Positions 1-64,000 of a stretch of DNA of 64,000 bases are shown here, piece by piece. The stretch spans positions 186,001-250,000 of the forward strand of contig NC_090598.1 in the NCBI RefSeq assembly GCF_000497125.1, in the 5' to 3' direction. Numbering within the stretch: position 1 is the stretch's first letter; every line of letters begins with the position of its first letter. This DNA is from Spironucleus salmonicida. Lineage: Eukaryota. The notes under the pieces are model-generated. The model saw only the letters and a program-made list of their open reading frames with translations, had not been told where the DNA came from and searched no databases. The translations under genes and the position numbers were made by a program.

Positions 1-2
1 TA

Positions 3-3000
3 TGTTTAGTTTAAACAGCTACTCACATTGGTTAGTTAGATGTTGTGGAAGGTTAGTTGACACTTAAGGGTTTGTTTGAGAATACTTTTTATGACGCTGT
101 TGATTTACCTCAACTTGGATTTATTATTGCTATAAATGCTCATAAGAGACTTTCTGCATATGGCTACAATGGTAAATGTTATGGCAAATGTGACTTAGCA
201 TTTAAACCTAGAAAGATGATTTTCCTTTAAAGTGGAGCTATATTAATATATACATATTGCGATAGGTTGGTTTAAGTTTTCATGAGAGTCTAAGAAAACG
301 GTAAAAAATGTGTGTTTGTACCAAATAGTCTCAGTACCCCAAGAATTTAAAGTTGCATTAGCACCAGTTGTCCTTAGGAGGTTCATGAATATTTAGAATA
401 AGTATTTGAATAACAAAGACCTGATGCGAATCTATTCCTGGGTAACTCTTTTATTTGTGTTGCTAGGGCCCACTCAGCTGCAGTCGTCGATTTTGCAGCA
501 TATTTTGTTTAGGTTAGTGAAAATGAAGGACTTAAAGATTTAGTGCCGAAGCAAAACCAATAGGAAAATGCATATTAATATTATATGTAATAATATAAAA
601 ATGCTGATATATCTATTTAACATGAAGCACTACAGCTTGCTGTTAAAATAACAAAAGACAAATATTAGCCGCATACAGAATTAATAAATTAGTGCAAAAA
701 TAAATTGAATCAAACACTCAAACTTTATGAAGAAGTATATCCAGATATTATTCCAGATTCTGCGCTGTAATCAGACAAATTTTAATAAATAATTGATGAA
801 ACTTTGGCATATATGTAAGATATGGAAAATGATTCTTGTAACTATGTTATTAAAGAATTCCCCAAAGAAATCAAAAAACCAGAAGACGTGAACATTAGGG
901 CATTTAATTTATCAGTTGATGTATTATCAAAATATGTTGAAAAATATGATGAAAATGATTATATGGATGCTAGAAAATAATAACTTGAAGTAATTTATGC
1001 TTAATTATAAGATAAATCTTCCAAATTTATTGAACAGTCAACTAAATATATCTAATACTAAGTTCCAATTGAAGCTGTATAAGAAGAAGTTGTAGTTGAG
1101 GAAGAGACATAAAATTAATCTACTAAAAAGAAGTTAGCTGCTAGACCAGTTAAACCAATAGTCGATGAAGAACCTAAATTATTAACTTATATTACTGAAA
1201 AAGTAGATGAAAAAACACAAGAGTTTGTTAACAGCTATGCAGATGCATGCTGGGATATTATTTAATAAACTAGAGCAGCTAACCTGAAAGCGAGATTATA
1301 TACTATTAACGAAGGTCTCAAATAATTTTTCCCTAAATTAGACTAATTTGATTTTCATTTCAACAAGACAGTTGAATCCATATTTAGAATGGACGCAACT
1401 GTAATACTTTAAAAGCAACTTACTTAGGAAATTTAGTAAAATCAAAGATAGAAAACTTAGAATGAAATAGATAAGCTAAGAAAATAAAGTGATGAAGAGT
1501 AAAACCAAAATATACAGTTTAAATCAGAAACCTCTGAACTTATAGACCCTAGTGTGGCTGACTCTATGATATCTGAGAATAAATCATTAGTTCCCAAATT
1601 TTCTAAAGTAGACCCATTAAAGATTCCTAAAATGGCATTAAAGCAATAAGAAAAAGAGCTTGATATTGAAGAGGATGTGAAAGATAATGAAGATTCCTTT
1701 GAAAAAGCGATTCTCGACGTAGAAACAGAAAACAAAGATATTGTCCATAAAAAGAGAATTTCTCGGAAAGTTCGCCAGTAAATCAAGGAGAATGAAGGCA
1801 AATTCATTGATATGTTTAATATTAATTCCGACACAGACCCAGTAATTTCAGAGCAGTAATTCATCCACATAGTTCGCTCAGCAATGTTAGCAAGGCAGGC
1901 GGTTTATAGCACTACGGTTCGTCAGAAGCATCTTCAAGTTTTCGATACTGCAATAGATGACGCAAATAGTCTTATTCATCTATATCTTCCAGAATGTGCA
2001 GTTGTGGAAAAGCGATTCGTACTTTTGCCAACGGACAAAATCGCCAAATCATCATGGGAAAGTCTCCTTTTGGCTTATGACTTGAGATTACACCAATTTT
2101 GCAGCGCAAAACAACTCCCTAGTAACCTTTCCGGACGTTAATTCATAAGAAATTTTAGAGCTATTAATCATTAAGGTTTACTGAGCTATTTGGGATATGG
2201 ATTCTCCAGTTTTAATTCATTTTATATCTTCACTTAGGCTGCTCCCGAGTTCACTTTACTTGATGTTCTATAAAACAAGGTCAAACCATTCAAAACGGAG
2301 GAGGATGTGAAAAAGTTCATTTACAAACTTTTGCAAACTGTCGATTTTTTGAATTCAGGTGAAATTAAACTTTTGCATAGAGATTTGAGACCAAGTTAAA
2401 TTTGGTTAGATATGAGTGGTGAAGAACCATGCCCTAAGATTTATCATATCGGTTTTATGTAGACCGTCTTGGCGAAAGAATAAGCAGAATTAGACATGTT
2501 TTTCGCTGCACCAGAGGTTATGTGTGGTGGTGTTACTCCGTAATCTGACGTATGGTCTATTGGTACGCTTGCGTTCAAATTGCTAGAACAATTAGTAGGC
2601 GTTAAAGCCTAACTATTCTAATAGGGAACGTTTTCTGACGACTAACCAAGAGATATTCCTCAAGGTTACAATGCCCAGCTAATGAATAATGCTTGGGTAC
2701 TAGCTTAGATGATTGAGCATGCTAAAGACGTCCAGGAGATTTCGAAAAATAGAATTATAGTCGTGAAGGATAATTTTAAAGATATTTTGCTCAAGGAAGT
2801 TAAGATTTCTGGTGAAAATCAAAAATCATTCATGCCTGCTTTCGGTATACTTCCATGGGACGCCGAAACTAAGGGAGTTCCAAGAGAGCCCAAAAATAAT
2901 GCACTTGCGAAACTCTATAAAAAGGTGGATGGCGATGCACTTGACTTCATATAGAAATGTTGGTGTATTCAACCTAGTAAGCGCGATGTTAGCCGCGTTA

Positions 3001-3053
3001 AGCTCTAACATAAATGGTTTGCGTCTCTTAATACCGAAATTGCTAAAAAGTGA
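3..3053 (+). CDS. Large protein (5' partial) with C-terminal divergent protein kinase domain, probably a pseudokinase
   Basis: Frame open under TAR=Gln from position 3 to TGA 3051-3053; joins track ORFs 1884..2141 and 2709..2954. Kinase motifs HRDLRPSQ, APE and DVWSIG are present; DFG is replaced by HIG. Confidence 0.8.
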
Positions 3054-3069
3054 GAAAATTGCTTCATTT

Positions 3070-5055
3070 TCATTCTGCACTTTCCTCTTCCCCTTCAAAG
3101 TCTTCTTCTCCCTGCTCTTGTTGCTAAACTCCATTTTGAGCTTCCTAGCTCTTCCTCTGAAGTCGCAAAAAGCGCGCCATTTCTCTTCCTAGAGCATTTT
3201 CAGTATCCTCATCGTTGTGTCTCTTCATGATAATTTTCTGGGATTTCTCAATCTTCTAAACACCAATTGGAGGAAGTTAAACCCATCGTAACTTACCTTT
3301 GAAAATATCCTTCACAATACGTCTTGCACACTGACCTTGTTCAAACCCAGTTTTTAACGTCATTGCAGTAAGTAAGTCGCTCCAATTCGTATAGAAAACA
3401 GAGCTTTTTACTTCTCCGAATGCCATTCCAACACCTGTTGAGAATTTTTCAGGACGCATGATTTGGACACCATAAACTTGTTCGAATACTTAAGCAGGAA
3501 TACGCTTGCAAAGTAGTGATATAGCAGTTTGATACTCTCTTTCTTAATCAATGGGAAGGATTCCATTCAAAATAAAGTCAGCTCTACAGTGGGCAAAACT
3601 AGGAAATATAAGACCTGGGCAATCACATAATGTAATCTGCTCTGAGAGCTCAAGGGTTTGGAAATGTTTTGTCTTTCCTGGGGTCTCACCAACCGCAGTT
3701 TTAGAACCCGTTTAGAGAGCTAAAACGTTAACAGTTGACGATTTTCCTATATTTGGATAACCAATGGTGCCAATTGTAGCCTTTTTACGAGGATTGATTT
3801 AGAGTCCCAATTGTGTACTTGATAGTATCGAAAGAAGGTCTGATAGTTCCTCCCTTGTGTAAATTCTTGGGGAGAAAATATGAGCTGGTAAGGAAGCATT
3901 GTTTAAAAGGACGTCTTTAATATCAAATTGGTGAGGAATTGTGTGGTCATCCGTGTGCATGGCGACACGTGGTACTGGAATTAAATTCCTGAGCTTATCA
4001 TCAATATTTTCTTTGCGTTAATTCAGTTTAAGCTATTTTTTGGATTATTTTTATTACTTTTCAGTTGCATAACGATTAATCGCTTCAAATGACTATCTTT
4101 TTCTTCTATGTCTCTGATTCGATTCCTCAGCAAAATCTGGGTTGAACTCTTCATTTTGCTCTTCTTCACTTTCACTTGAATTTTTTTTGTTCAACTCATT
4201 TTTAATATCTTGTTCAATAGCATCAAAATCAACTGTTTCTTTACCCATCCTAATTCGAAGCTCTTTCTCTTACTGCTCTTGCTTTTCAACTTTTTCAAGA
4301 TTCGATAGAAGTTTGATAAAAGCTTCCTCTCTTAACGCACTGAAATAGACGAAATCAATTTCTCGCTCTTCAAAATATTTTGCCCATTTTTCTCTAGCGG
4401 CAAGGGGTACAAGATCGGCTTTATTTAAAATTAGTATACATCTCTTTTCTCTCTTCTATTTTCTGCCTACTTCCGCCACATATTTAACTAAATCTCTAGA
4501 ATAAAATAGCAGAGGATTTCTAGCATCGACAATTTAAAGCAAAACATCGCTAAATTCAACAACTCTCCAAAGTTGTCTCCAGAAATCTAAATTCTTCTCA
4601 AAGGGTGAAAGCTCAACTACTCTGGTTTACTCTAACTCAGCAATTGCTTCTCTCCACAAATAAAATTATTACACCTCGTCATTATGAAGTTGTTGGGGTG
4701 TTGTTTACTTGTTCCAGTTTGGTCTTCTTGGAATTCTGAGTAAATTTGTATTGGTCTTCATGAAATTCTATTGTGTTTTAGTTGATTCTTAGACCTCAAA
4801 AAAGGAACTAGCAATACGAGTTTTTGCCTCAAACTCTTTTGTAGCCCTTTCTGCTTTTGATAGTACTGAAGCAAAGTCACCTTCTTCAGTTACAGATTTA
4901 AGAGGCTAAGAGCTAGATTAATAGTGTTCTAATCCTTATTCAAAATGGGCTGTTTTTGTTAATTAATGAGAGTTCTAGACTGCATTACCTAAGAACGAAT
5001 TCTTTTCAATTTTAATAGCACCTGTATACTTACGTGCTGTTCTATGTTTTCCCAT
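3070..5055 (-). CDS. LSG1: Large subunit GTPase 1 (circularly permuted GTPase, 60S maturation)
   Basis: MGKHR start; SPFEKNLDFWRQLWRVVEFSDVLLQIVDARNPLLF, GYPNIGKSSTVN, TPGKTKHFQT, LCDCPGLIFP motifs. Confidence 0.93.
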
Positions 5056-5177
5056 TTAACAAGGAACGGCAAAGGGAATGGTTTTTGTTGTAATATTATA
5101 TGCTTATTTTATTAAATTGTTAGCGATGAGATAACTATAATCGTAAACGTGCCAAACATAAATATTCACTCATAATA

Positions 5178-5819
5178 TCATTCCAAATCGGTATCTTATA
5201 AGTCATATACTCTTTTCTTTACATAATTCTTAAATGCTTGCTTTTAACGATCGCTAATTTAGTCTGATTTTTATTTAATATTAGCTTTATTAATATTTTT
5301 ATTAATGGGAAGGTCTTTAAAATATTCAAATAAATGATTACTCTATGTTCTTTGAGGTGTATATTACATAAATCTTTCATCCTCTAACTTCTAACCATTT
5401 AACTTTTGATTTATTATATCTTAATTTTTTTATTACTCATTTTCCCCCTAAAAAATTGTATTATCTTACTCATATTTATTTTTAGTTTCATTTTAAACCT
5501 ATTACTTCTCCAATTAGCTAAGTTTTTTATCGATTTTTGTCATATGTTTTGCCATTTTTGATACAGCTGATGCCATTTTTGAAATATGATCTAACATTAA
5601 GGATTATTATTAATAAATTAAATCAGATTTAGTTGAAATAGGTTTATGAATATTGTTTTAGTTTTATAACATAGTAGATGCTAAACTTGATTATGGTATT
5701 TGTTATTATCCAACAAATTATGTTACATCTGGTAACATTGTGCTGACTGATTGGAATTAAAGCTTCGCTAATTTAATATCTTTTCTTAGTTAATCAATTT
5801 CGAGCTAAGTTTGTTCCAT
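5178..5819 (-). CDS. Hypothetical protein (213 aa)
   Basis: Open ATG-TGA frame under code 6, with AGTGA just downstream of the stop. Confidence 0.65.
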
Positions 5820-5866
5820 ATGGAAAAGGAAATATTTTATAATATTATGATATAATATTATAAATG

Positions 5867-6331
5867 TCACTATTCTTCTACATGGCATGCCAAATCATTT
5901 GAAGTTAAAAATTGAAATGAGTCACGTTAGATCTATTGCAATTATCTTTAGCTATTTGTGATGAAATGCTTATTAAATCGTGATACTGGGCTAGATTTGT
6001 TCTTGTTCAATTTTGTTATATACTTTTATTATTACTAAGCTTATTATACTTGCTCTTTGGGTAAAAATACTGTATTGAGAGTGATAGCCTTCAAATCTAA
6101 ATGCCTAATTGAAGCTGAAGCAGTCGTTTATGTATTCCAATACTATCTCTTTTATTTATAATGATTTGATAACTGCAGTATTTCTTTGTATGTAATTTCA
6201 TTACAATCTTCTTAAATTTTAAGTTGCTTCTTCATCTTCTCTGAATAATATATTTTAAACAACTAGTCTCTATTTTATGACTCTTCTTCTACCTCCAAAA
6301 TACCTTCTGCATCCATAATATTTTAATCCAT
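5867..6331 (-). CDS. Hypothetical protein (~154 aa; start uncertain)
   Basis: Open frame ending TAG-TGA (AGTGA). Confidence 0.6.
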
Positions 6332-6454
6332 TTCTTAATGAAACCTTTACTAACATTTTATATTATTATAGATATTTAATTTCTAAAAGTTCTCAATTTT
6401 ACAAATTTTTATATAACCATATAATATATATGAATATCATACTTTTTACAAACA

Positions 6455-6476
6455 CGTTCCTCGCCCCTTTCCAAAA
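6455..6476 (+). promoter_or_regulatory. C-rich element directly upstream of the CRM1 ATG (example of a recurrent motif)
   Basis: CGTTCCTCGCCCCTTTCCAAAA-ATG; similar pyrimidine tracts precede LSG1, GlnRS, NadE, DWNN, POP1, SPT5, UTP11, copine and meckelin. Confidence 0.55.
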
Positions 6477-9281
6477 ATGTCATACGATGAGTTAATTGCT
6501 CAAATAAACATGCTAGATTCTCACGATCCATATTCCAAAAACTATGCATTTGAATATCTCTATAAAGTTGAAAAGGATACTAATTTCTAGTTGCTATTTC
6601 CATAACTTCTACAGTCAAATGACCTCAATTTTGTATTTTATGGGCTAAAATTCGCTGAGAATCTGGTGCTGAAAACTAATGCTTAAATTTAAGCGCTGTC
6701 TCCTTAGCTTATACTTTTTCTATAATAATTAACACTTTCGTAGGCTCCATTTTTCCTGAGGTAGAAAGCTTCTCAGCTGCTTTTCACTATGTCATTTTTC
6801 AACTTAGCTTCATTCCCTGAGAGTTTGATATTTCTATCTGATCAAAAGGATGATTAATTAGTCACTTTAGCAGCCGAAGCATTATCATAATTATCATAAT
6901 CGCTTATATCATTACATTGGAAGGGTGTTCCAATAGTAATATTGCGAAATTTCAAAGCGTAATTAATTTAGTTTTTCCACTCTTCAAATTTTGTCTCCTT
7001 TTCTCAGAAAATTTAATCAGAAAATTCAGCAAAGGCCCTTGCAAACCTACTAATTTTTCCGGCAAAATCACAACCATAAATTATAAATTTTGTTTTTTCA
7101 CATATGAAATTCTGCTAAATTAGTGAGATTTTCAAGCCAGGAAACTGCGAGTTCTTCACTATTTTACTTAAAATATGTAATAATATTTTTGCTGATTTAA
7201 AGGAATTGTAACTTGATTTTAATTTCATGTCATAAATTAATGAACTATTTTGGATCGTAGCTCTAGTTTGTAACGAATTAAAAACTTAATTTAATAGTAT
7301 ACTATGTTCAGAACTTACCGTTTTCATGAAGAATATAGTTTTTTCTCGATTTTTTAATCAGTTTATTAAATTTAGTATCGAAACTCAAATCAACAAAACA
7401 ATTAGCATCGATAGCGCTATTTTATATAAGCAAAGAAATGTGGAAAAGGTCAACTTAACGATTTACAGTTCTATGTGCAAAATGCTCGAAAGCGTTACTG
7501 TCATATATTAAAAGTGTTTTGAAACCAGTGATATTAATTTGATGAATAATCTTTTAGAATGTGTTTTATAAGTTTTAAACGTCTAGTGCGAGCCTAAAAT
7601 GAAGAAATACTTATTGGATATGTATAAGGATACATTTATTCAACTCATTGATATGATAATTTACAGTATTCAGCGCCCTACCGAAGTTCTATACTTTAAA
7701 AATGAGTTTGGAGAGGTAATTAGGGAAAAAATTGAGGAATCAAATTTGATAAATTTGAACAATTTGTAGTTAAGTGTATTAACGTCAATTGTTGGAAACT
7801 TTAGTATTTAGAATCAATATTTCGAGAAACTGCATTAAATGAGCTAAAATGGCGATGTATGTTAAATGTAATAATTAACTTATGTGTATCCCGCTTATGC
7901 TGCATCTGTTGAGCTTAAATATACTAAAAATAATACTTTGAAGATTAAGTTTGTTACACAAACTATGTAGTTATTTTTGAGTATTGCAGACGCCTTATAA
8001 CTATAAAATGATAAGCTGTTGGCTTATTATTGTAGCATTTACGTTGCTAGTAAGTCAATAACGTAGGTCAGTACCAGTTTAAAGCTGTCTTATATTATCA
8101 AATCTTATAATTACTTGTCCTCTGGTATTCCAGATATCACTGAAGCAACTGTTTAACTTTTAATTGCAATTTTTAATTCATTGAATCTAAAAGATGTTCA
8201 ACTTTAAAGTGAATTTTTTGAGCAATAAATTTTGCTTCCAATTTTCAGTATCAGTACAACTTATCTAGATTAGTATTAAATTCGTGATTTTTATTCTACT
8301 CTGACATAAATAATCACAGTTGACGATTATCTAGGAATATTGCTATTTCCAGTACAAAATCACTTTTCAGAAATCGTTAAAAATCTTAATCAAAGCATCC
8401 AAACCCATTTATTTACCAATGATGCTATTTGCAATATTTTAAATATTTTTTAGATTATTTTCTCATGTTCTGTTAATATAAATTCGGTAAGTTTAGATTA
8501 GTTTATCGAACCAATTTATGAATAAATTCGAGTTATTTGGAACTTTTATTGGTAGAACCAATAATAGTGTGATGTAATTGTTTAATCTCTTATTAAAGTT
8601 ATCTATTAAGTGTTGAAACAACTTATTTTGCATATCGATAAAGTGACTTTTAAGAACAAATATGATGGATTTATCGAATATATAATTTCGTAGGAAATAA
8701 CTCGTCTGAAATTATTTTGTGAAACTGAAAAAGCACTAAATGTTGAGCTTATATAATTTTTAGATTTGTTAACGGTAAGATAAGTTAATTTTGAACTATT
8801 TTTAATGTGCTTTGAGTAGCTTTAAAAGGTTTAGAGTATTGAGGAAGTAATTAATACATTCTGGCTTGTTTTTTAGAGCTTTTTCGAAAATGGCGCTATT
8901 TTACATACTAATTTGGTTTAAGAATAGAAGATTTAATTTTAATCTGTTTTCGTAACAATATCAACTCAATAACGATTTTCTACTTCCTTCTCATAATAAT
9001 TACTCATTAGGTTTGCTGATCAAATAAATTTTTGTATTTTAAGGCGTTCAGGATAGTAATTTATTAGCTTTTACTTACTAGAACTTATCAAAACAAATTT
9101 CTCAGCTCCAGAACAATTTATTTTGAATGTTTTTCAACAGGCGAAAGGTGTTTTGGGAGTTGAATACATTGCAAATATTTTAAGATAAAATATGACAATG
9201 TATTTTGACGAGGTACTGTAAGACGTTCTTAGTGGTAGTGACGAAGGGGTTAGGGATTTGCGGGTATTATCAAATGAGTGA
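6477..9281 (+). CDS. XPO1: Exportin-1/CRM1-like nuclear export receptor (934 aa)
   Basis: RPTEVLYFKNEFGEVIREKIEESNLINL resembles the CRM1 acidic (H9) loop KPEEVLVVENDQGEVVREF; helical HEAT-like sequence; ends GAG-TGA. Confidence 0.78.
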
Positions 9282-9331
9282 CGCGAAATTTTAGTATTAT
9301 ATGATATATTGGTATAATTATTCCGCTCAAA

Positions 9332-10087
9332 ATGACTTATTTATAACTGATTCCTGAGGAAATACCTAAACTATTTCCAAAATTGAATTAGGTCATTTAA
9401 ATGAGGGATTTAGCATCTTAATTTACATATTTAATAGATTAAAAGGAAATTTATAAAATTTAAACTTTCTGTAAATAGTCTTTTACGGATATTTTACTAG
9501 ATATCCTCAAAGAAGATGAGTTTTTCATTTCATAAGCTAAAGTTACTCATCCAGAAGCAGCTAAAAAATTTTTATTTAACTACTACATCATTAACTATTC
9601 ACCATATGTTAAATTGAAAACTGTACAAGTATTAGAGTAATATGCAAGCTCATTCAAAAATGAAATTATATTGGATATGAAGTTGAAATAAACTGAAATA
9701 TAACAGTATTATAGGTTTCTGAAAGTTCATTTTGAAGGAGCTGTACCTGTAATGGATATCGCTAAAACGCTGTTCACGCTTTAGTTTTGGTTATATTTAT
9801 TTGAATGGATTGGCCTTCAGAATCATTTACATTAAGTTGTATAGAAATACCAGTAAGATAGTTTATTAAAAGGCTAAGTGTCTACAGAAACGTAAACGAA
9901 AAACTATACACCTAATGACTTTAATATTGAACAAAATATTTAATATTAAGTTCAGACAGATGAAATGTAACAAGAAACTAGTAATTATGAATAAAATTTT
10001 AATAAGAATATTTAATAAATTGATTAAGAGCTTAATTAAACGATGGGATTGAATATATTAACAGCCGATTTCGATTGGATTGAGTGA
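9332..10087 (+). CDS. Hypothetical protein (251 aa)
   Basis: Open frame ending GAG-TGA. Confidence 0.65.
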
Positions 10088-10121
10088 ATAATATATAGTA
10101 ATATATAATATATTAATTTAA

Positions 10122-10829
10122 ATGTATCATCTTTATATAGATCTAGGTTAGTTTTGCACCAAGATAGCGTTTCTTCCTTGTAACCAGTATTAGTTTACTA
10201 TACAAACATCTCAAGTTAACATTTTTGATCTAATTTATAACACGCTTAGAATTAATCCAGAATGCACAATTCTGATTTTACCTTAAAATCCATTTTCTGA
10301 CTAAACTTTATAAAACACTCTTACTCAACTAAATTTCTAATAAATACTTCGCCCTTTGCAATCTAGTCTATACTTTTAAGGTCAAAACGGTATTCTTATC
10401 TAATTCGGCGAAGAGCATGTCTCAGTCAATTTCTATAAAAATTAATAGCCAATCTTCAATAAGTTCACTATTTTTAATTATGGAGAAAAAAATCGAATCA
10501 AAAGGCTGTTAGTTGAAGTCAAAAAATAAGCCAATTTAATTCAGTTAAATGCCTTAAGGAAAGCCATTTAGAATGGGGTAAAGGAAGGCGTTAAATTAAT
10601 TATGGGAAAGTAAATTTATATTACCAATGAAATGGTCCAATGTAGCAACCAATTTTATTCTTAAATTATTGATTATTGTATTAACAACTGGGAATTTTAA
10701 GATAAGTAATAATTGGTGATTAGTGGGTTTTTTGCTTAGGAGTTTTTAGATTCACATGTAGATATATTTTCAAAGTTTGATGTAGTTGTAACAAATGGTT
10801 TGGCATAGGCTAGTGAATTGATTAAGTGA
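10122..10829 (+). CDS. Highly divergent, short actin-related protein (235 aa)
   Basis: LYIDLGQFCTKIAF, IYNTLRINPE..LILPQNPF and LQSSLYFQGQNGILIQFGEEHVSV occur in the order of the actin-fold motifs. Confidence 0.6.
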
Positions 10830-11857
10830 AGTGATTATTTAATATAATTTAGTAATGCATATATTAAATAAAAGGAATTTTGATAAGTATATTCATCCAA
10901 TAAGTTTCCATATTCTTTAATTATCTCAATAAAATTGTATATAAGAAAATGATGAATTATTTACTCGGTAAAACTTGTTAATATAAATAATGTAAATATT
11001 ACAGTTAAACTATTATTCTTAAATTTTTATAGAAAGAATATCAACTAATGTGTATTATTTGTATAAAATAAAAATTCAACACTCAACCAATATCAAATTA
11101 TAGAGTTCATGAAAGTAGTATCATTGATTTCGGATTTAGTGAATATATATATTATCTAATAAATATTATTCTATGTGTAGATAGTAACTAGGTTACTTGT
11201 TTACTAAAGTTGATAGTTACAACATTAATTTTAATTTTATATACAGAAAAACATTAATTGGAGATAAATAAGTAATAAAAATAATACAGCAAAGTTCTTA
11301 TAGTTAAAGATAGGATATAACTAATGGTAATATATATTAGTTATATGCTTTGACTATATACATATCGACAGTACCTTAAAAATTAAACATAAAATGTCAC
11401 ATACAATCCTTTTTGAATTACTTATTATTTATAATTTTACTGCTTTAAAACTATTATCTTTTTTTTAGTTTGGCTTAATAAGTTTTTTGTTATATAGATA
11501 TAATTATATCAGATTGTAAATTGATGAAGCATAATAAAAATAGTCATTTTTTATTTACGTAATTTATTCCAGACCATCTATTAATACTATAAACTATAGA
11601 GATAACAAATTAATTTAAAGTTAATGCAATTTTATATTTGTGATTATATTGAATATTTGACCTTAGTCTGTATAAATAAATTTATATTTTTCATTATATA
11701 TGGATTTATTAGGTCATATTATAAAATATTATCAAAAATTCTTAATATTATTACAATGTTTTTATATATGAAATTAAAAATAATAAAACTACATCAATTG
11801 AGTCATGATTTCGTAATGTTAATCAATATAATATACCTATAATACTTTAATTTAAAA

Positions 11858-12109
11858 ATGAACTGGAAATAATAATATCAATCTAATGCATGGACAGGTC
11901 TAGAACCAGTTATTAAAAGTTATGAAGACTCTGAATTTGCTATTTAAAAATTAGTTTTAATAGCTAGAGAAATGGATATGCGTTTTCAAATAACACCATC
12001 GGTGTTTTAACTAGCTATGCATGAATACGTTGGATTAGCTTTAGATGATGTTGAAGCTAGAGAAGTTATTGAAGAAGATTATGAAATTGATGAATGTGGC
12101 GTATTTTGA
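11858..12109 (+). CDS. Small acidic protein (83 aa) ending in a CaaX-like motif CGVF
   Basis: MNWKQQ...DYEIDECGVF*, with AGTGA overlapping the end of the stop. Confidence 0.65.
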
Positions 12110-12125
12110 GTGAATTAATAATAGT

Positions 12126-13826
12126 TCATTTATGCCCACCTAGTAAGGCAGCTATAATTAACGCTTGCTATTCTAAGGGCATACCTATATTTTACTGCTG
12201 ATCCGATCTTTACTATTGCTTAACCATGGTTTCAACGTCCCGTTAAGCCTTTTCTAAGTCGGTCAAAAAACTTTCAGGATACTTCGGCTAATGTTCCTCC
12301 TCATCGGGGAACAATTGAAACATCTTTGGATCATATACAAAATCAGGATCTAACTCAGGAATCGCTTCAGGAGGATTACTATCCAAAAATTATTAAAGTT
12401 CTGAATCTAGAGATGTTTCCGGCGATTCATATGCATCTAGAACGTCCTGATCTATTTCTGAGCTAAAGTCAGACAATAGATCGTCAGATTCAGAATTTTC
12501 TATATTTTTATTTTCTTATTTTTCTTGCTTCTTTCTAATCATCTCACGTACTTTTGGGTTAAAAATCTTTTTAATAAGCTCCTCAGATTCACGGGTTTAA
12601 GATTCCAGTTTTTCTTACTCATTCCGCGCTTCATCAGCTTTCTACTACTAATATTTTGCTCGTACTGCTTCATTTTCAGCAGTTTCTCGTTACAATTTCT
12701 CCTTTTAACGGTTTTAATTTTCGATAGTCCGTAATTAAAATTCCTGCATTTCTGCTAGGCTAGGAACATCCAAATGGGCTACTTTATTTGTTCTTAATTG
12801 ATTAATTTTACCTTAAAAGAGCTCTGTATTTGATTGGAAAAATTAGTGAAAATAGACGTAGACACGTAGCTCATCAGGACGTGAGTTTGGTACGATATTA
12901 TTTTCAATAAAGTCTAAGAAACGCTTTGAATCAAGTTTGTATTACTAAATTTGCCTTAGATCGCACGAAAAGCACTTATGACAGAACTCAAAATTGAAGT
13001 CGAAAAATACGGTTTTGCATTTTTTGCAAATCAGCTCATTAATAATTACGTCCTAATTGAAGATGCTGAACTAAACATCAGATTCAACCCATTTTAAAAC
13101 TTTTTCACTCCTTTGAGAGTATTCTAAAACTGGGTCGTTAGCTCCCTTTTTACACTGGAAGCAGCTTCCATCAAAGTCTGCGAAGCACTGAAAATGCGCC
13201 TTACAACCACAACCCATATTCCTCCATGCATCTCCGGAGACGAAAGGATCAGTGCAAAAAACACACTTATTGGGACTTTCAGCGTTACACAATTTGAGCA
13301 GCTGATGATGGCATAGCTGGCAGGCTCTGCAGTGCGCAAACTAGAATTTCGGGCCGCAGAGTGAACACAATTTGATTCGTTTGCCACACTTGCACGTGAA
13401 ATCGCCGGTTTCGCCGTCAAAAACAACGTTTTCAGCATCGGCTTCTGGCAGTTCGAGACCGCATGAGCAGAGATTTTGAGTGATATTAGGGGAGATTTTT
13501 CTGGTAAAGGTGACAAAATTTTATAGGTTTGGGGCTGCGTTTTCAAGGTAGGATGGCAGGTCGTCTGGTAGCGATAGAAAGGACGGGAAGTTGTTAAAAT
13601 CGTCAATATAAGTACGGATTGAAGCGATTTTTTACGTGTAGTTATCCAGAATACACTAGCTGGGGTTGAGAAGTTTTAATGGCATAAGTGGAATATGCTG
13701 CTTCTGAATGAAAGAGGATGCGAAATAATTTAAATCCTTCGGCGTTAAATGGCCAATTATTAGTTTTTCAAATGATGTAGAGATATTTTAAGGGTTTGTT
13801 ACGTAAAATGTCAACTCTAACGACAT
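12126..13826 (-). CDS. RING/zinc-finger protein, Pirh2/RCHY1-like, with coiled-coil/acidic C-terminus
   Basis: Cys-rich segment, then RING CVFC..GCGCKAHFQCF..SCFQC, then zinc ribbon LICKKC..FCHKCFSC; frame open to TGA 12126. Confidence 0.72.
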
Positions 13827-13952
13827 TTTAAATATATGAACTATAATATATAATAGTGATAAATATATTTTAAATTAGTAGTGCAAAGATAAATGTGTAG
13901 TTATTACTTAGAACGAAGAGAGTTTATATAAAAAATCGTAAATAGTTAAGCA

Positions 13953-15317
13953 TCATTCGCGCCATACGGTTAAATTTTTATACTAGTCAATTTCTTTCTG
14001 GGAAAGTTTGTCTTTTCCCCAATTTTGAGTTTATCTTTACTTCATATCAAAAGGGTGATTCTTTATTCCAAATAACTCTTATACTGATGTCTTACATTAC
14101 GCTTAAAAGAATTTATCCGATTCAGTCGCATATGTAGCTAGAACACATCGTTCTAATATCTCACCTCTGGCCCAGTCAGCAACTGGAACTGGTTCACTAA
14201 CATTTTTGGGTTCTTTAGGTATTTTATACTCAGATTACTATGCAGCAGGAACTAAATCAAATACAGACTATTTATTTTCACTAGGTAAATCACATTAACT
14301 TTCTAATTCTGACTCAATGCTTGATTAACGTCGTGATGCTTCTTATATAGATTTTTACATAATATTTTATTCATTTTAATCTGTTAGTAAAGTGACAGAA
14401 GGAGCGCTACCATGAGCTTGGTCAATATTTTCATTAGCCTATATCTATGGAATCATGATGCATTAGCCCGTAAGGGTTGTATTATCTTAAAGTTCCGTTA
14501 GCAAAGATTAGGATAATTATCTAGAGTTATCAACCAAAAATTGCTATTTGGTATGATGTTCTATTACATCATTGTGAGCATTTTATATTTGCTCCCAGCA
14601 TTGTTTGCTAAATCTTTAATTGCTTAATCTTGTAGACTACACATCAGAATATTATTAAGTTATATTTTATATACTTTACTGTGTGCTATTAAGTTCCTAT
14701 TATAAGTTAATTAGTTCTTACTCTTTAATGGCTTTTTCTTTAGCAAAAGTTTACTCATATTCGAGTTTTTAATTGCGAATTTATTCAATTTCTCCAGATA
14801 GCTATTATTTATATCGAGCACCTGCCTATTAAAGATCTTATGTTACTTTTTATTACTAAATAATGAGTTAATTTTCATAATCTTTAAGTTATTTTGATCT
14901 ATCTTAAAGCTGCCTATCTAACTACTCTAATCTTTATTTTTCTTATTCAATAAGTTGGTATTATTGTTATGTTTTTCTTTCAGCTTCTTATGCTAAAAGT
15001 AATTTTTGCTATGTTTATGACTCTAAATTCTACTAAGCCTTTTAAATAACTTATTTTGGGTTCCTCATAGCATTAATTTTTTCCTTAAGAATTTATAGTG
15101 AATCATATTTCGTTTATCCATCTGAATAAAAACTCTTAGGATATTAAGCACCTCCCCAGCTGTCTTAAAGCTGCGGTAAAGAATTAGATTAATTGAGTAA
15201 TAACAAAACTTATTGTAAAGGAGTAGTAATTTAAGTAAACTACTGAAATAATGAATCTCTTGACTCTACATACCTTTGTGTTATTTTCTCGCCTACAGCA
15301 GCAAGATGTAATGGCAT
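13953..15317 (-). CDS. INCENP-like protein (coiled coil plus C-terminal Aurora-binding IN-box)
   Basis: C-terminus VPVADWARGEILER...DKFF...VQELFG...RQTQNWGKDKLSQKEIDQYK resembles the IN-box pattern (P.WA.G..L; EIF; RTSSANW..D.L...EI). Confidence 0.68.
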
Positions 15318-15380
15318 TTATGAAATTTTGTGATATTAATATGTTATATTATATAATAAAAATAAAAATAAATTTTTAAA

Positions 15381-15764
15381 ATGGATAATTAAAATAATTT
15401 AATAGATCCTACTTACTACAACACATTATCCTCATATTTTTCGCAATCAAATTAACAACTATCTTAATTCTATAAGAATTAAGAATTATATGCGAGGAGT
15501 TCCACAATTTTAGATTTAACACGTTTTTGCTAGTTTTGTCAATCTCCTGATATAATTTTTACAACCAGAATAATACCGAATCAAAAAAACAGTTAAAGAT
15601 CAGAATTTTAGATCATTTTATGTAAGTACTGTCATAGAACAAAAAAGTTAAAATTACGATAATTATAAGAATCATAACAAGATGAGCAAAAACTTTGCAT
15701 CTAGTAATAAATAGATCCTCGTAAATAAAAAATGTTAGAGTTGTTAAGAAAAGGGAAAAAATGA
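15381..15764 (+). CDS. RNase P/MRP Rpp21/Rpr2-like zinc-binding subunit
   Basis: RFCQFCQS...TTRI...IILCKYCHRTKK (two CxxC pairs), 127 aa. Confidence 0.6.
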
Positions 15765-15766
15765 AT

Positions 15767-16372
15767 TCATTTTGATTTTTCACTCTATGACTATTATGGA
15801 TTTCTGAGATTGAAATAAATTCCTTTCAGAATAACGAAGATTATACACAAAATGTATAATACATACTATTTAATATATAAATATGTTATCGAACTAAAAA
15901 TAGAAGGAATAAATCCATTAAAGTTTAAATATTCCCATGCGTTAGCAGAATCCTGTATACATATCGGAGAGTTACTATTAAATGGTTGAGTTCTTGATAA
16001 CATACTAGCAATCAGATTTGGTACTAACAGTACAATTATGTATTTATTACCAACTTTTTATAATGATGTTTGAACAATAAAAAAGATCGATGAAATAACT
16101 GAAAATGGCAAGAATGCAGTGAGATAAATATGAGTTGAATTATCAATAAGAAACACAACCCAAGGACTCAATACAAATGGTAAGAATACAAAATATCTGT
16201 AAAATTTAGGGGATGAAAATAGGCAATATGAGATTGGAAAGATAAAAGACATAAAAATATCTGAAAATAGATTTAACTTAGATATTAATGGCCCAATTTT
16301 ATCTATGAGTTACTATATAATAATTTATTGGTTTGAAAGAATAATGCCTTCAAAATCCGAATCTATTATCAT
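15767..16372 (-). CDS. Multi-pass membrane protein, unknown function (201 aa)
   Basis: Extends track ORF 16058..16252 under code 6; several hydrophobic segments. Confidence 0.6.
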
Positions 16373-16485
16373 TTTAGAGGTTAGATATAAATTAATTATT
16401 TAAATTATATTATAATTACAAAAACTAAATTATTATTATAAAACATATCTAGTAAATAAGTGAAATCGTAATCTTATTAAAGGAA

Positions 16486-16920
16486 ATGAACTATCATGCA
16501 TTAAATAGCATAAAACCAAAAGTGTTAATAAACAGACCTTTTCCATAGATGTCATTAAGATGGAATCAGCTTAACAATGATAATGCCGAAATTATCCGCG
16601 AAAAAGTTGTCCTGCCATATGAATAACATACTTAGCATATTAAAGAGACGCTTTAATCCGGAGATAACCATGAATAGGCATTTACAAACTAAGAGCTGAA
16701 AGACTTGAAGCTTAAAACCTCATACGTGCACTATGATCACAACTGGGATCATATCAAAGATATGGAACTTTAAATTTAGGCTACACAGGAATAATTGGAT
16801 AAATTGGCATTATCTAATTCGATAAGAAGAACTAACTTTTAAAAGAAAAGAGAAAGCAGCGATGCTGTAGAATTACTACTAAAAAGTTAATAAATTGTTT
16901 TTGGTCTATAAAAGAAGTGA
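16486..16920 (+). CDS. Hypothetical protein (144 aa)
   Basis: Open frame ending AAG-TGA. Confidence 0.65.
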
Positions 16921-16957
16921 TAATTTATATATTTTTAATTATTTGTTTTCCGGAAGA

Positions 16958-17455
16958 ATGACAGTAAAAATTTAATCAATTAAACCTCAATTTTTAATAA
17001 CGAAACCTTACCCTATAAAAAGCGAAAAGTATCCTGCATTAAGTAATAGATACAACACACGAGCAGCTAAAGCAACCATTGAATCTCCGATCGAATTACA
17101 AACACGAAGAATCATTGAAAACGTCAACCCAACGTCAAGGTCTCCATCCAATTATACTAAAATACGTGCAATATAATATTTATCATAAGCGATTGATCAA
17201 TCAATGTTAGGAAAAACGTATAATACAAACGCAACAAGATAAACTGTTAATTATAATCCTAAAATAGAATAAATTGAAGATAATATTAAGAATTTAGAGA
17301 ATTAATTGGATTTTGTAAGCATACACAGAGAAAAAATTTGTTCTAATTTATCTCGTACGTACTCACCATTAAAACAATCCTAACCATTGCGATAAATTAA
17401 AGACTTGACCTAAGTAAAAATTTTGGTATGGAATTATGAAAAACACTTTTAGTGA
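16958..17455 (+). CDS. Hypothetical protein (165 aa)
   Basis: Open frame ending TAG-TGA. Confidence 0.65.
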
Positions 17456-17468
17456 TTATGGATAATTA

Positions 17469-18161
17469 TCATTTTCTAGATTTTTTAGCTTTATCTTCCC
17501 TGTAGCACTTACCAGAGTCAAACCACTATCCACAAATATCAGTTTTACTATACAGCTTATCACAGAGATCCTTAGCATCTAAAACACGCTAGTCGCTACT
17601 ACTACTACTCTCGTCATCAATTTCATCATCCCTAATTTTTTTCTTCTACTTTCCACCTCTGGTACTCCTAGTATTGTGCATATGCTATATATTCTCTTAT
17701 TATTAAAATTATCTTTCGTCAATCAAATGCCGTTACTTCATCTCTTCAATAAATTTTTAAAAGTCAGTTTCTGTATTTGCTTTAATAATTTCCTTAATTT
17801 CCTCAATATCAACACCTAAGGCAGCAGCTTCCTCACTAGATAGACCTGTTTCTGCGTTTTCCCAAGCTCTAATAATTTTTTATAGAATATCCACATGATG
17901 AGCAGAAGGGACACGGAAAATAACTAAAGTTTAATTTATATCTATATCTGTATCAAATCTTAATCTTTAAGTTTCCATGCCTTCAAGGGCAAACTCCAAC
18001 ACGGCTCTAGCATTAGGTGCAAACGCATGCTTGGCAATGATAAATTAGTGTAAAAATGCTAACTTTATAGAATGTCCCATTGGAATTTTAATTTCAAATG
18101 TTGAAGATCTATCAAAAGCAAATTTGTAATAAATTTTATGGTCTTAGTTGACCTAGTGCAT
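17469..18161 (-). CDS. DWNN (ubiquitin-like) domain protein, Mpe1/RBBP6-like, short form
   Basis: N-terminal IYYKFAFDRSSTFEIKI...LVIFRVP matches the DWNN pattern (YYKF...RRVP). Confidence 0.6.
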
Positions 18162-18345
18162 GATTGGAAGGGGAATTCAATAAACTATTATTATATAATA
18201 TTAATAAAATAGTTATAAAATTTAAAGATAAAAAAGTGAGTTCTTAATTATCGTATTTTAAAGTTGTGTTACTGACAAAGCAGAATTAAGAAGATTTAGG
18301 TTAAAAAATTAACAATAATAATATTCTAAGTTTAAAAATAAGATA

Positions 18346-18783
18346 TCACAAAGATTTCTTATACCCGACAATACCTTGATAAATTTCTTTCAATCCATCA
18401 AAAATAGCTGTATTATTATTTGAAAAATCAATATCGTTTAGATTTAAAGAAATCTATGCTGATTTATAAACTTCTTAGAAAACTTTCAGATTCAATTCTT
18501 ATTATTTCTATAAATGCTCAATCATAAGTTCTTACTCTTTAATTAAATTCTATGCATCTTCATCATCTTCCATTTGATACTCGACCTCAACTCTTGATTC
18601 AATTTTATTGATCTCTTCCTCTTTATCTAGTAAATAATCTATTTTAAACTATTACTAAGATTCAATTTCATTATATTTAGATATTAACTTTTATTCTAGC
18701 TCAGTAGCTGGATTGAGAGATTCTAAATATTCTAATCGCCTTAACATTTCAGGAACCTCTATACACTTTCTAGGTCTTGGCAT
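18346..18783 (-). CDS. Hypothetical acidic protein (145 aa)
   Basis: MPRPRKC... open frame to TGA. Confidence 0.65.
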
Positions 18784-18928
18784 TTGTAAGTACGAAAATT
18801 AGAATTATTATATATATTTTATTTTATTTCTATGATATTTGAAAACAAATCCATATAAAAAGATTATGATTAAATATTATTTATTATATTGTTTTTCTTT
18901 CCATTTCATTCCTTTTTAAAAGTTCAGA

Positions 18929-20062
18929 ATGGCGGATTTACGAATTGCAGGAAAATATTAGCTACAAACTCGTATAGGCCATGGAGCATTTGGTGAAATC
19001 TACAGAGGTATAGCTTTAGCAACTAATGAACCAATAGCTGTTAAACTTGAACCGGCAGATGCGAAGCCTCCTCAACTTTTATATGAATCAAAGATGTACA
19101 AACTACTTATGGGTGGTGTCGGGATCCCATATATTTATTATTTTGCTTAAGAAGGCGAATACAATGTTTTAGTAATGGATCTACTAGGTCCTTCACTTGA
19201 AGACCTATTTTCTCTTTGTAAGAGATAATTCAGCCTTAAGACTACTTTGATGCTAGCTGATTAAATGGTTACTAGAATAGAATATCTTCATTTAAAAACG
19301 TTTATGCACAGAGATTAAAAACCTGATAATTATTGTATTGGAAGAGGAAGAAGAAAATCAACTGTTTATTTGATTGATTATGGTCTTTCTAAGAGATATT
19401 TAGTCGGAGGCAACCATATACCTTACAGAGAACACAAAGCTTTAACTGGTACTGCGCGTTATTGTTCTATTAATACACATCTTGGTATTGAACAGTCTCG
19501 TCGTGATGATTTAGAATCATTGGGTTATATTTTTGTTTATTTCCTCCGTGGCTCTTTACCTTGGTAAGGCCTCCGTGCTTAAACTAAAAAGCAAAAATAT
19601 GAAAAAATACTTGAAAAAAAGCTAGGATGTCCTATAGAATAATTATGCCGTGGTTATCCATCTGAATTTTCAGCGTTTTTGCATTACTGCCGTTCATTAC
19701 GATTTGACGATCGTCCAGATTATGCTTATCTCAGAAAACTTTTCCGCGAATTATTTGTGCGCGAAGGCTTTGTTTACGATTATGTGTTTGACTGGAATGT
19801 AGCAGGTTATGATACTGATACATATCACGAAACTAAGTAGAAAGAGTAAGGGCCTAAGTCAGATAATGATGATGAAGGCGGTGCTGAGGGAGGTTCTGTT
19901 CATGCTTCAGATAAAGGCAATGGAGAGGAAAAGAAAGCTGAAAAGGCTGAAAAATCTGTCACTAGATCAAGACGTGGCTCTGAGTATATCCGTACATAAG
20001 AAAGATAGAAAGAAGCTGACATTAGAAAATAAACTAAATTTGGTGGAACGTTCCATTTCTGA
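18929..20062 (+). CDS. CK1: Casein kinase 1
   Basis: [61 protein letters not shown]. Confidence 0.97.
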
Positions 20063-20116
20063 GTTATACTTTTTATAACATAATAATATTATTAATATTT
20101 CATTTCATTTTTATTA

Positions 20117-20680
20117 ATGTATCATATTTAAGCCACATCTTTAACACTAGAGTAAATAGTTGACCTCTGCTATCTTATACACCCTTCTTTCATGAACGAA
20201 TAATTATGTAGTAGATGCAGAATGCCTCAAAAGCTGCTGATGGAAGTATCACCAAATGCTCAAGTTTTCTAATATCACTGCAAATGTGGTATCGCTCCAG
20301 CAGCAGAAACATACATATTTAATCAAGCATTTTCAGCAGCACCATTCGAAATTGTGCCAATTTTTGTTAAAACAGCACAAATGGGATAGGCAGTTGGCTG
20401 TGCATTCTACGCACCACTTACATATGAGTCTGGGAAAATGTGCATTTTGAACAAAGGGTTCGACCGGTCAGTTACTGAATTCCGAACCGAACTGATGTAT
20501 AAAATGGGTTCCAGAGGTACCGTTGCGATTTTCTGCGATACAAGTATTTTCGAGTGGTTCGCAGATCTGATTTGCGTAAAAGTTGAAAATGGAGATTAGG
20601 CCTATAAGGACTCTATTGAAAAAGTTGAGGTTATTGCCGAGAATGCTAGCTATTTGAGTCGCGTTTAGGGGTGGGCATGA
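20117..20680 (+). CDS. Hypothetical protein with N-terminal zinc-ribbon-like CxxC...CxC (187 aa)
   Basis: LCSRCRMP...YHCKCG; AGTGA follows the stop. Confidence 0.65.
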
Positions 20681-20764
20681 TACTAGTGATTAATTAGAAT
20701 ACTTGTTGTGAGAAATAAAAAAGTAGTATATAGTTATTATATGAAATATATTGAACTAGTTAAA

Positions 20765-21355
20765 ATGCTCTAAGCCTTAGCAATTTCTGTCATGGTTAAT
20801 GGTTATAAATGTTTTTATGCTACTGTTCCTTAAACAGATATATTAGTGTTTAAATATAATACTACTGATATTTCTGATGATCGTAGAGGGAATATTGAGA
20901 TTCATTTTAACTATACAATTCATGACTCAGTTGGCACAGCTTTGAAAAGTGGAATTATAACTGGTATTGGCAAAGAAGAACTATCTGTTTCAAATGGTTA
21001 GTATTCGGTATGTTTAGATGTTCATATACCAGAAAATACAAAATATTCATCAAAATAACATTCTAGGGTGATCAGGCGTTTAGATATTGTATTTAGTGGT
21101 TCTAATGATATTGATTAATCTGCTGACACAACAGAAAATGATATTGGTAAGGCTGATTATTTAGTCAGAAAATCTAAAGCTATTGGCAGTCAATAGTCTG
21201 GTTCAGAATATAGAAGAGTAAGAATTGAAAAAGCCGGAAAACATTTAAAGGTTTAAAGCAAAATAGCCACAATGTTCACATGTGTTGTTTACATTGTTTT
21301 GACAATTTTATCGTCTAAATTTATTAAAAATTATTTAAAGTCAAAACGCATCTGA
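20765..21355 (+). CDS. p24/emp24/gp25L (GOLD domain) family cargo receptor
   Basis: KCFY near the N-terminus, GQYSVCL, coiled region, C-terminal TM and basic tail IKNYLKSKRI*. Confidence 0.72.
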
Positions 21356-21402
21356 TAATATTATTTTATTTTATATACTATTGATAACTATATATTTTAA
21401 AA

Positions 21403-22812
21403 ATGCCGCCAAAAGCTGATAACTCCAAGGCTAAGAAAAAAACACCAGAACCAGAATATAGAGATGATAAAGGTAACCCTATTCCGTTTGAAGATTACAT
21501 TCAACTACTTAAAAGGAAATATATGGCATTTTGCAAAAACGCTAATGTTAATGGATACAATATTCTATTAGAGAAAATCAAAAACTCAATAGATTCAGAT
21601 GATAAAACTCTAGTTGGTGTACCATTTACTACACTTACTATTGGTGGAAACGTTACTCCAGCTCAAATACCTCCAACTATGGCCTTTATTGAGCTATACA
21701 ATAAGCTCACTCGAGTGTCGTTTTCTGGTGTTTGTTTAACTGATGAAGCAATGTAGTCTATTGGAAAATGTATTTCAATCACTAAAACGATTAGATATAT
21801 GCAGTTTATAGACTGCAAAATATCTGCAAATGGTATGAAAGAATTCTTTAATACCGTACCCCTTTCTGGATTGTAGTCATTCTCAATTGAGGGAAATGAG
21901 ATGTCTTCGGAGTCTATTATCGGCCTTGGATTAATGGTAGAAAAGTATATTTAAATGTGTAGGTAAACTGCATAGGCTGCTATTGAGGAAGCTGCTGCTA
22001 AACACTAAGAAGAATTAGAGAAAATCGAGAGAGAAAATGCAGCTAAAAAATCAAAAAAGAAACCTAAAGTTTGGAAGGCCAAAAAAGGTGAAATCATAAT
22101 TTTTGATAAAACCGTTGATGATATTTTCTATAGTTACTTCAATCTTAGAAGCATTTCAATGATATCTTGCGGATTAAACCCTTTGCATGCACCAGCAATA
22201 GGTGTTTTTGTTGAAAAAGTTGCTCCATTTTTATCATAAATTATTTTTAGAAATTAAGAATTTGGTGCAATTGGCATAGGAGAAGTGGGGTCAGGATTAC
22301 TACGAGCTAGTTAAAAACTGAGTCAGTAAATGAAAACGAAAGCTGATTAGTAGCACCCTAACGAACGTGAAACCTACACTGGAAATCAGCTTTTACTACT
22401 AGAAGAAATGGAGTTTAAACAGTGTTGTATTTAGGAAGACTAGAGAAATGCATATGCTAGGTTTAATGAAGGAATTTTATAATGTGGGAGGCTTAAAACT
22501 ATCGTCCTAACTGACAATGTTCTAGAGGAGTAAATCAACTGGATTATTCCATGTTTGATAATGCAAAAATCATTGATTAAAGCAGTTTTACCAGAGAAAT
22601 GCAACTCATTGATGGTTAAGGATCTGAGTGTTAAATTAAGGGAGCACCGGAAGGCGTAAGATGACTGGACGAAACTCGCGAAGAAAATGGCAAAGGAAGC
22701 CAAAAAGGCAGCGAAACTAGCCAAAAAGAACAAGGTACCAGTTCAGCCAGTAGTTGCTGAGGCGCCTTCTGAGAGTACAGGGTCGAAACCCGCGACTGCT
22801 ACTGTAGAGTGA
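21403..22812 (+). CDS. RNI-like leucine-rich repeat protein (469 aa)
   Basis: Track ORF 21403 continues through TAG to GAG-TGA; repeats such as LTRVSFSGVCLTDEAM, IRYMQFIDCKISANGM, LQSFSIEGNEMS. Confidence 0.7.
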
Positions 22813-22821
22813 ACGAATCTC

Positions 22822-23676
22822 TCACTTTATGTTTAGAGGAAATACTGCCTTGTGCTTGTTTCTTTCGTGAATTTCGAAAAGTCTAATCTTAAACTCTTTG
22901 AAGTCGGAAAGTTCATATGCAGAGAGTGTTTTTTCGTAGAGATCTAATTCATTCGTCCTCACCAGTTCAGTTATTAATTCAACATGATCATAGCTCCACC
23001 CAATTTCATTTTCATCAGTTTAACCTGCCCAGAGATCTGCTGATGGAACTGCTTCTACTAGCTATTTTGCTAGTCCTAAAAATCTACCAACCTCGTATAC
23101 TTCGCTTTTGTGTAAATCATGTATGAGTTGAACATCACTAACACCATCACCTGCCTTACTAAAGTAATAAAGAAAACCGTCTTCGTCATAATTACCTGTA
23201 CCTACAACACAACCATTGGTCATCTGTGCAACATAGAATGCAACTGGAGTTCTCATATAGCTGCGTAAATTTCCACGTGCAAAGTCACTGGAATTCATAT
23301 CTAACGCAGTATCAACTTTCTTAAATAATGAATCAAAAATTTCTGTCTGATCTACTGTAATCAGGTCACCAAAATCTTTTAGAAGTAATGCACGATCCTG
23401 GATTTAAGCAGTAGAGTGAATTGGTTAAAGGACACCTAACACTCGCTAAATCGGGGAATTTGGTTAATGTTAAGCATAATTTGCTAATGCAAAGGTTACT
23501 GAAGAGTCGATGCCGCCTGAAACTGATACAACAACAGTTTTCAAGGGTGTTGTAGCTAAATAGTTATTAAACTGAATGCAACGGGAATTAACCCACTATT
23601 CGGCATTAAAATTCCTATTTTTCCGTAACAGGTTAAGTTTATCTTGGAAAACCGGTGATAGTTTAGTTTTGTACAT
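22822..23676 (-). CDS. nadE: NH3-dependent NAD+ synthetase (single-domain, prokaryote type)
   Basis: VSVSGGIDS, ARGNLRSYMR, VVGTGNYDE, YFSKAGDG, LHKSEVY, PSADLWAGQTDENEIG; no glutaminase domain. Confidence 0.93.
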
Positions 23677-23835
23677 TTAAAGGAAAGATAAATTAACTAA
23701 AAGAATATAATAAATATAAGCTTTAATATATAATAATATAGTTCGAAAATTATTGTAATTGAGAAAAAGTAGTAACCAAAGCTATGTACTAAGTTATTTA
23801 AACAATTATCACAAAATTAACTAAAAGCTAAATAA

Positions 23836-24849
23836 TCAAAATCTAATTTCACCATCAAAGGTTGACTATGAGCTACCTGAGTTTTAAGTACTTCCACGTA
23901 AAGAAATATTTGAATTAGAAAAATTCTACTATTACAAAGATTTGAATGCTTGAATATTATCTGTATCAATTCCTTTCATAACCCAATCAAATAGTGTATC
24001 ATATATTTAATTACATCTTTCCAAGCAACTAGCAAAAGTTTTCTTGATATAAGAGTAGTCAGGCCTATCTGTAAATCTTAAAGATCGTGCATAATGAACA
24101 AATTCTTTAAGTTCAGGAGGAGTTCCTCTACATAATTCTGAAACAGATACAGACACTTTGCTTTCCATAATTTTTTCGTATTTTTCCTTTTTCCCACCTC
24201 TTATACCTTACCAAGGTAAACTACCTCTCATAAAATAAACTAAAATATAACTAAGACTTTCTAAGTCATCTCTTCTACTTTATTCAATACCTAAATGTGT
24301 GTTAATAGAACAATATCTAGGTGTTCCAGTGAGAGCCTTTTATTCTCTATACGGTATATGCCCATCTGAATTTGTTTAGTAACGCTTAGATAAACCATAA
24401 TCAATTAAAAACACTGTAGTCCTCTCTTTACCAAGTCCTATGCAATAATTATTAGGTTTTTGGTCTCGATGGATGAAAGTTTTATGATGAAACACTTCTA
24501 ATCTATTTAACATTTATATACCTAACAACATTGTTGTCTTTAATGAAAATTTCCTTTAACATGACTAAAATATATGCTCAAGACTAGGCCCTAGCAAAGT
24601 CATCACTAACCAATTTGACTCTTCTTCTTAGCTAAAGAAATATATTTATGGAAAACCTTTTTCTCCAGCTAAAGTTGAGAATATGCGAGACTCATAAACA
24701 AGCTATGATGGTTTTGCATCCACAGACTCGCGTTTAACTGCAACAAATGAGCTTTTACTAGTTATAACTTTAGCAAAAAATACCTAACCAAATGCACCCT
24801 AGTCTATTTTTGATACAATCTAATATTTTCCTCCAATTTTTTCATTCAT
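23836..24849 (-). CDS. CK1: Casein kinase 1, second (divergent) paralogue
   Basis: [52 protein letters not shown]. Confidence 0.95.
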
Positions 24850-24891
24850 CTTATCAATGTATTAGTTTATATTATATTCTATATTAATATA

Positions 24892-25314
24892 ATGCAAAAT
24901 AGCATTATTCTTTAAGTAATAGATGCAACCGGCTGCTCAGTAAAGCAATCAATCTATTTGCTATTATTATCTTAAAATAATTTACAGATGGCTGTAAAAC
25001 TATTTAGAAACGAAAACCTAACACCAGAGCGATAAGAATTGTCAATAATTAAATAACTGAGATAAGTACCTTCAGCTGTTACATAGTTAACTAAATCACT
25101 TTAGTAATCTTCATCTACACCTTTGAAGTTTGCAAAATTTTAATATAGAAGCTATAATTAAACAATAGCGATTTATAAAACTACAACAGTTCAGTCTGTA
25201 TTGAAATAATTATAAAAGAAATGGAAAGTATAGTTTATTTTATAAGGTAAATAGGTGATATAAAAATGTAAACTAATAAGTCAGTTTGATTTATTAGAGT
25301 TTTAGTGTTTATGA
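24892..25314 (+). CDS. Small protein with N-terminal UBA-like domain (140 aa)
   Basis: ILQVIDATGCSVKQSIYLLLLSQNNLQMAVKLF resembles a UBA-like three-helix motif. Confidence 0.55.
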
Positions 25315-25382
25315 TTTTGATATGACAAATTTCAAATATTAATAATATATTATATAATAATATATGTTATCGTTTTAGCGCA

Positions 25383-26240
25383 ATGACTGCAAACTAGGAA
25401 TTACCTATTTAAGAATCAGTAGAAGTATAATAACCAATTGAGGCTGAAATTTTGACGAAAACTGTTGAACATTAAACGTTTGAAGAACAAAGCTCGTCTC
25501 CATAGCAAATATTGGTTGAGTCTTCTGGTTCAGTGTCAACACCTATTAAGTAGCGCAAATAAGAAGCTTTTGATACTTTGCGCAAGAAAATTGAATTAGA
25601 ATAAAGATTAAGATTTTTGGAATAGTAGTAAAGATAGTAAGAAGATCATTAGAAATCTGTTAAGATTCGTTGTGAAAAAATGACTGCAATTTAGGAGCAA
25701 AAGTTTTTCTAAACCCAGGAGATTTAGCGACTTAGGTAGAATTAGTAGATGGAATTGACTGATAAAAAAAGAAAAATAAAGGAAACATAAGAGGTAATGA
25801 AATAAGGTTAATAAAACTCAGCCATGAATACTTTAGTTAAGAAACATATCACTGCAACAATGACTAAAAAAGAAACGCAAGACTTGCTATTAAAATAATA
25901 AACAAAAATTTAGCACGAGTAAAGTAAACTTAAAAAGGTTCACGATGAGCATTATATGTTTGATAAATCTATAAAAGAAAGAAAGGCAAAAATAGAAGTA
26001 AATCGTAACAAGCGAATTTAATAACTTAGTGATGCCGAAGTAAAGAATATGGAGAAGGTCAAGTAACAAGCTGAGAAAGAAATGGAAATGATGAAAAAGA
26101 AGGAGCAAATTTTGTTATTAAAACTAGGAAAATTCCAATAAGAAGATAACCATATTGATGAAGAACTTTAGGAGTAAGATTAATAAAATTAGTAATAAGC
26201 TGAGGATTAACCTTAAACTTAAGAAATTATTTAAGAATGA
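25383..26240 (+). CDS. Coiled-coil hypothetical protein (285 aa)
   Basis: E/K/Q-rich open frame to TGA. Confidence 0.7.
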
Positions 26241-26342
26241 AAGATATTATATTTTATAGGCCTTTATTTTTCTATACCTTACCTATTTTTATATTTTTGT
26301 ATTATTATAAGTGCTCCCTAAAACTATTTTTCTTTCCCTTAA

Positions 26343-28511
26343 ATGTCAAAGAAGACTGCATTTGATAAAACTAGAGAAGTATTGGCTTTGCCTGAACGCG
26401 AGTATACATTGGCAATACAATCATCTTTCAATATAGTAGTCAAGAAGGCACATCCTTCATTCTACACTCGTGCTAGCAATTTTATATCTAATCACAATCT
26501 TAATTTAAAGTAAACTGAGGCTATGATCTCAGCTCTTATTGAAAATGATAAAATAGAAGATGATTAATTAATGGTGAGATCTGGTGTCGGCGTTGTTATT
26601 ACAAAAGAATAACTTGAACAAGGATTAGCTGATATTTTAACACCTGAACTTGAAAAGTTTAGAGCCCTTTCATAGATTTCATAGAAATTCCCCTTTGCTG
26701 ACGGTATCTTACTCAAGTCTGTTGTTGAATAAGCTTTTGAAGGTCGTATTGTGCAGAAAAAGATTGTTGAGAAATAAGACAAGCCTAAAGATGCTAAAAA
26801 GGCTGCAGTACCTACAGGTATGACATTAGAACCATTAGATGTTGTTTACAGTATAATACCTCAAAAAAATAGATATGAGTAGTTGCCTGCAGAATAGCAG
26901 AAGCATGAATAATTCTTAAAAAGTTTAGGAGTTAATCTTTTAATGAGATTTCCACCTGAACCAAATGGTTATTTACATATTGGTCATGCTAAATCTATGT
27001 TTATTAACTTTGGATATGCTAAATTAAATGGAGGTTTAACGTATCTTAGATTGGATGATACTAATCCTGAAACAGAATGTGATGAATACGTTAAATCTAT
27101 TATGGAGACGGTCAGCTGGTTAGGTAATACTCCTTTCTAAGTCACTCATGCATCTGACCACTTTTAGCGTCTTTATGATATAGCGGAAGATTTAATCAAA
27201 AAGGGCCATTGCTATATCGATGATCAAAAGGCCGAAGAAATTTCTGATTTCAGGGAGCGCCGTATTGATCCACCGAATAGAAACCGTCCAGCAATGGAGT
27301 CATTATCTCTCTTCAGAATGATGCGTGCCGGTGTTTTCCCGGAAGGATCTCTAACTCTCCGTATGAAAATGAATATGCAATCAGATAATCCAAATATGAG
27401 AGACCCTATTGCTTATAGAATCAAGTATCATGCGCACTAAATGTCAGGAGATTCTTGGTGTATTTACCCATCTTATGATTATACACACTGTCTTTGTGAC
27501 GCCTTTGAGAATATTACCCATTCAATTTGCACAATCGAATTCAATATTCGTAGAGAGTCATATGATTGGCTTACACATATTGTTGGTGGATATAGACCTA
27601 TGCAATGGGAATTTTCTCGCTTAAATATCACCTACACTGTTATGTCTAAGCGCCGTCTTTTAATATTAGTAAAAGATAATTTGGTATCTGGATGGTCTGA
27701 TCCACGTATGCCAACTCTTGTAGGTCTTCGTAGACGTGGATTCACTCCTACCATTATTAATACTTTCTGTCAGGCAATAGGTGTTTCGCGCAACCCTCAA
27801 ACTATTGAATACTCTCTTTTAGAGCATGTTGCTAGATAAGAATTTGAACGTGAAGCAGATCGTGCTATGGCCGTAGTTGATCCTATAAGAGTTGAAATAA
27901 TTGATTGGGTCGAAAAATCTATTGACTATCCTTTGCACCCAGCACTTACTGAAAGAGGTATTGAAAAGATCAAATTGTCAAAGGTTATTTTCATTGAAAG
28001 AGTAGACTTTAGCGAAACTTAGGCTGCTTAAGGGTTTTACGGATTTGCACCTGACCAGCCTTGTGCACTAAGATACGGCCCTAATTTATATATGAAGGAA
28101 ATTGTTAAAGGTAAAAATGGCTAGATATCTGTAAAAGCTAGCTTTTCTGAAGACGTTGAAGCTACTAAATAACTCATGAGAGATATGAAACTTAAGAAGA
28201 AAACACTACCTAGACTGCATTGGATATCTGAAAATGACAGTAGAGTTGCGGAGGTTCGTTTATATGATGTTTTATTCAAAAGTAAAGATCCTATGGCGGT
28301 TGAAGATTGGTTATCTGATATAAATCCTAAATCTATAGTTATTTAGGCTAATGCAAGAGTGCCTAGATATGTTGCAGACTCTTGTAAGGATGGTAAAAGC
28401 TACAAGCATTATTAGTTCGAAAGGTAGGGGTTCTTTGTAGTTGATGAAGAATCGACTAATAAAAAACCTATTCTCAATCTGACTGTTGCTTTGAAGAAAG
28501 ATTATGAATGA
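26343..28511 (+). CDS. QARS: Glutaminyl-tRNA synthetase
   Basis: [68 protein letters not shown]. Confidence 0.96.
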
Positions 28512-28558
28512 TCATTTTTATCTATATTATATACAATATAATAATTTATATTATTGAA

Positions 28559-30880
28559 ATGAAAGCACCATTAATTATTGGAGTTTTTGAGAATGAGAAT
28601 TAATTAAATATAGTTAAAGAAGAAATTAATTAATATTTTCAGTTTATAGTGCATAAAACGGTATATGATAGTTCTTAATGGATTCTGTCTTGCTATTTCT
28701 TTTCTCAGTCAATTGATCTTTAATCTTTACGAAAAAACTTTAATACAATTATTATTAATCCAAAAGGCATAACTAAATATCCAAAATATATAACTAAATA
28801 GTAATTTACAATATGCTTTTTCCATGAATAGGAAATTAACAAAATTTAATAAGAGTATAAAGAATAGTAGAATTCTAAACACATAATAACATTTGGATTA
28901 GTTGGTCCACAATTAATATTTACTTTTATTAGTCAGGTGGATGTTGAGTTATTTATTAGTTACCTTAAATAATTTGAGAATCTTGTTAGATATAATTAAA
29001 TACAAGATGAAGAAAAATATTATGTATCTATGATATACTGCTAAGATATAATAACGTTAGGTGAAATTAAGTAGGATTTTGCTGGGAAATGTTATTATTC
29101 TAAGGAAAACTTATAAAAGGAGCCATTTTTCTTATGTTTTGATATATTTAGGGCTTTAAGTTTCACTATCAATGATAATACTGAAATTATTAAGTAAAAT
29201 AAAATATAAAAATAAAATCTACAAAATCTACAGAACGGTAAACGGACTGGACGAATACTTTTTAAATTATCCGATAAATAATTAGGTATGGCAATTTATT
29301 ATGACTTGTGCCTGTTGTATCGAAAAAATATCATGGAAATAAAGTATTTATGGAAAAATGAATAATTCTATATAGCAGGGTATTTTAATCCTAGTGTTAA
29401 TATCAATGCAATGTATTATACTTTAAAAATACCGGTTAATCGATATTGTCATACAAATTTTGATATACGTAAACCACCATCATTTATCGACGAAGGTATA
29501 TTCTATAGTATGCTTTTTGAGGAAGATATTTGTTAAAAAATTCTAAATTATCAACCAAAATTATCTTAAAATACTATTTTGCCAAAAATCATTATAATGA
29601 ATTTAACTATTATATAGCATGACTAATTATCTTATATTCTATAAAGCTTATTTGCTGATAGACTGTAATTAACTGCAGTTACCTCATAATTTGGTGCCTG
29701 TTATATTGGTATTTTATTTATAGAAAAATATTTACCTGGCAAAAGAGCTGTAGATTTTTTAAAGGATTATGGGTGTGAGTTTTGTTAACAAAAAGGAGAA
29801 GGGTTTAAACCAAGAGCATAGTTTCTTATAAATAAACTCATGTTTTCGCAATAAAATCTTCTGTTATTAGAAGCTAATGTTTCTTCAAAATATGAACCTA
29901 AAATTATAGAAAATTCGGTAAATATAGACAAACTTACTATTAAACCAGCTATTTTTGATAATCAGAAAACAATTATAATAATAGATTTTGAAGCTTATCT
30001 GTACCGAAACGATATATTTATAGCATCTGAATTTGCAGCAGTTTTTGTAGAAGATAATAAAATTATTAACACTTTCCATTCCTTGATTTCTCCATCACAG
30101 TAACAATTAGAAATTCTAGCTGATCCAAGACATCAGCAAATCATAAAAAATACAACATCATTGACTGCACTAAATCATACAAATGTTTAAGGTAACACAT
30201 TAAACCAAATTATCGAATAATTCACCATATTAACATAACAGTATCCGAGTTTTATTTTAACAGCAAAAGCACCTTAGTTGGAAATACAAATTTTACATAG
30301 TATAAATTCACCATTTTAGTATAAAGTAACCGATTTTCTGACACTTCGTCCATCCTTAACGTTTAAATCAGCGCATTCACTGAATAGAGAAAAATTTTAT
30401 TGTAACACACATACGAAGGGTAGATAGATAGGTTTGTATGGATAGGCTGTTCATTGTGCATTGGATGATTGTGTATACCTCTCTAAACTTCTTATTAATG
30501 AGCCTGTCGCTGAAACTAATTTTTTCGGAGAGTTTTAAAATAATTTTATTATTTCCAATAATTTACAAGTCTAAAAAAGCTTTACAACGAAATGGCCAGA
30601 ATTAATTGCCCCAAAATTCGTATTCTCATGCGAAAATAATGAGGATTTAACTATAATATTATCAGATTTTTAAATAATTTTTGATGCCAGGTACCTCATA
30701 AAGAAAGTAGAACAGTAAGACTAGCTGCTATGCTCTATGTTGTTTGTGTAGTCTGACGTACCACTTTACTGCTGCAAGCTTTTTAAATAAGGAGTAGAGA
30801 CTAGATTTTTCAATGGAATCGAGAATATTCCATAAGAGCTTATGTTCACAGAGCATGAGTTTTAGTAGATTTATCAATGA
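28559..30880 (+). CDS. 773-aa protein with a DEDDh/Maelstrom-like nuclease domain in its C-terminal half
   Basis: IIIDFEA (ExoI), IASEFAAVFVE..FHSLISP, AKAPQLE, YCNTH...HCALDDC. Confidence 0.72.
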
Positions 30881-30904
30881 TTTATATGAATTTTCACTTC
30901 TACA

Positions 30905-31651
30905 TCAATCAAACACGTTCCGTCCAGCACTAAGAGTGCACTACATTTTATTCAAAATAGCATCTAGGCTAGTAACAAGCTTCGTTTCGTGAAGAATTCT
31001 CTCCTGTTGATTATTATTAATTTGGATTTCAGCTTCTCTCCGAGATTCAGATATTCTGGTTTTAAGCTCGCTTAGATCTTTGAGTCTGCTTACAAAAAGT
31101 GAATCAATCTCCTTTTTCATATCTTAAACAGAATCATCTCCCTCTTTCCGCCGAGTTTCTAACTACTTCAATATCTTCTAATTCTGTTTTATGAAATCTA
31201 TCGTCAACTCCTCGCTTTTGGCTATGTCTTCTGCTTCAATTTCTTTCAAAATATTAAGTAAATTTTCAATTTTTTCTTACGTTTAGGACTTAAAGACCTC
31301 AATTGCGGCGGATCTATTTTCTTACTCAGCTATAATACGCTTTGAAACATCGTTCGCACGAGTTTTTAATTAATTAAGTTTGTCCTACTAAAAAGTAGAA
31401 ATACTTTGGAGCTTTAACTTGTGTTATTCAAATAAGATAGTAAACTACTAGGTAAAGTCAAGTTATGTATCGTGCAATATTGTATATCGGTTTGCTGTTT
31501 AGTTTCTAATTTTTAAGTCAATTTCCTAAACTTAGCTTTGGAAACTTGTTAGACGAGATTTTAATTAGGTTATTTAAATATTATAATTACTATCAAATGC
31601 CTCATTGGCATTTTTTATTGTTTGCTTGAGGTTTTGAAGTTTAATAGACAT
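30905..31651 (-). CDS. Coiled-coil protein, possibly SF-assemblin/beta-giardin family (248 aa)
   Basis: Continuous heptad pattern; C-terminal QERILHETKLVTSLDAILNKMQCTL resembles SF-assemblin ends. Confidence 0.5.
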
Positions 31652-31730
31652 TTTGCAAATATATAATAATCCTTTAATAATATATAATAATATTTAACAT
31701 TCAAAAAGAACAGTTGGTAAAAGTAATTAG

Positions 31731-31946
31731 TCATTCAAAATATGATTATTAATTAATATCGTAATTCCATTTTTAAAGCACTTCCAAGCTAAATTTTAGA
31801 TCTGAAATATCAGTAGTTATTATTGGTATACTTTCTTGAGTTTCTCGAGTATTAGGTTATTGCTTCAACTCTATTATTTTTAAATCAATTAATTTAGTAC
31901 TTATCTGACGTTTTATATTATTTATTTGTAATTATTTTAAATCCAT
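31731..31946 (-). CDS. Small hypothetical protein (71 aa)
   Basis: ATG-TGA frame between AT-rich spacers. Confidence 0.4.
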
Positions 31947-32052
31947 TTATTTGATTTATTTTATTATATAGGATGTTATATTCATTTATGTTTAAACAAG
32001 AAATACTAAATAAAATTTATTATTTTTAAGTTATTTTTAGAATATTTAGAAA

Positions 32053-33072
32053 ATGGGTTGCGGATCTGGAAAAAAAGGACAATCGGAAATTATTCAAGCA
32101 GAGCCCACAGAAGCTGAACTTTATCCATAAAAGTTTATCGAAGATGTTCCATTGCCAGAATAAGAGCTTGAGGATGAAGAAGAATAAACAGAATTAAAAG
32201 TAACGGAGATATATTTTCGAAGAAAAACAGAAGATATTGCCGTTATTGCATTAGAAAATGTTAAACAACATCTGTATCCATTAGCAATTATGAAAATTAA
32301 TTTAGATGGTAGTTGGTATTCTTCTCATATTTTATCATATTCACCAAATTCAGTTAGAATATTATTACAAAGATAGCTCACACCGGATGTTTTACTTATT
32401 GCAAAGATAAATGATATTGTTTAGATAGAAATTATCAGACATAAAAATCCAATCAATTTACCCATTTCGGGTGTTTGTGTTATAGGCCATGGGTTAGCGT
32501 TACCACTTTTAATTTAAATTCAAAAAATTTATAAGTTAAAACCAGATTGTTGTGATTTTGTTATGTTGTCTCATAAGGCAGATGACTTAATATTTAAAAG
32601 TTCACTTAAAGAAATATTAACACCAAAAAGTGTTGAATTATAAGTCACAAATGCATGTTTGGATAATATATTAGAATATTTTAGGAAGCAAATCTTGAAA
32701 AAGAAGCACAGTGTGGTACTTGCCTTAGGCCCTCCTTGGCTTTTATATTTACTAAAACGATTATCAAAAGAGAATTAATTGAGTCATATTTAATTTTATG
32801 GGTTGTAAAACTTATATGGATCTACAAAAATGTCCGAACTTAGTTCAGAATGGGCAGACTTGCGGGTTAATAATTTGTATAATGTTGTAAAATTTGATCG
32901 GGACGAAGATGAATACGAATAGTTAGTTGAAAATTACATTCTTACATAATGGAAAGACTCTGTCGAACAAGAGTAATAAGTGGTTGACAAGATTTTATAA
33001 GAAAACATAGAGAAAAAAGATGATTCAATAATAGAACAAGAAGATTCAATATAATTTTTGTAATTAGAATGA
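32053..33072 (+). CDS. Putatively N-acylated (MGCGSGK) protein with degenerate ferredoxin-reductase/cytochrome b5 reductase-like fold
   Basis: VCVIGHGLALPLL and VVLALGPPW echo the IAGGTGITP and CGPP motifs. Confidence 0.55.
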
Positions 33073-33102
33073 TTATCGTTATATATTTATTCCACTCCTT
33101 TA

Positions 33103-34497
33103 ATGTAAGTCTAATCTTTATAGTTATTTGAATAATTTAAATTAGCTATCTACAAGCTCACATCAAACAATAAAAAGGCTACTAGAGCTCATTAGATATT
33201 ACCTAGATACCGGCGTAGAAGATAGATGTCTTATAATTTTCATAGACTTCCTTAATTTCTTAGACCAAGGGCGCTAACAGAAACTAAGTCTGATTCTTTA
33301 ATCTATAAAACAAATGCACCAAAAATGACTAGAAAACATCGCAGGGCTACACTCAAAGACCGGCTTCATGTTTATTTAGCAAAACGAATGAAATTCTATC
33401 ATTGCTTCCCTTTCCGAAATACGTAGAAGGTACTTAGAAGAGCTTGTTAATAAGCACTTATTCCTAGAACTGATGGTTATATTTTACTAGAAATTGACGG
33501 TGAAATTCTGACGTATGGTACCTAACTGCTTAATAATAGTATCCCTGTTGAAATTTACAATTTAGGTAGCATCAAACTTTTATTAACTTATGAATTATAT
33601 GAATAATAAACCTTATAGATACTATAGTCTCTCTAAATTTAATCAAAGCCATCAGATTTAGTCAATATCCTTTTATATGGTGAGACTGTAAACATCTTAA
33701 ACGAAGTAATTAAGTCATAAACACACCCGTCAGACAATATTTTTAATCACACTGACGAGCTGTAATTCGCGGAGAATATCATTCCAATATAAGAAATTTT
33801 CGCTAAAGCCCCAATTTTGTAGTAACTTCCTCCAGATATTTAATCGGAGGTTAACTATCTTAAAAATCTTTAATTCCACAATTCAATTGATTTAAAGTTC
33901 ATACGTACCGTAAAACACAAAAAAATATATCCAAATCCTCTAACTCTACGAAAAATTGAATCAACAAAATCTCATTTCGAAATAGCAGTTCATTTCAATG
34001 CTACATTTGCATCATTATTTTTATCTAAGGAAAATGCTTTATAATTTATCAGAAAAACAACTAGAATTGGAATTCCGCTTGCAGGTGTGCTAGAACGCCG
34101 CTTTTTACAGTTTGAGACATAATTTCTCGATCTGTAGTAATTTGTTACATTTAATGGCGTATAGTTACGTAAAATTTGTAATAAAGAGCTAGGAATAGGA
34201 CCGAAGAAGTAGTTTCATCCCAGTTAGAAAAAACATATTTAGTAAGTTTATTTTGAAAAATTTCTAATTACAGATAGCTGTGATTGGGAAATATAGAAGA
34301 AGAAACTTGATACTAAATATAAAGCAGAAAAACCAGAAATTGAGACAAATTTATCGTCTATTGAACCATTTTTTGGTGTTTTAAACTATGGATTTTCTGA
34401 TGATAAATGTGGATTTATAGATAAAGCATACAGATTGTCCGCTGGTCGGGAGAGCTTTATAGGGAATGGAAAGCCTAAATTGGGAATGATTATATGA
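33103..34497 (+). CDS. POP1: RNase P/MRP subunit POP1
   Basis: HQILPRYRRRRQMSYNFHRLPQFLR and RLHVYLAKRM match the POP1 N-terminal motifs (LPRHMRRRAMSHN..RLP; HAKRF). Confidence 0.85.
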
Positions 34498-37359
34498 TCA
34501 GTCACTCATCAAAATTTCGCTCACAAGTGTGCCGAGACCGAGTCGTTTCCGTTATAAAATTACCCAGATTGCTCTTAGCATAACTAAAAATAACCAAGAT
34601 AGACTTAGACCGAGCGCTGAGTTATTTGAAATTTACACTATAAGTGCAGAAAATGAAGCAGAAAAAAGACAGTCCATGAACCATCTGCTATAATAGAAGC
34701 TAGAAGCCAACCAGCTGGCACCACCGAATCCACCTGGTAGTCTTGCACCTGAATTATTTCCCCGTGGTGAAATATTACGAGTTGGATCACTTAGAACTAA
34801 CAGTGCATTCGCTTTTGAGGAAAAATTAATATCAAATAGTCTTTAGAATTTAGGAACATATCTAATAGGTTAATGACTAATAAGTTAGAGCGCTTATAGA
34901 GCTAGTTATTCAATTTCAATTAAATTGTCTCCTTTTTATTTAGAAAAGTATGGAATTTCCAGAGTCAGAAGTCGATTTTCAATCGAAGCTGATGTATCCA
35001 CAGATTAGTCCCCAACTGGTCCAGACACTGATTATTCTTTAACTAGTTACTTACCACAAGCTTCAGATAAAGTATATAGTTCAGGACAATCTACGGAAAA
35101 ATATACTCTGAACGATTGTGCAGAACCTCCATGAATACCTCTTCTAGGAGCTAAGCCTCTAGCCTCCCTTTACAATCCATCGATTATACTATAGCAATCC
35201 CCATCTGTATCCCCGAATGGCGATCTACCATATAATAAAATGGCTGAAGAGTCAGTATCAAATACAAACACAGAGCAATTAGCTACTGGCAACATATCAA
35301 TGAATTTATCATAGGGTGATCCAGTGCAACATCTATATATTCCTATGATTAAGCTGACAAAAATGAACGAAAAAAATACTACAAAAGCTGTAATAGTGGA
35401 ATTCAATGTTAAATTCAAGTTATGGGGTGAATTAATTGGAGTTGATGTAAATGCACCAAAATATTGGAAATCAAGACCATACAGAATAAAAAAGCTAAGT
35501 AAAAATATTAACGTGTAATCAAAAAAGTGGTATCTTATTAATTTTTAAATAGCATTTGAAACAAATAGTTTTCTATAACAAGCCGGTCCTCCGTGATCTA
35601 GTATAACAAATTTTGATTTATGACTAAATAAAACTATAAACAACGATGGTATAAATATAAAAATACCAGATACTAGGCATTCAATGCCAACAAATTCTAA
35701 AGAAGATTCAGGGCCAGATAATATATTGATAGGACTGTTGAAGTAAATGCATTAAAATATAATAATATCAATAAGCATTCCAAAGCCTACACCAAAAACC
35801 ATCATAAAAAATATATATAACAAAACTATAGCTCCATTTTTAGATCCATTAAATGGGTTTTTGCCTAATCCTGATAGTTTTTTTGATTAAGAAAAACTAT
35901 ATATTAATGAGCTAAACCACCCTATAATAAGAATAAATATAGACCTATAACTGAATTATTATACATTATTAGAAGAATAATTTATAATCAAACTAAAATC
36001 TATGAAGTTTGACTATCGGCTAAAATTTTTATTCAAATTTGACTACGTTAATTTAGTTATAACTCGATTCAAAAGAGGCCCATCTACTATATTTTAATCA
36101 ATGGTATTGTAATTAATATCAATCTAAGGATAAAATGATTGATTATTTTTATTACCATTTATAGTAAAAATTATCTAATTAGCAAATAAATTTTCAAAAA
36201 ACAATGGAAATGATAGTGTTTGAGTCAATTATGAATTAACAACTAGTCTGGTAGATGTATCATTTGTATTTCCAGTATATAACTATACAAATATTGGTGC
36301 ATTTTATTAAGTGATCTTTAAAAGTGAAAATACACCAATTCTGCAAATTTTTTAATAATTATTACCAAACATTAATGCTGGTGACTCCTTATTTTAAGTT
36401 TAAATTTTGGGCTATGAAAATCTTTTAATCATTTATGTGCTTTAATGCATTAAAGTTCTAGATATATAGCCAAAATTAAGTCTTCTATCACGTTAAGTTA
36501 CATCTGCATAACGTCTGATTTTCTATATTAATGGATTAATACCAGATTCTAATATATTACACATGTCTAGTGTTTCTATGTCAAATTTTGTCTTCAATAA
36601 AACTGTACCATATAAATCAGTAAAAACTGCTGTGATATTCATAATATTCATCCACCCTATTTAATCAACACCATTATATGGGAAATAAGGATTTTTAAGA
36701 ACTGTTGGCATAAAATTAGGATGTTATAAAATTTATTCTGATCTAGATATACTAGGAACAACGTCTATAAATTAGGTAGAGTCAAACCCAGCTGCTTATT
36801 AAACAAATTAACAATATTACACAGACTCTTAAAAAGGTAGACTACAAAAATTCCAAAGGCTATCACATGCTTATATGCTGCCTTTTGTCTAGCAAAGTTA
36901 ATTCGCTTCTGCTATATGCAATGAATAAGTGTTAGATCCATTTACTAAGTTAATTCCTGGAGGTGTGACAACTACACATTACTATAGTGTTTATGAATAA
37001 ACTAGTGGTAGTGTACATGGAGCTTTTTATGCTTTTTAAACCTCTACAGCAGGTGTATATTATAATATACCACAGGTAGCCATCGGAGTAAACACTACTG
37101 ACTCACCATCTTAGCATTTAGATTACAATACTCCTGGCCCTACACAATCTCCTGAAAATGGTTAATTTGTGGTACATGTAGCACCAGCTGGACAAGTAAA
37201 TGAATTTTAATCAAACATAATTTAATTTTCACATCCACATTGTAATTAAGGGGAAATTGTTGTAGCTTAAACAGATGTTTAAGGACATTGAATGCAGTTT
37301 CCTGCAGAAATAGAAAAAAAGAAAGTAGGCGCACATGCAGATAGGGTAAGTATAAACAT
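34498..37359 (-). CDS. TMEM67: Meckelin (TMEM67/MKS3) homologue, 953 aa
   Basis: Cys-rich N-terminus, multiple TMs, and KFIDMLPVANCSVFVF...LLYGRSPFGDTD...LQREARGLAPRRGI matching meckelin FVDLCSMSNISVF...IHGRSVHGHAD...LKREAENLCSQRGL. Confidence 0.88.
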
Positions 37360-37423
37360 TTTGGAAGTGAGAATTTTAAATCTTATATTATATTATAAGT
37401 ATGAAGATATATTTGCGGTAAAA

Positions 37424-39028
37424 ATGAGTGCATATTCTCCCGAACGAAGAACTGGATTCAACACACTGTATTAACAGTATTTAAAAGACCCAGAAAAATA
37501 ATACTATATCAAATTATTGTAATATTAACAGTGTGACGAAAATTTACTATGGATTGTTGATAATTTAGTAGCTGCTACTGCTCCCCTTGACGAAACTCGC
37601 GAAGTATTTGAAAAGTTTTATAAAATTCTATCTGATAATTTAATAAAGGTGACAAAAAGTATGTAATATAATTCGTTAGAATTTATATATGCATAAAAAC
37701 CACCTACTGTAGTACGTGATATAATTTCTATGTGTGCTTATTTGCAGATAGATATTTAATCACCTTATGTATGGTTATCATTAGTTGCGCTATCTTTAGG
37801 TTTACCTTCTGGTTGGAGTTATGATGACGATACTGGTGAATATATATGTTTAAAAAATGAAGAAAGAACAACTGTTCACCCCTCTGATTATATTCTTAAA
37901 GAGTGGAAAGATAGACAAATTTAATAAACAGGTCATTAAATTTTAGTTAAGTTGACCGAGTAAGAATAATTTAAAGTTGGACCTTCCTTTATTGTTGTTT
38001 ATGATTTTAAAGATATGAGAACTAAATTTGTTGGGAAAATGGATATGTTTTAACCTGATCTTATATCAATACCAATTTTAGATGAAGAAAATATTAATTA
38101 CCAAATTAACAATCATATCGAGTTAGCTGGAGCTTTGATTGAAGCAAATGAATTAGTGTTTTAAGGGGCCAGTGGTGATGTTACATTATTATAAGATCGA
38201 GGTGTAGATAGTGAAATAAATACAGTCTAAGAAACCTATAACATTATGATTTAGCAAAATGAGTAAAAGGCTAAGTCTAAGTTTGTTAAATAGTTCGGTT
38301 ATAATAAATAACGACTGTTATAGAACGACTAAGAACATTATCTATTAAAATTACAATAGTCTCTCCTTCCAGATGTTCTTTTAGATAAAAATTTTATAAT
38401 TTCAAAATTATTACCTCCCCAACCTTCATAGTCTAGATTTTTAGCATATTAGTTAATTGATAAGCGTAAATATCAACTTATTTTCGCATAATCCACTTAA
38501 CTTGTGAATCCTGTAGTTTCCTAGCTTGCAAATGTTGAAAATCAGCACCAAATTAGACTAACAGTATATATTACAAATCCAAATCACACCCAAAACTAAT
38601 AATTACAATTATCTACTACAAATGCTTCAAAATTTGACTAATCAATGACTCCATAGCTGACAGTTTTCAACGATTTAAATGGTTATGTTTATCCATTTGA
38701 GACACATGCAGAATTGCCTTCTTTATATGACTTTTATATTGGCAAGTCAGTTTCTTGTAGAGGTATTAATTTTATATTGACTCAAAATGACCCGAAAAGT
38801 CAAGAATGGTTTACAAGTTGCGGCAAAATTTTGAAGTAAATGTGTGAATTTATATACGATAAGAAAAGTAAAAAGAAAGTTACAATGCCAAGATTCGACC
38901 AGGTTTTTACAGGCAGAGAAGCCATGAGTATAGCTATTGAGAAGCTTATCAAATATTTTTATGCATGTAGGCTTAATGGAATTGAGGTGCATGCAGATGA
39001 ATTGGCTGCTGAAGCTTTGACGGGCTGA
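37424..39028 (+). CDS. CEP164-like WW-domain protein (534 aa)
   Basis: DIISMCAYLQIDIQSPYVWLSLVALSLGLPSGWSYDDDTGEYICLKNEERTTVHPSDY resembles the CEP164 N-terminal WW region. Confidence 0.62.
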
Positions 39029-39085
39029 TAAATGAAGTATATTATTATTTAATATATTGTTGTTATAACATAATTACTAAATAAA

Positions 39086-39934
39086 ATGGAAAAATTACTA
39101 AGTAAACTTTTCTATTCGTACTTTGATTAGTCTTATATTTTAAGTGATGTTAATATTTAAAGTGCTAGTTATTAATTATTAATGGCTTAACGACTTCAAC
39201 TTTAAAAGCCACTTTCAATATTAACTAAGATTTAAAAAAAATTATGCATTTTAAAGATTACTGAATAAATATCCAGTCTAGTAATGAATTATAAGTAAAT
39301 AAAATATTTTGAAGATGAATTAGTTAAGTTCGTATCAAAAAATATCTCTGGAGATACTCTGTACTAGATATTTTACCTTTATGATTAAATTTCTTTATAC
39401 AATAAGGTAAAATTATTTAATAAGCTATATCAATATCATTAAAATGTGCCAACTGTATTATCTTTTTATCTTGTTTTTAGTGCAATATTAGAGATTCTAT
39501 AGTTTCCTGCATTATCTTAATCTCAATAACTTCTTCTCAATAATATATTAAAAAGTAATTTATCGGGGTACGAATATATAGAAAACTAAGTTTTATCATT
39601 CATCAATAATCCCCTAAACTTTACTTATAAAGCATAACAAAAACTTGCTGATTAATGCAACTCTATGCCTTAGTTAACTAGTTATGAAACAAAATGTAAA
39701 CTGAAAATTATTCCTAAATGTTACTAACTTAACTTTGAAATTTCCAATTTGAGTGTTAATTGGTTTAATTTGAATTAAAATTATGAACATTAGTTTAATC
39801 CAGATAATATATAATTTTTGCAACTATACTAATATTATTTAAACCAGGCCAAGTTCTATTGTTACAAGCACTCTTAATTTTGTATCGAAGAACACGTGAA
39901 AATACAAAGATGGTAAACAAAGAAAATTTACTGA
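39086..39934 (+). CDS. Hypothetical protein (282 aa)
   Basis: Start and TGA in frame under code 6. Confidence 0.6.
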
Positions 39935-39969
39935 TTTAATATATATTATTTTATTGTTAAATTTCTGAA

Positions 39970-41190
39970 ATGGATTATTAAGCTCTAGTTGCTGAACTCA
40001 CCAAACAGTCATCACCACAAGTAAAAAGACCTGAAGTAGTAGCTATTGATTTAATACTTAAAGGTTAAATCATTAAATTCCATGTACATAACACTGATAA
40101 ACCTGAATTTTTAGCTGATAAAGTTTTGAGTACATATTTATTGCCAATTTCAATACGAAATGCTCTTATTGAAAAATTTAAAATAGCTATTAACAAGTTA
40201 GAACCTCCAAAATTCTAACAATCTATTCTTAACTCTACATTATAGGAAAATGATGATATTGAGTATTAGGAACTTATAAGTGACACATCTAGATTATCGC
40301 CAGAAGTTTAAGCCTAACCACTGTTTAACTAACTTATACCATCATAGGCGCAGAAAAAATCAAAAACTATTATTAAAAAATCTTATAGTGTTTATGACAG
40401 ACTATATTAAAACTAAGAATATAAGAATTCATAAAAATTCACTTAAAAATTAGATAATATAAGATAAACTGATCCATAAATTTTCTAAAAATTGTATTAG
40501 GAGTCTTTCAAAGTTAATATATAAAAACCAGTGCATTTTTCACCTACACTTACAAAATCATAATCTGAAAATCTTTTAAATAGGCTAACATAGTAAAAGA
40601 AAAAGCTTTCTCCTAGATATGATAATTCTAATAGCCATATAAAAGAGCATTTCGGGCCAGAAGTTGCTCCAAAAGTTTCAATGAATGAAATTAGTCGATC
40701 AATGACAAAACACTAAACATTTGAGGCCAGTAATGCATACTAGACATAGATATTTATAAAGAAAAATTAAGCTGAAATATTAGAAAATACCACTAATCTC
40801 AAAATTTATGATAAACTTTGCAAAGATTTATCAATTGAAGAGAAAATATACTACAAAGAACGGATATTAAGTAATATTGATATCAAAAAATAGTAATAGA
40901 AAGATCCCAGCATCATAGTATAGCCTAAAAATATTGTAGAAAAAGAAGTAATTAGCCGAAAAAATGAGCATGGTAGAGATGAATGGAGTACGGTTGAAAA
41001 AATTTATAATTTCAAACCTAAAATCAATAAAAATATTATTAGTAAAAGCAAAATCTCGTAAATAATATAAGGTCAATTAGAACCAAAGCCATAAGAACCG
41101 GAAATTTACTCATTTAAACCAGAATTTCATTCTAAATAGCTAAAATAAAATGAGATTAAAGATAAAATTATATCAAAACTGTTTGTATGA
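39970..41190 (+). CDS. Hypothetical protein (406 aa)
   Basis: Start and TGA in frame; AGTGA downstream. Confidence 0.65.
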
Positions 41191-41224
41191 TATGGTAGAA
41201 GTGATTAACTATAATTGAAAGAAA

Positions 41225-42193
41225 TCATTTCATTCCTATCCTTTCCACTTGCTTCTTAAATTTCCTATAAACATAATCTAGTTACCCAATTCGATCTAAT
41301 TCAAACTAATAGCTCAGTTATTTCAATTCTTCAAATTCTATAACATTCTTCCTCTTCAACAGAATCAAAACTTTGACCAAAATAGCAAAATCAGGCTTAT
41401 GACTAACACTAAGCTTTTTAAGAATTTAAATAAAGGATTTAATTATTTAAGAACAATTTTCAGTATTATTTTCTTCAATAAAACCAATTAAACTTTCGTA
41501 AAATCCATCTACCATAGGGAAATTATGACTAAGTAAATCTTACAGCATCACCATATATACATCATTCAAAATTACAAGCTACTGCTTATTCCGTTTTTAT
41601 TTTAGTATTTTGTCAAATTTTACCTACAAGTCAATATAACTTTTCGTTTCTTAATACATACACAGCTCACAATCACAGGTAAAGTTGAATTATTTAAGGT
41701 AGTTCTGCCTTCCGCCAACCCACCAAAAATTGTCTCCATGTAAGTAAGATGTCGTAATCTCGTCATCCTAAAAAATTATTTTCGTGGTAATTACGTATAC
41801 TTGATCACCATCGTATAGTTACACTGCAGAGGGGCAACACGAATGGTTCATAAATGAGAATTTCAGAAAGAGTCCAACTTTTTCTGAACTTTGAAGATTT
41901 GGAACAGTCTTGTACGCGTTGGTCGAAAATGCAGAGCAAATACCTGGCCCATGTGACTTCTAGAGGCGAGCGAAATCTTCCCGTTACTCTGTAGTCAAAG
42001 TGGGCTCAATTTAGCTGAAAAGTGCTTCCACATTTTCGGATGTCGGATCGTCTGTACAAACCACTGCTTGTGATGCAATAATCAAACTACCTTGTGGAAT
42101 TATTTATTTAGCAAAAATTCCGCGTCCCTTGTTAGTTTGAGTTTATCTAACCTATATAGCAGCGGAGAAAAATTCTTATGGAGCTTCTTGCAT
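41225..42193 (-). CDS. SET-domain lysine methyltransferase (SMYD-like)
   Basis: KGRGIFAKQIIPQG, NHSC motif, DDEITTSY, post-SET FTCDCELC. Confidence 0.85.
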
Positions 42194-42279
42194 TTGCTTT
42201 TAAAGTTACATACAGAATAAAGTGAAAAAATCGTATACTCATTATTATATATATTATAATATCCACCATAACAAAATGG

Positions 42280-43683
42280 TCAAAATTCTGATTCTTTCAA
42301 ACCGCTAATTCGGCTGACCCTACCAGAGCTTACAAGCATAGCTTCTGCGGTTATAACCGTCTCATGTTAAGTTATAAATAACAGTTTCTTACAAAAATCG
42401 TAAATATTTTATACTGTACAGTTTCTTGTTTTCAGGGATTCGACCTCTGTCCAATACTCTTATATTCGTCCTAAAATATGCTAGTCAATCACTTCCCTTA
42501 ATTTTTTGATAAGCGCATTTGGCACTGGCTTTGGAACTGCCTGTAGCATGTGACATGCATATTGTTAACACATGCTTGGAAAAACTATTTAGAATCCCTG
42601 ATGAAAATCTATAAATTATGAAAAATCAAGCAAAATATTTTCGTTAAAATTCTCGATAAGGAGTTCTTATGGTAAAATTTTTCGGGATTGATGTTAAATT
42701 TTTGGTTCTGGAACGACCACATTTACTAGTTTTTACGGATTTTCAAGGGAATTTAAAAATGCAAAAAATGTTGTTGCTATCAAGTTTGTTGGTAGCATCT
42801 TACCTTCTATAATATTAGTTTTACCTACAAACTTAATGAATTCACGTAATTCTTATTGACAATCAAATGTATTTTTTGCTATATTCAAGAAAGCAAGCTT
42901 GTCAATAAAGTCATCATTAGAACATTTGAAACATTCATTCAGAAGTCTACAAAAAAGATTGAATTTGACTGAATTGTTCATATTGAGTAGTTCTAACAAT
43001 GGCTTCTCAAGTTCTTAAGTTTAAGATATACCTGTTTTTAAATAGTGCCAAACAGATGAATTCAAGTTTTACTCATCGAAAACGTTAGTATTTATAGATA
43101 CAAAAAGGCAGAAAAGGTCCTAAGGTGAAGTACAAGTATCATTTAGTGTTTATTATGAGACACCAAATCTTGCAACTGTAAACTATGGTTATTTTTAGCT
43201 AATATGTAAGGCAGAAACTGTAAAATCCATAAATGCTAATGAAATATCTCGAATATTAATATGTAAATATTATTGTATAATAATGTCATTTTTATAAATT
43301 TTTTCTACAGATTCAAACATTCTGAAAGTTCGTAATTTTATCTAAGTGGTAACGTGCGAACCTGCACGGCGAGGTGATGGTGGATGCGAAACTACAGATT
43401 TTGATATTTCTTCATTTTTTCGTTTGAATAATACTTATTTTTATTATCTAGCAGTAGGCGTAATTAGGTCCATTTCAATGTCAGCTTTAAACGAAATTTA
43501 TGGTGTTTGTAGTGGAATAAATTTCTCGTATATAGGAGGTTTTGGTGTCTCTAGATTTTATAGATTTAGATTTAAAACGTAGAAGTTGTCAACTTTCTTA
43601 AATTGATAATTTTTTTTGACAAAGAGATCATAGAACTTCTCCTATTTTCCATTCGGTAAATCTGAAAAATTAATAATTCTCAT
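42280..43683 (-). CDS. Hypothetical protein (467 aa)
   Basis: Start and TGA in frame under code 6; spot-checked internally. Confidence 0.6.
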
Positions 43684-43860
43684 TTTTATACAAACCTCGT
43701 TTGATATATTATTATATAAAGATAAATAAGTAATGGTTAATAAAGAATATTATATTTATATGTAATAGTCATATATTTTTAATTCTATGAAGTAAAATTA
43801 ATCTTATAATTAACTATATAACATTACGAATCACAAAATACGAATTATTTCGTTTACTAA

Positions 43861-44313
43861 ATGGAAGCACTAACTGACCCTACTAACATCACATTTTTAT
43901 CATACGGTAATACATGTTAGATTTAAGCGGCGCGTGATATGCTTGTTTTTATGCTTGCCGTGCAAAACCTTTCAATGCTAATTAGTGCAAAAGCTGCAAC
44001 TTTTGAAGAAGGATTCGACCCTTGTAGGCGGTGGGACCTGCAAAATTATATCGAAGTTACATATGCAGTACCTTATTCAAAAAAGTGTCACTTTTATACA
44101 GATGAAATTTACTAAACATCGAAGGCTATTTATGTACTGAACGAAGAGGATCTGATTTATGCTAGAGCACTGAGTGGGAAAGACCCTTAAAATAAGATCT
44201 TTAATATCCGTGAGTTACTAAAAATGTAAGAACGCGAATAACTGATCGCTGATAATTTTTATTAAGATGTAGTTAAATATAATCAATATATAATAAATAT
44301 TGTTTAAAAGTGA
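43861..44313 (+). CDS. Low-molecular-weight PTP-fold protein, probably catalytically dead (150 aa)
   Basis: ITFLSYGNTCQIQAA versus the P-loop VLFVCLGNICRSP; ends AAG-TGA. Confidence 0.55.
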
Positions 44314-44318
44314 GTGGA

Positions 44319-44954
44319 TCATTGTTATTTTATTGCCCAAGCAGAGCTTTTCAGGGCTTATTTAAGCGTTGCTGTATCTCCATGGCCTGGGTAGATTGTT
44401 AGTGAATCATCTAAAATGTGAAGCTTTTAGTAACTCTTAACCATATCCTATGGTTAACTCAAAGGAATATCTGTGCGCCCTACTGAGTTTGAAAAAAGCA
44501 TGTCCCCTGTGATTAGTATATTATCTATTTTAAAACATGACTAGCAAGGGCAGTGCCCTGGAGTATGAATAATAGATAAAATGCTGTCTCCAAGTTAAAA
44601 TTCATCTTTGTCGCTAAAAAATCTGTTTGGTCTAGGTAAATTTTCAGGAATGCTAATACCATATTTAATAGCTCTGGGAAGCATAGTTTCAAATGTGTTG
44701 AGGCCAGATGTATGCGAGTATATATCGATATCAGGAAAATTATCTCGGACAAATTTAAGGCCTAAAACATGATCAAAGTGGCAATGTGTTAATAATACAG
44801 CTAAGGGGGTAAGTGAGTGCCTTTTTATAAAATCTAAAATGTTTTAATTACTGACAGCTGGATCAATTATATAAGATTTGTTGTGAACAGTTTCATAAAC
44901 TATATACGTATTATTTTCAATGGGGCCATTTAAAAATCCTTTTATCTATGCCAT
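44319..44954 (-). CDS. Metallo-beta-lactamase fold hydrolase (glyoxalase II-like, prokaryote type)
   Basis: NTYIV, IIDP, LLTHCHFDHV, TPGHCP, TGDMLFSNSVGRTD, IYPGHG. Confidence 0.9.
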
Positions 44955-45014
44955 TTTAAATCTAAAATTGTATATATTAATTCATAAAATATTTATATAA
45001 ATCAGATATCAGTA

Positions 45015-45338
45015 TCACTTATTTTGCAATTCTTTTTAACCATCAATAATAGCCTGTTTTGCGTCGTTAATGTCAGATTCTTAAATAGTTGGATCGGCCT
45101 AACCTTCTTTAATAGTTGCTTCTAATGTAGAAATAGCACGTAAAAGTTGCTTTTGGGCATCTTCAATTGATGCTTGAGCCATCTTAATAACAGTATTTTG
45201 TTACTTCATACGGAAGGCATCTTCCTAATCCGTTTTCTCTAAACGAGCCACTTCCTCGGTATGTTCTTTTTTAGAATAGACAATATCCTTGGTAACGCGT
45301 TTCACGACAGAGGTACTTATCTTCAACTACTTTGACAT
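45015..45338 (-). CDS. TBCA: Tubulin-binding cofactor A
   Basis: KQLKISTSVVKRVTKDIVYSKKE resembles RQLKIKTGVVKRLVKE; 107 aa, helical. Confidence 0.82.
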
Positions 45339-45405
45339 AATTTAAAGCGAAGATTTTGTATTTCATATTAAAATTAATATTTAATACTAGCTGTTTTTGT
45401 TTTAA

Positions 45406-45783
45406 ATGGAATAAGTACGTAAATAACTAAAGATGTTTAGCAATAATGCTGTATAAGAAACTACCGCTCGAATACTGCTTAATGCATAGATTGATAAGTA
45501 GCAGCTTAAACTTAAGGCGGAAAAGTTGAGACTATAATAGAAAATTCAGCTTACAATTTCTGACTTGCGTTCACGTTCATCAATGTAAAATAAAATGAAA
45601 AATTCATACTAATCAGAGCTTTTAATAACTAGCGCTGTAGGTCTTATGCATAGTAACTAAAAACCACAGATTGTAAATTATAGCCTGGATTAATATGATG
45701 AGACACAGCTTTCTGGAAGATTTTTGTATGAACTTCTGACCTTTAAATCACAAATAAAGTTTGATGATTAATTTGTTATATGA
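45406..45783 (+). CDS. Hypothetical protein (125 aa)
   Basis: Open frame; AGTGA downstream of the stop. Confidence 0.6.
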
Positions 45784-45806
45784 AATATATAATTAGTGAT
45801 TGCAAA

Positions 45807-46064
45807 ATGTCTTATATTTATCCACCATTTTGCGAGTACTGCCCAAAACCATCTCACAATGATATGATTACAGTACGACCTGTATTATATAGATAATCTG
45901 TTTATAGAAGAAACTAGCAATTTTTACAGTGTGATGTACCAAAACATCTGAGAGAGTATAATCAAAATCTTCATAAAAGTAGTGTAAATGTTTCTTGGTA
46001 AGGTACAGAGGGCTGGGATTTTACTTAACGGGATAGATAGACCTTCCGAAAGATGTAAAAATGA
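45807..46064 (+). CDS. Small hypothetical protein (85 aa)
   Basis: Open frame; TGA immediately followed by AGTGA. Confidence 0.55.
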
Positions 46065-46085
46065 AGTGATAAATTACTGAAAATG

Positions 46086-46829
46086 TCATTTCTTACCTTT
46101 CTTTTTAGATTTTTTATCTCCTTGTTCAACTTAGTATTCCGATTCCTAACACATTTTAAGATCATATTCTCCTTAACATGTGCTTTCTAAACCAGTAACT
46201 AATTCATTGAATCTAGTAGGTCCAATTTCAAACTATATCAATACATCTGCTTCCCTATAAATCTCATCTTAACTAGCAGCTTAGACTTTCTTCAAAATAA
46301 CTTGGGCACTAGCCAATTTAGAATATTATACAATAAGTACACCTGGAAGTCCAGAGCTCTAAAAATATAAAGACCCTGATTTTTCTAATTTTTTAATTAT
46401 TTCTTAGGCCTAAGTGTTAACTTCTTAAAAAGGATCTATCTGCAACCCTTTTATAGAATTCAGCGCGTTAATAATTTGTTATAGTGGAATAGGTTTTCTA
46501 TCAATGCCGGTATAATTCATATGCAAAAATCCACTAATTTCAGTAAATTTTTATTCAACTTTACGCCTTCTTTCTTCAGTGGAAAGCTATGCATGGCCTT
46601 CATTTAATATTTTTATCAAAGGTTTTTGTCCCAAAGAAGCTAAATCAGCTATAGATGCCTCTTTTCCCTCTTTAGCATTCGTGTAAATCGTTTGCGAGAA
46701 CACTACATTATCTAGATTCATATCTTAGTTTTTCCTGAATTCAAATACTTTATCTGGAATTGCTAAAACTTGAAATGTCTATTTATCACCTTTAAAGGAA
46801 ATAATTTGAGGTTACTTGGCTTTACTCAT
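46086..46829 (-). CDS. SBDS: SBDS/Sdo1 ribosome maturation factor
   Basis: RHFQVLAIPDKVFEFR..LDNVVFSQTIYTNAKEGKEAS..KILNEGHAQLSTEERR. Confidence 0.85.
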
Positions 46830-46873
46830 TTGTAGTATTATTTATTTATATATACGAAATATTATAATATAAA

Positions 46874-47152
46874 ATGAATCATGAGAATCATACTGGATTT
46901 AATAATACTGAGGTTATCTGTAACTGTGATGGTCAGAAATATTCAGCCCCTAGTAATTAATTTTTTAAAATGACAAAGTCAATTAATAACCAGAAAAAAG
47001 AATTTATTCATGGTGAGAGACCTGGGCCGTTTAAGCCATAAAACAGTAGTTCAATATCTTTTGAAGGCTTTGGAGGTAGTGATACAAACACTAATGAAGG
47101 GAGGAAGACTTTTTCTAAACCATAATCAAAAGTGACAGAAAAAAAATATTGA
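46874..47152 (+). CDS. Small hypothetical protein (92 aa)
   Basis: Open frame after a TATA-like spacer. Confidence 0.5.
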
Positions 47153-47168
47153 GTTTTAATAATTACAT

Positions 47169-47399
47169 TCACTTAGGCAATATTTCATCAATTTTTGGCT
47201 TTTTGAAGGTCATAGTGTCGCGAAATGTCTTTTCGCGATCGCCACCCTCATTACAAAAAGTTATTTAGCTCTTATACTTAATTTTACACGTTTCAGACAA
47301 ACATTTTGGCAGGTTTTCTTCTATAAATTATCCTTCACGTTTAGGAAATGGTTAGCGAAGTATTTCTGGGCGCTACTCTTAAGTATTAAATTTGCTCAT
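47169..47399 (-). CDS. Small hypothetical protein (76 aa)
   Basis: Open frame ending AAG-TGA. Confidence 0.55.
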
Positions 47400-47437
47400 T
47401 GATGCGGAAAATACATATTAAGATTAATATATAATAC

Positions 47438-48316
47438 TCACTTTTATAGTTTATTTGTTAATGTTTTTGGTTAGGTTATCGAAGTTTATAACAAATCATC
47501 CATATTAGCATATATCGAATTTGATGAACTATTTTGGTTGTTATTGACTTCTTATAATTTAAAAGGAGTTCTTTTATGTTTTGCTTATTTTGGTAATTGA
47601 ATTATTTTCTAACTGTCTGATATTTCTAACAAATCTTTAAGGTCTGCTTTTTTTAATTCAGATATAGAATCTAACTTTTAACTTTTTAAGTACTATATCT
47701 CTAATTGATCTTCTAAAACAATTTCACTTTACCGAAACTCTTTTTCTCTATTCTAATACTCCAATAAATCTTGGAGCTATTTCTATTTTGAATAATTTAT
47801 AGGCTTCTTGTAATTATTTAAATTTTTCAATCTATAGTTTCTACATAAGTTCTATGTCTATTTATTTTGCAAATCTTTAATTATTGTTTCACTATCTCGT
47901 GACAGGATGAAGGAGTCTAATGTATCAAAATTCCATTAAAGAGTCTGTAGTAAAAATTATTTCTGATTAAAGTCTTAAACCTTTTCCACGTGTACTTTAA
48001 ACATTTAATAAGATATCGTATTTATTTTAGCCAAATCAATAGGTACTTTTGAATAGAATATCGATTCAGGATCAGCTCTCGCAGATAAAAACGCCATTTT
48101 AAATTCTGGGTCTTAAGAGTAGAAAAAGGCTCTTTCTTCTAACTCTGTAATAGTTTGCTAATAGTCATTATTTGATACAACCTCTTGAGGGAAGTTAATA
48201 TTATAAAAAAGTTTTTAGTCATATGAAAATTAAGAATTTTTATTTAAGAACAAAGGATCTTTGATAAACACCTCCTTCTGCTTATAAAGTTAATATTATA
48301 AATCTTAAATAGACAT
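47438..48316 (-). CDS. Coiled-coil hypothetical protein (292 aa)
   Basis: Start and AAG-TGA in frame. Confidence 0.6.
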
Positions 48317-48350
48317 TCACAAAATATTTTTTATTATATAATAATATTTT

Positions 48351-48773
48351 ATGTATAGAATGACATATGAATTAGATGAAACCTCATCGATATTGCTTAT
48401 ATAAAAGATTTTGACAGAAAATAAGATACCTTAAACATAATAAAATTAACAACAATTTACTGAAGCATTAACTTTATGTAAACTTTCTAAATTTTTATCG
48501 TAAAGTTTGCTGTAATTACTTATTAAAGACTTTTCTGTTTTAAAATACCAAAATCTCTTATTTACAATTATATCTTTATAATCTTCTATAGACTATACTA
48601 CTTGTTTAACATTATTACTAACAGAAGATCCTTTATATATTGAATTCGGTAAATCACTTTTATTTTTTTTAGATGATTCACAAGAATCGTTCGGAGTTAA
48701 ATGTTTATATGGTTAATAGCCATAATATAAAGATATAATTAATATTCCTTAAATAATTAATTAACTCGAGTGA
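48351..48773 (+). CDS. Hypothetical protein (~140 aa; start may be 48360)
   Basis: Open frame ending GAG-TGA. Confidence 0.55.
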
Positions 48774-48885
48774 GCCTTAATATTAATGAAGTAATACCAT
48801 AATAATTCATATTTTAATGAACAGAGAAATATAAAGTATTCTATTCCTTATATACAATATTATAATGTTATAAAAAGTATATTTA

Positions 48886-49908
48886 ATGCAAATCTAAGTT
48901 CATAATTTAAGTATTGATGATCAAATAGTGGATAGAAAAGGTCAATTTGAAACACCAAAAGCAATTTAGCGTAAATTTACCCAATAAGCGAGCAAGCTGG
49001 TCGACCTCTTTAAGCCGGTGAAAGTGATCACCACGAAATTCCGCAGGACGTACCTTTGCCACAACTCGCACCAGGACTCTGTGGTTGCCATATCAATGTT
49101 TAGCAGCAGCATAGTAACCTCTTCTCTGGACGGGGTAGTGCGCTTCTGGGGATACACAGACCACGTTCTGCTCCAGCAAAGTTTCGTGGTATTCAAGGCG
49201 GCCTGCGTCAAAGTGTGGGAGAGGGAGGGCAGCTTCCTATTTTTGCTCTTGGACGGCACCATCTGCACTGAGGATCAAACCCAAGTTGCGAGGGTGGGAT
49301 TGGTGGAGCAATGCGCCGCATCCGGTGACTCGGTACTTGTGGTGGAGCGAGGGGGCACTGTGCACCACCTAGGCATGGCCGGAGCAGCTATCGACCGCTT
49401 CTGCCCACAGATCCCAGAGCACAGTACAGTGACCTGCTGCCACCTGGTAAACGGGTCCGCGTTCCTTGGTCTAAGCAACGGCACGGTGGTGGTGCGGTGC
49501 GCGGGTACTCAGCCCGAACAGGCCAGCGTATGCAAATCCTCAATTATGGCTATCTGCGCCGTTCCAAAGGGCGAGTTTTCCATCCAGGTATCACAGGCCA
49601 CCCAGCAGCCCACACTGGTGATCGTGGTATCGCGAGACGGTTCCATCTTTGCCATCGAGGAACTGGGGCTGAAACTGGTGAAGTCCTTCGCGAGCGGGCA
49701 TACAGTGGTGTCCGCGGGAGTTTCCGACGGGCGGGTCGTTCTGGTACACCACAGCAGCATTCGCGTGTTCGCTATCACCAGCCTCTTCACACAGCACCAT
49801 GCAGTAACTCCCAGCATCAGTGGTCTTACTTCTGCGTGCATGCTAGGAAGCTAGCTATGGGCAGGCAGTGGGGATGGCGCGCTTGAGGTAATAGAAATAC
49901 TGGACTGA
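48886..49908 (+). CDS. WD40/beta-propeller protein (340 aa) lying in a GC-rich island
   Basis: ATG 48886 is in frame with track ORF 49018..49854 and reads through TAG to TGA 49906; SHQDSVVAI..IVTSSLDGVVRFW, FLGLSNGTVVV, VVSRDGSIF, WAGSGDGALEV. Confidence 0.8.
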
Positions 49909-49960
49909 CTTAGTATCATCACTGCTCGAACCCGCCGTAGTTCTCTTCTTCGCCATATTA
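48990..49960. other. GC-rich compositional island
   Basis: Hand-counted 60-nt lines give 48-65% GC (e.g. 39/60 at 49321-49380) against visibly AT-rich flanks. Confidence 0.92.
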
Positions 49961-52156
49961 CTATGTTCCGTCATAATCAATATTTCCTTCAATTCCTCCA
50001 AATTATGAAATTCCTGAATTCAGCTAACCATGTGATTGGTTACTCAAATTTTAAGACATGCCAAAATCGTCCCTATAAACTGCAGTAGGCTTATTTGTTT
50101 CAATAAACTAAACCTAGAATGATGGTACAGATATATCACGTTCTGAAAGTCGTACTTTAACGTTGTTACCTTCCATAGACAACACAATACCTTCTCTTCC
50201 AATCCAAGACGGCGCCATTACACGAACACGTCGACCTCTATGGGAATCATTCTTAGAAGAAATAGAGCGATCAACAAAATATCCTGGATCTTCTACTAAA
50301 ACTCCACGTGAATCAATAGCAGTTACACCAAGTCGTTCTGTATTTCCAGCAGTACTTAATTTTATAAAAAGAATAGAAGACACATTGTGATTGGTTACAC
50401 CAATAACTTTTCCAGTAGCATCTGTCTTTTTTACGCGTACAGATGAAGCTAAAGCTACAGCCTAAGGCGGGGATGATCCATCTTTGACAATACGCTTCAT
50501 TCTAGCAATAATGGGCTATATTTAATCTAATCTAAGTTTTATCAGTTCATCCTCTATAGTAACAACTTAAGCACAAGTGTAAGAAAGGTTTGTTATTATA
50601 GCTTCTGTTCCTGCTGGAATATTAACCATCTAATTTCTAGCAAATAAAACACCATTATAAATCTTCTCCATAAATCCAGTAAAGGTATCAGTTGTTTCAA
50701 TTGCTTAGTCAGTGTAAATCTAACAGGATTTATCTAGTATTTCGTTAAATATATCTGTGGTAAGTTGCATAAGAAACCTACCGTCATCGCTTTACTCTAT
50801 TTTTCGTAATACACCAATAACATTTTCATAAGGTCCAGAAATTATTTTTACTCGTCTACCTTCCTTGATATATTTATTCATTTTTATTCTTTCTAGAGAA
50901 ATCTACTAATTATATAATTTCGAATCCTAATCTAAGATTAAAATAGAATATGATAGGTTTTATGGATTAACTTTTTTAACAATTCCAAATTATCCAGCAA
51001 GGTCTATTTCTTCTCCACTCCATTTATATGTATATTCTCTAATTACGACTGTGTCTTCTTCCACAAGTGGGCAGAGAGATGAATCTTTAGTCGAAGACTG
51101 ACGTGCTTCATATTATTAAGAATTATCCACTGTTTATAATAAATGCTTAGTAGCTAATTGTTCCGGAGTCGGATCTCTAAGGTTATCAACTTTTACTGGA
51201 AGCACGAGAAGACCCTGAAAGAATGTGCATTAGATTGCGCTAAAGAACTCCTCTTTGAAATATTAGTCTCCTTTAGACATTTCTACATATTACTCAAGCT
51301 TAATACGGTGAGGTGCCACTTTCTCGTCTAATTCAAGCGATCTAGTGCATGTAAGAGTAAGAACTTAACATTATCCAGATTATTAATCAATTGTATGGAC
51401 CACACATAATGCACCTCCATATGTGTTCTAAAAACCTGCCCGCTTAATTATTTTATAATCTCCCTTTTTCACTGTTTAAACAACTTGTGCCTTAATTTTA
51501 GTAACTTATGGTTATTCAGCCCGTCTAACTTATTTAATTTCCCGAAGTACTACTGGACGTGATGTAACTGGCTAACGACCATAATACCGTTTGAACGGCT
51601 AAACGAATCCTCTAAGTGCACCTTAACCAGCTAAAAGTTCTACTTAATCCATTGAATGAGCTTCTACATAAAGACTTTCTGGATCTCTAGGGTTGACCAT
51701 TGCGCCAAATACTTCTGCAGAAAACTTGGTGTATTCTGTATTTTTTGTATGTTCACCATAAGCTAATATCCTCGTAAGCTCAGCAAGACATTGATATCCA
51801 GTACCCCTTCTGATAGGAATTTTATATAAATAGGGGTCTTCTTCTTCTACTTTAATAATGGTCTCAACATCATCAATAATATTATCAACTCTACCCATTT
51901 TACGCATGTCAAAATTATCTCTTTCTTTTATCTCTCTTTCCCGATCAAGTCTTCTTAATTCGTTGACATCAACAGCTCTTCCCTAGTATAAATCATCTTC
52001 TTCACCTGCAATAAAAGAATCTGATGCTGCGCTTGCAGACGCAGATTCATCAGAATACTCATCAACCCCATCTATATCATCACCAGATATTGATTCTTGA
52101 TCAGAATTTTCAGAATCTTCTGTCTTGCGAATCTTTTTTCCTTTACCAGGGGCCAT
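49919..52156 (-). CDS. SPT5: Transcription elongation factor SPT5
   Basis: Acidic N-terminus, NGN-like DPYLYKIPIRRG..SLYVEA, several KOW-like motifs (GRRVKIISGPY, GRRVRVMAPSWIGREGIV). Confidence 0.82.
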
Positions 52157-52200
52157 TTTGTGGAACGGAAATTAATATTATCGTTATTATATAAAATAAT

Positions 52201-52710
52201 TCACTTTCTACGCTTCGTATTTATTTATACTTTTATATCGCCAGTAACCGAATCAACATATTTCACCCCATTATGCATAAGAATTGCATTTTCTTAGTTT
52301 CTCCTTTCTATTTCTTTCTCAACACTGCGCAAATTCTTTTTAAATAGGTTCATTTCTTTCTCATTTTCATTTCCTAAAACCTACTAAATTTGAAGCTCTT
52401 AAATTCCTTTCTTGAGCTTTTTCTGAGCGGCAAAGAGATTGATCTAAGGAATTTAATCATATTCATGAACTGGAACGTCCTAAATGAGAGTTTTCTGATC
52501 AAATTTTAAATCGTTCATAGCAATATAAAACTCATCTGGATTTTTTAACTCTGTAGCTTTTTTAAGGTCGTTTTGTTTATTCTTAAGATCTTTATATGCG
52601 CGCTGGCGAATTTTCCACTCTTTCTTATGTTCCATAACACCTAAATGAGATCTAGACTGTAGAGTTGGGCGTTCACGTTTCTCAGTTGATTTAAATTTTT
52701 TGCTAAACAT
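52201..52710 (-). CDS. UTP11: U3 snoRNP/SSU processome protein UTP11
   Basis: RERPTLQSRSHLGVMEHKKEWKIR..KATELKNPDEFYIAM; ends KRRK*. Confidence 0.88.
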
Positions 52711-53127
52711 TTTGGAGTGAAAAATGAAGTGCACCAAAATATAAATACATATAATAAGGTAATAATTTATACCTGCAATATATCTACTTGTTAATAATTA
52801 GCCTTTTAGTGATTAAAACTAAAACTTTATATCTAGAATAGATTATAATATAACTAAATTATTGTCTTTATAGCAACATATATAAAAATTAGGACGTTCC
52901 GTAATTTGACTTTAAAATTAGACAAGCTTATCGTCTGTTTTAAAGTTAAAAGATTTTTTAAAAAGCTACAGTGAGAATCACATAAGAAAATAATACCACT
53001 CCAAGACATAGTTTCACTTTTTGTAAGGTGAAAAACCTATAATATAATTAATTTATTAGAAATATGATAGGTTTAACATATCTTAATCTGTATAGTATTA
53101 TATTATAGTTTCTTAAAATTTAACAAT

Positions 53128-54366
53128 ATGGACTTTACCAAAACATCATTAGCTACCTCACACCTTAAATATTTTTAAACAATTGGTCCTGGTCCAGGTG
53201 GTTATGATCCTATTCAAACTTCATTTTCGCCTTAGTATACTATTAAAAATAAGTATTCAGTTAAAGCAGAAGAATCTTTATTGGGTCCAAACTATTATCA
53301 TCCTGTAGATAAACTTACTAGTTAGTAACCTCCAAAATATTCTATTCAATAAAAAACGGGGTCTTCTTTAGATTCACCCAAATATAAAAAATTTGAACCT
53401 TCACCAAATACCTATAATCCAAAATTTGACTAGATATAAAAAAGACCACCATCGCATTCATTGAAATCTAAATAGACATAATATATTGATAATAATATCC
53501 CTGGTCCAGGAGCATATGAAGAAAAACGTTAATCTACAGCTCCATCTTATTCTTTAAAATCAAGGCCTTAACAAAAAGAAATTGAAGTAACCCCTGGTCC
53601 TGGATAATATTCTCCTTAAAGATAGTCTTCATCTCCTTAGTATTCGTTCCGTACCAAGCATAAAGAGCTTTCTGGAGAGTAATTATTGATTGGCCCAGGA
53701 TCATATGATATTTCTAGAAAAGATTATGGTAGAGCTGCTTTATTTGCTGGGAGAACGTATATCAACTAGACTTGGGAAACTCCTGGGCCAGGAACATATA
53801 CAGCTGAAAAATTAAAAAATCATTCACCTTAGTTTAGTTTAGCAGGTAGATATGAAAAGCGAGTACATGCAGCATCTCCTGGCCCTATTTACTAGATTCA
53901 TACTGAAATTATGAGTCCAGCTTATTCTATAAAGGGTAAATATAATGCTTATAATAATAATACTAATCCAGGCCCTGGGGCATATTATAAAGAAACATAA
54001 AGACCTTAATCTGGTTATAAAATGAATGATAAGACAAAAAGAATGATTGACAACGCTAATGATAATCCAGCTCCGAACAATTATAATGTAAAAGTATATA
54101 GAAAAGGAGCTAAACCGTAAACAAGTGCTTATATAGGTTAGAAATATAATTCAAATAAAATAGATATAACACCTGGTCCTGGTGCGTATTATACTGATTC
54201 TATGCCACCAAATAAAAATTAAGGAATCTCAATAGGAAAAAAATATCAATAAATCAAAATCGAAAAAAGTCCTGGTGCAGGTGCATATAATCCCAAACCA
54301 CAAAGATCTAACTCTCCACAATTTACCATTAGACCTAAAACTAATATAGGTAGAGGTGGATTTTGA
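53128..54366 (+). CDS. SHIPPO/STPG-repeat (ODF3-like) axonemal protein
   Basis: About a dozen PGPGxY-like repeats spaced ~30-35 aa. Confidence 0.88.
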
Positions 54367-54375
54367 ATATCTGAG

Positions 54376-55338
54376 TCACTCGTTAATGATTTAGTCAAAA
54401 GCAATTTAAATTTTGTGTGGTTTTTCGTTCTATTAAACTTCTTTATCTTACTAATCTTAGTAATCCTATAATTTACTAAAACTTGGTATCTTATCCTAAA
54501 TAGCTCCTTCAATTTTTTTCTCATATATTTGCTTAAATTACTCAAAATCACGCTCAAAATATTTAAGCTAGCTTAAAATAAGAGCCTATTCTGGTAATTC
54601 TAAAAATATATCATCAAAAAATTAATCAATTTTTTATTAATAATGATTTAGCCTATTATCAGCATTTGGATCACTTATACCACTATACCACCACTTAGAG
54701 TTGCTTTGATTAAAAATGAATGGTGTAAAATTAAAATTATCAAATACTCTATCATAAATATTATCATCTAGAAGGTAAAATGTATCAAATTAACTTTAAA
54801 ATCTTGGATCCTCATCATCAAGAGTAACTCCTATAGCAGATATCACCAATGGATGCAATGCCGCTTCACATACTGCATGAGATTCTTTAACAGGATTCGC
54901 AAGTTTTCCATCAGTTAGGATTAACAAAATTGTCATTTCTTCATCAGCATTTACTTTTTTGATCGCATATAAAATTGAATCAGAGATAGAGGTTCCAGAC
55001 ATATCAAAGGTTCTATCCTGTAACTATTTTTGAAAGTTTTTAGCCCATAAATCATATAACTATAAACAATCTGCAACTACATTCTTACCTTTCATCAATT
55101 TACACTCACGCACTTATGAGTCAAAGGTTAATAGTTCTATTTCTAATCCTGCATCGAGTCTTGATAAATTAGAAAGTATATAGAATAAAATTCTACGATA
55201 AGGAGACTCTGTTATTTAGTTGTTTATAGTTGATTAGAAGTGAAGTATATTATTAGAACTTGAGAAGTCTATTGCAACCATGACTTTGATTGATTCCAAG
55301 TTTTGGCGAAGAAAATCTAGAGAAAATGGATCTGTCAT
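54376..55338 (-). CDS. Copine-like vWA domain protein
   Basis: VAIDFSSSN, LLILTDG, AALHPLVISAIGV, LDD...RVFDNFNF; no C2 domains evident. Confidence 0.85.
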
Positions 55339-55530
55339 TTGAAGTGGAATAAACAAATAATCTTAGTATATATTATAAACTATATTAGTGAGGTAGTATA
55401 TGATAATTATATATTAAAGGCTTCCATGTAAAGTATCATAATTTTTACAAAGATAAATATTGAAATACCAATAAATAGCACTCGCTTAGCTATATAATAC
55501 ACAGAATCATATATATTATGTACATTTAAC

Positions 55531-55962
55531 TCACAGTAAAGATCTATATCCTGAAAATGCTTCATTTTTATCGACACACACAATACTACCGCAACATATG
55601 ATTTCATCCAAGACATAATTTATTTTATCCACATTAGTTACCAAATCATTCTCATCAACACCCTGAAATACTAAATTCAGGGTTTCGGCAAAGCATTATA
55701 TAACATCCAAACAAGCCAGTTCATTTTCTAGCTCATCTGCTAAAACAATGAAATATAAAGCTCCATATCTACGATAAACAATAAATATATTCTATAAATT
55801 TATGTCATTAAAAATAAAATTAGAAGAGGACTCTGTTGTTCGATTTAAGTAAAATGTCAGCTTTTAGCAAATACTTTTAAATTAAGATGTGGATATCTTT
55901 TCATAAAATCTAGCTAATCTTGGTTATCCAGTCTGTGATAATATTAAAACAGAATGTATCAT
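55531..55962 (-). CDS. Adaptor complex sigma (small) subunit, AP-3-like
   Basis: MIHSVLILSQTGQPRLARFY, IVYRRYGALYF, ENELACLDVIQCFAETL. Confidence 0.85.
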
Positions 55963-56010
55963 TTGTTTAAGTGAACAATATAAATAATAACATATAATAA
56001 ATAAATGACC

Positions 56011-56403
56011 TCATTCTGTTCCAAAAATCTCAACAACTGCAGTTTTGGTTTATTTTTAAATTGTCATGAACTACTCAAATGCTTAGACTTCCATTTTCGC
56101 GCACTCAAGCTCGAAATTTTTACAGCTTAACTTAGCCCTTCCCATTGCAAGATTATGTTCAATCTATTAATCATAACCAGTATTTAACGCTCTAAGAGAC
56201 ATAGATTAACCTCTCTTTCCCTCTGTAGCTCTCGCTAATTAATCAATTTGCGATATAACTTTTTACGAAACAGAATCAAACTTTTCTAAAGCTTCTTGAT
56301 AACCTTTAGCGGCCATAACGATCTTCTCTGTTTCTAAACGCTGCGCTTCTGGCATAATGTGTACGTGCTGCTCGTCGTCAAATGTTAGGCCATCACAATC
56401 CAT
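56011..56403 (-). CDS. IFT20: Intraflagellar transport protein 20
   Basis: GLTFDDEQHVHIMPE...IDQLARATEGKR resembles GLHFDELNKLRVLDPE...VDQLAKEAENEK; 130 aa. Confidence 0.78.
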
Positions 56404-56505
56404 TAAAAATTTTATTGAAATACAAATAATATTATTATATTATACTAATAATATAATAAATTATTACTTACTTATACTATCACCTATATATGATATTTTA
56501 AAAAA

Positions 56506-58005
56506 ATGAACTAGAAATGCACTTAGCAGGAAGAGACATTATTACAGATTGTAAATTAAAAAAATTACAAGAAAATACTAGTATAAAATTCAATATATTC
56601 AATTATTTCTCATACGCTACCTGTGGCATGCTAAATTTTATAGATTAGACTATTATTTTTAACATTTGGCTAATAATATACATAAATATATTCTAGACTC
56701 TTTATTTTTGAGGAATTATTCACACATGCAGTTCCTTTATCGTTATCTTTTTCTGCTGCATTATCAGCATAACTTTATTTTGGTCAATCTTTATCTAATA
56801 TTTCATAAACTCAAGTGACACACTTTTTTATGATTTTACTTGTTTTCTAACTCTTGCTTATTTGCTTTGTTATTATTTCTATTTCTATTGATCCAGCCTT
56901 TATTACTAATAAATTCTCATTGCAATTGCTGTTTGTGGAATAAGACGACGTAAAAATAGTTTCTAGATTTATTTTAGTTAAACTTTGCTGTGAACCTATA
57001 CTTTTTGCTCTTTCAAGATTAAGTGTAGTATTTATGATTGCAGAAGGTAGAACTGAAATTTCTTGCATATTCACAATATTTTATTCGGTTTTTGAACTTA
57101 TTTGTGTTTGTCTTTGCTTCTTGATAAATTATAATAGTCTTAATAACCATAAAATATTTGATCATATTGCATATGCATAGTTGATTGCAAAAGTAATATT
57201 TGCAATTATTTATTTAAGTATTTTAACAGTTTTTAAGGATAATCGGCGTAATCAGTTTATTTATTTCTAACTTTAAAAGCGTTATTTTTTCCCTATTAAT
57301 TGGACTACAATTTATAGAATGTTTGTTACTTCTATTCCCCTTTTTCTTACATTTTCCTCACCATTTATTTTTTCAATCATTGCCTTCTAATTCAAATTTA
57401 GTGTTAACAATATTTCTGATATCATGAATTCCCTAAATCTGTTTTCATTAGTTTTGGTTTATTTATTTAGTTCGTCCATTTAAGGTATTTTAAATGCATC
57501 CTGCACATTCCATGCATATTTTATTGGAAGAAACGATCTAAGTAAAGCTAGAGAGACAGCCTTTTTCGTTTTTCGATGTCTTCTTATCTGGCTTTTAATT
57601 CTAATTATTACTTTAATAATAAGTAAACTTAAGGTTTAAACATTTTTTAGCGATACTTAGTTTAATATTAATTCAATTGCAGTTACGTCCTAGGATTATA
57701 TGATAATCATTTACGGGGTTATTATTTCCCTTACATTTTAATTACTAGGCATATATCTCTTGGCTGTCAAATTTTATTGGATTTTAGGTGCTATTGTAAC
57801 CGCACTAAGCTATGCAATAGGTACATATTCAATCATAGTAACAAATTCTTATGCCTAATACTCACCAGACTTGATTATGATCAGTTTACTTCCTTATCTT
57901 AGCATGGGCTTAGGAGGTATTTGTATCATAGTTGGTTTCACATTCCACGAGAGAAAACAGATCATATAATTTGGAAATTCATTCAAAGCTCTCAAAAATG
58001 ATTGA
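56506..58005 (+). CDS. Polytopic membrane transporter, MATE-like (499 aa)
   Basis: About 12 hydrophobic segments in two halves; MIAEGRTEI and YFIGRNDLSKARET echo MATE motifs. Confidence 0.6.
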
Positions 58006-58020
58006 ATAAGATTCACTATA

Positions 58021-60144
58021 TCAACAAAATAGTTCTACTACCCAATCCTCGCACTGTGCTTTAATATCTAGGCTGAAGGCATCTATTGACCGAGCCTCAC
58101 TATCTATTTATACTCCGATCGCATTCAGCATGTCATTCGCGATTTCGCAATCTAGCTCATCTCCATTTAGTGCATGAAGAGCTGGGCTGACTCCAACACT
58201 TTTGTAAAAACTTACAATGAAAAAAGCACTCAGTGCATCTCTATCCCGCTCTAATTCGCTGTTTTCCAGTCGCTACACTATATAGTTTGATGCCGAAAAT
58301 AACCTTTTAAATAATTTGCCAATATCGACCATGCGGGTTTAATTAGCCTCTAATAGTGAAAAAAATGGTTCTATACAATCATCAATTTAGTCTTGACTTT
58401 GAATTCCCTTGAAAATATAACTATTGTTAGGTACAATAATATTTGAATTATAGTTTACACCTTATATAATATCACATAAGAACGTTAGTTCCTCTGCTTA
58501 GCACAGTTTTAAAGCCATCTATAGCTGCTTCTCAGTCGACTCACTTTAATCTAAAGCTCCGATTCCACAAAGATATAGAACCTTCATTTCTGAACAGAAT
58601 TTCTTACCCTCAGAAAAGTTTCTGGATATTCTGAAAATATCGTTAAAATCTTCTATTTCTAAAACTAAATCAGTCTTTTAACTAATTAAACTTGCAAGTA
58701 ATCGGATCTACTCTTGAGGCCCAAATACACTCTCAATGAGATTAACTGCTTGAGAAATAGGCAGCTCCTATGCAGAGCATAGTGTACATGTGAAATTATA
58801 AAGAAATTCTGGGGAATGAATTTACTGGAATTCTACTAAGGAAAACGGTTCAAAATGCACAATTTAAGCAGTTTTAGACATAGCCGAAAGATTATGAATT
58901 CTGCGTTTTTTGGTATTAAACTTAGAAATATTTAGCAACCCGGCAATATTCTAGTACTTTTATGATAAAATCATTGATGTGACATCATACGATTATGATG
59001 GCGTAATTGGGAGGTTCAATGCGCCGAATAATTCCTTTTACGTCATATTTTCGAATGAATAATGCAATTAATCGATTTATAAGTAGTTAAAATATAGAAG
59101 TTAAAGTTTCAAGTAAAATTATTATGATGTTTAGCAGAGTTCAGGAAAAATGAAATCAATAAACTCGGTTTCTGCGTTAAAAATATTAATAAGTAACTGT
59201 TTCTGAATTATTAAAGTCTCTTAAAATGCATTAGCTATATAATATATCATTTACGCTAAAAAATCTAAGTCATCGATAATTTAGATCCGCGTCAGCATGA
59301 ACTATAAACTGGATTTTGTACCGGTCACTGTGTTCGTTTTTGAAAGATTCAGTAATTAAAGAAGCCAAGATTCATCGTAATACTGAGATTTAAGTGTCGA
59401 TGTATACTCATCAAAAGTTAACTGTTTCTACGACTCTACAAATTTCCCATGAAGTGAATTGCAATTAATAAATTGAAAAAGTGACCATACATCGTCATCT
59501 GCTGATTTTCCGGTATATACTAGTCTATGTATAGACTCACCGTGTGTTAAAAGATGTAGGGCAATAAAAATTCTGATAAATTTACTCTTATCTACGCAGA
59601 AATATTATTTCTAGTATACTATCCATTTTTATACTATTTCAACGAAACCAAAAATACCCACAAGTGCTTACTCGCACATTTATAGTGTCACTGTTGGATC
59701 TTCTTGTTCATAATTGCTCGAAATAAGCTTCCATGCTAGCATTGCTTGTTCTTCTGGTTCCATTTAGCTTTCTATTAAAAAATGAAGCGAATTTGGATGA
59801 ATTATATCGATAGCTTCTGTAATTTTATTTACTAAAATCCCCTGAGGGTAGTTTTATATCTAAATAGTAGGTTTAGTAACTAGTTACTTTACTGCAACTT
59901 TTTTTGATTATTATTTTATTTCTTTATCTAATTATTTTAGAGTAGGAATTGCTGGTAAAGCTTTAGGTTAAAACCCCAGCTAAGAAACCTTTAAATTTGA
60001 ATCTTGCAGATTTTCTTCAGGTTAATTCAATACGATGATATTATCTTCTCTTGGACTTGTAATATCAACGATAGGATGTGAGGTGTTTATAAATTCTATA
60101 TGGGTCTCAGCCAAATCTTCTCCTTTAGAACTGGCGCATCCCAT
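58021..60144 (-). CDS. Putatively N-myristoylated/palmitoylated (MGCASSK) hypothetical protein (707 aa)
   Basis: Frame open where checked; MGCxxS acylation motif. Confidence 0.7.
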
Positions 60145-60514
60145 TTTAAATTCTATAGCATACTTTGCTATATATTATATTATAATGTCAAAGATGTTAA
60201 CTTACTTATTTTATGATACAATATTATTATATAATAGTATTTTTATTTATATTATAAATATTACAGTAGATATAACTTATACTAATATAATAATTACATA
60301 ATATCTATCAATCGCAATTTTTTTAATAAATTTAATAATTAGAAATTATATAATATCATATAATATTTTAGTCCAAATATTAATTAAATGATACATGTAA
60401 TAAATTTTTAAATATTCATATTTATTATATAATTATATATAAATAAATTTATGAATAATATTATTTCAAATTTAATTATATATTTCAATATATAAATTTA
60501 TATCCAATTTATCA

Positions 60515-62188
60515 ATGACTTATTCAGTTTCGTTTTCATTTGATAGTGAACAATTTTCTCTAGTTTTTTAATCATTTTCTAAGGCAGTCTTACTCCTTAA
60601 ATAATTGTAATAGACAATTGGTATAACGAAAATATAAACTAATTAGTAGCTTAAAGAATATTCTCAATAAATTGCTGCTTACCATGTACAACAACCGACT
60701 TTTGTTGATGCTGATATGTACCAAGCTGATAATCGATTGGGTATGAATTATAGACACTTTACATCTGTAAATTATCAGTTGAAAGATACTGTTTTAGAAC
60801 TTACCAAAGACATCTCAGAAGATTAATTACTGTTATTTCAGTGTTATATAATGGCTATGCGAAAGTAATAATTTGAGAACACAATAAGAAAATTTACTTA
60901 GGATTAGAAAAGTTCTATTTTTGAAGTTGCTTACAAAGCAAGTGAATTAGTTATTGCTGAAGATCCTAAAAAATAGCTTCAATACGTTGATGCAATTATA
61001 CTTGACCATAAATACAAAAAATAACTTGAAAATAATATCAAAAATCTTATGATATCAAAAAACTTCACAAACGAGCCTGCTCAGAAGCCTGCTTTCATAA
61101 ATGATATAGCCACATCCTAATCACAAGAAGTTTTAAAAGTCAATAATCCTGAAGAAATACCAATAGTAGAAACCAATATATAAACAGTTTCAAACACTGA
61201 AATCCATAATTGGTCACATATTACACCATTGCCTGATGTTCAATCTTCTGCTTAAAATTTGATAGCTGCAAGTGAAAAAAATACACAAGTACAAAATATC
61301 ATGACAAAATTATCTCCAGAGTAGATGACATTATTAATATTTAGCAGCTTAAGACCGAAATTATCACATTAATGTCTACGTGGAATGAGATTTACATATT
61401 CTGGGACAATATTTTCTGAATTATTAAGTACTTATGAGTAAAAAGTAGTTTAATATAAAGAAAAACGTAGAAAAAATATATAATATAAAGCATCTAATGA
61501 GATTTGCTTATAATTATTACAGCAACATTAATCTTTTATTATGTGCTAATAAGAACATTATATGCCTAGATAAAGATTTACTGCAATTGAGAATGTAAAT
61601 TTGATTACAACCTGTTTAAATAATATTAATTAAAAAATAATGAGAAACCAACGAGATTTTATTGATACACTTGATCTTAGATTTTAAGATGAGTTATTTA
61701 ATAGATTTTAAGGAGTTATTAAACGATATCAATCATTTATATTTTACTCTGAACAGATTTAAAGAACTATTACTGCATATTCTACAGAAACCTTGGCCAA
61801 TCTATTAACTTATTACTAAGATGAAACTATTATTATATTAAAGTTTATTACATATTATGTTGGTTAAAACGATGCATTATATATTGTTATAAAACATGAG
61901 TTTGAAAAAAATCTGTAAAGTCTCAAAAAATAAACACCTAGAATTACAAGCAAATAATTTTTAATATTTTCTGATTATCTTATTACTAATTTTACTGTTA
62001 ATATGCCATAATATAAAATTTTAGGTACCATAAAATTGACTATTTAAAATAGTATGGATGTTTAATATTTTATTGAGAATTATAAATTAATTTAGTTTTA
62101 AGTAACTCATTTAAGTAGATTTAACATCTCATTAATGGGTCTTGGTTGGCTTGATGACCATAAGCTTTAATAACTTATATTTGAATGA
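60515..62188 (+). CDS. Hypothetical protein (557 aa)
   Basis: Start and TGA in frame under code 6. Confidence 0.65.
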
Positions 62189-62586
62189 AATATAAATTTA
62201 AACTATTATTTATATTATCATAGAATTTCCATCTTTGGTTCGACAGTTATTTTTAAAATCTTTGTAGTATATTTTAACAATTATTTTATATCTTATTTTT
62301 ATTAAGCCATGTTATGATATCTTATTAGTAAAATGACTAATTTAATTTTTTTAATAAGTTATAGCAAATTCATAATTAAAATATGCATTAGTATAAAACT
62401 ATTTATTATATAAAGTAACAAATAGTATGATACAATTAGAATTTTAAACCAAAACCTGATTAAGAAAAAGATATTATTAGCAAAGGTGAAAAATAATACA
62501 ATGTCAGAACTAAGTTTTAAGTAAATATTTACACTAATAATAAATTATTAATATAATAAATATCTTATATAATAGTATATTGCTTA

Positions 62587-63063
62587 TCAATATACATTAT
62601 CACTATCATCCTATAACTCTTAAGGTGTTTTATTTAAATCAATAATATTTAATGCTAATAAATCTTTTAGTAAACGATCCGGTATAAGGCGTTTCCAGCT
62701 TTTAATTTAGTTATTAAAAGCTATGTTAAAAGTAATTTTATCATATGATCTTGATAACTTAGACTAAATTAACTATTTATAACTCTTATCCCAAATACAA
62801 CCGTTATCTAAAAGTTCAAATACCATTATCCTCATAAGTTTAGAATCTTATGTACTTAATGGAATTAACTTACATCTTAAATAAGTTTCATTATACCATC
62901 TCTTGAGTTTATTAAAATCATACTTTAAATAAGCTGAGGCTTGCTTCCAATCCATTCTATTACTCAAGTAATAATCAAATTATGTTTCAGATAATTCATT
63001 GATTTTTAAATCCTATAACACGTATGAAAATACTTTTTTTAAAATTTAATTTTTAAAGTTCAT
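62587..63063 (-). CDS. Small helical protein, possibly a divergent Myb/SANT-like DNA-binding family (158 aa)
   Basis: MDWKQASAYL...LKRWYNETYLR..PLSTQD..KLSRSY..FNIAFNN; Trp spacing resembles Myb helices. Confidence 0.5.
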
Positions 63064-63115
63064 TTTAATAAAATGAAACTACACATAATATTAGAATGAT
63101 TTGATTCACTAATAA

Positions 63116-63505
63116 TCAATTTTATGAAGATGTATCAAATACACATAACACATCCTAAATGAAAAATGTAGTTCCTTTATCTTCAGATATCCATTGGTTA
63201 CATGCAACAAAAATCGCTGCTCGAATGATTATTTTAAAATTTTCTGACTTATCCTTATCATAAAACATAAAAATTTATTCTACTACATTTTCTCTTGATG
63301 TTATATCTTCCATTGACATAACTAAATCTCTTTCATAATTAATAGCGTTAAAACAATGAATATCAGTGTAAAATTTAAAAATTTTATTGAAAATAAAAGA
63401 AATAAGTGCTTAAAATTCTTACTTAGAAGAATGCTTTTATAAATATATTTATATAGTATGTATTTTATACTCAGGAGCATAATTTTTCAAATATAACATT
63501 TACAT
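63116..63505 (-). CDS. Hypothetical protein (~129 aa)
   Basis: Open frame with AGTGA a few nt after the TGA. Confidence 0.45.
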
Positions 63506-63569
63506 TTTAATAGAAATCAACTTTTTAAATAATATTATCTCATATACTAAATAAATGTATTTCTCTAAA

Positions 63570-64000
63570 ATGGCTGGTTTTTCTATTTGTATTAAACCTT
63601 CCTCATAGCAAGTTAAAAAACAACCAACACCAAATATTAACCTTTCACCAAACTACACATTTTTTCCTACGACTTCGCCATAATTATCTCATCAGTGTTT
63701 TCCTACCATTTTCAAAAATAAAAATTCATAGTATTTTTTGATCGAAAACTCTTCAGAATTTAGAGCTGAAAATTGTCAAAATTGCTCATTTGTAGTTATT
63801 TCAAATATTCAGGCTGTATCTATAGATGAGTGTAAAAACTGTTCATTTGTAATTCTAGCGTGTGCAGGATCTACTTTCATTCGAGACTGTATAAACTGTT
63901 CTTTTGCCATGGCTACTGCATAAACACGTACTAGAGACGTTTATGATAGTACATTTTGGCTTTGGTCACTCACTGGAATGATAGTAGAAGGATGTAAGAA
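63570..64000 (+). CDS. TBCC-domain beta-helix protein (RP2/XRP2 or tubulin cofactor C-like), 3' partial
   Basis: AENCQNCSF, IDECKNCSF, GSTFIRDCINCSF, QTRTRD (arginine-finger motif), MIVE. Confidence 0.85.

Follow-up and report, generated by a model that had tools for sequence, protein, structure and literature searches.

A GC-rich segment shared by two paralogous genes of Spironucleus salmonicida: a candidate tract of GC-biased non-allelic gene conversion

GC-rich duplications and converted gene pairs

In GC-biased conversion of multigene families, mismatches in the heteroduplexes formed between copies are repaired toward G:C, raising the GC content of the copies that convert most. Cases of this kind are said to have been described in mammals by Galtier and co-workers in 2001, by Galtier in 2003 for histones and by Marais in 2003. 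The mechanism proposed below is the same, but those cases are mammalian, whereas the present one concerns a diplomonad, and no diplomonad counterpart was found in the literature searched. Nor did the literature yield a report claiming GC-biased gene conversion for Spironucleus, or a measured repair bias for any diplomonad. Diplomonad recombination and sexuality are debated; S. salmonicida is, to our knowledge, binucleate and tetraploid, and we know of no sighting of sex in it.

Gene pairs that have been partly homogenised were treated by Carson & Scherer 2009 (BMC Evol Biol 9:156; PMC2720389); in the accessible part of their paper, converted regions are characteristically higher in GC, notably at third codon positions (GC3), than the flanking or diverging segments, which is explained by GC-biased repair of heteroduplex mismatches. 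As far as that text goes, their pairs resemble the one reported here: two paralogues have one segment homogenised and the remainder diverging, with GC and GC3 higher in the homogenised part. The present contrast is far larger (57% versus 28% GC, GC3 of 0.67 versus 0.2); the host is a compact, AT-rich, intron-poor protist genome, with no orthologue series for dating; and the genetic code differs, with the change of TAA or TAG to CAA or CAG (TAR to CAR) as a synonymous class of AT-to-GC sites.

The published genome of S. salmonicida has 33.4-33.5% GC, with 25.4% in intergenic DNA (PMC3916229 and PMC9509377, accessible parts of both). Xu et al. 2022 (Sci Data 9:585; PMC9509377) found 44.7% GC in its duplicated regions, defined by matches of at least 2 kb and at least 95% identity, versus 30.7% in the rest. 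According to the sections of that paper open to us, these regions comprise 19.2% of the assembly and are mainly single-gene stretches, and the regions of cysteine-rich surface-protein genes have raised GC and SNP levels, with gene conversion possibly involved. The locus reported here belongs to the same genome, and its repeated DNA is likewise GC-richer; however, its 961-bp tract is under the 2000-bp match threshold (PMC9509377), and the pair consists of an orphan, putative propeller gene amid housekeeping genes, not of a surface-protein family. The same sections are silent on tracts shorter than a gene, on the sharpness of edges, on effects of codon position, on TAR codons and on biased repair. 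An argument for GC-biased conversion is absent from the available text of PMC9509377 and PMC7641422, and that of the 2014 genome paper (PMC3916229) contains nothing on GC islands or gene conversion.

The GC-rich island and the gene that carries it

The window analysed here is a 64-kb stretch of DNA of the diplomonad S. salmonicida, whose open reading frames (ORFs) were translated with NCBI table 6 ('Hexamita nuclei'). In this code TAA and TAG specify glutamine, and a TAR-to-CAR change is a synonymous first-position change from AT to GC. The features of the locus, in window positions, are the following.

48865..49908, + strand: orphan gene, putatively for a WD40-like beta-propeller; current model P0004, 347 aa, 100% identical to the ORF
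48886..48961, + strand: AT-rich 5' coding part, diverged from the paralogue, with homology still recognisable (8/26)
48962..49922, no strand: shared tract with 2 differing letters; propeller body, stop, 10-bp spacer and the convergent gene's stop
48988..49954, no strand: GC-rich domain as fitted by likelihood, displaced rightward from the shared tract by ~26-32 bp
49328..49359, + strand: the two differing letters; A and T in the window, G (D171G) and C in the contigs
49919..52156, - strand: convergent KOW-domain gene (ORF; Pfam KOW 22.8 bits, cut-off 22.3)

The segment 48962-49922 (961 bp) contains 55.9% GC, while all other 961-bp segments of the 64 kb have a mean of 29.7% (sd 4.2, maximum 40.3), so that the island stands at z = 6.2. 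In 200-bp steps, GC is 0.19-0.24 over 48200-48999, 0.52-0.63 over 49000-49899 and 0.34-0.38 past 49900, and the 100 nt to the left of the tract have 23%. A likelihood fit with two change points over 48000-51000 placed the GC domain at 48988-49954 (967 bp), with 56.8% GC inside versus 28.0% outside; its left edge falls within 48977-48996 and its right edge within 49936-49972 (2-lnL intervals). Along the gene, GC3 forms a plateau with a steep left edge and no dome. Runs of 100-bp windows with at least 50% GC occur seven times in the 64 kb, the island run measuring 993 bp and the other six 102-235 bp; a second island of similar kind is absent from the window.

A single + strand ORF (48817-49908, table 6) crosses both edges of the island with its frame unbroken; the start is at 48865 in the current model and at 48886 in that of 2014 (P0005, 340 aa). 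In the longest ORF, TAR glutamine codons stand at 48832, 48871, 48895, 48967 and 48985; from 49018 to 49851 there are 14 CAA or CAG codons and no TAR, and one TAG follows at 49852. The 37 other ORFs of the window with at least 200 codons use 1069 TAR and 367 CAR codons (74% TAR; 1069/1436), against which the single TAR and 14 CAR of the GC-rich part give a Fisher p of 7e-8. Among leucine codons TTR falls from 53% elsewhere to 11% in the GC-rich stretch (p = 1.5e-5), and among arginine codons AGR falls from 60% to 27% (p = 0.03). The loss of TAR glutamine codons is one part of a general AT-to-GC shift, shared by leucine and arginine, and is unspecific to the reassigned code.

The in-frame part 48961-49905 has values of 0.58, 0.44 and 0.67 for GC1, GC2 and GC3, respectively. 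The other ORFs of the window have a GC1 of about 0.37, a GC2 of about 0.30 and a GC3 of 0.16-0.38 (about 0.25), and the 5' part of the island gene itself has a GC3 of 0.17-0.20. The rise is ~0.42 for GC3, ~0.21 for GC1 and ~0.14 for GC2, the order (GC3 > GC1 > GC2) that a drive on composition should produce when protein constraint opposes it. The protein is affected too: GARP residues make up 21.8% of the tract versus 15.2%, and FYMINK residues are halved, 16.5% versus 33.9%.

Neither the eight families of direct repeats nor the ten pairs of inverted repeats found in 48500-50400 bracket 48962/49922 or 48988/49954 (0/8 and 0/10), which speaks against a mobile element. GC skew remains low across the island, from -0.05 to +0.19, and does not switch polarity, with values near zero over 49000-49900; cumulative skew has no island-specific inflection, and around the island skew tracks gene orientation. 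The interval 48000-51000 gave no Rfam match at E <= 1, and a structured RNA gene is thus unsupported.

A first-pass annotation of this DNA, made from the letters alone, had described most of these properties, namely a sharp GC island of ~1 kb inside a gene, the absence of a frame break, TAR codons at 48895, 48967 and 48985 followed by 14 exclusively CAA/CAG codons in 49018-49851 and a TAG at 49852, frequent TAR-Gln in the neighbouring genes, a spill of GC into the last codons of the convergent gene, and the lack of terminal repeats or target duplications (none of the families in 48500-50400 brackets the island). All of these hold, as does its view that the island is positional and sub-genic rather than a whole transferred gene. 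Its two gene names fare less well. 'WD40 gene' agrees with the Atlas model of the protein (pTM 0.68), which matches models of WD40 propellers with TM 0.63-0.72 over about residues 43-347, that is, the part encoded by the tract; Pfam propeller matches are all sub-threshold (Beta-prop_WDR75_1st 20.9 bits versus a cut-off of 45, WD40 (PF00400) 12.9 versus 27), and matches to PDB sequences are weak (Ika8, 2.8e-10, among designed and natural WD40 propellers; Ytm1, 0.0035). A single-sequence AlphaFold2 model of P0004 was unusable (pLDDT 35, pTM 0.25). Identity as a WD40 propeller is plausible but weakly founded. For the convergent gene, called SPT5, one borderline KOW match stands, while the SPT5 KOW5/6/7 matches of Pfam are below cut-off and PDB sequences gave no match.

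Two loci sharing one tract

The contigs of four public runs were compared with 47800-51200 using 31-letter words. In the assembled contigs of both DNA runs (X1 and X2), 48962-49922 stands alone as a 961-bp contig: two distinct contigs run into it from the left flank, ending at 48991, and two leave it toward the right flank, starting at 49893, each overlapping it by 30 letters. With words of 31 letters, this layout means that two loci are identical over 48962-49922 and differ at 48961 and 49923. The junctions of the window on both sides are present in the contigs of X1 and X2 with no other letters; the pairing of left with right flanks rests on the long-read assembly. Word depth is 26.1 in the tract versus 11.9/10.8 in the flanks for X1, and 275.8 versus 173.9/174.5 for X2, depth not being equal to copy number. 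Within the tract, the window differs from the run contigs of all four runs at two letters only, 49328 A>G (D171G) and 49359 T>C; both are differences of A/T versus G/C, and at both the window has the AT allele. The second copy is absent from the window, as a self-BLAST of 48900-50100 matches itself alone.

The loose end of the alternative left-flank contig translates to the N-terminus of SS50377_22382 (P0002), and the same gene emerges from protein searches. A word-indexed search of 5.8 billion proteins returned one cluster, a hypothetical protein of S. salmonicida, with three members: the current model P0004, the 2014 model of the same gene (P0005, SS50377_18444) and P0002, which is a distinct gene, SS50377_22382, formerly SS50377_18431. 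The 2014 and the current annotation each contain two models with unlike N-termini. From residue 50 to the C-terminus (residue 363), SS50377_22382 is identical to the window protein save for D171G, and the bodies of the paralogues are 99.8% identical. The AT-rich N-terminus, residues 24-49, aligns without gaps with 8 identities in 26, seven of which fall among the first 13 residues. Only ~1 in 10,000 of 9708 random 26-residue windows of the window proteins equalled this match (mean 1.6), and the start codons are equally far from the tract in both genes; being far above chance, and together with the equal start distance, the match indicates that the 5' ends are diverged homologues. At the DNA level, the 30-letter loose end of the paralogue's 5' flank has 11/30 matches in register, not significantly more than the null of 9.0 +/- 2.5; after a one-base shift 16/30 were counted by eye, a value suggestive of an indel. 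The 3' flanks of the two copies have no likeness at 90% identity or more, and the mosaic is thus demonstrated on the 5' side only. The two-copy mosaic is close to certain, and its sequences point to an old duplication carrying a young tract, the mosaic pattern of concerted evolution.

A control was made with the other genes of the window. Fourteen genes and the KOW gene were queried, two of which were missing under the ORF starts used; all 13 of the other genes found in the protein collection are without a paralogue at 90% identity or more, the lone two-member cluster being an alternative start of one gene. Taken as one case against 13, this gives a Fisher p of ~0.07 by our own arithmetic.

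In the runs X5 and X6, which belong to one study and are guessed to be RNA, single contigs join the 5' flank of the paralogue, the tract and the right flank of the window, and the 5' end belonging to the window copy (48662-48957) lies outside all of their contigs. The paralogue may be the transcribed copy, with the assembly graph following the covered branches; the layout says nothing firm on expression or on flank pairing.

Identity and GC content coincide to within ~30 bp but not exactly: compared with the identity tract, the left edge of the GC domain lies ~26 bp and its right edge ~32 bp further to the right, offsets that fall outside the 2-lnL intervals. The first 28 nt of the identity tract are AT-rich (32% GC), and on the other side 49923-49960, 38 nt of unique coding sequence outside the tract and within the last ~14 codons of the convergent gene, have 50% GC. 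In the last 15 codons of this gene (49922-49966) GC3 is 0.67, versus 0.07-0.33 in the preceding seven bins of 15 codons. Simple homology-limited conversion does not predict the offset of ~30 bp; either the end points of the last event were unlike the long-term average, or an older homology extended into the tail of the KOW gene.

Origin of the GC richness

The reading that we favour, with a probability of about 60%, sees in the island the stretch over which an ancient gene pair has been homogenised, enriched in GC by GC-biased non-allelic gene conversion. An ancient duplication within one chromosome would have given two copies of a gene for a WD40-like propeller; their opening ~25 codons would have drifted apart, staying AT-rich like the rest of the genome, and the ~960 bp coding for the propeller would have been recopied between the loci by non-allelic gene conversion. 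As a result of recurrent copying only two letters would differ. While paired for conversion, the copies would have their mismatches repaired with G:C favoured over A:T, and the tract would climb to a GC equilibrium far above its flanks; third codon positions would gain most, first and second ones less, with the amino-acid composition dragged along, and the replacement of TAA/TAG glutamine codons by CAA/CAG would be a further AT-to-GC change. The diverged flanks would block heteroduplex formation, so that the edges stay sharp.

The island is the sole part of the gene that is near-identical to the paralogue, which ties the rise in GC to conversion from copy to copy and not to an allelic hotspot or a landmark. 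From this mosaic and its composition we infer that conversion recurred and that biased repair caused the rise. A single recent event would account for the identity equally well; recurrence is assumed as needed to reach 57% GC, and the two differences between the copies are too few for a substitution spectrum. Among the candidates named in the first-pass annotation, a GC-biased conversion or recombination hotspot stands with respect to conversion, which would be copy-to-copy and probably biased, but falls as an allelic hotspot. The two-copy nature of the island, invisible from the window sequence, had escaped it.

A serious rival, though an unlikely one on balance, is that the segment was GC-rich beforehand, as a region of a GC-rich gene family or through a local mutational regime, and was pasted once and recently into the other paralogue by one conversion or partial duplication. 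Two differences in 961 bp fit one recent event, GC3 climbs steeply on the left and then stays level instead of forming a dome, and the offset would follow naturally from an exchange limited to 48962-49922 in a window copy that was GC-rich over 48988-49954. On the other hand, the source of the GC richness is left unexplained, a copying event independent of the GC block must have ended within ~30 bp of the GC edge on both sides, and the genome-wide link between duplication and GC becomes a coincidence. Moreover, there are no further family members that could serve as a source, one cluster being present among 1.84 billion representatives.

It is very unlikely that the propeller body was taken up from a foreign, GC-rich source, whether bacterial, algal or from another eukaryote, joined to an AT-rich 5' end of native origin and subsequently duplicated, as the first-pass annotation had considered for part of the gene. 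The composition is strikingly foreign for this genome, TAR-Gln is nearly absent, and relatives in other diplomonads are undetected: a full HMMER scan of 1.84 billion representatives found no orthologue in another species, other diplomonads included, and, beyond the paralogue cluster, four matches with E of 5.7e-5 to 8.6e-4. Three of these were examined with Pfam, which gave RCC1-like propeller repeats in P0007 and P0008 and C-JID/ZFYVE21_C in P0006. However, the only strong match in the protein searches is the S. salmonicida paralogue; outside this species there are weak propeller matches at most and no donor-like relative, and a distant blastn of the tract against 72,556 plasmid records gave no DNA match. 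Three in-frame codons of the tract, the TAG at 49852 and the TAG/TAA at 48967/48985, are readable only with the host code, and homology links the 5' ends of the two copies.

A similarly slim chance is given to selection on the sequence itself, which would have raised GC through, for instance, the codon choice of a highly expressed gene, the structure of the mRNA or the residues that a propeller requires. The coincidence of the island with the folded domain of the Atlas model would fit, as would the high word depth of the tract contig in the guessed-RNA runs, although such depth cannot rank genes. Against this, no other ORF of the window is above GC3 0.38, including those of the tRNA synthetase, the NAD synthase and the KOW gene; all three codon positions and the amino-acid make-up are shifted, the raised GC runs on through the 10-bp spacer into the tail of the neighbouring gene, and the near-identity of the copies is left unexplained.

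A chromosomal element (replication origin or chromatin landmark) or an assembly chimera, both raised in the first-pass annotation, is most improbable, although the island is sharp and unique in 64 kb: for an element there is no skew switch at the island and no Rfam match, and it would have to coincide with a paralogous tract, while against a misassembly both junctions are present, with no other letters, in the contigs of the independent short-read runs X1 and X2, and the current and 2014 annotations join the same AT-rich N-terminus to the same GC-rich body.

Under the conversion reading, an apparent anomaly becomes a case of ordinary but unusually clean concerted evolution: the island would be a very clean GC-enriched tract of non-allelic conversion, the bulk phenomenon of GC-rich duplications being already in print. 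Since a tract of 57% GC, its edges defined to some tens of bases, stands out in a genome of 30% GC, this genome would be well suited to measuring how often non-allelic conversion occurs in diplomonads and how GC-biased it is, and the conversion reading offers a mechanistic account of the published, unexplained GC richness of duplicated DNA in S. salmonicida. Flags of 'foreign DNA' based on composition would catch conversion tracts in this genome, and missing TAR-Gln codons are not evidence of a standard-code origin.

More tentatively, and with the odds rather against it, a homology-dependent process may drive every actively recombining repeat of the S. salmonicida genome to high GC, strongly enough to rewrite amino-acid composition and to purge TAR-Gln codons within a kilobase. 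GC islands with very sharp edges would then show at which sites homologous recombination takes place and at what frequency, with the two-copy propeller gene as the cleanest minimal example, and the one-sided offset of ~30 bp might be a record of the directionality of the copying mechanism.

The neighbourhood of the island is ordinary, comprising genes for SBDS-like, Glu/Gln-tRNA synthetase, NAD synthase, SHIPPO-repeat and KOW-domain proteins.

Contigs and gene models across the two-copy tract

The GC-rich tract is near-identical in the WD40-like propeller gene and in its paralogue (P0002) elsewhere in the genome, and contigs from X5 and X6, two public runs from one study that are presumed to be RNA, cross it at 48958-51200. 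In both runs these contigs pass from the 5′ flank of the paralogue through the tract into the right flank of the window copy, and no contig of either presumed RNA run covers the 5′ end of the window copy. This joining pattern may be a graph artefact of the two-copy repeat, or it may indicate that the paralogue is the sole transcribed copy. The gene models differ at residue 171 (window 49328), which is Gly in the 2014 model (P0005), as in the paralogue, and Asp in the current assembly (P0004); the two copies may have been collapsed in the older short-read assembly or, alternatively, there may be a polymorphism at this position, either between the copies or between alleles.

Convergent, overlapping and abutting genes

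At the tract, the propeller gene and the convergent KOW-domain gene are separated, stop codon to stop codon, by only 10 bp (window 49906-49921):

49906-49908, + strand: TGA stop codon of the propeller gene
49921-49919, - strand: TGA stop codon of the convergent KOW gene

Since contigs of the presumed RNA runs also traverse both genes without a break, their transcripts probably overlap at the 3′ ends. Two other pairs of ORFs overlap or abut:

26343-28511: Glu/Gln-tRNA synthetase ORF
28508-30880: next ORF
33103-34497, + strand: ORF of at least 200 codons
34498-37359, - strand: ORF of at least 200 codons

The first two share the four letters ATGA (28508-28511), with three bases common to stop and start; the 2014 S. 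salmonicida genome paper (PMC3916229) gives 47 pairs of overlapping genes. The last two meet 3′ end to 3′ end at 34497/34498, with no spacer.

GC content and glutamine codons elsewhere in the window

By GC content, 13153-13494 (about 49%) ranks second among the stretches of the window; it lies where an orphan 566-aa ORF (12126-13826, - strand) is rich in Cys and Gly. The encoded protein is the sole member of its 90% cluster, and thus the high GC probably derives from amino-acid content and not from duplication.

Across 37 ORFs of at least 200 codons in the whole window, TAA or TAG encodes Gln at 1069 of 1436 codons (74%). In one ORF, 17469-18161, every Gln codon is TAA/TAG (16/16), and in one, 37509-38654, CAA/CAG outnumbers TAA/TAG (28 vs 25).
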